A DNA stretch of 61,090 nt, filler included, from Sphacelaria rigidula (Eukaryota): the NCBI GenBank assembly GCA_964200075.2. It is 6 parts of 6 records of this genome, joined end to end, with 100 filler letters (N's around TTAATTAATTAA, not from the genome) between each part and the next. Parts side by side here need not be neighbours in the genome. Positions count along the whole stretch, not along the records: positions 30,597 to 40,694 come from CAXNAA020007148.1; 5 more parts are not named here. The stretch is one strand, 5' to 3'. Shown in pieces: positions 1 to 61,090 of this stretch. The notes below the pieces were generated by a model. That model had not been told where the DNA came from. It made no database searches and saw only the letters and a list, made by a program, of their open reading frames with translations. The stretch's first letter is position 1. Each line of letters begins with the position of its first letter. The position numbers and the translations under genes were made by a program.

Positions 1-1747
1 AACCATGCGTGTTTGGAAGTTTCCCGCGGAAATCATGAGCCATGCACGAGGCCCGAGTGGCGCAGGATGACCATTCTGACCAATCACGGTCGTCAAAATG
101 AGCACTTTTGTTCCTGTAGAGGTACACAGCTGGTAGACACATTCGCCGTTTACCCTCGAATCTCATTTTAAAGATGCCAAACCAACCATAGATTATGTAA
201 CCAAAAAACAGGTGTTCGAGCATCTTCGGTACAATGTGTCTGTCCGTTCAGTACTGCCTGAGCGTCGTACTAGCTCCACACCTCCATCTGGTATAAAACG
301 TCATGGCGCAACACGCGAGCGGCGGCCACGAGTATTCTACGTACATAGATGCAGACAAGTGCTTCGACGGTGAGGCGACCGCCATCGCCGAGCAATTGCC
401 CTATGGCAGTCAGGGGCGTTCGCGGCGGTAGTAATGGTGCGATGTCCAAACGCACACTGCGTACACTCGGCACGTTCAACATTGTAAGATCCAGTACGCC
501 GCAGACCGCACGCGCAGCCGCGGCACGGTACACTACAGACTGCACAGCAAAAATATGAGGCGTAATAATCACGTGGTCGACAACCACACCACCGTCTGTG
601 TTCTAACTCTCACAACTATGTGCCTCTTATGCATTCCCGGTCCCTTCAGCCGTAGAATAGGCGTTTTGAGTTGTGACAAAGGAATGCTTCTGAACCCAAA
701 AAGTGGAGTGTCTACCTCATTCTACCAACGGGGGGATCGCCGTTCAAGGGTTAAGCTTATTCGTGATCTATCGATAGACTTGGCGTGCATATGGTTCCAT
801 ATTGAAGTTGAGATTCCATATCCTGCGTAGAGGCACTGGAGCACCAAATCTGGATTGAGCATCTCGGTTTCGAGGATTGCGCATCGAAACTTGCCATGGA
901 CTATCGCAGGGGCATCACGAAAACAGTTGGTGGCCATATCGATTTTCGTTTTCACGTGATAGGCCGTTTCTTACGCAAAAGACAACGAGAAGATACAGTA
1001 AGGCTTCTTACCGTTCGTATTTTCACAAAACCTAAGAAAACACATGCGAGCCGATAAACCCTTTACGAGATTAGCGCCCCCGGCTCGTGTTTTTGAATCC
1101 AATCGAGTTGTTTAATATTTTTCGATCGTGCTTTTCAACAAAAACGGCTAGATGAGAAACGCCCACCAGTGCACCCAAGAGGAACTACGCACAAAAACAG
1201 CCGATGAAAAAACTTGAGGATGGAATTTTTTATTAAGGACGAGGAAGACTCAAACAGTTCGTGGTAAGTGCCCATGTGTATTGTTCCCCGAAAATATTTC
1301 GGTAGTTGCGAAGGGCACCGCCACGATTTAGAAGCGACCTCGACCAATTTGGTAGTGCACTGGGGAGAGCGCGGCAACGGTTTGTCATGAATGCGATCTC
1401 AACCAGGTTGATAGGGCACCAGGGGGAAGCTGTCGACGGTCCATCACTATCTTCTATCCATACAAAATATCCTCTCCCTTACGTGGGTTGCTCGTGAGAA
1501 AAATGAGTGTGTGTTGCTAGTGGGCAAAATTACGGCCATCATTATGTGATCTGTTCCTGCACGTCCTATTCGGCCGGGTACCCCCAGGCGGCAGCTCTTT
1601 CTCTCCATCAACGGTGGGGGATGCATTTTATATGGATGAGAAGCAGACGAGGATATACTTTTGAGCTTAGATATTCGGAATGATCAACACAAAGCACTTT
1701 TCGAATCGAGCTGGCAGTGGGAGGTCACGCAGACAAAGGGAAATCGT

Positions 1748-2129
1748 TAGAACTCGGAAATGGTACAAGTTACAACTGACCATTAGCATTAAAATGGTAA
1801 TAATGGTAATGGTTATATGAAACGTTTGGATAATGGTTTCAAACCATTATCTACCGTTACTGGCTTTATAAGCCATTACCGGCCATGTATGCTACATACA
1901 GCCCTTGAAAGTTGGCCTAAATTCAACATATTTTATAGCTATAGTGAAGGCACATCGCGTACAAACGTGTCTCCGGCCCGGCGCCTCCAGCGGGGCCCTC
2001 CGGTGGCGCCTCCGGTGGACCCCCCTCTGCTGGAGGGGGCTTTTTGGCCCGCGGCTGTGCCGCTCGATGACCAAACCATGATGTACCATTTGACTGGTTA
2101 ATTGTTAGACAAACCATTTCCGAGTTCTA
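1748..2129. mobile_element. hAT-like MITE
   Basis: 17-bp perfect TIRs TAGAACTCGGAAATGGT...ACCATTTCCGAGTTCTA; flanks gaaatcgt/ggaatcgt form an 8-bp TSD with one mismatch; TAG ends plus 8-bp TSD fit hAT; no coding capacity. Confidence 0.8.
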
Positions 2130-4053
2130 GGAATCGTCCACGCGACGACTCGTGAGGAAGAAGACGAAACCACGTTGTTGCACTGCACCGTACAGCACTC
2201 CTGCGCTGGTTGTTGTGCTGACCTCGACTAAACTTTTGATCTTACTGACTACGGCCGGGGTGGTCATGCATCACAAATCAGCCGCATGCGTTTTAGTCAC
2301 TATCCTCACACTTATGTCCCCAAACACTTGTGTCCCCTCGTATGGGGTGAAATAAGGAGGTGAGTTAACGAGAGTTGGGCTACATTCTATTCATGTTTGA
2401 CATATTTTACAACTATCACTCACCCGAACCCTATCCCCAACCCAAGGCATACCGAGAAGAATATGGCTGTTTTCGTGATGTCCCTGCGATAGATTCTCCA
2501 TGGCAAGTTCTGATGCGCAACCCTCGAAACCGAGGTGCTCAATCCACTTTTACTGCTCTAGTGCCTCTCCGCGGGATATTGTATCTCAACTTTTATGTGG
2601 AATCTTATGCGCGCCATGTCTATCGATACATCACGAATCAGCTTAGGGTAATGGCATCGATCGGTTCCCCGTGCCCAAAGGAATGTTGACGTCAAAAACT
2701 CACACAACCCTTAACTTTCTGCCTTCATTATTACAGCTGTTTTTATACCAGTTGGACCGCCGGGGTGTGGCGGAATTCTTGTGTGCGGCATACTTGTTTA
2801 CATTGCGCAGGATGATCATTCTGATATTAGGCGTTGTATGTGTTGTCCTCTGCACGTAGGACGTAGCTGTCCCGACATTCGTATGATTGCCCTGGCATGT
2901 GGCATGGTTACCTTAGAACAAGGCATGAGTTGTTTTTGTCCGAATATTCCGCAAAAAGGGGTAAGGATGGGTAGACACATAGGTAAGCTTGGGTTTGGAT
3001 GTTTCGTTACGTTATGTATTATAGCTGTTTGTAAGACTGTTCTTTGATCTGTCGACCAGTAAATACAAGTAGGACAAGTAGGACATGGCTGGAAAGCTGT
3101 CCTCGAGTGGCGTCACGTAGACAACACAGACTTGGCTACATTTTCCTGTCACTCTTTCGGCGCCCTTGCAATACCGGCGTATAACAGGGTTCTGTTCCAC
3201 ACGGATAAAACACGCGCCAACGACGTTGACAGGAGCACCTCCTCAGTTTCTTTCGTCCACCCGCAGTCGGTAAGGAGTTCATACTGCCTCGGCATTCAAC
3301 GTATACAGTATTTCAGGGGTAAACACAATAGTACGTACTGCACTCAAGATATTGTTTGGACGGAAACGTCGTACCAAGAGTGTGAGGCTCCCATATTTCC
3401 CGGTAGCTAAAACTTAATACCTGGAGCGTTACTTTTTCGTGTTCACCAGGTGGCAGCTACGAAGGACAGATCTGCCGAAACTCTCCCGGGTCCGAAGACA
3501 GTCCGTGCGAAGCAGCGACTATTGTAAGAACTCCGTAATTGGCTGGTCATACACTCTGAGTTCAGCTCAGCGCTACGGCTACAGTACATGTCATCGCTGC
3601 GATACCCTCAGGGGCATCCAAGTAAGCAGTGTTACGTCAAGTACTGATGCTTCTCTAGTTTCCGCGTATCTTAGCTTCTCATAAATGTGCAGGGAGGAAT
3701 ACGTACGAACGCTACCTACTGTAGAGAGATCATTCGTTTCGGGTGCATGATATATATACAACATATATATTATATATTTGTGCATTAAGTTGATCGCACG
3801 CGAGAGTACGCGAACGGGTGAGGATGAGATAAGCTAATTCATCAACCATACCGTATGTTATTGTCAGACCCGATACACCGAACCCTCTGCCAACGTACCT
3901 AGAGCGCATCACAGCAGATTTGCGTACCACGGCATGCCGTTCGCACAAGATTTTCACCTCCGCCGATCTTGTTGGTCACAATAACCAATAAGTGAACTGC
4001 CCGAGTTTGAAATGTTCGGCTTGCGGTCACGCACTCTCCACGCATGCAGACAG

Positions 4054-4570
4054 GTCGTGAATGCCGAAGACGCGGAGCGGCTTGCCCTTGAGGCGGAAGC
4101 GAAAAAGCAAAGTGACCTTGACACTACGACACGTCAGGTGAGAAAGTACGCTCTACAATTGCAGAAACCGTCCTCAACAGTTTGGCGGCACGTTTCTTAC
4201 ACGAAGGTGATGTGCACACGGGCATTGCGCCAGAATCTGGTCTGTGTGGGAGAGCTTCATTACCTATTTCTCGCTTTACCGATTGTGCTTCATATTTGCC
4301 GCGAGAAGGCTGGTGTCCTTCAAACGTGTCGGGCTAAGTACAACTGACACTACTTCGTACATCTCCGAGGTAAAGGTCCTCCGATCGAGGGGCCCTTTGG
4401 TGTCACCCTGGTTTTTACTTCTTTCCTTCCCGCATGCCTCTCGCAACCCGTCTCTTCCCCAACTCTCATCTACCCGGCGCAAGTCATTCGTGCGATACTC
4501 AGCAGATGCGGCGAAGGCAGCAAGACCGAACCGGATCAACCGGAAGGGCAATACCACCGCGTGCGTGAAG
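4054..4570 (+). pseudogene. candidate exons of a decayed spliced gene, product unknown
   Basis: cag|4054-4137|gtgag gives VVNAEDAERLALEAEAKKQSDLDTTTRQ; 4306-4369 (weak GAG acceptor, in-frame TGA); cag|4503-4570|gtagg gives ADAAKAARPNRINRKGNTTACVK; phases are compatible; no family recognised. Confidence 0.3.
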
Positions 4571-5258
4571 GTAGGTATGAATGGAGCATGAACTCTGGGG
4601 TCTTGAAACTGGTAATGCTTCTGCACACTCAAGAACTGTTCCCGCGAAACTATTGATATCTCTCGAAGCTACCTGCCATTGGAGTTTATGCAGAGAGGGA
4701 CCGTGGAACTCCCGGCGTTGGTTGCTTTCATGCCCAACTCAGGGTTTTGCTAGACAGGTCCGCAAACATACGTAGCATAGTGGATATGTTGCGGTTCTTC
4801 TCGATCATGGGCTATTGAGGGGTGGCTTAACTGAAGGGTATTTGGATGAGTTCGCAAGTGAAGGGACGGTACCTTACACGCAGTTGGCGCAGCGCGACAC
4901 GTCCACCTCAGACCACGTGGCAAAACATGTCCACATGCCGCGTCGGAACTTTTTTCGTCTGTTGCAGTATCAATCCACGCACGGCGAACGGTGCGGAGGG
5001 GAGGGGAAAGCTTGCGAGTTGCAATGCCAAGATTATGACTATACTACAGGACCCACGGCTACCCTATGGAGTATGGGAGGATTTGTGCCGAGAGCTTCGG
5101 ACCAAGAGTCTTTCGGACGCAGTGTGAGTTGCATCGGAAAACCTCGATAAAGCACTATTCGGTTATCGTGTGATGGTGTAATCTATAGTCGGTAGCCACG
5201 GTGGCGTTGCTACTATTCCGACCGAAGCCCTGTTGTTGTGGATTCGGCGTACCACTCA

Positions 5259-5294
5259 TACGTTACACTTTACGTTACACTTTACGTTACACTT
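5259..5294. repeat. 12-bp tandem repeat x3
   Basis: (tacgttacactt)3. Confidence 0.9.
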
Positions 5295-5963
5295 GAAGAG
5301 GAGAAGGCAACTTCACCCCCTGGCGTTGGACTGAGCTAGAGCTACGCGTCCAGATTTACTCGTGAAGGTGGCTGAGCGCGAGTATATCTTCAAGAGCAGG
5401 CTCTTCCTCGCCCGCCACTCCTGCTGATCGCGACTCTGTGCTGTCACACCACCCCAAGTCCACCGTTTTGCATCGTCTGTCTCGGAGCAGACGCAGTTTA
5501 CGGAGCCGTTGTATCACCAGTGGTTGCCGGATGTGGTGCTAGGCCCTATCGACTCGTCACTCCCTCGTGGGTTGACAGAGAAAGATGCAGAAGCTTTAAC
5601 GTTCTTGAAGAGGCGGATATCGGAGCGAGGGGCCGAGAAGGACCTGCCTAGTGTTCGTGAGTTATGGGAGCTCCTCGGGTGAGATTTTCGGGATGTTGAC
5701 GACAACGATTGTTCAACTGATAAGTAGGGAGTGCTGCTTAATGTTTCTTCAACAAATTGAACAATATCGAGCATGCGTTTTCGCGTATCAGCCTGATACA
5801 AGTGTAGCCATCTCGTGAGTGTGTCAGATTTGTCCGCCCATCAACCCTTTGAGCTTTTCATCACATCTACGACCGTGGTAGACAGCTCCCTATCGTGTTG
5901 GCGGCATATCCTCATCATAACAGCTTCACGCCGCAGTTATCCGATTTCGCTGCAAGTTTAGTC

Positions 5964-6239
5964 AGGCCCATCATTATCGACTTTGTTTTTTCGAAGATCT
6001 CCGAAAATTTCGGGGCTAGCCAATGCACCCGATGGTCTCGAATTATCGCCACGGCGTATACACAGGGGGCAGTTTTCCGAAGTGCTGCGTTGCAATCCGA
6101 ATGTTTTGCAAGTCTCCAAAAATCAAGCTTCGAAGAAAAATTCAAGCTCTTCGTTTCCGGAGAAGTCCAAATACAGGGTCCGAAAAGTCCAAAATATTCT
6201 AAGATCTCCGAAACAAATAGTGTCGATATTAATCGGCCT
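5964..6239. mobile_element. degenerate MITE
   Basis: imperfect ~30-bp TIRs aggcccatcattatcgactttgttttttcg / cgaaacaaatagtgtcgatattaatcggcct; internal repeated aagatctccgaaa; no TSD seen. Confidence 0.55.
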
Positions 6240-7004
6240 TTTCGTAACGGTAAAACACCAACATCCGATTGGTTTGCTGATCTATGCCAGCATTGTTCGA
6301 CTAGTGATCCGTTGATGTTGCTGTAGACACCAGGCAATGCGTTTTGCGGCTATTGGTCGGTGTTTGCAGTCTTCACTGAACCACCGCCCAACTAGCTGTT
6401 TTGCGGTTGTGTCATGCTGTCTTGTCGTGGATCGGTCAGGCGCAGGACACATCCCGACGCCCCTGGGACTATCAGCTACGAAGGGTTCAGAGAAGGTAGG
6501 AGAAACGCACAGCTAACGGAGCTGGACCCGGTGTTAGGCTTGCTATCATGCTACAACAAATGTGTTTCCCCCAGTCGAGATGTGAAGCGTTGATGGAATC
6601 ATGGTGCACCGTTGTCTAAGTAAGGGTTAAGAAAATGGGAAATTCCTTACTTCTATGGAGTATAAACATTTTGAATTCGCGTCAAGGCGCAGCATCCCTG
6701 TACGGCGAAACAATCGGGGGAAAGCGGTTCGACCCACATCCTCAGAACAAAGACAGATACTTTCACGTTTCGTTGTTTGAGCACCATGTTCAACGACCAT
6801 TCTCCGCTGCATTACCCACTGCACTCTGCTGTGCTTTTGCACACAGGCATGGCGGCATTTCAAGTGCCGGTGACGGAGTGCGAGGTGTATGCAGCGATTA
6901 CCGCCTTCGACAAGGGACTCCGCGGAAAGGTATTTCAACGACAGATGCCGTACGATATTCTTATCATTTCATCGTGAGGATGCGGACGATCGGGGGTGCT
7001 TGCA

Positions 7005-7040
7005 TCAGTAGCGTCAGTAGCGTCAGTAGCGTCAGTAGCA
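7005..7040. repeat. 9-bp tandem repeat x4
   Basis: (tcagtagcg)3 tcagtagca. Confidence 0.9.
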
Positions 7041-7337
7041 TAGTCTTTCTGCTAGAGTGGGGGAGATGGGAACCGACTGTTACTCTGTGCGATAGCAACA
7101 TACACAGTCACTCAAGAAAGGATCCTGCACTCGTTCATCTCCCTCCACCGTCGCCCTGCTTGCATGCCAGATTGATTTGGACAAGTTTATGATATACATA
7201 CGGGCCGGCGGACTGTCCGAGTGTCGTCTACATTCAGTACGAGACGCCTTCAATAGGTTGAACGAAGAGAATAGCGGCAGCCCTGTCGTACGTATGGACA
7301 CGATTCGAGCCGCATGCGACTTTTCCCGTTCAGCGGC

Positions 7338-7401
7338 GGTCTCTAGCGGGTGAGGTCTCTAGCGGGTGAGGTCTCTAGCGGGTGAGGTCTCTAGTGGGTG
7401 A
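7338..7401. repeat. 16-bp minisatellite x4
   Basis: (ggtctctagcgggtga)3 ggtctctagtgggtga; no spacers. Confidence 0.9.
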
Positions 7402-9242
7402 GGGCGAGCGCCGTATGTTCTGAATGTTCGCCGGCTATATTCCGTCGTATGGCGAGCGTAGGCCTCTTCGATGTGTACGAAATCATATACAAGTACACAG
7501 ATCCGTTTTCAGAAAGATGGTTTCTGGATTGCAGTACAGGTACTAGTGCAGGTGTCAATACAATGTTGTATTGCTATGGCCACCGGAGAAATTCACCCCG
7601 TGAAGAGACATGTGCAGAAACCGTTAAACAGGCAAAGAGCTCGGGGTACATGAACGTTCTTTTACGGTGGCACCGCCATCAGCGACGACCTTGAATGCCT
7701 CGCAAGACACCGCCGAAGCATTTTTAATTGCGATACACCTACAAAAACGACACTGGGGTTACAGCGCGTCGTGCAGGGTTTTTGTTTGTCTGTGCCTTTG
7801 ATTCAATCTGCTTGCCGCCTGGACGTCCGCGTATTTGAACACTTGAAGACTCTCACTATCATTTTGTACGGCGCGCTTTCCCTCACGTCTCCGCAAGAAG
7901 CAAACTGGGCATGCGGTAGCTGAATGTGTCCAGAATTGGTAATGCATACTCGTAGCGCAGTATACTTAGAGTCTGGTAGAGGCAATCTAATCAGCTCGCG
8001 GACCAAGACCTGAAAAAACGTTCTTTATTTTTCACCAGGCGGGTTAATGAGGAGGGCATTGTCGCGGAGCTGGTGAAGCACTTCTCTTGTCAGCAAAGGT
8101 TGGTAAAACTCCGACATTGTCAACCGGACAGACACCTTAGCGAGTAGTTGAAAAACGCCGCACCCACGTCGACGAGCACGAGCTGGGCTGTGGGGTCACC
8201 GACAAACGCAAATGATAGTAATCGCTATTTTTTCATCACATGTTAGGTACTTCAATCGTGCGCTGACACTTCGTCACGATTAGGTAAGATACATTCCTTG
8301 ACAGCGAACAGGTGCTGTCTATTTCCAAAAGTACATGTATCCGATGTTTCGCAAGGAAGTGCGAAGAGATGAGTAGTATTGTTGATGGTGTACTGCGTGT
8401 TGTCGGTTCCGAGCGAACTGTCACCATTGATCGCGCACTACTGCGTGCGGTGCAGTATCTAGTGACGCCAAAATATCGTATTATATTTCGCACTGAAGTG
8501 TCGTCCCACTTTTCGCTACGATTTTACATGCAGGAGTGACAACGCGGGAGCAGAGGCTAGTTCCTTCGAATTTCTAGAAGCATTCCGCGACATCGGTGCA
8601 GCGGTTACAAGTATATCGCTTGGGCACTGCAAACATAGGAGCAACGACAACAATTCGGATGATGCAGATGCCTGCTTCCATGCCATCCTGTCACACGTCG
8701 TCCACGGAAGTCGCTAGCGACGGAGAGGTGGTTAGGGCTCTCGGGGGTAGAAAGACAAAAGTAGGATAATGGGTGGGCAGGAGGAATCCAGAATTCACTT
8801 CTTCCACCACATGTTTTTCCCCCCAGGCTTTTTTTCTACCCGTACTATAATACTTATTTCCTCTTCCACTTGCAGGGGGTCCCGATGTATACGTGAAAAT
8901 TTCCACGTAAGTTCGGCGAATATTGTTGTCGGGACGGACATCATAAACCCCGCTGACTTATCGCCAGGGGGTCGACGCGATGACAGACCCGTTGACTCAT
9001 TAAACCATATTTTATTTTCCAGTGATTGTTGCGTCTAATAGATCAAGTGTCTAACCCCGAATTAGGTTAATTTTCCTGTAATCAACGAGTGACAACTGAT
9101 GCAATGACTTTATTCGTAGTTGCACGGATGGTTATTGTATATTACTCTTCTGAAATCGATTTGATCTTCGCAACGCCATTAAGTTGGGGTCTATGAGCGG
9201 GTGTAAAATCCTGCTTAATCAACAGCTCTTTGAAAGTTGCCC

Positions 9243-9540
9243 GATCATCAAATTGAGGATGGAGCATTTCATTGAGGAGGATAACCCGAGAAATAATATC
9301 TTCGCATCCTCAGCAAATTTTCGAAATATGGTTGAATTCGTTCACTTCCTGGTAGCTACCGAAAACTACTGCGCACCATGAAAAATTGGATTCCAAGAAT
9401 CGAAATGTTGAGGTCATGGGTGAAAAAAACAATTCTGGGGAACTCAGGTGATCAAAACGAACCGCCCGATTTCCCCTGAATCGTTTTTTCACCTAAGACC
9501 GCAACATTTCGGTGATCGAATTTCATTTTTCTCGGGCGTG
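9243..9540. mobile_element. degenerate copy of the foldback MITE family at 46762-47199
   Basis: shares caaatt..ggatgg, ttcgaaatatggtt, atcgaaatgttg and caacatttcggtgat motifs in the same order. Confidence 0.65.
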
Positions 9541-10099
9541 TAGACAAGTCAAGTCGGTGGGATTTAACACCGATGATAAGCAAACTGGGAAATCGAATCC
9601 AAGCGGATAGCATTGAAACGACATTTCCGGTTGGAAGCATCATGATATGAACAATTTGCTGTACGCTTGTTGGTCTCATGCATACACGCTGTGGAAACGC
9701 GGCTTCATGTGAACGAGAAATAACCACAGCTTGTGGCGACTTTACTTCAACCAAACAGCATTTGATCCAGCACAAGTTCGTTCCGTTTCGATATTACACA
9801 GAAAGTACAATGCATCATAATAGTCACGGTTTATCATATTGAATCTCACCGATATACAGCAACAGAGCAAGCGTCATCCAAGCACGGTGTCCAGCAAACC
9901 CGTAAATCAATCCAGTCAGGAATGTTTCTCGCTACAAGTTCATTCCCTCTCGAGGTATGAGCGCCGCAGGTGAATCTACCTACTGTTCCCGGCCAACCGC
10001 TTTCGCAGCCGGTCGTTTCTCCTCTAAACAACAAATTGTGCGAATTGAGGTTTAACTCCGAGATGAAGTTCAAGCCTAAAACAGTGCTTTCTCCACACT

Positions 10100-10199
10100 N
10101 NNNNNNNNNNNNNNNNNNNNNNNNNNNNNNNNNNNNNNNNNNNTTAATTAATTAANNNNNNNNNNNNNNNNNNNNNNNNNNNNNNNNNNNNNNNNNNNN
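10100..10199. other. artificial linker
   Basis: N44-TTAATTAATTAA-N44, stops in all six frames. Confidence 0.97.
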
Positions 10200-10904
10200 T
10201 GGGGGGGGTGGTCGGGGGTCTTTTGACGCGGTGGGCGTTGTGGGGCGGGGGGGGGTATCACGGCATCACTCCGAGGCTGGCACGCACGCACGGGGGGATA
10301 AAGTTTGGCCGCAAGATCTCTGTTACTTTTAGTGCCGTCGGATAAACGATAAACCACGCGATTGACCACAAAATGTGGAAGGAAACTTTAACGTGTGACG
10401 TAGAAACGCATTCCCCTTTGGTGCAATCTCGCACGTCACCGCCGCCTGCAGGAGATCGTTTTCAGTTCAAACACATATATATGCACTGCTGACACCCACC
10501 AGAGCCTACACTCCCATAAAATGAAACGGCTCTCGGAGGTGAAATCGAGTCGCCGTAGACATGTTTTTTTTTTTCTCCATTATTCACGGAGAGGGGATGA
10601 GACAAGTATGGAATTAGAGGATAAATGAGCTCTCCCTCCAATTTCTGCTGTTGGGTGAATTGATCCACATTTGACACCTTCATACACTGCGCCTACTGCG
10701 TCGACATGCGTGAGAAAGTCACCCGATGCGTCACGTTTCACCTCTTATTCTGACCACCGCCGGCGGTGATACTTACAAGTGCGTTCGGCGGCCAAATGCA
10801 CGTTTTCTGTGACGAAAAGCCTGCGGAGAGATAGGTTATTCACACACCCCGTGCCTGTATCATCCCTGACCACCGTTATCACGGGGCCCTTCCTCGTTGG
10901 AGCC

Positions 10905-11020
10905 CCTCGGTCTGTTTCTTACATTTTCCATGCCCTCCTCGGCATGCCGCAGACAGAACTCAACCCGCGCGGTATCCTTCATCTCGAAGGATGCTGCCTT
11001 GGAGGAGCCCTCGTGGGGGA
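10905..11020 (-). pseudogene. EsV-1-7-like repeat remnant
   Basis: minus strand reads PHEGSSKAASFEMKDTARVEFCLRHAEEGMENVRNR, resembling the brown-algal/phaeovirus EsV-1-7 repeat (C..EGC.K.PSFG.....A.FC..HA..GMVNV); surrounding frame has stops. Confidence 0.5.
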
Positions 11021-12560
11021 CAAGAGATGGCATGGACAATCTACGCGTTGGACATCGAACCTCACTTATTTCTTCTGCTCTAAGGATGCCACCTGTTGGC
11101 GGGGTAAACGGGCATCATGCCTGTACTGCACCACGTACCTACCCAGTTCATGGCGAAAAACGCTATCTTCTCATTGAAGCATCATCAACGGTGGTTTGCC
11201 TCAACACGGCTGGTAGTCGGTCGCACAAAAAGCAGCTGCCCCAGAGGTTCGGGAGGTAAAAAGGCGAAGAGGAGATTAATGCTCCCAGCAGCTGGCTTCG
11301 TTCCCGGCAACGAGATGGAGCAAAAACTGCAAAAACACGGGGAGGCATGTAAGTGATAATGGCACAGTCGACCGCAGCGTGGCTGCCCGGGTGCGAATGC
11401 GGTATGCACTGAGTGTGTCGAATTGAAGACGACAACTCATCGTTGCGGAATGTATGATCACATGTAGTTGAAACAAGAATACCCCGCTGTTTAAGGCCTA
11501 CGACCTTCATTTGCGGGGGGGGGGGAGGGGGTCAATTTCGTTTACTAGAGAACTTCAGAAAAACGCATGATTGTCGCGGATAGGCCGTGTTCTAGGGTTA
11601 TTGATTGGTCTGTTCCCACCCCAAAATCACCGATGTTCTCGGACAATTTCACTTCCTCCGAAAAATATGAGAGCTGGTTTCTCAATCAATGCAGGCAATA
11701 TATTAATTTAGGGCTGACTACAGCTTCTCCCGAACTCTAGCATCGCGTTTTGTTTTCGGAACTTCTTTCGTGGGAGAGGTCGGCAAAAAATTCCAACGGT
11801 TGAAAAGAAGTCGAAATATCTGAGAAAATTGCCCATTTGTTGGTTGTACTAGTAATGCTCGTTATTGAAACCCGAAAAATCAGTTTCGCCTGGGATCGGT
11901 CGCGGCACCTCGCACCCCCCCCCCAGAAAAAAAATTACTTGTGAACCTGATTTCTGGTCGCAAGCGTCTGATGTCTGAAGAGTGTTTCGAGACTTTCAAA
12001 ATCAGTTAGAATGTTCGAAATATCACGTTTCTCGTGCTGTAGGGCAGTATTAGGGTGAGGCGCAACCACTGTTCTGCACTGAACTGCTGACATGTCCTCG
12101 TCACACCCACCGGATCACGTCACCTGAGGAAAAATCATATACTGTATCGAGGGGCACGCACATCACTCTTGCTGATGAGCAGATAGAAGCCGAGCTCGTG
12201 TGCCAAATATACTGGATATGGGGCGAGGTCATTACCGAAAAGCAGGGAGGGGGCGCCAAACGAAGATATGAGGGGGGGGGGCACGAATCACTCTGAACGT
12301 ACTACTATTTTCGACTGCCGCGCCTGCTGATTTACCCTCACCCTTGTCTGTCGTTGTGCTGAGCGCTTCGTCGCGTGTATGCGGGAGGGACACACTTTTT
12401 TGGCAGGACCAACTGTAGTGCACACCTATTTGTGCTGTAGTCTTGTGTTGTCAAGCACACCCCAAAGCATGTTGTTTTGTTAACTATTCAGCACTTCCGC
12501 CTCAGTCCTCCACGGTGCATGACTCATCATTCAAAATGAGATTTTTTGGCATTTCGTGCT

Positions 12561-12973
12561 TGTGTATTTGAGAGGTGTTTTACGTGGCCGTGAAACGCTC
12601 CCTCAAGGTGCACCGTCTATAGCAGAGAAAAACAATTGTCGCGAAAGATCTTGATGGATCGAGTAGACGACATACCCGCGTGGGGCGCTGCATCACCGTG
12701 CTTTCATTATTTCTTCAGATCTCACCCGCCTGCTTGGTGTACAGCTCTATCTGAACCTCCTCTCCGAACCTCAGCCCCAAACCCCAGGTATAGAGCCTGC
12801 AATATGAGCCCCGGAGCCCTTCTGACTCGGCTGAATCACACAGGCTACAGTACTAGTTCCCGAACAGTTCCCGTTGGTACCTTGTACTGAACCGTACCGG
12901 CTCCTACCAGGCTGGTTGACTATATGCCCGAGAATCCACGTATGAGATCTATGTCTGATACATAATCTGCACA
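12561..12973 (-). repeat. Copia 3' LTR
   Basis: tgtgta...tgcaca; colinear with 16654-17066, roughly 90% identical by eye, differences mostly transitions. Confidence 0.92.
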
Positions 12974-13850
12974 TACACCCATAATCGTATAACGGTAACA
13001 CCGGAGGGCTGGTACGTTCACACCCAACATGCTAGATAAGAGATGAATGAATCTTGCCATTAAATGTCATTGAAGCCACGTGGTGGACCTGAACTCTCCG
13101 GACCCGACTCGATTTCCACTGCCCTTTCCGTTTTGATATCCTTCATCGAGAACGGCGGCTTGAACGTTTGTTGGCTTCGTGCGAGGCTATCCTTGCTCCG
13201 AGGGCATCCCGCACCCTTGGGTGGTCCCTCCACCGCCTTTGACGTTTCCTTCGCCACCGCGGGCGGTCCCTTCGCTTCTTGGTCAAGTGTAGAACCGTTC
13301 GCGCTCGGTACGCATTTATTCTCGAGCTTCGCCCATTCGTTATCGCCCGGTGTCTCCGGTGGTTCGGTGATTCCGCCCTGTTCGCGGTCATCACGATTAT
13401 CTCTGCTCGAGAAGGCGCGATCCTCTAGTTTGACCCGCTGCTCCTGTCTTGTCCACAGTGCCTTCGTCTTCGGGCCGTCGGACCACTCGTCCGCGCTTGG
13501 AGTCGCATGAGTCACAGGCTCGGCCGGTGGCACCCGTAGTCCCAGCGGTTCCCCGGCCTCTCGGCTCTGATGATGTTGTCCCTCCGTTTGATTTCCTGTT
13601 CCATGGCCACTTTTCATCTGTCAGCACATCTGGTGCTGCCAGGGCATCTTTGGTTGTCGATGGTTTCTGTGGTCCAGTGGCGACTATGCCCCCAAGCATG
13701 CAGAATGCGCCTTCGTCCTGATTTTGTGAAAAGGCGGCGCGGGAATTTCCACCATCCGAACTGCTATCATCAGAACTCCTTGGGCGTTGTTGCGTGTTTC
13801 CGGCCAGACGCCGTTGCGTCAGTCAGCTGGATCTGTGCAGCTCACTGTCC

Positions 13851-14216
13851 TAGCCGGTCGCCCCGGTGGCTCAGTTGGTAACCTCAAAACCTTCCAACGG
13901 TTGGGTCGTGGGTTCAAATCTCGGAGCGATTTGGGATTTTTCTCACACCATACCCGATAGTGGAGAGCGACTATGTCGTGGGTACACAAAATCCGACTCA
14001 ACGGTCGACGAGGGAAAGGGATTGCTGAACCCCTCTCGCGATAAAAAAATAAAGGCAAGCACCGCAGAAGGAAGGTGGAGTACTAAAAACAAACAAAAAA
14101 AAGAAAAAAACTCCTGTGTTGACCTCCCTCCTGTGTGACCCCGGCTGATGCGCCAATACATACCGGAAGGTGTAGACCGGCGTCCAGAATAGATGGGACG
14201 ACAACACAACAACACA
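13851..14216 (+). mobile_element. full-length tRNA-derived SINE inserted into Copia
   Basis: A box TGGCTCAGTTGG, B box GGTTCAAATC, (CAA/CA)n tail; 8-bp TSD cactgtcc at 13843-13850 and 14217-14224. Confidence 0.9.
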
Positions 14217-14411
14217 CACTGTCCGGAGAAAATCGCTTCGATGATGTCGGATCCTGTAGTGGGTGTCCACTCGGGCCATCATCACCATCGAGTTGTGCTG
14301 CTTCTTCTTCTTCCGACGGTTTGTCGTCATTTTCGCTTAGTTCAACGACTTTCAACTCCCCCACGATGTCTAGGATCTCGGCTTCTGATTCAAGCGTGAA
14401 ATGTGACGACT

Positions 14412-15554
14412 TCACGATCTAGGATTCCTGTATAAGCCATACATACCAGCTGAGCGAGTGTCGATCGTGCCCCGCCAGGATGCCCCACTTCGCATATGGG
14501 TGAAACTTTGCAGCAGCGCCGCGCTGCTGCTTGTGCTGGTACACGAAACACTCGGATCCCAAGTACGAAGCCGGTCGTAGTGGAAACGCTTCCCTGTCAG
14601 CCTCTCACCTGGGGTGTCGCCCCCGAGGTACTCGTGGGGCATCCCTGCGGTCTTGAATGCCGCACCCGCCACTGCGAAGAACGAGTAGTCCTCTCCGCGT
14701 CCCGCTTCCACTAGTTGGTTGCGTGCTGTCCTCATCAGTTGTTTAACTGCACACTAAGCAATTCCATTACTTTGCAGTGTACTTGCCGGTGAGCAGTGCC
14801 ACTTGATGAGGCGATTGGTCAGCATGCGTTGAAACTTGACTGACCGTTCCCCAGCGCCGTCTCCGCTGATGCATTTGATGGCCACTCCCTCACGAGCCAT
14901 TTCGTCGATGTAGGCTCGCGTGACAGCAGCGGTAGCATCTCGTGTCTGGACTCCAACAACGTGAGTGTCTCGACTGGCCTCGTCCACGAAAATCTGAAAG
15001 TGTTTCATGCCCGTGACGTCGGCGTGGAAAGGCCCTTCAAGATCAGTGTGCACGACGTCACCGGGTGCTTTGGAACTCCTGCCATCGCAGCCATAGCTGA
15101 GCGCCTCGAACTTACATTCCTTGCAGATCCTGCAGTCCATCTCGGACGCCACCGTGGTATCAATTACATCGACCATCTCACGTTTCTTGAGGTGTTTCAT
15201 GGCAGCCGGATCGATGTGTCCAAAGGTGCCGTGCCACTGCTTCAATGTGAGACGCTGCTTCTTATTTGCGAACGAAGCGTGCGCCGACGCCGCATGCTTG
15301 CTATTCCCCCGCAGGGATTCAGACGGGGTCAGGAACCCTTTTTTCTCTGCTAGAGGGATCTTCGGACCATCCTTTCTGAACCGAAGGTAGCCCTCCTTCC
15401 TGCCGGAACCCACGAATTCTCCTCTGTCACGCCGAATCGTGCCGGTACTCAGCAGCAGACATGGTAGTCCAGGGACCCAAAGTACGTCCTTCCGTTTGAC
15501 CTTTGCCGGAGCCTCCTTGCCCCAAACAGTCACGTGTAATGGGATATTTTCCAT
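14412..15554 (-). pseudogene. Copia GAG-pre-integrase/integrase with internal stop
   Basis: WHGTFGH...CRICKEC zinc-binding motif, VHTDLEGP, QIFVDEAS, ISGDGAGE, QSNGIA* then LMRTAR...TPGERLTG; the stop at 14754-14756 falls at the catalytic E position. Confidence 0.9.
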
Positions 15555-16634
15555 CGCCAGCGCCTGCAGCTGCCCCTTGTTCTCAAATGTACAGCTTCGA
15601 TTATTTGTACGCGTTCTTGAGATCCTGTTTCCTAGGGGTCATGTGGACGTTCGCTCCCGAGCCGCGGAGAGTTGACACCTCTGCGACTGTTGGTCGGCGT
15701 GCACACGGATACTACTCGCTCATCTTCGACACCACGTTCATCGTCATGAATGCCCTCGGTCTGTCCCTCCTTCCATTACTCCTGCCGTTTCGTGGACGAC
15801 GTGGGAATGTTTGTGCGGGGCTCATCCCCGGCGGTCGTTTAGCCCAAGGTTTGCCGTTAAGGTAGGAGCGGCATTCCCGCCACCTCTGGTTTTGCTTTAA
15901 ACGGTACGCGCATTGATGGCTATCGAGCGTCGAGTCGGCTTTGTTGCCATCGGTTCTCGGTTGGAAAGCTACCGCCTCGCCGCGGGGTTCCACGTCGGCC
16001 ATTAGGTATGTTGTGATGCTACGACTGTCTCTTTGAGCTCGTCGTACTTTATACCTGGCTGGGTCGTTAGCTGTATGAATACCTGGGAAGTGCATCCTTG
16101 ATCCCGAGTAGAAAGGCTGCCCTAATAGTCTCCCCGACTTTGGCGTTTCCAAGCGCTTCGACTACCCCCAGAAGGTGTTCACCTTCACCATAAAATCTGC
16201 TTATTATTCTGCAGGGTTGCTGCATTGGAGATCCCGCAATCTCCGTCCCAATTCAAGTAGTTACAGAGGCCGCTCGTCCTGTGCGCGTCCTCCGTAGATC
16301 CATTCCATCTCCAGCCAGGCTTCCCTGCCGTCGGGGTTGCCGCCGTGCTCGCATCGTGCGACGATGGCTGCGGCTGACCCTTCCGTAGCCTGTGTCAGGA
16401 GGAATCACACGGGCCGTGTGTTGCGTTGGTGCGTTTCGTACGCCCTACGCTGGTCTAGTGTTGTGGTCGCCGTCGGAATGCTCGGTGTGGCGTAATCCGG
16501 TCGCAGAAGAGAGTATAGTCCCTTCATCCCTGCGTGTCCAGCGATGGAGGGTCTCCATGCGTCCCATGTTTCTCGCTAAGTCCCATGAGCGCCCGTTCAG
16601 ATTGACAACTCGCATTAGTCTACCTCCATTCGTT

Positions 16635-16653
16635 TCGAGGCTCATAACCTACC
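16635..16653 (-). promoter_or_regulatory. primer binding site (half-tRNA iMet type)
   Basis: minus strand LTR|ggtaGGTTATGAGCCtcga, similar to the GGTTATGGGCC PBS of copia-type elements. Confidence 0.7.
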
Positions 16654-17066
16654 TGTGCACTTATGAGGTGTTTTACGTGGCCGTGACACGCTTCCTCAAG
16701 GTGCACCGTTTATAGCAGAGAAAAACAATTGTCGTGAGATATCTTGATAGAACGAGTAGATGACATACCCGCGTGGGGCGCTGCATCACCGTGCTTTCAT
16801 TATTTCTTCAGATCTCACCCACCTGCTTGCTGTACAGCTCTATCTGAACCTCCTCTCCGTACCTCAACCCCAAACCCCGAGTATAGAGCTTACAATATGA
16901 GCCCCGGAGCCGTTCTGGCTCGACTGAACCACACAGGTTACAGTACTATTTCCCGAACAGTTCCTGTTGGTACCTCGTACTGAACCGTACTGGCTCCTAT
17001 CAGGCTGGTTGACCACATGCCCGAGAACCCACGTGTGAGATCTGTGTCCGATACATAATCTGCACA
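16654..17066 (-). repeat. Copia 5' LTR
   Basis: tgtgca...tgcaca 6-bp terminal inverted ends, adjacent to the PBS. Confidence 0.92.
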
Positions 17067-18534
17067 GCTCTGTCTAAGATTTTCGGTAAGACCCAAAGGG
17101 GCAATTATTCGGGTCTCGACAAGACACCGCCTTCGGAAGTGTCTCGGCAAAAACACATGAATCGAAAATCAATCGTGAAAAATCAAAAATCAAAAATCAA
17201 CAATCAACAATCAACAATAAAAAATAAATCATAGGCCGTGATTGAGACGCTGTTGTGAACGGGAAGTAAAGGACTTTCAATATCACGGAACTTTGGAGAA
17301 CACTAAAAGTGATAGATGTCCGGAAATCCATAGGATGAGCTAATATTATCTAAAGGCGGTGTAATGAGCTTTGATGGTTGCCTGCGCGTGTCAGAAGGCC
17401 CCGAGATGCAACGGACATGCACACGTATGCCCAATATTCCAGGGCATACAGCAGCATCGCGTACACGCATCTACAATAGAGAGCGCACACATCCACAGAT
17501 AGTCTGACTCCACTACAATGAGAAGTCCTTTGGACGGGTGCAGTAGGTTCCCTGTTGTGCGAGCATTGACAGCTTGAGAAAACACTCGAGGGTTATTTTC
17601 CGTCCCTAACCCTTACCCTACAGTATCTTCTGCGGACACAATCCGAACTTCTCGCTGGCCGTTGGTGATTGCTATGCTCGGACCCGATAGACGCGATGAG
17701 TATGTTCCGTGAGTGGTTTCGTTGGGCGCGCGTTACTCTGTACTGAAGTGCTGAACGCTATTACTGATCTGTGCCTATTTCTATATGCGTGACAGCCAGT
17801 ACTGTACCCGTTGCTTGGACCAACCATCTATCATGCGACAACCGCCCGTTGGTGACGGAAGAGCCTAGCTTGACCATGACACCAACTCCAAGATCGCAAC
17901 AGTATGCTGTTCCGCAACCCCCCCAGATCACAAGACGGACGCGTTGCGAGGTATGAGTCCAGCTATTGTGTCGATGCGGAGAGACTCGGGAACCATTTCC
18001 GGGGAGAAAGGGGCGTGGTCGTTGTGGCGTCCGTGAACGGCAAATGACCGGGAAAATAGTCGAATGTGTGGGTGCCATGGTTGGAGTTAGCGCCTGGACT
18101 CCCTTGTGCAAGATATGCTGCATCAGGTACAGTGTAGAAAGCGATGACCTAGCACAGGTACGTTCTCGACCGATCGGTGGCCCAGAAAAGGTACGATTGA
18201 AAAACAAATCCTGAATCAGATATACCTAGCGAGTTTTTGGTCTAGAGAGGGGAAGCGGTTTCTGGAGGCTAGAAGTCCGTTTTCGCGTGGCTATATATCG
18301 CGAGTTACGTGTTTTCCCCCCGTTTTATTGTCGAGGCCCGGGTGCCAAGGCCCCTCTCCGAGGTGTGCGTGAAACATGCGGAGCGAAAACAGTCTAAATG
18401 GCGTGTTTTGCTTTTTCGCGTTTCTGGCCATTTTTCCTACCTTTCTTAGGCAAAACACGAGAAGGTATACCTTGCCAAGACCATTGCCTTTTTCTTCCCC
18501 CGATAAAGCCTTCTGGGACCTGAGTGGACTAACC

Positions 18535-18638
18535 GGGGGTGAAGACTGTTTGTAAATCGGCATCATTTTCACTTGAAAACGGATGAAAATGATGCCAATT
18601 CACAAATGGCCGCTGCATGCAAACCAGTGGTTCACCCC
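18535..18638. repeat. short inverted repeat / MITE remnant
   Basis: ttgtaaatcggcatcattttca vs tgaaaatgatgccaattcacaa; outer ggggtgaa / ttcacccc. Confidence 0.6.
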
Positions 18639-20298
18639 TCGCTAGTGGGAGCCCGGTCCCAAAAGGGTTCATTCGCTGAATGCGAGTGTGGGGCTTTGAC
18701 CCGCGGCGATGTTGAAGATGAGATGTTGGTGTTTGATTTTAGATTATATATCCAACGACTGACTCTTCGGGGTATTAACGCTTCGACGGCCAGGATTGGC
18801 AATCTGGGTCAGTGTATCAATGTTTCATGTGAGAATGACGCCGATGTCACAAATGGACTCCTCCGTCGCAAAAAATCTGTCTTTGGAATTGGCATCATCT
18901 TGAACTCTTTTTGCAAGGAAAAGTTGGCTGACAAGCCGCACTCAACCAATTGCTAGGTACTCAATCTGGCGAAAAGATTGTTCTGAGCGGACCTGTGCAG
19001 ACACGGTACTGTCCGGAATCTCACAGCGCGCAGCACATACTCACTGCTCGTTCAACTCTGCACTGTGGAAGCCCCCGACATGTACGTGGGAGTTCGATGA
19101 TCTGACACCGTTCGTGTAGCTCAAGTTGATGTTTCATAGCTCATACGTTGACTGTCTTACGAGTCTCCTTGTCTCTCGGCTTTTTTCGGGCTACAGACCG
19201 CGCGTACACAGCTGGTACAGTACAACTTGCCTAGCGTGACTATGGGTATCTTTTTGCTGCTGCTCTAGGATAAAGGTACATCTCAGACAAAACGTTCTAT
19301 GTCAACACCCGACGGCAAGGGCTGCAAATGAAACGGCAAGTAGTCCATGTATTAGGCAAACGCTCTTGCTCGTGGCAGAACTATACCTCACGTGTGAAAA
19401 GGTTGTGGTGTTCTCGGCAGAGTGAAGGAGGATCGGATGTTTCGAGGTACCATCCCCCAGTGCGTACTGACTGTACACCAAAAGCGCCCCCCAGCTCACA
19501 GCTCTCAACATACCAAGCCCTATGCATGTGGACCATGAAAGCAGCAGTGAAGCCAGCGCCAGAGTTATCTTGTTTCACTGGGCGTGCCAAAAGAGTCTCT
19601 ATGGCCGTGTGTTCCATATTTCCCAAGTTATGCTGCCTCTACTCGCGTTGCAGCAGGTCGTGGAAGTCCGGAATAGACCCCTCCAATGCATGCTGACAAA
19701 AAATGAAGCCCGACCTTTGTCTATCAGCGTCAGCAGAAAAAAATTGCTAGGTTGTCAAAAATGGGGCTGACATGTGTTCATGTCAGCAAAACAGATCGTC
19801 AGTACTATATTTTTGGCCTTACGCTGACACAAGTCACGCTGACACAAGTCACGCTGACGGAAAATACAGTTTCCGAAACTCCACCGTTGATAATATTTCT
19901 CTGTCCCTGTTCTCAAATACCTATTTGCCATGTACACTGACGTCCTGTGCACACAAGTGAACTACGGCAAGGCTTCCTCAGTCAACACTGGGCGTTATAA
20001 GCTACAATTACAATGGTAGACCAATTGTCAGGGAATTTACCTTGATCATAGCAGAGCCATACCTCGGGAGTGAGTAAATATGTGCTGCCATCTCTACAGA
20101 GCACATAACGTGTATGTTTCCAGAGACCACCCTCATCACAATTCGAATTTGCTGTGAGCATTCGGCCCTCACGACCCAACTTACTCCCGGCCTCCAGCGT
20201 GCCAACTCTCCAACAAGCAGGCTACTCCAATAGTTGCACGGTTAGGACAAATCATCACGACTCAAAATCACCAAATTCACGATTCCTTCGGCCTGATT

Positions 20299-20398
20299 NN
20301 NNNNNNNNNNNNNNNNNNNNNNNNNNNNNNNNNNNNNNNNNNTTAATTAATTAANNNNNNNNNNNNNNNNNNNNNNNNNNNNNNNNNNNNNNNNNNNN
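20299..20398. other. artificial linker
   Basis: N44-TTAATTAATTAA-N44. Confidence 0.97.
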
Positions 20399-20732
20399 GA
20401 CGTGAGTTGACGCGGTGCGGGAGTGCTGACCCAATCCGCCAGACCAAAATGGAAGGCACGTACCGCGGGAGAGACGAGTCGATCCCTTGATACCACGGAC
20501 TCATCCCGAGAAAGAGGAGGAGGTTCAAAGTGTGAGGAAAAACAAAAGTTGTCGCATTATTTTCGTGGAGTGTTGATAGGGCGTCGACCTGCTGCGACAT
20601 CTCTTACTTTGCCGGAACATCATGAAGCGAATGGATGTCACATGCATGACGAGTGTGGTAACTGTACCGGTTGACTATCCCGGTCCGTTGATACTGTTAT
20701 CATGTACCGTCCATATGATGCCACCATTACAG

Positions 20733-20876
20733 GTGTTGGCATTGCACCAGTTTGACTGCGCCCGTGCCAACAAAAGTACGTGTGCGTGGGGACTGGAAGC
20801 GCGTGTTCCCTTCCTAGACGTGGACTTCGTGGACTTGGTGATGAGCATCAGCCCAGAGGACAAGGTCATCAAAAAG
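20733..20876 (+). CDS. asnB: asparagine synthetase (glutamine-hydrolysing), internal exon
   Basis: cag|[48 protein letters not shown]|gtacgt; DCARANK and EARVPFLD are AsnB motifs; phase 0. Confidence 0.95.
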
Positions 20877-20977
20877 GTACGTCTGCACTTTTCCCTTCTT
20901 CATGTTTTGAATTGAAGAGATGGTACTGTAGTGTTCCCAAGAAGATAATGAGGTATTACGGCTCTCAGTCTAATAGT

Positions 20978-21340
20978 GGCCGGTCGCCCCGGTGGCTCAG
21001 CTGATATCCTCGAAACCTCCTGACGGTCGGTTCGTCGGTTCAAATCTCGGAGCGATGTGGGATTTTTTCTTACACCATGCCCAACAGTGGAGAGCGACTA
21101 TATCGTGGGCACACATAATTTGACTTGACGGTCGACGAGGGATTGGGACTGCTGGACTCCTCTCGCGATAAAAAATAAAGGCAAGCACCGCAGAGGGAAG
21201 GTGAGGTACTAGAAAACAAATTAAAAATCAAAAGCTCCTGTGTTGACCCTCCTTCCTCCTGTGTGACCCCGGCTGGTGCGCCCACATGTACCGAAAGGTG
21301 TAGACCGGCGTTCCGAATAGATGGGACGACCACACACACA
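20978..21340 (+). mobile_element. full-length tRNA-derived SINE in an asnB intron
   Basis: colinear with 13851-14216; A/B boxes and (CA)n tail. Confidence 0.9.
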
Positions 21341-21888
21341 ACGCAGTTTAATTACCGTGTAAGGGGGATAACAGTACTTGCCTATCCGGGTATACAGAAC
21401 GAAATGGTCACCTCCGGATATTTATGTCCAGCGAGCTGCTTCACAAGTCTCTCCTCTACGCTGAGAATGAAATGTGGGGATATCATCTAGTACCTATGAG
21501 TGTTGTTTACCATTCAGAAATACATACGTGTGCATACATGCATTCTCTTATTCTCGAGGCACCGGCGCAGCACATATCAGAGTTGATATCTCTCAAGAAT
21601 TGTAAGCAAGAACAAATCCGTTGGAGAGAAATTGCGCGGAGATATACCTCCAGTCCAAAACCCTGGTATTCGGAGTCCACACCTCCCAATTCCACGGCAT
21701 ATTGCGTTCACTATCTACCGTCTTTGTATGTGACGGTGATAGTTTCGCATGGGCGGTGCAGAGCTTTTGTCATGAAAGATGTTTGAAAGCGCCAAATCTA
21801 CCACGTACAGTATTTCCTCATATTGCAATGACATCACAGGTCTTGTTGAAGAACGCGCCCCACACTTTTTTCTCGCAGAATCCTGTGT

Positions 21889-22075
21889 GAATATTTCACA
21901 CCCTGGACAGTATATGGTCAATAGATGCAATAGATGAGAAGTGTACTGCATAAAGTACAGGCCTATTGTAGCTATTGTCGGCCGGCGATAGTCGCACTAG
22001 ACCTATACTTTATGCAGTACGTTTCTTGTCTATTGCAACTATTGAGCGTATATTGTCCAAGGTGTGGAATATTTA
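21889..22075. repeat. intronic foldback (~72-bp arms)
   Basis: aatatttcacaccctggacag...gcataaagtacagg pairs with cctatactttatgc...tccaaggtgtggaatatt. Confidence 0.8.
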
Positions 22076-22222
22076 CACCGCAGAAAATGACCGTCCTTGA
22101 TTGCTCAAGTATGCTTTTTTCGGCATGGTGTACCATGCTGCACCATACTGCTACAGCGATGGCAAGGTGTGAAGAAAACGTCGTGTCTCTCTTTGCGTCC
22201 TGCATCCGAACTCCCACTGCAG

Positions 22223-22381
22223 GAGGAGGGCAAAATCGAGAAGTACATAATGAGGAAGGCTTTCGATACACCGGAGGATCCCTATCTCCCGGAAAACATC
22301 CTGTACCGACAGAAGGAACAGTTCAGCGACGGAGTCGGGTACAGCTGGATCGACATGCTCCGAGAGAAGGCGGAAAGCGAG
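22223..22381 (+). CDS. asnB: asparagine synthetase exon
   Basis: cag|[53 protein letters not shown]|gtgtgt; contains [16 protein letters not shown]. Confidence 0.96.
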
Positions 22382-23099
22382 GTGTGTTGTGGACTGGAAG
22401 AGGTGGCGTACTGTAACTATAACTATATCTGTCAAGTGTAACAAGGGCTTGATGCATGATACTCCAGGTAGAGTGGAGTACTCGGGACTTGCGGCAGTGG
22501 ACACACATTCCAGGCATGCACTCGGGGAGTAACTGTATGTACTCCATACTCTCAAGGAGTTGATACTCCATATACTCTATTGTTCTCTGCGTGCTCTCGA
22601 TGTTTTGCCTCATGGGGGGTGATTTTCCTCTAGAAAGTTGTCTAAGTTGCATCGTACGTGGGCACTGCAAGTACTGTGTAATGGTGCGGCTTCTACAGTT
22701 ATGAGTGGGAATAGCGGGCCAATTTTGGGTACTATATTTCGGAAAAATGAATCGTGAACTCTACATGCGTAAGAACTGGACCGTATTAGGGCGAATCATA
22801 TCAATATAAAGTACATGCGTCACCTAAAAACAACGATCTGGCTCATATGAAATTTACTTCAAACATATGTTGAAGCCTGTGAGTGGTCGGTGTTGAGATG
22901 ATTTTGTTCCTCCGGATAACTCGCTCCAGATCGATGAATGGAAATTCTTGGTTCCCTAGTGTCCAGCTCCTGTACTAGTCTAGAAGCACACGCCCCCGTG
23001 CTGCCACCCCACGTTCACCGCCATTGAAGAATAAAAAGACAAGAACACGAACAGCAGCAGTTGTGGCTGCCACACACCAACGTAACTGCAGGGAAGGGC

Positions 23100-25440
23100 G
23101 TGCCTGACATAGTAGTGCTAGAACAAGAAAGTACGGAGATTTGGAGGCCATGAGCAGCGGCGTCGCGCATGTGAAAACCACTGAGAACGATGTTGATGGT
23201 GTTGACGATCAAGAGGTTCATGCTGCGCGAAGTGGCTGCGCGCTTCATGTCCTATACATGGCTGTGACTGCCGGGTTGGAGAGTGATTTTTTCATGGGGC
23301 CCATGGGGTCAGGGTCATCGCATGAGTGGGAGGGATCCCATCTTGTCAGTCGCTTGGGCACAGTCTGGTACACTCTGTCTAGATCAACATCTTCAACCTC
23401 AATTTTCCCCTGATGTAAAAATGTCGTAAGGGACGTACTTGGGCAAACGTGACATGAACAAATACGAGGCCGGCAGAGACGAGATGGATGGTGATACGGG
23501 AGGGGGCGACGCTCCTCAAATGACTTGAATTGGTTTGTCACCGACTGCGCTTCTTCCCGCCTGAATATTGTTCCGTTTCAACAGCAACTTGGCTAAAGTC
23601 GCACAGCTTAAATGTTCTTTGCAGTATGTACAGGCAGTCACGTGAAATATCGTTGCTCTGCCGATCCGTTCAAACATGGACAGTGCGTCATCGAAAGTAA
23701 AATGGCTCTAGATACATTGAGTTCTGCCTCGAAACCGTTTGCCAGAAGAAGAAACGTACAGGCTGGGCCGCCCGAGACGCGAACAGGAATGTTGACGCGC
23801 GAGTCGTGGGCTCATTTTAAGATCGTTTTCGATGAATTTTCGACACGATGTACAGGACGCACGTGCGAAGCCCGAACCTTTTCCCCAATGTTTTTTGCTT
23901 TGTCTCTTCGTGAGTTATCGACGATTTTGTTCAGGAAAACTGTTCTGAAATATTTTGTCGCCTATAATTCACCAAGAAAAAAAACAAAACAAAACACGGG
24001 AGGAATGACGGGGGTGTTTGCACGTATGTCTTGTACATCATTTCAACATTTGATCGAAAACGACTGAAAATTGAGTTAAATAATTTCGTAATTCCCTTGA
24101 AATCCGATTCTAATGTGGAGATGGAACCTCAGCCGGAAGTTCGCCTTTGACATGTCTTCTACTTTCGGCTCGGGGTTCTTCACAAACTGCTCGTCGGTTC
24201 GCACACTACTACCAGACGCCTTGGCGCGCTGCGGGCCTCGTCTGCGTGCCAATTTGAATGCGGCGCGCCTAGAGCGACATGTGTTGTTGTACGATCGCAG
24301 CTTGTGCGGCACCACGCGGCACAACCGACTGTAACCAAATCTCCAATTTCAGCCGTTTTCTTTTGGCTAATTCCGCCGCACATGGTACCCTCAACTCTCT
24401 ACACTTTTACACTGGACCACGGTTTGGTATTTTGTTTGATGATACCTCGTCGGATCGCAGTGCTACGTGGGTTTGAAGACGCGCGCTGATTTGCCGATTA
24501 CCATGTGTCATAGTAGGCACAACTCGCGATACATCGTCAGTTGTAACGGCCTGAAGGAAAGTGAGCTTCTTGTGCAGCCCAGCCTGTATTTCATCTGTGA
24601 ACTCGTCCTCTACAAGTCGAAGGATAAATAGGTAATCGGTCATGATACGTGAGCCGTCCATTGTGCACGTCTCCACATAACAGAGTAGCATAGGGCGGAC
24701 CGCCACCAAAGCAAATGTCATGACATTGATTGCTGCCAAAAAATAGCATTTGGTCGAAGATGCAAGTTGGCGTAAATCGCATGGTTTACGTATTATTTGC
24801 AGAATGTATAGGCAGTCACTTGAAACATCGTGCCTCTGCCGACCTCGTCATACATCGTCAGTGCGTAGTCCGGAATAAAATTGCTCTTCGCGCCTCTGCT
24901 TCTCCGCTGGAACCATCAGACACGACAGCCGAAGTTCATGTGTGACCTGGCCCTCTGCAACTCAATACATGAAGGGTACTCGCTGTTGAAAGGCGAATTC
25001 GTCCTTTGTGCACAGCCGCACAGAACGAAGCAACACCTGGTCGCACGCCACAAAGTGTAATGCCGTCACAAATTACTCGCCACAAGAACAAAAACACGCA
25101 GCCTAAAACGAAGCTTGCCGAACGTCGCGTAGTTTGCATCTCATATCCATGTTGGTATATGCAGACACTTACTGAAAACATCATCACAGTCGCCAGCAGA
25201 TGTAGCAGTGCACACACTAAATCGCCCTCGACCCCTTGGCTGCTGCACTGGAGCCCTGACACAAAGCAGCCGCCAGCTTTGTTTTTTTTCTATGAACTCT
25301 CCCTCTGCAATTTTCGACACTTGAAAGGATACTCACTGTTGAAAGGCGCAATTACCCTTTGTGCATACCCGCACAGAACAAAGCAGCGCCTGGCGGCACT
25401 CAACCAAATTGCATGTCGTCACAACTTACTTGTGGCAAGA
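23100..25440 (-). pseudogene. heavily decayed hAT-type (ZNF862/DUF4371-like) transposase in an asnB intron
   Basis: minus strand LASSTKCYFLAAINVMT...LLCYVE...IMTDYLFILRLVED...IQAGL...AVTTDDVS resembles the hAT FSLxxDExTD...FLxl...TDGAS region; Cys-containing N-terminal remnants at 24950-25440; MKRAATSRSMNLL at ~23210-23250 resembles the dimerisation region; many stops and frameshifts. Confidence 0.55.
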
Positions 25441-26209
25441 AAAAAAAAACATGCGCATCAACCGATTTTTGGAATTCGTCATCTTCGATCTCGAGAGACG
25501 CTACTGATCCTCAAACCAAAAGTGCCGAGCGCGAAAACGGTTAGATCTCGGCAACGAAGCGGAGGATTGGACTGCGTTTCATGCGTACGCTTCCTACACA
25601 CCCAAGCTAGTTCACCGAGTTACGTTTTTGCGTTTGGGCACGGTACTAAGCCGAAACAAACCCAAGCATACAAAATATGAGGTGTTTTCGGGTTTTGAGA
25701 AGGTTTCCGGTCCGCCGTCACGACTTGAGCAATGTTTAACCAGATTCCCTAGCTTTTGTGTGTACGCGGAGGCCTGTGAAGTGCCGTGGGCCTGCCTACT
25801 TCTTGTGTCGAGAGCCGCGCGATCTCAAGTGCTACAGTCATACTACACCAAGTCAATAAGTGATGAAGCGTATGTTCTGTTCGTGAGGGCCTCGGCACCG
25901 GTACGACCACCTACTGACGTAATCATTATTCCTCGGCATTATTGGTTATTGATATTTTGCCGTTGACTTTTGGTCGTTAGGCGCCCTGTCCCCACCCACA
26001 ACAGTGTAGCCGCTGGAACAGTAGAACGCAGCGTCAGTGGTGTCATGGCTCGTCACTCATGCTCCATTTCTTGTTGATCTGATCCCATGAGCATACCTCA
26101 AGTTTGTACGGGAACTCTCAACTGTTGGTCGAAATTTACACTGCCCCCTCCCCTTCCCCCTGTATCTCCCTGTATCCCTGTCACCCCCTTCAATCCCTCC
26201 ACTCCCAAG

Positions 26210-26275
26210 GTGTCGGACGAACAGTTCGCGCACAGGGCCAACCGCTTCCCTCGCGATCCCCCGGCAACAAAGGAG
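26210..26275 (+). CDS. asnB: asparagine synthetase exon
   Basis: pyrimidine tract then aag|VSDEQFAHRANRFPRDPPATKE|gtaggg; phase 0. Confidence 0.92.
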
Positions 26276-27261
26276 GTAGGGTTACATGTCCCCCCCCCCT
26301 GGACTTCGTTTTATTCAGAGGCTACTCTATTGTTGTGTTGTACCTGTCCTGCTTTTCTCGTTTTGTTTTTCAGCGAGTGTTTCAGATTTGTCTTGTCTCG
26401 GGTACGTGTATCATGTGACCATGGCTGGATCATGATCCCTGGGGGGTCAGTCAAAGTGCCACATCAAGCAAATGAATCAGAGGACGTACACGTCCAAATA
26501 TTTTCTCCTAATACTTTGAAGGTACAGGGGTGAACCCGTAGCATTGCGAGTTAAGTTGATGGATGGGTGACGTGAGTGGTCGTCACAATACTGCCTTACT
26601 GCGGGTCCGTAACTCCGCCATAACTGTACAAACAAGTATGGATACCACCCTTTACAAGGGGCATATTGCCACAAGTGTCCAGTGCGGACTCGACCGATTC
26701 ATCATTTTTCCCCACAGGCGATACCATCATCCCCTGGTGGTGTGGAGTGTAACTGTTCTATTGCTACATCGCGGCGTACCTTGTTTTTCTTCGGTCTTCA
26801 TGTTGTGCACTACTCGGACTTGTGAATGCTGTTTCCCCGCAGTGTTCATGTTGCTGCGGTACTTGTGGGTATGCACATCGATCGCCGTGTGTTTGACGTG
26901 TTTGTTCATGAGCGCGTAATTCCTGCTTCTAAATGTACTGAACCCGTTACCTGTAGACGTGTCCAATGCCGATGTACACGGCGTAGGTGCTTCCATACGA
27001 AGATTATCGCCTAGGGAGGTCAAACCTCAAGTTCGATTCCCTCGTTGAGTACGCCGAATCATGTCCTTTTGGCAAGTGAGTCTGGTGGCACTGTGGGTTT
27101 GCTGGTGTTGTCAATATCGGGGTTGTTTTTTTATCGCTGCGATTCATGTAATACCTCGTAACCTACAGTGCCCCGTGAATGCCACACTCAACAAATTTGT
27201 CAGCGAGCCATCACCGACCAACGTTAGTAATCAATTATGTGCGCTGATGATGTTTTGGCAG

Positions 27262-27387
27262 GCGTACCTGTACCGTAAGATTTTCGAGGACTACTTCCCT
27301 ACCCCGGCCGCAGCCGAAACTGTGCCCATCGGACCCAGCATCGCCTGCTCTACACCGCGCGCTATGGAATGGGATGAGTCCTTTAAG
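27262..27387 (+). CDS. asnB: asparagine synthetase exon
   Basis: cag|AYLYRKIFEDYFPTPAAAETVPIGPSIACSTPRAMEWDESFK|gtgcgg; contains GPSxACS. Confidence 0.95.
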
Positions 27388-27515
27388 GTGCGGTAACCAA
27401 TCATATTTTAGTCAGTATTGCGGTATTGGCGACTTTTTTGGGAACTGTTTCCGATGTGCTTCAGTACCATACATCAGCTATTTTCAAAGGGACTGCACCC
27501 AAGGTGGTGAGGAGT

Positions 27516-27738
27516 GTGCGTGTTGTCATCCCATGTATTCTGGACGTCAGTCTAGACCTTTCGGTATGTGTGGGCGCATCAGCCGAGGACACACAGGAGG
27601 AAGGCCAACACTGGAGTTTTTTTTTCTTTTCTTTTTCTTTTAGTACCCCACCTTCCCTCCGCGGTGCTTGTCTTTATTTTTTATCGCGAGAGGGGTTCAG
27701 CAATCTCTTTCCCTCGTCGACCGTGAAGTCGAACGTTT
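27516..27738 (-). mobile_element. 5'-truncated SINE
   Basis: reverse complement of the SINE 3' half; 8-bp TSD tgaggagt at 27508-27515 and 27739-27746. Confidence 0.88.
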
Positions 27739-28215
27739 TGAGGAGTACCTCGGTCATGTCGTTGAGATCACTGTCCCGTTTTTTCCTTCACCCCTGACCC
27801 TTTTGAAACCGTTGATGGAAAAGCAACGAGATACTGAAGACGTGCTCTTGGGCATGATATGGTTGTTTTTATTGAACTGTTTATGATGCAGCCCATCAAA
27901 GCGGCGCACCACTCTAAGTTCAAGTATATCAATGTGACAGATTCATGCACTGAACTTCAAATGACGCTTTCCCAGTGACGAAATCGCATATGGGAGATTG
28001 GAAATCGTCACATTTCCAGCAACGGTTCCAAAAGGGGTAATCGTTTTTCCTCGCCGGCTCCCCACGCCCACCCCTGCTCCCCGAAAGAAAAAAGCACCAG
28101 CCGACCCAAACGAGAACCTCGTCGAATGGTCAACTGTTTTTATGTTGACTCCATATCTTTACTTCTGACTATTTTCCTGTCTCCTTTTTTGTTTTCGCTC
28201 CTGCCGGATAATTAG

Positions 28216-28323
28216 AAACGCGCCGACTGCTCTGGACGTGCGGTGGGCGGCGTGCACGACTCTGCTTACGATGACAAATTTTCGATCGGAGAGGATGGAG
28301 TTGAGAGCGCTACGGGACAGTAA
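28216..28323 (+). CDS. asnB: asparagine synthetase terminal exon (not in ORF track)
   Basis: tag|KRADCSGRAVGGVHDSAYDDKFSIGEDGVESATGQ*; matches the AsnB C-terminal DPSGRAVGVH.SAY motif; phase 0. Confidence 0.92.
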   Translation, partial: KRADCSGRAVGGVHDSAYDDKFSIGEDGVESATGQ

Positions 28324-28688
28324 CACATGGCCAAGCTCCACAACCCCCGCCCAGTTTTGAAGTTGCTTGAAGAGTTCTTTGCCAGTTTCCGTTCGGCGCT
28401 TTGCGATGTCCATCGATACCTGTTCTGATTGAAGAAACGTATTCGTGGCGTCGAGCAAAATAGCCAAGTTCTGTACAGTTGCAGGTTTTCAATCAGGGCC
28501 GTTTGGCATCCTGCGGTATGTTTGTCCACCGTGTCTGTTGGAAAGGAATGAAGATGTCGCAAAACAGGCGATGGGAAAAAGAGGGCAATGTTCTTCTGTA
28601 TGTACAATTGTTGACCTTAATTTTCTCTTTTATCATTCCGGTGTGCAGCTATGTCGCTACACGCGGCGGTAGGTACTAGCGGCTTCTG

Positions 28689-28691
<3 letters not shown>

Positions 28692-28720
<29 letters not shown>
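28692..28720. repeat. (TG)n microsatellite
   Basis: tgtgtgtg run. Confidence 0.9.
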
Positions 28721-28723
<3 letters not shown>

Positions 28724-30496
28724 TTTTCCTGTGGGCACTCATGAGTCACCACCATTGAAGTACACTGCACGGCCGCCTTGTTTTCCCCTTGCTGCACACT
28801 TTTCGAGTGTGCCTACCTTCATATTGGCATTTTGTGGTGGCTTATTCCATCCCGCCCACACCTGTTTCCGTACGTTCTGTGACGGAAAAAGATGAGAGGT
28901 GATGTTGACAATGCTGGTGCAAACTGTCGGGTTTCGCAGAGCACAAGTCAGGACTGAAGGAGTTTGGTACTCATGTGCGAGTGAAGTTCCAGAGGGCGTC
29001 TCCGTTTGAGCGGTGGCGAGCATCGCTGTCAAAGTCACCACAGTGGCGCGGAGGGTTTTCTTGTACTTTTTTTTTTTTTTGAGTCTCACATCGTGGGATA
29101 TGTACACTGTCGTGACTGTAATATCTCTCCGGAATTAAGGAGAACACATGGTATCCGTTTGGCGGGGTTGATGTTTTTTTTCAGCTCGTCGTGTGATCGA
29201 TGGATTTGGTTGGTCGAATGATTGATCGATCAATGAATGACCAATGTTTTGCGGTCTTTTTCCTTTCCTGCCTTTGTTTTATTGATATTCGTGTGTGCTG
29301 TTTTCCCATCGAGCTTTATATGCCGTAAACTACTGTACGATATTTTACTTCGTACAAAATTACGAACTTGTTTTGCTGACCTGTTGAGTGGGTTTGGTCC
29401 GATTTTACTCGATCGATTCAGACCCGGAGTCACTTCAAATCGCGCAATTTCCATTCGCGAGGAAGGATCCGCCAGAGTTTTCCATAGGACTATGCGGATG
29501 CGATACGTTGCATAATTTTGGGATTCACGGTCCGAGGGATTAGGGTCGAGCGGGGTTCGCGCGTCCCGTCTATTTAAGCTTTTGGCAGTGGCGGTACGGT
29601 AGTGTTCCTGTCGAAATCTCAGAGTGTAGTCGTTTCATATTTCGTAGTCATTTTTTTCATGATTTTGCATACTGCAGTCCCAATCACATGATCAATATTT
29701 TTATACAATATTTATTCTCTTCGTCCAAATTGCAAAAATAACATTTCGCCGCTCGAGTACAAACAAGAGCCTGACCTTCTCACGCCTGGCACTGAGTTTG
29801 ACAGTGATGGTATAAGAAGACATCCATTTGCACAGTTTTGAACCTCCTTGTGCATGCAAGCTCTACAAGACAGTACCACCCGGGGTCAAGCGGAGCCGTC
29901 CTTCCACCTCAGTGTCGAGTTGCCTGGGGGAAAACTGAAACAGGAAATGAGCATCTAAAGTGGTAATTTTCAAGGACCTAATTTTGGTTGTCCCTCGCGG
30001 CGGGTCTCGAACCCACGAAATTTTCCCTAGAGCAACTTTTCCTCCATATATTTTCGTACTCCGGATATTCGTTTTTGCTTCTTGATTAATTTCGACCTGA
30101 AGCCAGCCATAATCGAGTTCAAAACCAGGTGATGTAGAACCAGTTTTTTGCGAGGAATCCAAAATATATATATACAAGGGGTTCGGCGGCTTCCGCCGCC
30201 ACGCTCAATGAGATCGATAGCCAAGATATGTGAGGACCGGTCATCGTTGCTCGCGTTAGGTGACGGAACAGGTCATGGCTTCAAGTGCAGTATATTGCGC
30301 TGTGTGCATGTGGAGATCCGTGTCCTGGGAGCAGGGTATGAAGAAGAGGCTTGATGTTTTGACAATTGTACCGATCCGGTAGAACGGGCAAAAGACTACC
30401 CCCACCGTCGAAGAACAGATACGAAGACACTCATTTACTACTTCCACCCACAGCAACGAATAGGAACACGATAAACAGTGTTTTCGTGAGATTGAG

Positions 30497-30596
30497 NNNN
30501 NNNNNNNNNNNNNNNNNNNNNNNNNNNNNNNNNNNNNNNNTTAATTAATTAANNNNNNNNNNNNNNNNNNNNNNNNNNNNNNNNNNNNNNNNNNNN
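30497..30596. other. artificial linker
   Basis: N44-TTAATTAATTAA-N44. Confidence 0.97.
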
Positions 30597-31029
30597 AACT
30601 TTGTTTTAGGTTCAAAGGATTGAGGGACGGAGCTGGTGGTTTGCACCGCCCTCCAAGGTCACTCTCCTTCACTACCATCGGTTCTCCGCTTTGACAGGAA
30701 ACTGCGAGTTCTGCCCTTGTTGGCCAAATAAGCGCCTAATCAACCATTCATCTCACTGATTTTACTTGAAAGCTGCGGAAGCAAGTGGTCCACTCAGCCA
30801 CGGTGCAACCTCTGCATACTACTGTTCGCTGAACAGAAGTTGGCCTGTCGTACGGACAGTGCCACGACCACGACTTATTTCAACATTCAATATGTCGCCT
30901 CGGAGGTGGGGACGAAAGAAAGAGGAATCACCGACACTACCGCAAGTGTCAAGTGCAGCTGAACCTGGCTGCACCACCGTCCAGTTCGACTCCGACATCA
31001 TGCATCACAGTTGTGAGTGGCTGACGCTA

Positions 31030-31560
31030 CCAACACCGGGTCATAAATCATGTTAATTGATTGTCACACTTTAACCGACCATCCCGGGGTCCAGCCCAGG
31101 TGTCATGATGGGCCTACCCAAAAACCGAACTCGAGCACGCTCTGAAGAAGAAGGAAATCGAAACAGGAGAATACAAACAGAAAAAGGGAAAAAGAGTGGT
31201 CGAATAGAACGACATATCAAACTAATTTGTGACAAAAAAATAATAAAAAGTCAACACAAGCAGGGCACAGAATGAGATAGCTACCCCAAGGCAAGAAAAG
31301 GGAAAACAAGAGAAGTATACCAATGGAATAAAATAGAATGAAATGAAATGAACAAATACTGTACATCTTCAAAACTAGGCAAGGATGAGAAATGGTACGA
31401 CATCCGCACCACTGCTGAAGGGCGTGTGCCGTCGTACCGATCTCTGTACAAGCCATGACTACATAAAACAACGCTACGGCTACGCGCGCTGACCACAACA
31501 ACGTGGTACAACTAGTCATACCGTCTCATCTCTCCAGGCGACAACTGTGGTGGATCTGCC
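31030..31560 (-). mobile_element. 3' tail of a non-LTR retroelement family
   Basis: gggtagg..atcatg..acc..ggctgga motif also seen at ~26400 (+) and ~51080 (+); T-rich body and aatc-type tail. Confidence 0.45.
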
Positions 31561-31915
31561 GACATGAGGCAGGTAACTCTCGGTGGCATCCATGAGGGGG
31601 CCGCACGCGACGACTCTTTCAATACACGCGACGACTCTTCATGTTATGAGCCGTACCCCAAAAATACATGCGGAGCCGGGTAGATTATCCGACACACGGT
31701 CGCGGTCGCCCACAGGAGAGGAATCGAAGCCAGATAAAGACCGCTAGTTACACCCCCGGCGCATCTTTGCGTAACATTTCCACAACCGTCAGCAGTCATT
31801 TCATGTACCGCTTCACCCGCGCGACGAAGTCGGCACGCGGCAAAATGTAGCCGGGCTTTCCGGAACCAGCTGGCACGCTTCGGTGAGGACACCTCATCGT
31901 ATTTGGAAAATGAGT

Positions 31916-32331
31916 TCAGTAGTAGCTTTCCGATTCGTAGTGGATGTACTGGGAGTCGCCGGGGTGGTAGTAGTCGTCGTAGTAGTAGTAGTGGTCATCG
32001 TCGTCGTAGTGGTAGTCATCGTCATCGTAGTGGTCGTCGTCATCGTAGTGGTCGTCATCGTAGTGGTGGTCATCGTCGTCGTAGTCATCGCTCTTCTTGC
32101 CTTTCTTGCCCTTCTTGCCCTTCTTGCCCTTCTTACCCTTCTTGCCCTTCTTACCCTTCTTGCCCTTCTTACCCTTCTTACCCTTCTTACCCTTCTTGCC
32201 CTTCTTACCCTTCTTGCCCTTCTTGCCTTTTTTACTCTTCTTCCCCCTCTTCTTGCTCTTCTTGCCCTTTCTCCTCTTCTTACCCTTCTTGCTCTTTTTA
32301 CCATTTCTCGAAAGCCCTCGGCGCTCTTCGC
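31916..32331 (-). CDS. terminal exon of an unknown polyampholyte protein: RXL motif, (KKG)15 block, Asp/His/Tyr-rich block
   Basis: ctcag|gc acceptor; open frame GEERRGLSRNGKKSKKGKKRRKGKKSKKRGKKS(KKG)15KKSDDYDDDDHHYDDDHYDDDDHYDDDDYHYDDDDHYYYYDDYYHPGDSQYIHYESESYY-TGA; repeat variants GGC/GGT, AAG/AAA and GAC/GAT are synonymous in this frame. Confidence 0.8.
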
Positions 32332-32672
32332 CTGAGGTTTCACACGCACGAGGACCGCGTAATCAGAGGGTCGCGTGAGTGTTCGAGTATCTTTACGATT
32401 AGGGTTGGTGTTCTGTGTTAGTTTTGGGGTGAGTGTCGGGGGCGTTGTCCCGGCAGGGACGTGCCCGATTTTGAAAAACATTGATCCTGTACGCACGAGA
32501 TCGTTCCAAGCACGACAATACAAACGAGTAAGCGGTATAGGGGAGTGCAGGCGACGCGTTCACCGAAAACCAAAACTCCCACGGGGCCGTGCGAGCGAAG
32601 GGTTCAGGTCTGGACCGATTCAAGTGCTACGAAGACTCCCGCTATATCACAATGCTACTCGCTCGAGGGGAT

Positions 32673-32883
32673 TGTAATGCGTGAGAGGACAGCGTGCTTA
32701 GAGGACCGCATTGGAATTTGAACATCTCCATGGTTAGGGCTATGGTCAGGGTTAGTGTTGGGGTTATGGTCAGGGGCGTAGTACCTGCAGGGACTGACCC
32801 GATTGGTTTTGAAAAACGTCGATGCTGAGGTGTTCTGAACTACGGCGCGGTCCTCTAAGCGCGCGGTCCTCTCACGCATTACA
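32673..32883. mobile_element. TGT...ACA MITE (Ginger-like), best-preserved copy
   Basis: ~37-bp TIR tgtaatgcgtgagaggac.gcgtgcttagaggaccgc; 5-bp TSD gggat; internal ggttagggc/ggttatgg repeats. Confidence 0.85.
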
Positions 32884-32896
32884 GGGATTACCATGA

Positions 32897-33080
32897 GTGT
32901 GCGTTTTGTGTGTTGTCTCCAATATATTCTGACGCCAGTCTACCCCTTTCGGGATATGTGGGCACATCAGCCGGGGTCACACAAGGTCAACACAGGAGCT
33001 CGTGCTTCATTCGATTTCAGTGCCCCACCTTCCAACTGCTGTGCTTGCCTCCATGTTTTTGCTGGGCGGGGGGAGCAGAA
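32897..33080 (-). mobile_element. degenerate SINE fragment
   Basis: tatgtgggcacatcagccggggtcacaca matches the SINE reverse complement. Confidence 0.7.
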
Positions 33081-33305
33081 TCCATGGCCGTTATATATGT
33101 GCGATGCAATGTGGAAGGGAAAAGATGCTGAGGATTACAGATGTTTTACGCACAACCGTACTCCGACGCAATCCTGTCATCAGGTGGGTCAGCAGTTCAC
33201 AGTGATATGCTTACATCGGATCCATTCGGGGAACTGAGGGCTGTGGTGTGGGCAAAATGTAGGACCTTTCCATCTGGCCCAGCTCGTAATTGATTCGTGA
33301 TCGTT

Positions 33306-33512
33306 TGTAATGCGTGAGGACCCCGTGCTCAGAGGGCCGAATCGTAATTCGGAACACCTCAGGATCGACGCTCTTCAACATCAATCGGGTCAATCCCTGC
33401 AGGTACCACGCCCCTGACCCCAACCTCAACACCAACTTTAATCCGAACCCCAACCATGGGGATGTTCAAATTGCGATGCAGTCCTCCAAGCACGGTCATC
33501 TGACGCAATACA
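33306..33512. mobile_element. TGT...ACA MITE copy
   Basis: same TIRs; flanking duplication atcgtt. Confidence 0.8.
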
Positions 33513-33853
33513 ATCGTTTCGCAAATTACACTATTACGCAAGAGGGTAGCCATGAAACGCATCTAAACACCCTGCCCCATTACGACCAAGGTTACAAACA
33601 TAGCCGTAGGACGGATGTCGTAAGTAAGGCGGTGGCGGATGTCGTGAGCGCCCGCGACAGCACTGGTGATGGTATTATGAGTGTCGACAGTACAGTAGTA
33701 GTACAACCCTCAACTGTCTCGACTCAATAGTGCTTCACCATACACCGACATGTGCAGCACTCGTGAATGACTAGCGGGCGCCGAGGAACACTACCCGTGT
33801 GCCCAACGCTGTCCACTCTGCCAGGTTGGTATCCGGAGGCTGTTTACGGTCCT

Positions 33854-34092
33854 GTGTGTGAGTTGCCGTCCCATATATTCTGCACGCCGGTCTACACCTT
33901 CAACCTTTCAGTATATGTGGGCGCACCAGCCAGGGTCACACAAGAGGAAGGTCAAGACAGGAGGTTCTCTCGTTCTCTATGTGTTTGTTTTCAGTGCAGT
34001 GCTCCATTTTTCTTTCGAGATGCTTGCCATTATTTCTTATCGCGAGAGGGGTTCAGCAGTCCCTTTCCCTCGTCGACAGTTTAGTCGAATAT
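33854..34092 (-). mobile_element. SINE 3' part
   Basis: atcgcgagaggggttcagcagtccctttccctcgtcgac matches the SINE reverse complement. Confidence 0.8.
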
Positions 34093-34881
34093 ACTGCTGT
34101 CCCCAAAAGAACGCTAATCCGTACAGTACTGTACTGCTGAGGCCGTTATACCCAAATACAAGTGCACGGCGAATGAATTAGGTCGTTCCGGTCATTTATT
34201 TCCCCCCTGGAAATGAACACGTTACCTATCGTATAGCACGGCCTTGTACATGCTCTCCCGCGCTGTACGGGTAACACCGCATGGGTAGGCGCAGAGTACG
34301 AGCGCAGAAAAACACGGCGCGACTTTCAACTGATTGACACCGACCCTGAAAAGTTGACGGATCAACACCTACGTGGGAAAAATAAATTAGAACAAATCTA
34401 GGGTGTAAACGTGAACAATCCAGTCGTTCTCACTCCTATCCTCGAGTTTTGCCTCTTTTCCGAACCTCTTAATGACGTTATCGGCAATACGCACCTTGCG
34501 TACAGCAGACAGAGACATGGCACCGCCGAGGATCCAACCTACGGAACTGCGCATCCACAGCACGCAGTACGTCGTACCACAACCTACCGCTGTAACCTCG
34601 TAGTAGAGGTCAAGACTGTGGTGTCGAGTACAGGGTTGGGACGCTGTTTGGGCATTAGAGGAAGGTGTGTTTTACTCCAGACTCGGTGCTGTGCAATACA
34701 GCGGCGACGGCCTCGACGAAAAATAGCAAGATCAGTTCACTCATTTGCGAGTCATTTGTCAAGTTACGACAGACGACCATTCCTGTCTAATATTTCCACC
34801 GAACAGTCCCCTCATCCTCCAGCATTTTTCAAGTTAACGACAGACGACCATTCCCGTCTGTAATGTATTAACATGATCGCC

Positions 34882-35064
34882 AGAGGGGTCCCGCAGTCAA
34901 CTTCCCCTCGTCGATCGTCCGGTCGAATTTCGTCTACCCAAGACGTGGTCGCTTTCCACTTTTGGGCAGTGTGTGAGAAAAAATCCAAGATCGCTTCGGG
35001 AATCGAATAAACTGAACGATCAGAAGGTTAGGAGGTTATCAACTGAGCCCTTGGGGCGACCGGC
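34882..35064 (-). mobile_element. SINE 5' part
   Basis: aactgagcccttggggcgaccggct is the reverse complement of the tRNA-like head. Confidence 0.8.
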
Positions 35065-35499
35065 TCCATCCATTTCTATTTCCCCAACCCAACACCGGTG
35101 TCACAACTCGAAGTCCCCGTGCCGGTTCACCTTGGGTGTTTAGTATTCATATTTGGTACGTCGGATTCGGATAAAAATATATTCAGACTAATGCCGAGAT
35201 GGCCCCCCCACAACACGTGCACCGGCACCATCTAACGAACCGGCTGCGATCCCACTTTTGGGCTCGTTGGCAGCAACTTCAACAATGACAAGCGTGTAGC
35301 AGTCCGAAATCAGCCATAACGCCCAAATCAGTCGCGTCGTGCGGCACGAAACAAGCTTCAACGGCAGTTATCATCATCGCGTCCGTGCACGTTTTTGGCC
35401 GGTTTTGGGGGGGGGGGGGCTATCTCAGCAGCAGTCTTCACGATGTATTGAACACTCCATCATCGATATTGCTGATAAATGCCCGGAGGATTCAAATCT

Positions 35500-35965
35500 T
35501 TGTAAAAAATCTTTGTATCCACACGAAATTCTTCGAGTATGGCTCAATTCCTTCTCTCACTGGTAGGTATTGACAAGTACTGCACGCCCAAAATATTTGG
35601 GTTTCCATCACCAAAATCTTGCGTGAGAGGACCGCGTGGTTTGAGGACCGCATCGGAATTTCAACATTCCCACGGTTGGGTTGGGGTTAGGATTGGGGTT
35701 AATATGATGGTCAGGCACGTGGTACCTGCAGGGATTGGCCCGATTGGTTGTGGAAAGCGTCGATCCTGGGGTGTTTTCAACTACGGCGCGGTCTCCCAGA
35801 ACGCGATGCTCTCACGTATTACATCACGGGGAATTGAGGTGATCCGATCGGATCACCGAAATAAGTGGAACCATATCTCGAAGATTTGGTGTTGATACGA
35901 AGATTGTGTACCACGTCTCATCCTCAATGAACACTTCGTCTTCAATTTCCATGATCGCCTGTAAT
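35500..35965. mobile_element. foldback MITE (46762 family) interrupted by a TGT...ACA MITE (~35620-35823)
   Basis: ttcgagtatgg and ccatatctcgaagatttggtg family motifs flank a gcgtgagaggaccgcg...ctctcacgtattaca copy. Confidence 0.7.
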
Positions 35966-36040
35966 TGGTGAAAAATGAGGAGATTAAAAATATGAAAATC
36001 GGTGTCACTGCACCGCACGCACGACAGGGCATATCCTCAC

Positions 36041-36148
36041 CTTCAGCGGCTGACGCAAGTGTGATTACATCCCCTGGCATCGCTGCTGCCAACACCTCTC
36101 CATTTTGGGCTGCGGTGTCCGGTGCTATTGCAAGCGCAGCCGTGGGCT
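36041..36148 (-). CDS. candidate upstream exon of the KKG/DHY gene
   Basis: ttttgtgcacgtcag|...gaag|gtgagg; 108 nt, phase 1-1, EPTAALAIAPDTAAQNGEVLAAAMPGDVITLASAAEG; phase-compatible with the exon starting at 32331. Confidence 0.6.
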
Positions 36149-38120
36149 CTGACGTGCACAAAAATGACGGATCGACAACGAGCAGAAGCGACGCTTGTCA
36201 AGTTCAACTCATAAACGCACACCGCGGGCACATTGCTACGGGAGGTACTACAGTATTCAGCGTGAGACGTATGCAGAGTCCGTGATATCTAGTTTGTCAA
36301 AAATTGTACAAATTTGTTTTGCTCGAAAGTCATCAGTGACTCTTGGATGCCAAAAAATGGGCATTCAGAAGAATTTTCGACAATTTGAAGGAAAATTTGT
36401 CCGCGATCAATGATGGGTGTCTCACGGGCTTGACCGATCTTCGGGGGTCCTGCGAGAATACGACCCCAGGCTCTCGCTTTTCGGTCTTTTCGGTGGACCG
36501 ACTCGATTCGGATCATATAATGAAGTAAAACAGGAGTGTTCTTTGATATCCTACCTAGTCACTGGGCTCAAGCCGAACACTACGTTCTTCATTCCATTTG
36601 CGGTCAGAAAGACCCTCCTGATAAACGGGATCTCTATCCGCTATCGCCCTCACGACACCAATTTGGGCGGTTATGATATGAGCATGGTTTGTTTATCCCG
36701 CCAAAACGTTCGACGCTAGCACGTCGAGTACTCATGGTGAGCGTTGCGCGAAAAATAATAGTAAGTCATCCACAGAAAATGCTAGACTGAGGTCTGTGCA
36801 GTATAATGGGGAAAAAAATCCCGATCGTTTTTGTTGAGAGTTCCATACGTCTTCATTCATCTGAACACAACGGGGTATCCAATCCTTTTCGCCCAGAGAA
36901 GGCCAACTTGAGCGCTGCAGCTTGAGCCCGGCCTACGCTTTATCCCTACATCTACCGGCGCTACCACTTTCAAGTAGTAGTGACAAATAGCACTCCAGAA
37001 AAACTCCAAAAATAAAACAGTTACTAATTTTGAACACTTCTGATGCTGACTACCATACACCCATTATAGAGCACCAAGCAGAATAAACGATTTTTGTCAT
37101 GGGGTAGACTTACCCACAGAGTGCTGTACCACCCAAAAAATGCCCCGTCGGTGCCACATCGTGGCACTCCACCTTCGACAGTTCCGACCCCTCGCATCGT
37201 GTTCCGCTTTCTTTGTGACGGCGGCAACGTATCCACCCAACAGATGAGAATCTACTCCCTCCGGAGTTACTTTGCAGTATGACCTCCCTTCCAGCTTTCA
37301 GTTTTGAACAAAAACCGCCCTCTCGAAATGCCACCCCCACTGCATTTCCTGTGGAATCACCAATAGGGCACACGATACGACTCACCACCCGTCGCCGAAC
37401 TTGTCGACAGAACGACGGAGAGGACGATCCCCACGACGCATAGGAAAAGCTTCTTAGCGGACCACATGGTGAACTGACAATCCTGTCCGGCAGAAACGGG
37501 GAATACGAACGACAAGGGTGACCACCGCGTTCAAAAGCCCGCCGATAAAGGCTCGATTGACCACACGCATGAGGACGCGTCAAGTACGGGGAAGAGTGCA
37601 CGGTTGTCTGCTGGCACTGTGTCATTCACCGCGTGTCGGTGCAGTGCGACTGTTTGGGGCAAGGTCGTCCAGGGTGTGGTGCTAGACGAAAATCATTTGC
37701 AATTTCCCGACTAATCGCTTCTTCCCACTATACGCCCAGTCGCTGATTGTAAAAACTAGTGATACTGTCGTCCCACGACATGAAACACGTGGGACACCAA
37801 CACAGTAGGTACGAAAGCGCGCTTTGGGGGCCAAAACGCGTCTTTTTCCCATACCGAAATTGAGTCGAAAGTATGGTTTCGGACACACTCGGGGGAAAAG
37901 TAAGGCTACGATACCCCAAAAGTAGTTCCGGGGAGGTCGGGAGGGATGCGTTCGTCCACGTGAAAGTTATCCGTAATCAATTCAGTCGGGGAAAGCACAG
38001 CTTCCGAGTTTGGCCTACACTGTTTTCAATCCCATTTTCGAGGATCCAGGTTATCATTTGTTTCCCTACCGATGACGTTCATAGCGTGAGAGGACCACGT
38101 GGTCAGAGGGCCCGTGGTGG

Positions 38121-39735
38121 TGTAATGCGTGAGAGGACCGCGTGCTTAGAGGACCGCGACGTAGTTCAAAACACCTCAGCATCGATGTTTTCAAAAGCAA
38201 TCGGGCCAGTCCCTGCAGGTACACGCCCCTAACCATAACATCAACACCATGGGAATGTTCAAATTCCGATGCGGTCCTGTACGCACGTGGTCCTCTCACG
38301 CGTTACAGCATAAAATATCGCTCACCCCCGCAACACGCGCACACCCGAACTCCATGCAAGCAAGTGGTGTAATGCGGGAGACGTCCCATGCTTGAGAGGC
38401 CGCGACGTAGTTCACAACACCTCAGGATCGGTATGTTTCGAAACCATCACACCAGTCCCTGCAGGGATCACACTCCTGGCCCCAACCTCAGACTACCCCT
38501 GACCTTAACGCCAACCATGAGGATGTTTAAATTCCGGTCCTTCAAGCACGCGGTCCTCTTGCACATCACAGTGGGACCCAAATGGATACCCACGACCAAC
38601 AGACTGGACATTCCCAAGTTCGAGATTGCCTTTGTTTCCTGCACGGCGGGATCACGTCAAGAGCCGTGACTAGGACGTCGATACATGGATTGTTCAGCAC
38701 AGCAGAAGGGTATAAAGCGGTGCTACCCATATTCAACCGAAGGGTGTTCCGAAAACTTGGATGGACCACAGTACTAGAGCTTGACTCTCAGCATCAGCTG
38801 AACTGCTTTCGACTTGATCCACGGAACCTTGGGTGCCAGGCCAAGGCCAGACATTCTCTTGCACAGTTTGTGAGTAGAGGTACATACTATAATGCGTGAG
38901 AGGACCGCGTGCTGGGAGGACCGCATCGGAATTTGAACATCCCTATGGTAAGGGTTACGGTTACGGTTAGTGTTGAGGTTATGGTCACGGGGTTAGGGTT
39001 GTAGTCAGGGGCGTGGTATCCAGGGACTGATCCGATTTGTTTCGAAAAAAAGTCAATCCTAAGATGTTTTGAAATACGCCGCGGTCCTTCAAGCACGCGG
39101 ACCTCTCAAGAATTACACGGCTTTCACACTCAACGTGTTGTATACTGTCCCGCACGCCAACTTTCCGCCCTGCTGGTCGCGACATTCCAGAAGAGAATCG
39201 AGCGAGAGCACGTTAGGAAGGGATGAACTGTTTCGAGGTCGGTACCAACACTCACGGGTCTGCTGTACCCCAAAACAGCACACGGAGAGGGGGGGATAAG
39301 ACGGGTAACCGCGGTTGGTCCAAGCGTCCAGAAGTATTATACATAACAACCGAGATGAATGAAACAGGAACATGCTTTGCCCACTAGTCCAGACGAGGAA
39401 ACTCAAGCACCGGATTTGTGATACGTGAGAGGACCGGGTACTTGAGGGACCGCGGCGTAGTCCAAAACACCCCAGGATCGACATCTTTTTACAACAATCA
39501 GGCCAGTCCCTGCAGGTACCACGCACCTGACCCTAACCCCAACACTGACCCCAACCCCAACCCCAACCCCAACCATACGGATAATCCCATTCAGATGCGG
39601 TCCTTAACCCTTAGACGTCGAAGTTAGTCTTCTGTTGAGTCGGCATCAATTTCAAGTGAAAAAAAGTAGGCATGATCCAGAAAGACTAATCTCGCGGTCT
39701 AAGGGTTAAAGCACGCGGTCCTCTCACGCGTTACA
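38121..39735. mobile_element. four further TGT...ACA MITE copies (38121-38307, 38368-38570, 38888-39117, 39417-39735)
   Basis: shared TIRs; TSD gtgg at the 38368 copy and ggatt at the 39417 copy; both orientations. Confidence 0.85.
39608..39705. mobile_element. 98-bp piggyBac-type MITE
   Basis: TTAA|CCCTTAGAC...GTCTAAGGG|TTAA inserted in the TIR of the 39417 MITE. Confidence 0.85.
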
Positions 39736-39751
39736 GGATTGATCCACTTAC

Positions 39752-39837
39752 CGTTCCGTCGGCGAGTCCTCAACGAAGCTGTCGAAGGCGGAACACACAC
39801 GTTCGTTGAGAGTGATCTTGGTTAGGGAGTACGAGAT
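39752..39837 (-). CDS. candidate exon
   Basis: ctcctgctag|ISYSLTKITLNERVCSAFDSFVEDSPTER|gtaagt; strong donor; only this frame is open. Confidence 0.5.
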
Positions 39838-40165
39838 CTAGCAGGAGCAACATATGCCGGCGGGGACGTACGTCAGGAATCCATACGAATTAGTTTGCTC
39901 ATTTTGCCCCGGCACCTGGACGAAAATCTTCACCACATCGATCGACCGCTCTCAGTCGCTGCAGTTCACGCGAATTCGTCGTCGTATGTACATCTCGGTT
40001 GACCGTTCGACCGCGAGAGTAGGTCACCTCCTGAATCGGCATCAATTTCACTTTGAAAAAGTATCTGCGATCAAGATGGATTACCCGCAGCACCGTCCAA
40101 GAGTTAACCCCGGAAGATCTTCTCCCTGAACCTTCGACAGTGCGCGCATGTGTGCGCGCATGTAC

Positions 40166-40274
40166 CTTTTGGTCTTTGAATAGTCGGATACGGCGGAGAT
40201 GAAGGAGACCATGACCGGGTTGTCTTCTTGGTCAAGTGGATTGTGCATGCACCCAGGGACAGTGGCAAATACAC
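40166..40274 (-). CDS. candidate exon
   Basis: gcag|GVFATVPGCMHNPLDQEDNPVMVSFISAVSDYSKTKR|gtacat. Confidence 0.4.
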
Positions 40275-40625
40275 CTGCGCGTAGCCAACGCCGCATGAAG
40301 ACCCCGACCGAGTCCACACGACTTGCACTTTCAATCGGGCTCAGCAGCAGCAATGTACTGTACAGGATAGTACGATGAAGTACAGCAATATGTTGCCGTC
40401 CTCTCTCTGACTACATGTCGCGTGACCGACTGTCTCTTGTCTGCGTGACCTTCCAATGCCAGCAGGAAAAAGAAAAGCCTAATAAGTGTTCTTTCAAATA
40501 TCAGAGCTCGAAATCCTATGGTGCACACTAAATAAATCCGAATGTGCGGCCCCAGTTGTGCACATATAATCCGTCCGCCATATCATCAACCTCATTGGGG
40601 CTTCCCAATAGTCATGGTTGACGTA

Positions 40626-40694
40626 TGTGTGTGTGTTGTCGTCCCATTTATTCTGGGCACCAGTCTACAACTTTCGGTGTATGTGGGTGCATCA
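40626..40694 (-). mobile_element. SINE 3' end cut by the linker
   Basis: tgtgtgttgtcgtcccatttattctgg...tttcggtgtatgtgggtgcatca. Confidence 0.75.
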
Positions 40695-40794
40695 NNNNNN
40701 NNNNNNNNNNNNNNNNNNNNNNNNNNNNNNNNNNNNNNTTAATTAATTAANNNNNNNNNNNNNNNNNNNNNNNNNNNNNNNNNNNNNNNNNNNN
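40695..40794. other. artificial linker
   Basis: N44-TTAATTAATTAA-N44. Confidence 0.97.
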
Positions 40795-40799
40795 GGCGC

Positions 40800-41142
40800 T
40801 GTATGGCCATTTTTTTCGAGACACTTTTAGCTGGTTTTGGGGGGGGCTATCGTAGAAAGTGTCTGTACAACTGTGCTTTGGGCCATTACGCAACTTTGGA
40901 TGTACGGGTTTTCCCTATTTGTGTTACCGTTTCACGGGGTCCGATGGGGTCGAGGTTTCCCCTTAAACCTGGGACCCCCGAAAAACGGTAAAGGAGTCAA
41001 GAAGTGGTAGAAAAAACGACCTTCTAAAGTTGCGTAATGACCCATAGAAAACTCGTGCGAAACTTCAGGATCTAACTCCTTAAAACGGCGTGAGGGTTTG
41101 CCGATGAGCGTATTTTGGGTGATCAACGTGAACCAGCCTGTA
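40800..41142. repeat. DNA-transposon-like repeat end; related copies at ~42920-43050 and ~43825-43856
   Basis: ggacccc..aa.aacggt, caggatctaa.tcct and ttttgggtgatc..cgtgaaccagcctg|ta recur; CTG|TA end is Tc1/mariner-like. Confidence 0.55.
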
Positions 41143-41344
41143 GTTCGCCCAGATGTTGCGACTTTTTTTCATGATATCACTTATTAACGTTACATTCATC
41201 ATGTGGAAATGGACGAGACCCTCCGTTACATTATGAGTGAAGATGCACCAGACCCTGCGTAATATATGAAAATGTATCCAACCGTGGACAAAATATTTTA
41301 ACAGTCAGTACGAACACGTTGTTGAAAGTGTACTGCGTAAAGTC

Positions 41345-41420
41345 AGTGTGTTGTGTGTTGCCGTCTCATTTATACTGGACGCAGGTCTCCACCTTTCGGT
41401 ACAGGTGGGCGCACCAGCTG
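41345..41420 (-). mobile_element. short SINE 3' fragment
   Basis: gtgtgttgccgtctcatttatactggacgcaggtctccacctttcggtacaggtgggcgcaccagc. Confidence 0.7.
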
Positions 41421-44068
41421 CGGCTGTGTTACCGTACATCTTTGCCCAAGATACAGGCAGCAATTACAGCGGCGCAGGCGGCCTTTGACTCCTGCGTGCG
41501 CCACCTGGGACAAACGCACGCTGCAGCTACAACACGGACAGCTTTACAAAATGTAGCGTAGCGATATAGCGTGTAGCGAGGGGTGATATCCTGCGTACAT
41601 GTTGGCCGCGATCCAGGCGGCTGCATTCATGATGTGGCGAACTGCACAGGACAACACGAAATCAATGCAGGACAGCGATAGACTAAGGATGTGACGTCCT
41701 GCGGTGTGCTTTGTCACCCTGCACCCTGTCGCTGTGCAGTGAGCACGTAGTATCGCCGCAGGCGTCACGCTGCGGTTGGTACGCAGAGTTGGCTCCACAC
41801 CCATAATGTAACCTCTGCATTGAATTTGACAAACGCACTGAATTGAGTTAAAAGGCGCGAAGCGCTCTATTTTCGAGCAGCACGCGCGCTAGCGCGTGCG
41901 CCATTTTCTGTGTTGCCGACATCGTGCCAGCGTGCTTATACACTGCAGCGTTGTACTCCCCTGTGGCAGCCCGTCACGGTATTGCTCCTCATGTTTTATC
42001 ACGCTCGATTCGAAAACACGCAGAAGAGATGCTAGCAACTCCATCGTTGTTGCACTTGGAGGTGTGGTGAACCAGTTTTTTTCGATCTAGTACGGTCGTA
42101 TGCTCCGTGCTGTACCATATAGTATGCCGTACCAGTTCCAAAACAGATATGCATTATATAAACGGCACCGACATGCTCTGGTTATCATAAACTGTGTACG
42201 AGGCGCGGGAAGCGTAGTTTTTGTCAAGGAATGCAAGGACGCAACCATACTAGAGTACAGGCAGTTTTACTACCAGCATGAAACACGTGATTCGAACGAG
42301 ATACAAGACAAATCATTTACATGATAATGCCTGGGCATTTTGGTGCTGAACCGAGTCCGCCAGTCCCTCCACTACCTACCGTACCGCAAGGAGATAGATA
42401 CTAAGTATGGATACAAAATAAGTCACGGGCAGACCTTCATTTTAGAGTAGAAGGGCCCAGCCGAGACCACTCCGGTTTCATCGCCGAAATCCGAGACGGC
42501 AACGTCGCAAACACTGAAATAAATTCACATTGGAAGCACCCTGCACACAGGGCAATCTGTGGAACAGGGGGTTTGATATTATGCGGGAGCAGGTATTGTT
42601 GAAAATTGGTCGTGGGAACCTGCATAACAGTTCCAGTAATTTCGAACTGAGTGCTTGTGCACGCTCCGGTCGCGATACGACGATATTTGACTGTTGAAAA
42701 TGAAAGCACCATCTGCTCTTTCTAAGCTATTTGGGCCTTCTTTGACGTGAACAGGGAAATTCAAGCATCAGTTGATCGAGTTTTGCGACGAAAATTTGTG
42801 GAGCTCATCCTTGGGTTATGCGGAGGCAAATACTCCGCGAAAGGATGAAAAAAATTCGTAGTGCCGTTTTTCTAGGGTCCCAGAATGCAGGATACTTCGG
42901 AAAACGACTTCGATCTCGTCGGACCCCCAAAGAACGGTGAAAAACTCAAGAAGTACAAAACACATTGTCCGTAGAAAGTTTCGTAATGATACGTAGCATA
43001 TTTATGCAAAGCCTCAGGATCTAATTCCTAATGACAGCGTGAAAGTTTGCGCGTTTGTGGAGGACGTGGGCTTGAAACGTGCCAAATCCTAACTACTTGG
43101 TTCTAGTAGGGAAACCTCTTTTGGGGTGAATTTGACGTCAAGGCAAGAAACACTGTATGAGGTTTTCGAGTTTCTCCACCAAACTTTGTACGTGTATTCC
43201 TTGGACTCTCCCGAGACACATCATTTCATTTTTTTTCTTTTAGGGCATTCTGTACCGCCTTCCGGGGGTCGTCATGCTGGGATCCCCGGAAGCCGGTAGA
43301 GAACGGAGAAAACATGATATATTGTCAAGAATGCAACTTTTCCATTTTGAGCATCAATACCTACGGAACTGCCGAGCTTGAGGGCGATCTGAGCTTTTTC
43401 TACAACATATATAGGGGATATCGTCACGAGATTTCCTGGGCCTTTCGTGCGTATCATTAGTGGGAATTAGACGACGCCAACACCCGACATCACCGAAACA
43501 TCACGGTTTCGGGTATAATTCGACCCCCGGAGTATCCGTCTTGAAAAATATGATTTTCTCGTTAGATTCCTGTGTCGATGACGGTTACTACAATTTGAAG
43601 CATGTAGATATTGGGGGGAAATTGGGCTTGGTATTCGTAATTCAGATATCGGAACAATTTGAAGGGCGCTAATTGGCTGAGACACATCTTCGTCCATAGC
43701 GCCACCGCTATGGCCTTGAACAAAAATCCGACTATGTCACCCTTTTCATCTCTTCATTGCGGTCAGTATGATACCATATATGCAATATTGGGTACGTATT
43801 GCGGAAGGCATTTACTGATGTCACAATTTTGGGTGATCGCCGTGAACCAGCCTGTATACCTCACAGTAATTTGCAGTCAAATACACAGGGAATGTAGAGT
43901 TTGAGATATCTCTGGAACGGGGGTTCACGCATTCCCGTTCGCTCTCTTCAAATATTTGACGCCACGCACGACGTTCGGCGAATGAATGTTCATTTGCCCT
44001 TAAGATCTCAGCGCCTGCGGGAGAGGGTAAAACGATGTTCTGCCCGCGACTCACTGCCAGCGGATCGT

Positions 44069-44227
44069 GTTGCCCAGTGAGAATTCTCAGTACCGATCCC
44101 CCAAGTGACACCGCGCTGATGAGCGCGACACGTGCTGGACTCAATGACAGCGAAAGTATTGCCCAGTGAGAATTCTCGGTAACAATAGCCCACGTGAAAC
44201 TGCGCCGATGAGCGCGGCACGTGCTGT
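44069..44227. repeat. ~90-bp tandem duplication
   Basis: ttgcccagtgagaattctc...gatgagcgcg.cacgtgctg occurs twice. Confidence 0.8.
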
Positions 44228-46761
44228 AGGCGTGTTCGCAGCGGTAGTCATGGTGCGAAACCACACACGCAGGCTGCGTACCCTCAACACGTGCAAAACT
44301 GTGAGATTATGTATGCTGTAGACGGTACGTGAGCTGCGGCAAAAAACACTATAGACTGTTGCTGCTGTGCACAATTATGCGGCGTCATGTTATAATAGCA
44401 GTACTTCAGATTCGACACCACTACTGTACTGTCCGCAGCCGCCTGTGTAATGACTCACGACTATGTGCCTCATATGCACCCCCGGTCCCTTCCGCCGCAG
44501 AGGAGGCATTTTGGTTTGTGACAAAGGAATGATTTTGAACCCAAAAAATTGATAGTCTCACTCAGTCTTCCAGCGGGGGAACTGCTGCCTAAGGGTCAAC
44601 ACCTCGAGGGTCTGGTGCGTGGGCCGTAAGCGGCCTTTGTCGTCGTATAAGCGGAGATGAACTTTATATATACAGACTGTGACAGCGCAATGCTAGACCC
44701 CAACGAAAGGTCGCATATCTTGAAAACGCTGTGCAGCATTCCATCATATACTACCATGAGTCACAACTCGTACATTTTTCAACAGCAGAAGGATGACCAC
44801 ACCACGCGTGCGCATTTTCGTGCGTTTTGCACTCCTTGAAGCTCTGGAAGTTTAGAATGGCATCTGCCGCAGGCACAGCAGCATCGCCCAAGGCATACTT
44901 CGCCGGGCAAGGTTGGTTGAGTGGCCTGCGCAGGCGTACAATCGGAAGTCTGATTCGAAACGATGGCGCAAACAGCGTAATAGGCCTCTGCTTTGTGCGC
45001 GAAGATGAGATAAAGCGGTTCCTTCTTCAAGCCTTTTCGTACATTACAATCCTCAGAGGTTGATGCATATCACGTACATGCATGCTGTCTGCGAGAATCA
45101 CTAAAAATATGAGATAGTGTGCATGCCACCAAGAAAACGAAGGAAAGCGTCAACAGAGTTAATGGCAGACTAGCAGAGAGTTCTGTTCGTAGGATGGCCT
45201 GCGGTGTTCAGTAAGATACACCAAGTCAGGCTAAGGTACAACAGTCTCGTGATATACCTGTTTGAGTTCCGGCTACTATGCAGGATGACTTTATATTGTG
45301 ATGTTAGTGACTGGACATACGTGAGTGGTGCTTGTCACATCCTGAGACTTTGGCGCCTACGGGGGTCACTCCCCTTCCTTCCCTCTTCATCAACAAAGCT
45401 TTATATACATTTCTCTCATCTTGATCGGCAGTCAGCCGTGTCCATTGGTCAACTATCGCAGTCGTGTCCATTGATCGACTATCTGAGTCGAGTCTGTGTA
45501 CCCCATCCTCTCACGGGGTCACGAAGCTACAAACATGTTCCACCCACGTACAAGTAGTGACCTCACGCTTGCCCCCAGCCCGACGACACCCGACTCCCGA
45601 AGATCTCAATGACCACAGCAAACAATCTCGCGCAGTTCGTGGCGTTGTGATTTCTGTGAGCTGATCATTGGTATGTGAATGGAGCATTTTTTATATGCAT
45701 GAACCGATAGAATACGTGAAACATATTGGGAAAACATAGTTTTGTCATATACCTGCCGTGGAGCGATGAAGGCAAAATGTTCACTTTACATACCAAAGGT
45801 CATACCCGCTCGGGGATGCCTATACCTCTGGCATTAGCCAGATCATCACCCGAATGCAGTTCTGCTGGATCTGCTATAACTGTGCTTCCTGTCGTGTAGT
45901 CGAATAAATGCCTTCTTACGTGATACCCTTGAACAAGCGTTAGGGGGTGTATTTTGCTCTGGATGCTGCGACCCGATTGGGAGAGGGTCGAGCGGATCGT
46001 GGAACCGATGCCAATATTTGCCAGCATCTCGGAAAACAAGTTTCTCCAGGACCTTGTGAATACGGAATTCCAGTCATTCATAGATTTGATCCAAGGAAAG
46101 GTGCACACTATTGTGACGATTTCACTCCTACAACATGTCTTATGTGAGGATTATCGCCTAACCGTGGATCACGGTTTTCATTGCTCGCCTACAGGTTTCC
46201 CGTTTTACTGTAAATGCCGTGCGTCGTTCCAGGTGCAGAATGCCGGCCGACACGGCTACCACGATCACCCCCAGTGCCAGTGGACCATGAGAACGAGATT
46301 CGAGGTGTGTAATGGTGACAGACGATGGTAACATATTTTGAGGTGCCTCCGTTCGACGGCAGGGTTATCTCTGTTCGCCGCGTCCTGCCCTGTGGCTCTT
46401 CGGCAGCTTTGCAATATGTACATGTATGTGTATATGCATATAGTTTTTCGCCCGTGTGTTGAGATCCCTTTTGCGCTTGTAATCGCACGACAGGCTCAGG
46501 GTACGAACACAAGGAACTTCGAAACCTGGCTTGGTATCTGGTGATGACAGGTCGAGCATGCCTCCCGCGCTCTACTGTTGCTGCCGTTCATCCCACTTGT
46601 AGTTGTTGCATAGTCAACCATGGCGGCATCGTGTTGGTAGTGCTTGCTTCTCTCCTTCTGTCTACTAGGCAGGTATTTTATCAGGCCGTGCCCATTTTGT
46701 CGTCAGAAGATGACATCCCTGGATGCGTTGCCACCTATCGAGGGCAGGTGTTTTGACAATA

Positions 46762-47199
46762 AACACGGGATCTTACAAATTGGGGATGGATATTTTATTG
46801 GGGATGAGAAACCCGGATAATTAAAATTTTCGTATGCACACCAAATCTTCGAAATATGGTTCCATTTCACTTATTGACAGCTATTGACAACTGCTACACG
46901 CCATAGAAATTTGGATTTCGATCATCGAAATGTTGGGGTCCTAGGTAAAAAACCTTTTTGGGGGAATTTCGGGTGTCCGAACGGACCCCAAAATGGTTCC
47001 GAGTTGGTTTTTTACCTAGGACCCCAACATTTCGGTGATGTAAATCCAAATTTCTATGACGTGTGGCAGTTGTCACTATCAATAGATGAAGAAATGGAAT
47101 CATATTTCGAAGATTTGGTGTGGATACGAAGATTTTAGTTCTCCGGGTTTCTCATCCCCAATAAAATATATCCAGCCCGAATTTGTAAGATCACGTGTT
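46762..47199. mobile_element. ~440-bp near-fully palindromic foldback MITE
   Basis: acacgggatcttacaaatt...aatttgtaagatcacgtgt; arms pair over ~200 bp. Confidence 0.9.
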
Positions 47200-47219
47200 A
47201 ATGGGATATTTCCGGAATG

Positions 47220-48060
47220 GTGCAGTACGATATTGATTTCGGCGTGGTGATGCGAGGGGCTTAATTGTCTGGCGGCGACGGTCGTGGTGTCTGGCAAAGA
47301 TTATGACGACCATCGTTGAAGTTTGTGCGGTGATTGGTCTCGTCGTGGCGGAAAGTAAGACGACAACAACAATGCACATGCGCTCCCGAAGCATGAATGC
47401 GGATATGGTCGACGTGGGGTCGACAGGCCAAAGGTACAAGCAAGTTGAGTACGTCGGCGGTGAAAACAATAACATCGGTGGTGTCATGCCTGAGAGGTCC
47501 ACAGCCGCATTGGCCATGCCTGGACATGCTTCTACAGTCACAGCAGAGCGGCATACTGCAATCCGTTCATCGCCCTGGCCACCAAGGTTCGTCTCGTCAA
47601 AGCAGAGGTGATCGAGGTCACGCTACACGGCTGTGTGATCTAGAAGATTGTACCCAACAAGTTCGTCACGTTGCGGGATGTCCCCCATGGGTTCCTCCTG
47701 AGGTGCCTCGAATGCACATTCAAGCCGCAGCGCTGCCGACTACCAGATGCTACCAAATCACAAGGTCCCCGAAATAACTGTCTTCGAGCATATTGAGGTT
47801 ACCATGATGCAGCGAATCCTCCTACACGCCGGCTATATCGTGCGCATGCACAACGAACGCCTCCCAACATCGTCACGCGTGGAGTAATGCCCGGAGGAGA
47901 AAAGGAGGTAGACCGACCAGCGATACGGCTGCAAGACACAGGCTAACGAAACACTGCTTCGAGTTCGGGAAAAACGAGACATCGTGGACGCAGATTGCCC
48001 ACATGTTTCCGAATGGTACCGTATTGTAGAGGAGGGGGCTTAGGTGTGCATGAAAGCTTG
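47220..48060 (+). pseudogene. RTE-clade LINE reverse transcriptase, decayed C-terminal part
   Basis: LAKIMTTIVEVCAVIGLVVAESKT, TKVRLVKAEVIEVTLHGCV, QRILLHAGYIVRMHNERLP and GGRP motifs in order; frameshifts and stops. Confidence 0.75.
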
Positions 48061-48100
48061 AACCAAAACGCGCCGTGCTAAACAATCCAAGGTTATGCTC

Positions 48101-48665
48101 TGTAGGGTGCGGCTTTCTGTATACCCAGGGTATTTTCCGGGTGTTTACCGTATCCGACAGTTTGTGATTCCTGTAAGACTTTCATACCGGTATCCGACAG
48201 TTCTGTAGTCTCTGTAAGACTTTCATACCCTTACCCGATAGTTCTGTAATCTCTGTAAGACTCCCGTACCGTTGCCGGGGGGCACGGGTATGGTCTTGAT
48301 TAGATACCTGGTTACGGGTAGGATTTTCTGAACAACCTTCATCTGTGAGTTCTGTAAGCCTCCCATACCCTTACCCGACAGTTCTGTGAGTTCTGTACGG
48401 GACGTTGACCCGTACCCGGAGGGTGGGTGCCGCACCCGGAGCGCGGGTATGCTCTTGAAGAAATACCCGATTGCCGGTACCGGTTTTCTGTAAGCCTCCT
48501 GTACCGTACCCGACAAAGTTTGTAATTTCTGTACGACGTCCACCCACTACTGGTACCCGACAGTTCTGTGAGGTCTGTAAGCCCCCATACCCTTACCCGG
48601 GATTCGGGTATGCTGTCATAGATATACTCGATTGCGGTTATGTACCTAGGGGAGGTACGGATACA
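48101..48665. repeat. interspersed element built of ~30-bp internal repeats
   Basis: repeated (t)acccgacagttctgtga/aa...ctgtaag units; second copy at 49314. Confidence 0.8.
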
Positions 48666-49313
48666 GGTTCAATCCAAACACAACCTCATGACCTGAATAT
48701 GTACCTCCCATCGATCAACTCACCTATCTCCTCCGTTCACAACTGCACACCAACAATAAATCAATGTCGAAAACTGCTTTAGTTTGGGATCTGATGAGAT
48801 ACGAGGTACCGCTTGCTTGGTGAAAACATGAAATATAGAACATGAACAGCACTGTAGACCGTCAGGATGGATCACCCCGAGACTCGAGTGGTGGCTCGAG
48901 CGGGGGCGGTTCATCTGCGCCACCAGGGGATCCAGTAGCAGGACGCACGTCATCGACGTTGATGCTGGTTGTGTCGTGGCCATCAAACCCCAGGCCGTTA
49001 TCAACATGTATAGCATAGACTATGAGATGCCACCGAAAGTCGTCAAGGCCGTCGGCGATTTTGTCGCGTGCCGAATGGCTTCCACAGAACGGTCAGCCGT
49101 GAGTGCTTCTTCCTGTTCTTCCTGGGAGTAAACGAGGGACCGATAGATGTTGACGATCCCTTGCACATGTACTACTGCGATTGTTCGTATAGTCTTTCTC
49201 TATCAACCCCGTCAAGCCGTTCAGAGTTTTCGTGAGCTATCATCTGTAATTCGCCACTGTTGTAGTGACGTAGGTCCCACCACAGGGGTGAAGATTATAC
49301 CAAGGTCGTGTTT

Positions 49314-49760
49314 TGTAGGGTACGGTTTTCTTTATACCCGGGGTATTTTGGCGGGTATTCACCGTACTCGACAGTTGTGTAAACTCTGTAAGATTTTCAT
49401 ACCGGTACCTGACAGTTCTGTAAACTCTGTAAGATTTCCATACCGGTACCCGACAGTTCTGTAATCTATCTCTGTAAGATCTTCATACCCGTACCCGATA
49501 GTTCTGTGAGACCTGAAAACCTCCCGTGCCGTTACCAGGGGGCACGGGTATGCTTTTGATAAGTTACCTGGTTCCGGGTAGGGTTTTCTGTGCAACATCC
49601 ATACCCCGCCCGACAGTTTTTGTGACTTCTGTGAGCCCCCCATACCCTTACCCGACAGTTCTGTGAGTTCTGTATAAAACCTTTACCCTACCCCCCTACC
49701 CCGAGGGGCAAGTATGCCCTAAAAGAGTTATCCGATTACCGGTACCGGTCTTATGTAGGC
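49314..49760. repeat. second copy of the 48101 element
   Basis: same start tgtagggt.cgg.tttct.tataccc.gggtatttt and same unit order. Confidence 0.8.
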
Positions 49761-50229
49761 CTAGTGATTATCGTGCAATTGGTTGGCAACCTCCAATGAG
49801 TTGCTTCATATTCTAGTATCACCGCTTATGAGGAAGCCACGGCTTATACACTGCCTCGTGGGTGTCTCACCATTCGAGCACCACGAGCTGGGCCAGCACT
49901 AAAGCCCGCATTTGCATGTCGCACCATAACTCATCATGTCTACCGGGTCAGCTCGGCTTGAGTATATTGGGGTGACCTGCAGACCAACGTGGTAAAGCAT
50001 GGCACCGCCGCTGAATTGAAAAAAAAAAAGGAAAGATAATGTACTGCAAAACGTGTGACAATGAACAACATTTTCGTTAGATTGAGAGTAGGGGATACGG
50101 TTGAGAGTGAAAAGCGGTCAAATAGTGAATGAATCGTTTCAGTTCCGAAATGCCCCTCCACGAGGCCTGATATGCTTTTTCAATTTCACAAAGTAGGTTG
50201 GTTCCTGCTGCGGGTGAAAATTCGACTAA

Positions 50230-50703
50230 GGCCGCTCCTTACAACAGACAAAAATAATAATCTGGAAAAGTGACTTTTTGGAGCTTTTGCGTCATTTTAC
50301 GCCTCAAAAGAGCGCTAGGCGGAGTTTGACACGTTGGAATGACTTGCTCTACTAGTTGAGGCGGTTCCAGGACATTTTCACGTTTTCCGGTGGCCGCACT
50401 CTTCATTTTGACAATGTTTTTCGTCCAAGAACGGTAAAAAACAGTCAAGTCCAGAGAAAAGAGGCGATTTTTTCTAGATTTGACTGTTTTTGACCGTTCT
50501 TGGACAAAAATTCTTGTTCGGCCAAAATGAAGAGGGCGGGCACCGGAGAACGAAAAGATGTCCTGGAACCACCTCAGCTAGTAGAGCAAGTCATTCCAAG
50601 GTGCCAAAATCCGCCTAGCTCTCTTTTGGGGCGTAAAACGACGTAAAAGCTCCAAAAAGGCACTTTTCCAGATGAATATTTTTGTCTGTAATAAGGGGCG
50701 GCC
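50230..50703. mobile_element. ~470-bp foldback MITE, PIF/Harbinger-like
   Basis: ggccgctcctta.aacagac...gtctgtaataaggggcggcc; ~230-bp arms; flanks taa/gaa. Confidence 0.85.
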
Positions 50704-50892
50704 GAATGTAATGATGAGCAAGCGGCAGTATAAAGCAGGAGCACAGTGTGCAGCCCAAGGCACAAGCTTGGCAGACAAGTATACAACCGCCGGCTGTAAT
50801 CACTTGTAAATACTGTATACCGCTATACGTCAGATAAGAGGCAATAACTCACGCAGTAGGTCTTTTAACTTCTCTTGATTATCTTGATTCTA

Positions 50893-50992
50893 NNNNNNNN
50901 NNNNNNNNNNNNNNNNNNNNNNNNNNNNNNNNNNNNTTAATTAATTAANNNNNNNNNNNNNNNNNNNNNNNNNNNNNNNNNNNNNNNNNNNN
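50893..50992. other. artificial linker
   Basis: N44-TTAATTAATTAA-N44. Confidence 0.97.
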
Positions 50993-51354
50993 CCCCCCCC
51001 CCTCCCTCTCTTTCCTTTTTGAAAATATTTATTGCTCCTCCAGTTTCCTTTCAGCGAGCGTATCCGTTTTTCTTTGCTTCGGGTAGGTCTATCTTATGAC
51101 CACTCACGGCTAGATTCCTCCGAGACTCAATCGACGTGCGGCAACCCACCAAGATATACACACAAACATACATTCATGACCAGCCCAAATTTCGAAACAG
51201 ATATTTCTGTTCGAGGCCAAATACCCAACAGTAACAATCGACATCGCATACCAAGAGAGGGGCGCAAACGAACGCACTACGCCGTGGAGCAAAGACAGCA
51301 ATATAAGTGAGAATATTATATATTCAGACAAATATGTGAACATACGCATTAAAG

Positions 51355-51645
51355 GGCTCCGTTGGTAACAACCTCGAATCCTTCTGATGGTTGGGACGTG
51401 CGTTCGAATCCCGGTGAAATCACACGATCTGGGACTTTTTCTTCGCATCATGCTCAACAGTGGAGAACAATTTTCCATGTCATGAGTAAACAATGTTCAA
51501 CTTCACGATCGACGAGGGAAAGGGCACGCCGAACCCTTCTCGTGACAAAAAAACAAGGCGAAGTACCGCAGAAATGAAGGAGGGGACCCAAGGAACACAG
51601 CCAGACTCCTGTGTGCACCCGACTGATGCACTCAAATATACCGCG
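51355..51645 (+). mobile_element. diverged SINE copy
   Basis: gttggtaac...gttcgaatcc...cagtggaga...cgacgagggaaaggg. Confidence 0.75.
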
Positions 51646-52028
51646 TGTGCTTGTTTGTTGTTGTCATTGCTGCTGCTGGTGGTGGTGGTGGTGTTGTTAT
51701 TGTTGTTGTCGCTGCTTCCTTTATTCTTTACTGTCTGAGATCGTTGCTTCCGTATTCTTCTGTTTCTTTCCTTTTTTCTTCTTCTATTACTCTGCGTGTT
51801 TTTTTTTTGCTGCTCCTAACCACGGGCTGGGCTAATGTGAGATGTGTATTCAATCAATCAATATACCACAAGGTGCAGACTGGCGTACAAATTTATATGA
51901 CATGAAATAAAACCACACCCTGGACGAAAGGTTACCCTGTCATAACGTGTACTGCGTACAGTCAGGAATCTATTGCCTCCATTGCGAGAGACGCAATACC
52001 CGATCCTACTGTACGCAGTACACTTTTC

Positions 52029-52806
52029 GACAGGAAGTTCTACATATAGCCGTACGCGTTATGACACTGGACTGTCAAGTAAGAGTGATATATGGGCCCC
52101 ACACGTGGCCAGCTCTTTATTGATCATCGGTTCACACTCACCAAGAAACAGCACGGAAAGTAGGAACCGATTTGAGACAGCTCCGACGGCGAAGGCTCGT
52201 TTCACTGCACGTGGGTTCGCCCTCCCCTTTCGCACACTACACCGGCAAATTCCTACAGTCCGACCGCCCAACACCCAGCTATGGTTCCCGACACATTAGA
52301 TATGTCCGCCCCGGAGAAGATACCTTCTGTGGACGCTCTGCACGAGCTTGTGTAGGAGGCGCGGGGCGCCGTCTCCACCATAAACCCCAAAAAGGTAACT
52401 GCGGTGTTGGGTACCGGGGGGTGAGACCCAACACCGCGATTACCTTTTTGGGATTCATGGTGGAGTCGGCGCCCCGCGCCTCATACATAAGCTCGTGCAG
52501 AGCGTCCACAGAAGGTATCTTCTCCCGGTCGAACGTATCTAACGTGTCGGGAACCATAGCTGGGTGTCAGGCGGTTGGACTGTAGGAGTTTGGAGGTGTA
52601 GGCAAAAGGGGAGGGCGAGCCCACGTGCAGTGAGACGAGCCTTCGCCGTCGGAGCTGTCTCAAATCGGTTTCTACTTTCCGTGCTGTTTCTCGATGAGTA
52701 GGAACCGATGATCGATAAAGAACTGGCTACGTGTGGGGCCCACATATCACTCTTACTTGACAGTCCAATGGCATAACGCGTACGGTTATATGTAAAAACT
52801 CCTGTC
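52029..52806. repeat. long inverted repeat (~385-bp arms, 13-nt loop)
   Basis: 52029-52412 is the reverse complement of 52426-52806 with scattered substitutions; a third partial copy lies at 59028-59171. Confidence 0.95.
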
Positions 52807-52818
52807 AAATGATCCACC

Positions 52819-53379
52819 GTGAACAATAGACTACGCTATCAAAAAGTGTACTGCGTACAGCGTACAGTCACCGCAGACGAATTGCCCATGAACCAACTCA
52901 TGTGCGTCTGCGCAGAAATTCTAGCGACAAGCACGGCAATAAACATCGCGATGGTACTACAACCTTCCATGGCTACCAGCGTCTCCTACGACGATCGTGG
53001 GGACCTCCAGACCCGAGCCCTGCTCGAGGCATCTGTCGATCACATCTGGGCTGCTGGCGGCACCACCCACGGCGGCCTGAGGAAGGTGGGCGACTTCCTC
53101 GTATTTCCAGGCGCGTTTCCCCCACCTCCAACACCGTCATTTCCGCTACCACCAAACCCCCCTCCACTGCCACCTCGACCGCGTTCCTATTCTCATGTGC
53201 CGGTGGACCTGACCGATCCAAAACCCAAATGCACAAAATGTTCTGGATCGGAGCTCTCCGACGCGGCAGAGAGTACACATGGCAGGGCAGACAGGGGCGC
53301 AGCTGGCGCCGCTTCGGCAGAGGAGGAGGATGACAGCGACGAGGAGCGATTGCTTACGCGGATTCACCCCCGCAAGTGA
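52819..53379 (+). CDS. Pro-rich/acidic ORF; possible DIRS gag-like ORF1 or host exon
   Basis: 186-aa open frame with a poly-Pro tract, CTKC and EEEDDSDEE; ends at aa|gtgag, a possible donor; lies just inside the repeat that brackets the DIRS pol. Confidence 0.35.
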   Translation: MNNRLRYQKVYCVQRTVTADELPMNQLMCVCAEILATSTAINIAMVLQPSMATSVSYDDRGDLQTRALLEASVDHIWAAGGTTHGGLRKVGDFLVFPGAFPPPPTPSFPLPPNPPPLPPRPRSYSHVPVDLTDPKPKCTKCSGSELSDAAESTHGRADRGAAGAASAEEEDDSDEERLLTRIHPRK

Positions 53380-54329
53380 GACTATATATTTGCTTTGCAG
53401 CACACACATTCAGTGCAGTACATTCAAGGCCTCCCAGCCGTGGGAAAACGCCCTGCTGTCCCAGAACCAACCACATGCCTAGGCTAAAAGAGCCATATCA
53501 AACTAGAGTCAGGACACTATTCTACTCTGTAATATAGGTTCAGCTCTATTACTCCGCACAATTCGTACCAAACTACAGTAAGTACAATGTTATACTATGA
53601 TGTATGTGTAGCTATACAGGTAGGGTATCCCTCCGCACGCACGTCCAGGTCGTATGCACAACACGCCCACACCGCAGGCCGACAGCCCAAGGTAGCATGG
53701 TGCCCAACCTCTTTATACGGCAACACCACACCCGCACGTCTGTGGTACAGTGTGCTCGATCCACTTTCACTCGCGACGTGGTGCACTCAGCACACACTAC
53801 CCCACACGCATGCCGCTGGATCTCAGTTCTTGCCGTCGCGGTTTTGCCGCACACATGTTCAGCCCCACCTATCCGTACCCTGTTTCATACGTCCCCTTGA
53901 TTGTCCTGCCAGCCGGCAGCTCTTTACTCAGCACACACTGTTCCTTACTCATGCTACCTACCGCCTCAGGAGCTGTCTTGCTTTCCATGAATCTCCCACG
54001 CAGAACCCCATTAGGATCACGATAATTCTTGCCTGTGCATACATCGTTTAGTACAACGCTGGGAGGCGCTCACATTGCTGATTAGTAGGTACTCAACCTC
54101 AGTCACGGTGGGACCCGGCCGCCGGGCCCACCATTCGACGTTCGCAGCGCACAATTGCTACGGTACCACACGCCGTGTGTGTTTTTGGTACAGATGCCTA
54201 CACCGGAGCACTGAGGCGTCGGCCCTGAAACCGCGGCCCGCGACCACATCGCTGTTTCTTCGTTCTCTCTCGCCCCCCCGCCCCCCGCCCCCGGAGAAAA
54301 AAACCCGAACAAAAGCACACATGGGTTCG

Positions 54330-55140
54330 CCGTACAGTACACGGGCAGATGAGGGAGGCACCGTACACGCCCACCCGACTTGCCGTCACTCATGTAGTAC
54401 AGATTTCGGCCAGTACAGCATCGTTTCGGATGCAGCACAGCTCACGTCGACCCGGCCCCTTGTAGATCGTACAGTATATATAGCACAGTACACGCGCCGC
54501 CCAGATAGCACAGATAGGTGCGCCATACAAGTACACGGCAGATGAGGGAGGGGGCACCGTACACGTCCACCTCGCTTACCGTCGCTCATCCAGTACAGTA
54601 TCGATTCGGATGCCGCACAGTTCACGTCCACTCGACCCCTCGTCGCCCGTGCAGTACCTCCAGCACAGTACACGCTCACTCGGCTCGGCCCTTCGCCGCC
54701 GATACAGTACACTTGGGAGCGTAGCACAGTGCCAGTGCCGATGAGACGCGACACCGCACAGATCCTCCCGGCCTTCAACCGCCTGTAGAGTACAGACTAG
54801 GACCGGCACAAGCACACGCCCACCCAGTTCTTCGCCGCCCAAATAGCACGGGTGGGGGCGTAGCACAGTACATGTGCGGATGACGCGATGCACACGCCCG
54901 TACAGCACTTACCGCACAGTACACGCCCACTCAGCTCGGCCCTCCGCCGCCGATACAGTCCACTTGGGTGCGTAGCACAGTACAAGTGCCGCTGAGACGC
55001 GGCACTGCCTAAGCCCACCTGGCCTTCAGCCGCCTGTCGAGTACGGACCGAGACCGGCACAAGCACACGCCCGCCCGATTTTTTGCCGCCCACACAGTAC
55101 AAGTGGGGGCGTAACAGTACACGTGCAGATGGCGCGAAGC
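54330..55140. repeat. complex tandem duplications rich in cagtaca
   Basis: ~200-bp unit (54330/54525) and ~250-bp unit (54660/54910), each present twice. Confidence 0.8.
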
Positions 55141-56749
55141 ACAGCGTAGACTCGCCTGTACCAATGCAGCACCGTAGAGCCCTATGTTATGTCAGAAACC
55201 CTGTAGCTGGAGTACGCCCAACCCTGACCTAATGTAATACATGACGGTCCCACAGCATACACATCGCCCTGTTCAGATGTTCTTTGTACTAGTCCAGTCA
55301 GCCCCTTGCCACGAAGCCCGTGTGACACAGCTCATGCGCAGTACTCAGCATTTGTACACGCGGATCTTGAGCACACCAGCCCATCACATCTGTCAAGTGA
55401 AAGCGAGACCGATATAGCCTGAGAGCCCGACAGCACAACAACAGCCGCCCGACCCCGTTGGCCCGACCTGCCCCATGCTACATCCCCAACAATGTAGTTC
55501 GAACTTAAGCTGAACCAAGCAGCGTCGGATGCACACGATCTTAAGGATGCACGCTTCACGCCCCTCCAGGGCGTCGCGGGTCGACTCGGAACAATGTTCG
55601 ACCATCTCGCTGCGATGGAGCGGTTGGCGACTCCGGCCTGTGCATGTTCTGTATCATAGGTTAACGGGCGAGACATATTTTGTGTACCATTTCAAGGGAT
55701 GGAATAAATATGAATTGATTACTGTTTTGCCGCTCTGTTGCCCCGGTGGCGAGTTCGGCTCGGATATTTGTACCACGCTACCCATGATGGAGCCCTGTTC
55801 GGCGACAGGCTGAATCCACGGCTGTACTGCATGATATCCGAGCGAGAGTTTTACTTTTCCCCACAACACACAAACATTACACACTCTCCTTTCGCAACAC
55901 CACATCCCGCGCAGTTTGTCCTCCGGGATATATTCTACATATGTGCTGGAAATAATACTCAGATGCTGTAACTCAGTCTACAACAATTGACCCCAAAGTG
56001 TCATGTTCAGCCTGAAGATGACATGAGTGCCGGATGATCTGAAAACGTCATCATCCCACATAACGTAGCCTAGGTACGCCGCCTACAACTCTTTGAACCT
56101 CGCTTTCACTCGTGGCTTGGACACTGGTACGCAGTGGGATACGTGGAAGCGTTCGCTTTGACAAAAGTAACAACAATAATGTGAATCCCAGCTATGCGAA
56201 CCCAACATGCCTTTAGTTCTGTCCAGAACCAGACCAACAGGTCCTGTCCATAGGAAACTTCTAGTCACGAGGAATGTTCCTCGACTGTCGGCTAGTCCGA
56301 TCCCAAAGATCTCGAACTGTCTGCCTGTGTGCCTTGGAAGCCACGGAGCTACGAGTACGCTCCAGGCTTGAAGCCAACACACACAACACCACCAAGCTTC
56401 CCTTCTGTGAGCTTGACTGTACACCACACCCCAAGCGTATTCTGTGAGCTTGACTGGTTTGTGGTCTGTCTGTCATCCGAGACAAAGTGCGAGTCATCGC
56501 TGCTCGCCCCCCGTCTCTCACTCAACATCTAATAATAAGAAGAACAGTGACATTTCTGTTGGGTCCAAAATATATCCATACATACACGACACGTTCCGTC
56601 CAATAATTTTGTATTTGATTGTATGCTATACGCGTCTACAGGACCAACCAGGCCTGATCGCTTTTCTGGCAGAAAAATCCAGACGAACGAACGCGGTGCA
56701 TATATATATTCGTACGGACCAAACGGGTGTACAAGGAAATCGAGCTTCA

Positions 56750-58640
56750 GCACACAGCGAGTGCATGATCCAGGATCCCTCTGCGAAACAGATCAAGGAA
56801 GACTGGGAATCAGGAGAGCCACCCCAAGCCCCACGACATCCGAGCACGGTGGGCCCGTTCTGGAAAGATGTTATTTTGAAGGACCACATGCAACCCGACT
56901 TGTTATTGTCGTGGATTAACGGTGTAGACGTACACACACTCGTTGACACATCAACGACATGACGTTTCCAAGAACGCTCCTTTCACGCCGCCGACTTGAC
57001 GGGTGTGGAGTTACCGAACCACGTGAATCCACAACACGAACTGCTTCTCGACTGCGAGATCAGGAGACTTGTCGATAAAGGCTGCGCGGTACGATGGGCG
57101 GAAACAGCAGACGTTCACGCGCAACCCAAGCCACGCATGTCTCTCCTGCTCGGAGTAGAACCGTCGAAACCACGCTCAATATGGGACGACCGTTGGCTGC
57201 ACCTCATGTGCAAGGATATGCTCCGTTCATCTTGAACGGGGCAGAAAAGGTGGCCCAGTGCTCGTGGCAAGGTGCTTACCAGGTTACGATGGACCACAGA
57301 TCAGGTTTTCACCATATGCCCCTCGACCTCACATCATGGGAATACTTCGGTTTTGAGTGGAAGGGCGAATATTACGCCTGGACTGTCTTCTGTTTCGGTT
57401 GGCGCAGTTCCCCCTATATCCACCACACACTGAGCGAAGCGGTTGCACAATACCTACGACCCCCGACAAGTACCAGTACTGGCGTCGATCGACGATTTCT
57501 GGCTAACGGGAGTCCGCTCGACAAAACATGACCCACCTAACACGCAGAAACAGGCAGCAAGCTCAGCAGCCCTCCTGGCGCTGTCCGTCTTCCATCATTG
57601 TGGATACTTCGTGTACATCTCCAAATGCGAGCTACAATAGAACCCACTACGAAAATTGTGTTCTTGGGAATTCTGTGCGACAGAGACAACTGCCGGTTTG
57701 CAGTCCCCCAAGATAAGCTCGTCAAGTTAGAGCGCATCTCAGACGATGCCCTTGCTACCGGATTCATCACGTTCACCATGCTTCAGAAGCTGGCGGGAAA
57801 GTGAACGAGCATGTCGGTTGCAGTACCAGCCGCCAGTTTGTACACATTCCACATGTACAAACAGATCGCGATATACAGAAAGACGGGAGGAAAACATATC
57901 ACAGCAACGGTAGAGCTCTCTGTAAATGGTGGTCTTCGGAACGAGAGTCTCATGGCGGGAACTCCGAGACAAGATGAATGGGGCGGCATGGTGCAGCCCT
58001 AGTTACCACATCATCGCCATAAACAGTGCGACAGACGCCTCCTCACTTGCATGGGGGGGAATTGTTCGAGGCCCCTCCGGCGTCGCCTTCACAGCGGCTG
58101 CCGCCTTTCCCGCTGAATGGGTGACAGCGCACATCAATGTCAAGGAAACGTTCGCACTGCAAGAGGTCCTGAGACTGTTCTGCTTAAAGCAAGCTGATCA
58201 AGTGGCGAGGACTACCCTGTCCATAGATGTCGACAACAAAACCATATACCATGCCTTCAGGAAAAGTAAAGCCAGGGACGAACGCATGCACACACTCATC
58301 CGACAGCTCTTCTGGATGCAAGTCAGACAAGACTTTACACTCATGTGTCGATGGGTAGACTCGAAGACGAACTCAGAGGCAGGCAGCTTCTCAAGACCAG
58401 GCGCCAACGAGCACGTGAGGCTGAGTACAAAATATTCTGACCAGTTATGGTTTGAGTGGGGCGGGTTCGACATGGACCTGATGGCATCCACAGCATCAGC
58501 CCAGAAGATTCCAAGGAATGCACCGGGTGAAGGAACAGTTCTGCCCTTGTACTCGAGATACCATACAGCAGGATCACCAGGGTAGTCGACGTTCTTAGCT
58601 ACGACGTTAGCGAGCGGCTCATCATGTCGGACGCAGAAAC
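56750..58640 (+). pseudogene. DIRS-order (tyrosine-recombinase) retrotransposon pol: RT-RNaseH-methyltransferase-like, decayed
   Basis: KPRSIWD, MDHRSGFHH, FGWRSSP, SIDDF, FLGI (RT); TDASSLAWG, HINVKE, VDN, WVDSKTN..A..FSR (RNase H); FDMDLMAS...LYSRY..GSPG (MT-like); multiple stops and frameshifts. Confidence 0.9.
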
Positions 58641-58960
58641 GCTTCGGGTTTTGATATATGAGATGGACGGAATTGGTAGCTCCCGGAACAGTCGGAAACC
58701 GAATGATCGAAGGCGTCTCAAAAGCGCAGTACAGAGATATGATGAACGAGTTCCCAAAACAGGAACAGAGTAAGTCTTGGCCAGCCTTCGGGAAACAACC
58801 CATGTACACATAGACACACGAGCAGGTGCGACAAGAACATCGAGGACCGTACCCGAGAGAGCAAGGGATGAACTGAGTCACCGAACGATTGAGCAAACAA
58901 GAGTAGCGAAAATCGATATAACCAACTCGGACGAGTACGGGTGGAATGGATATACCAGAT

Positions 58961-59421
58961 GCGGCTGGTGCACCCACAGATTTATCCCATACTGATTGAC
59001 GAGAATAGTGAGCATGAAGATACACTAGGATCATTTGACAGGAAGTTCTACATATAGCCGTAGTCGTTGGGACTGTCAAGTATGTGGGCCCCACACATAG
59101 CCAGTTCTTTATTGATCGTCGGTTCCTACTCACCGAAAAACAGCACGGAAAGTAGGAACCAATTTGAGACACCACCCGCCCACCCAAGCGCAGGTATGCA
59201 GAGACAGACACTGAATAGTGATGTATCTTCCCGCAAACTCTTTCTTTCCACGTGAGAGAGACCCGAGTGTTGTTGAGACCAAGGGAGAAAGCACTTGGGT
59301 TACATCTCCACACGCGGAAGTGGACACACCAGCCAACGCGGCTGGTGTACCCACAGATAGATTCATAGATCCATCCCATACTAATTGACGAGAAGGGTGG
59401 GCATGAAGATACACTAGGATA
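58961..59421. repeat. DIRS right-end repeats
   Basis: direct repeat 58961-59032 / 59338-59421 flanks a partial copy (59028-59171) of the 52-kb foldback arm. Confidence 0.8.
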
Positions 59422-61090
59422 GACTAGTGCATTTCATACTGTACGTAGCGCACGTTGGACAATGTGATATCCGGTTCAGGGTGTGGAACATACACACACA
59501 CACACTCACACACACAAAGGGAAAGCATGCACACGCATCGCTCACATGCGCGCACGGAACAGACGCGACAACGTACCTCCCAACGCTCCTGATGCGCTGG
59601 ATACACCGTCGGCAGCCACCTCCAGCGACGCCAAACCAGAACAGGACGCGACTCGCGGCAACGCCGACTCCACGCTGGTGACTCGTTCGTAGATGTTGTC
59701 CATACTCGTCTTATGGCGACCGTGCGCGGGGGAAAAGCGTTGCGCGGTGGGGTTAATGGCGCGCATAGATGAAAGCGGGGTTGGGGTCAGGGTGAGCAGC
59801 GTCCGTCTCACCTCATGACATGCTTCGCACCGTCAGCTAGTCATGTCGTCACGGGGGAATATAAGGACGCGATTAGATAACAAGGCAGGTAAAACACGCG
59901 AAAAACTCGGTACGGTTGAAGTATACCATTGGACACGTACTAGTAATAATAATAATTTATATACTCCGTAGTATATATATATGTATATATATCGAGTGGA
60001 GGGAAGAGCGAGATCATCGCGCCCCGGTGTTGTGTAACATGGGTTCTATCGCCGCTAGGTGTGCTGCTGGTCGGATATTTTCGCCGCGGTACCTCTTGTC
60101 CACCGTTGAAATAGTGAGGACGTATGTGACGACCTACGTGGGGACGTACGTGAGGGTTCATCCCTCAAGACTGCGGACTCATCCCTAGGAAAGGAGGGGT
60201 TTAATCGTGTAAAGAAATATTTATATTCACTCATTTGGTTTCACGAACACCACGGATGGATTCGCAACGGATGAGGTGGATGTGCAACGATCAGTCCGAT
60301 GAATCCATTCGTGGATCGCATTTATCAAATAAATTAAAATCAACGATACAGTAGTCATACTACAAGTTATCTCGCCAGAAACACTGCACGAGTGAGTCAT
60401 CATCCGTCCATCACCATCTCCCCCTCACGTCATCCGCGATGCCCATTTAAAAAGGGGCGATTTTCACACGAAAACGTGTGCACGACAGAAACACTTTTTT
60501 TGGTCCTCCTTCTTCTGTTTCGGCAGTAAAGCACGTGTTTGGCCCAACCGTCCATCATGGTATTTGGATCCTTTCTTATTCATCATTATTTTATGAAAAT
60601 ATAATGTTCTGCAATTTTCATGGAGCACGCGAGCTACTTTCATGTACTTTGGAAACATTCACGTTACTTCGTTAGAATAGACTCTTCCTGTGGTTTGCAT
60701 GACTTATCTCGCCCGACCAGAAACACCCCTGCCAAATCTCCATGATTCGTATGTGGCTTGCCATTGTCCACGACAAGAGAAATACTCGTATTCACCCTCG
60801 AACCCGAGTGTTCTTTAAAAAAAAGCACCGTTGCCAGGGTATCGCATCGAAATGGGGGTGTTTCGCCATCATGGCGTGAAGAGGGACGGGACAAAGACAA
60901 CTGCAAGCACAGAAGTACGTATGTCGACACACCCAGTCCCAAGGATGGGGACATCGGTCGTTGTGCCGCCCGGCAGGTCTAACCTCAACGATTTTTTCTT
61001 CTCGTCACAGTTCAACCCCTCCCCTTCCCCGGGCACGAGTCCGCGCCCTCAAGAAATCGACGCCCCCCCCCCCCCCCCCCCCCCCCCCAC

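Follow-up and report, generated by a model that had tools for sequence, protein, structure and literature searches.

A spliced and strongly transcribed gene of Sphacelaria rigidula whose repeat-rich last exon is predicted to complete a secreted block polyampholyte

A short tandem-repeat region in the genome of the brown alga Sphacelaria rigidula (31916-32331) raises the question of whether a frame that reads first as lysine and glycine and then as aspartate, tyrosine and histidine belongs to a real gene and, if so, what kind of protein that gene would make. The window, that is, the whole stretch of DNA that was analysed (61,090 bases), consists of six chunks of about 10.1 kb each, separated by linkers of 44 N, TTAATTAATTAA and 44 N. 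Because the window is made of joined chunks and is not contiguous, the neighbourhood of the gene is chunk 4 alone (30597-40694). The Pfam matches of the neighbouring ORFs were retroelement fragments only, and Rfam returned 0 matches across the whole window.

Translation of the minus strand over 31916..32362 gave a frame of 148 codons without a stop and without a Met. It passes from ...EERRGL through a K-rich lead-in and a KKG run to SDDYDDDDHHY...YESESYY, and its stop codon lies at 31916-31918. This agrees with the earlier note on this DNA, which had described a Met-less minus frame with EERRGL, a K-rich lead-in, 15 KKG units, an Asp/His/Tyr block and a stop. The longest (KKG)n run comprises exactly 15 units (protein residues 97-141, nt 32099-32233). 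Tandem Repeats Finder detected 22.3 copies of a 9-nt period at 32093-32296 and periods of 15-33 nt at 31964-32090. A 17-nt KKG-coding pattern, allowing up to 2 mismatches, occurred 18 times in the window, each time within this locus (0.01 in shuffles). The lysine core is open in five of the six frames and the acid block in four of six, and since most frames are open there, an open frame over the repeat carries no evidential weight alone. The note had also argued for selection on this protein from repeat variants that are synonymous in this frame and change residues in the frames of the ORF track. The variants are indeed silent in the KKG frame, where GGC/GGT and AAG/AAA make up four codon types for two residues; however, the same lysine-core variants are likewise fully synonymous in the plus-strand FLP frame (six codon types, three residues), and in the acid block the D/H/Y frame (five codon types, four residues) does no better than the M/T and V/I/A frames (five codon types and three residues each). 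The argument for selection is weakened, because counts of codon types do not tell the frames apart.

The existence of a gene is shown by the public sequencing runs. A word search with chunk 4 found nine matching runs, none of them on record as RNA, and the contigs of four of them (X1, X2, X5 and X6) were compared with the locus. X1 and X2 are two samples of organism A from one study and carry the guessed label "RNA?", X1 to X5 being labelled alike; X5 is from organism B, and X6 is DNA-like and from organism A. Three joints were found in the contigs of X1 and X2. The joint 32330->36040 (cut +1) is present in an X1 contig of depth 4790 and an X2 contig of depth 4348, whereas 36148->37386 and 37481->39751 (cut +1) are present in an X2 contig of depth 3631, the shorter side of the last joint being 51 letters long. 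Read along the plus strand, the segments skipped at the three joints end CT..AC, so that on the minus strand they are GT..AG introns; it is because of these ends that the transcript is placed on the minus strand, the contigs carrying strand only by inference. None of the three joints was found in X6, whose contigs cross the same sites unspliced at a depth of 58-85. Among the X1 and X2 contigs listed, those made of exon only have a depth of 480-4790 (mostly 1177-4790), whereas five of the six that are mainly intronic have a depth of 3.2-4.6, and the sixth, which lies over a dispersed repeat, a depth of 123. Since the joints are absent from X6 and exon depth is far above intron depth, X1 and X2 have the character of RNA runs, and transcription of the gene is strong when compared with the depth over its introns.

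The acceptor that had been predicted at 32332 was recovered to the nucleotide: 32332 is the last base of the intron, and the exon, which starts at 32331, is joined to 36041 in contigs of both X1 and X2. The same joints and GT..AG introns establish the repeat region as a real exon of the minus strand, as had been proposed. It makes up the coding portion of the final exon in a minus-strand gene with at least four exons and three GT..AG introns (Table 1), and we regard this gene model, taken alone, as very probably correct. On the 3' side of the stop codon, an X1 contig at 30805-32025 (1221 nt) has a depth of 1327 and 0 differences, and X2 contributes contigs at 30807-31350 and 31321-31964. The repeat depth of X6 climbs below about 30930. 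The length of the 3'UTR is a minimum, with no poly(A) call, because the contigs stop where a dispersed repeat begins (about 30805). Introns of 1.2-3.7 kb and a long 3'UTR, as found at this locus, are in keeping with brown-algal genes. Several copies of a dispersed repeat lie inside the intron at 32332..36040.

Table 1. Positions of the features of the gene in the window, with the evidence for each (X1, X2 and X6 are sequencing runs, see text).
Feature	Position	Strand	Evidence
Upstream non-coding (5'UTR) exon, 3' end	39752..39802	-	X2 joint 37481->39751
Intron, 2269 nt, GTAAGT...GACAG	37483..39751	-	X2 joint, splice sites
Exon, 97 nt: 15 nt of 5'UTR, ATG, codons 1-27 plus 1 nt	37386..37482	-	X2 joints on both sides
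Intron, 1237 nt, GTGAGT...GTCAG	36149..37385	-	Joint, splice sites
Exon, 108 nt, predicted Ala/Pro/Thr-rich, mildly acidic pro-region	36041..36148	-	X1 contig 36040-36149, depth 4790; X1/X2 joints
Intron, 3709 nt, GTGAGG...CTCAG	32332..36040	-	Joint in X1 and X2, not in X6
Start of last exon, end of predicted pro-region, ...G-E-E-R-R-G-L	32312..32331	-	RGL = residues 68-70, nt 32312-32320
Lys/Gly block, residues 71-143, including (KKG)15	32093..32311	-	Translation, Tandem Repeats Finder, Pfam Collagen match
Acidic Asp/Tyr/His block, residues 144-201, ending ...YESESYY	31919..32092	-	Translation
Stop codon TGA	31916..31918	-	Translation
3'UTR, at least about 1.1 kb	30805..31915	-	X1 and X2 contigs

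When exons 37386-37482, 36041-36148 and 31916-32331 are joined, they form one ORF of 201 codons in which the KKG/DDDHY frame is kept. It is the longest ORF of the transcript model; the runner-up, an ATG-initiated ORF of 136 aa, is another open frame of the last exon and reads R/A/V and then M/T. The start ATG (37467-37465) is the first in frame and has A at position -3, and in the upstream 5'UTR exon an in-frame stop lies six codons ahead of the junction, the translation ending ...LR*GLADGT.

The only indel reported inside the coding sequence is a deletion of 3 nt at 32102, present in X1, X2 and X6. We also read by hand a variant contig of X1, with a loose end at 32188, in which ...GEEHRGLS is followed at once, and in the same frame, by the KKG repeat, a hint that RGL marks the boundary in a paralogue or allele as well. 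In the RNA-like runs the summed contig depth of the repeat exceeds the depth of the unique 3'UTR about 200-fold, a ratio that is not a copy number and that fits several related, abundant transcripts. In organism B a contig of 955 nt covers 31073-32030 with 10 differences and 3 gaps.

The predicted product opens with residues 1-25. Their n-region has two Lys, the hydrophobic core that follows spans some 15 residues, and the proposed cut has Ser in position -3 and Ala in position -1; averaged over 9 residues, Kyte-Doolittle hydropathy stays at or above 1.9 across residues 10-19 and reaches 3.29. By rules of thumb, this segment looks like a cleavable ER signal peptide. Heterokont plastid presequences are expected to have an aromatic residue after the signal cut. 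No aromatic residue stands directly past the predicted cut in this product, which favours the secretory route over the plastid route, and the 201-aa sequence has no membrane anchor, no retention motif and no N-X-S/T sequon. We infer with good support from the sequence that the product enters the secretory pathway. Residues 26-70 would form a pro-region of 45 residues, rich in Ala, Pro and Thr, with a net charge of -5, that ends E-E-R-R-G-L. An RXL motif ahead of the lysine block had been noticed from the sequence, and the complete ORF strengthens that observation, since RGL is its single RXL and falls precisely where the pro-region gives way to the lysine block. The Lys/Gly block (73 residues) contains 45 K, 19 G, 4 S and 4 R and has a net charge of +49, and the acidic block (58 residues) contains 24 D, 16 Y and 8 H and has a net charge of -26. 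The predicted net charge of the product is +18 past the signal-peptide cut and about +23 past RGL. The charges are strongly segregated along the chain, with an SCD of -21.4 against +10.8 ± 1.3 in 500 shuffles and a kappa of about 0.64 against 0.18.

Several searches were carried out for relatives and earlier descriptions of this protein. A word-indexed search with the last exon, in which 8000 candidates of 75-240 aa were scored, gave one match (E 1.8e-3) to P0001, a predicted protein of 177 aa from an ENA assembly. A profile made of the last exon and P0001, run on candidates of 75-310 aa, recovered P0001 itself and three compositional matches that lack the layout. The exhaustive HMMER search returned 8495 matches at E<=0.001; the best 150 of the 8495 are 534-4756 aa long and match mainly through the lysine block, and we read these 150 as compositional. 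The ESM Atlas gave no usable matches, and none of the 592 pattern matches in JGI metagenome contigs was confirmed. The gene product is absent among the 75-310-aa proteins of the 5.8-billion-protein collection, so the gene seems to be unannotated there within the lengths searched. P0001 resembles the product in its hydrophobic signal-like start, its short pro-region ending in an RXL (REL) and its K-rich block, which ends KKGKKGKKGKK and is followed by an acidic block with Y and F. However, the match is borderline and driven by composition, the repeats of P0001 are far less regular and its C-terminal third does not resemble the remainder of the protein. A search with P0001 itself found no family, and homology between the two predicted proteins is unproven.

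A search of the literature for the exact string KKGKKGKKGKK had no match. As far as the available parts of the sources go, the brown-algal literature on adhesives, lysine-rich or silaffin proteins and secretomes describes no such protein; the supplementary tables of the preprint on comparative genomics of brown algae (10.1101/2024.02.19.579948) might list such a family. We place the predicted product, as a putative brown-algal variant, among the secreted zwitterionic low-complexity matrix proteins.

In our preferred explanation, the pro-region may be trimmed at RGL, by analogy with RXL sites in other stramenopiles. Outside the cell the product would, judging from its composition, act as a disordered block polyampholyte, in which the net-cationic lysine block would bind and cross-link the polyanionic matrix, which consists of alginate and sulfated fucans. 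As an internal counter-ion, the acidic Tyr/His tail could keep the polycation soluble, or masked, on its way out of the cell, and the Asp/Tyr/His residues could provide a handle for Ca2+/metal binding or for tyrosine chemistry, proposed here to be sulfation or oxidative or haloperoxidase-driven coupling. Tyrosine sulfation prefers an acidic context, and it would be possible in this product because D or E lies within ±3 of each of the 16 Tyr. The matrix-binding function is suggested by composition alone, and to the whole statement, that of a spliced minus-strand gene whose secreted block polyampholyte binds or cross-links the anionic algal matrix, we give an even chance of being right.

Sandcastle-worm cement and mussel foot proteins are secreted, disordered polycations rich in Lys, Gly and Tyr that work together with polyanions, and in the complex-coacervate marine adhesives a charge-driven condensation is followed by Tyr-based curing. 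In those adhesives the polycation and the polyanion are separate proteins and phosphoserine is used, whereas the S. rigidula product would combine both charges in one chain, with Asp as the acid; there is no homology between them. The oomycete RXLR-dEER effectors offer another comparison. In the available part of PMC7540312, the oomycete RXLR motif is described as cleaved ahead of secretion. As in these effectors, the predicted protein belongs to a stramenopile and has a signal-like start, an R-x-L tens of residues later and an adjacent EER. In contrast to them, its EER precedes RGL (E-E-R-R-G-L-S), the fourth residue is Ser and not Arg, the downstream part is of low complexity with no WY fold, and the alga is a photosynthetic non-pathogen. 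The effector arrangement, with RXLR about 40-60 residues from the signal peptide and dEER after it, was not found in the product.

The alternatives to a matrix-binding polyampholyte begin with the diatom biosilica proteins. In its available part, PMC4557024 describes RXL as a motif used generally for processing in diatom silaffins, frustulins, cingulins and silacidins, which in silaffin-like proteins is placed after the signal peptide/pro-region or at repeat ends; it also describes Lys clusters paired with polyanions in silaffins, cingulins and silacidins, and cingulins as a highly repetitive alternation of KXXK and Trp- or Tyr-rich parts. The earlier note had seen a silaffin/cingulin-like architecture in the repeat exon, and with the complete ORF this likeness survives in part. 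The product shares with these proteins a signal-like start (by rule of thumb), a pro-region that ends in RXL at the corresponding position, a literal K-x-x-K spacing, and a polycation combined with a polyanion, the Tyr-rich acidic region lying beside the lysine region. Silaffin Lys clusters, however, lie in Ser-rich phosphorylatable sequence, whereas the lysine block of the product is Ser-poor (4 S in 73 residues), so that the phosphoserine chemistry of silaffins is missing and the acid charge comes from Asp. In addition, it has one K block and one Y/D/H block, a single K-to-Y alternation, and not the many alternations or RXL-delimited repeats of cingulins. Because these two defining features fail and homology was not found (there is no detectable sequence similarity), the product is not assigned to silaffins or cingulins; the likeness between a brown-algal protein and diatom ones is a likeness of sequence design, and the link to silica is putative. 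The corresponding explanation, in which an RXL-processed zwitterionic peptide would phase-separate and direct the deposition of silica or another mineral, draws on the shared features and on the silica that kelp sporophytes deposit in wounds and sori, as described in the available part of PMC3434887, and with the Ser-poor block and the single alternation against it we consider it very improbable. A collagen-like reading, in which (GKK)15-16 would form a Gly-X-Y triple helix, perhaps only if neutralised by a polyanion, is prompted by the Pfam Collagen family PF01391, which matched residues 28-79 of the last exon, an uninterrupted Gly-X-Y of about 15-16 triplets, with 33.9 bits against a cut-off of 27.2, and by PDB, where 42 of the 45 sequences at E<=0.01 are named collagens or collagen-like peptides (the remainder comprises one fibril, one phage fibre and one chain named as a transporter). 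The lysine block, however, has no Pro and none of the X and Y residues that stabilise a helix (Pro/Hyp or complementary charge pairs), since X and Y are all Lys, which would put a charge of about +90 on a 45-residue homotrimer, and the K-rich lead-in upstream breaks the Gly register. The Pfam searches of all exons found no domain besides Collagen, and so no trimerisation domain. The Pfam and PDB matches are best taken as an effect of periodicity, because Gly recurs with period 3 in a block where Pro is lacking, X and Y are all Lys and a trimerisation domain is lacking, and a triple helix appears highly improbable to us.

Host-defence precursors commonly pair a cationic peptide with an anionic pro-domain, and the product might be a masked defence or antifouling peptide, in which a polylysine-like antimicrobial (KKG)n block would be silenced by its own anionic domain until proteolysis at RGL, at dibasic sites or between the blocks freed it at the surface or in wounds. 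The signal-like N-terminus, the pro-region, the +49 block adjoining a -26 block and the strong transcription relative to introns all agree with such a peptide. On the other hand, the lysine block has neither an amphipathic or Cys-stabilised motif nor hydrophobic residues, the protein and Pfam searches found no similarity to named defence peptide families, and a free polycation would be bound at once in the alginate/fucan wall; we therefore consider a defence peptide possible but rather unlikely. It could also be argued that the transcript is real and that its ORF is untranslated or functionless, the last exon merely containing a period-3 minisatellite. Repeats whose period is a multiple of three are open in most frames, no homologue was found in the searches run, and the codon bias may reflect copied repeat units. 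Against this, the first 70 codons, which are not repetitive, form an open frame that starts with an ATG preceded by A at -3 and encodes a predicted signal peptide and pro-region, both splice junctions within the coding region preserve the frame, exon depth is high and the sole indel is of 3 nt, which together make a functionless ORF very unlikely. A nuclear or nucleic-acid-binding basic protein with an acidic tail, the alternative named in the earlier note, is the reading to which we give the least credence. K-rich stretches followed by acidic ones are common in long, probably nuclear proteins, as seen in the best 150 of the 8495 HMMER matches, but the hydrophobic signal-like segment at the start would route the product to the ER, and the extracellular or secretory reading put forward in that note is favoured over the nuclear one now that the full ORF is seen to open with a signal-peptide-like N-terminus.

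The secreted matrix-binding polyampholyte could be placed in a wider frame, in which the design of signal peptide, pro-region, RXL, lysine cluster and polyanion, until now associated with silica formation in diatoms, would be an older ochrophyte toolkit that is in use in brown algae too, and in which the highly expressed, RGL-processed, Lys/Tyr-modified protein and its paralogues would phase-separate through their oppositely charged blocks and template a condensed extracellular phase. This phase might consist of a polylysine-alginate/fucan gel, or even of the silica that has been reported from wounds and sori of kelp. We regard this extended proposal as very improbable. If RXL processing were true here, a common secretory-pathway cleavage signal would link diatoms, oomycetes and brown algae.

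To our knowledge, brown-algal walls and adhesives have been described almost wholly as polysaccharides and phenolics, and few structural wall proteins are known. In the predicted protein, net-cationic and signal-bearing, nature would have an equivalent of the complexes of alginate and polylysine that serve as biomaterials, and the gene is a testable candidate for how the anionic algal matrix is cross-linked, cured or mineralised. The locus also shows that splice evidence can recover a gene of extreme low complexity, a type easily lost to repeat masking and gene callers.

Elsewhere in the window, chunk 3 contains asparagine-synthetase exons, whose best matches make a brown alga the most likely source if all chunks derive from one genome. 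One of these exons shares 90% identity with Ascophyllum nodosum and 90% with a record labelled Undpi1, which we take to be Undaria. The same exon is 88% identical to that of Ectocarpus and 80% identical to that of Discosporangium. Its identity to the remaining named records (at least 90% query coverage) is 73-85%, and 100% in none.

The Lys repeat in the last exon of the minus-strand gene, (KKG)15 at 32099-32233 (-), carries a 3-nt in-frame length variant at position 32102, which was found in some contigs of both RNA-like sequencing runs (X1 and X2) and in the sole contig of the DNA-like run (X6) at this site. This suggests that the length of the repeat is polymorphic or differs between paralogues. 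The same tract, read as (GKK)n at 32099-32240 (-), exceeds the curated threshold set for the Pfam Collagen model, a score that we attribute to the period-3 glycine alone. The last exon also contains a second open frame, which begins with an internal ATG and encodes 136 aa in the transcript model, with R/A/V repeats followed by M/T repeats; nothing suggests that this frame is used.

The introns of the gene contain copies of a dispersed repeat of about 180 nt, possibly SINE- or MITE-like. In the DNA-like run, the summed contig depth over these copies reached 10^5-10^6, compared with 58-85 in unique sequence, and the repeat is an element of very high copy number.

Features of the window
Feature	Position	Strand	Remarks
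Retroelement fragment, GAG-pre-integrase match	14757-15638	-	E 2e-5, under Pfam cut-off
Asparagine synthetase (glutamine-hydrolysing) gene exons	20580-20912, 22091-22438	+	
Second open frame, last exon of the gene	31894-32306	-	+1 frame with respect to that of the gene
Dispersed repeat copies (~180 nt)	32343-32470, 32678-32871, 33316-33494 (inverted), 35620-35793, ~38121-38190		intronic
Retroelement fragment, reverse-transcriptase match	57079-57531	+	E 2.4e-4, under Pfam cut-off
Linkers	10100-10199, 20299-20398, 30497-30596, 40695-40794, 50893-50992		

For the asparagine synthetase gene, the top identities were to brown algae (88-90%). The window consists of six chunks of about 10.1 kb, separated by linkers in which TTAATTAATTAA is flanked by 44 N on either side, and features of different chunks are therefore not neighbours.
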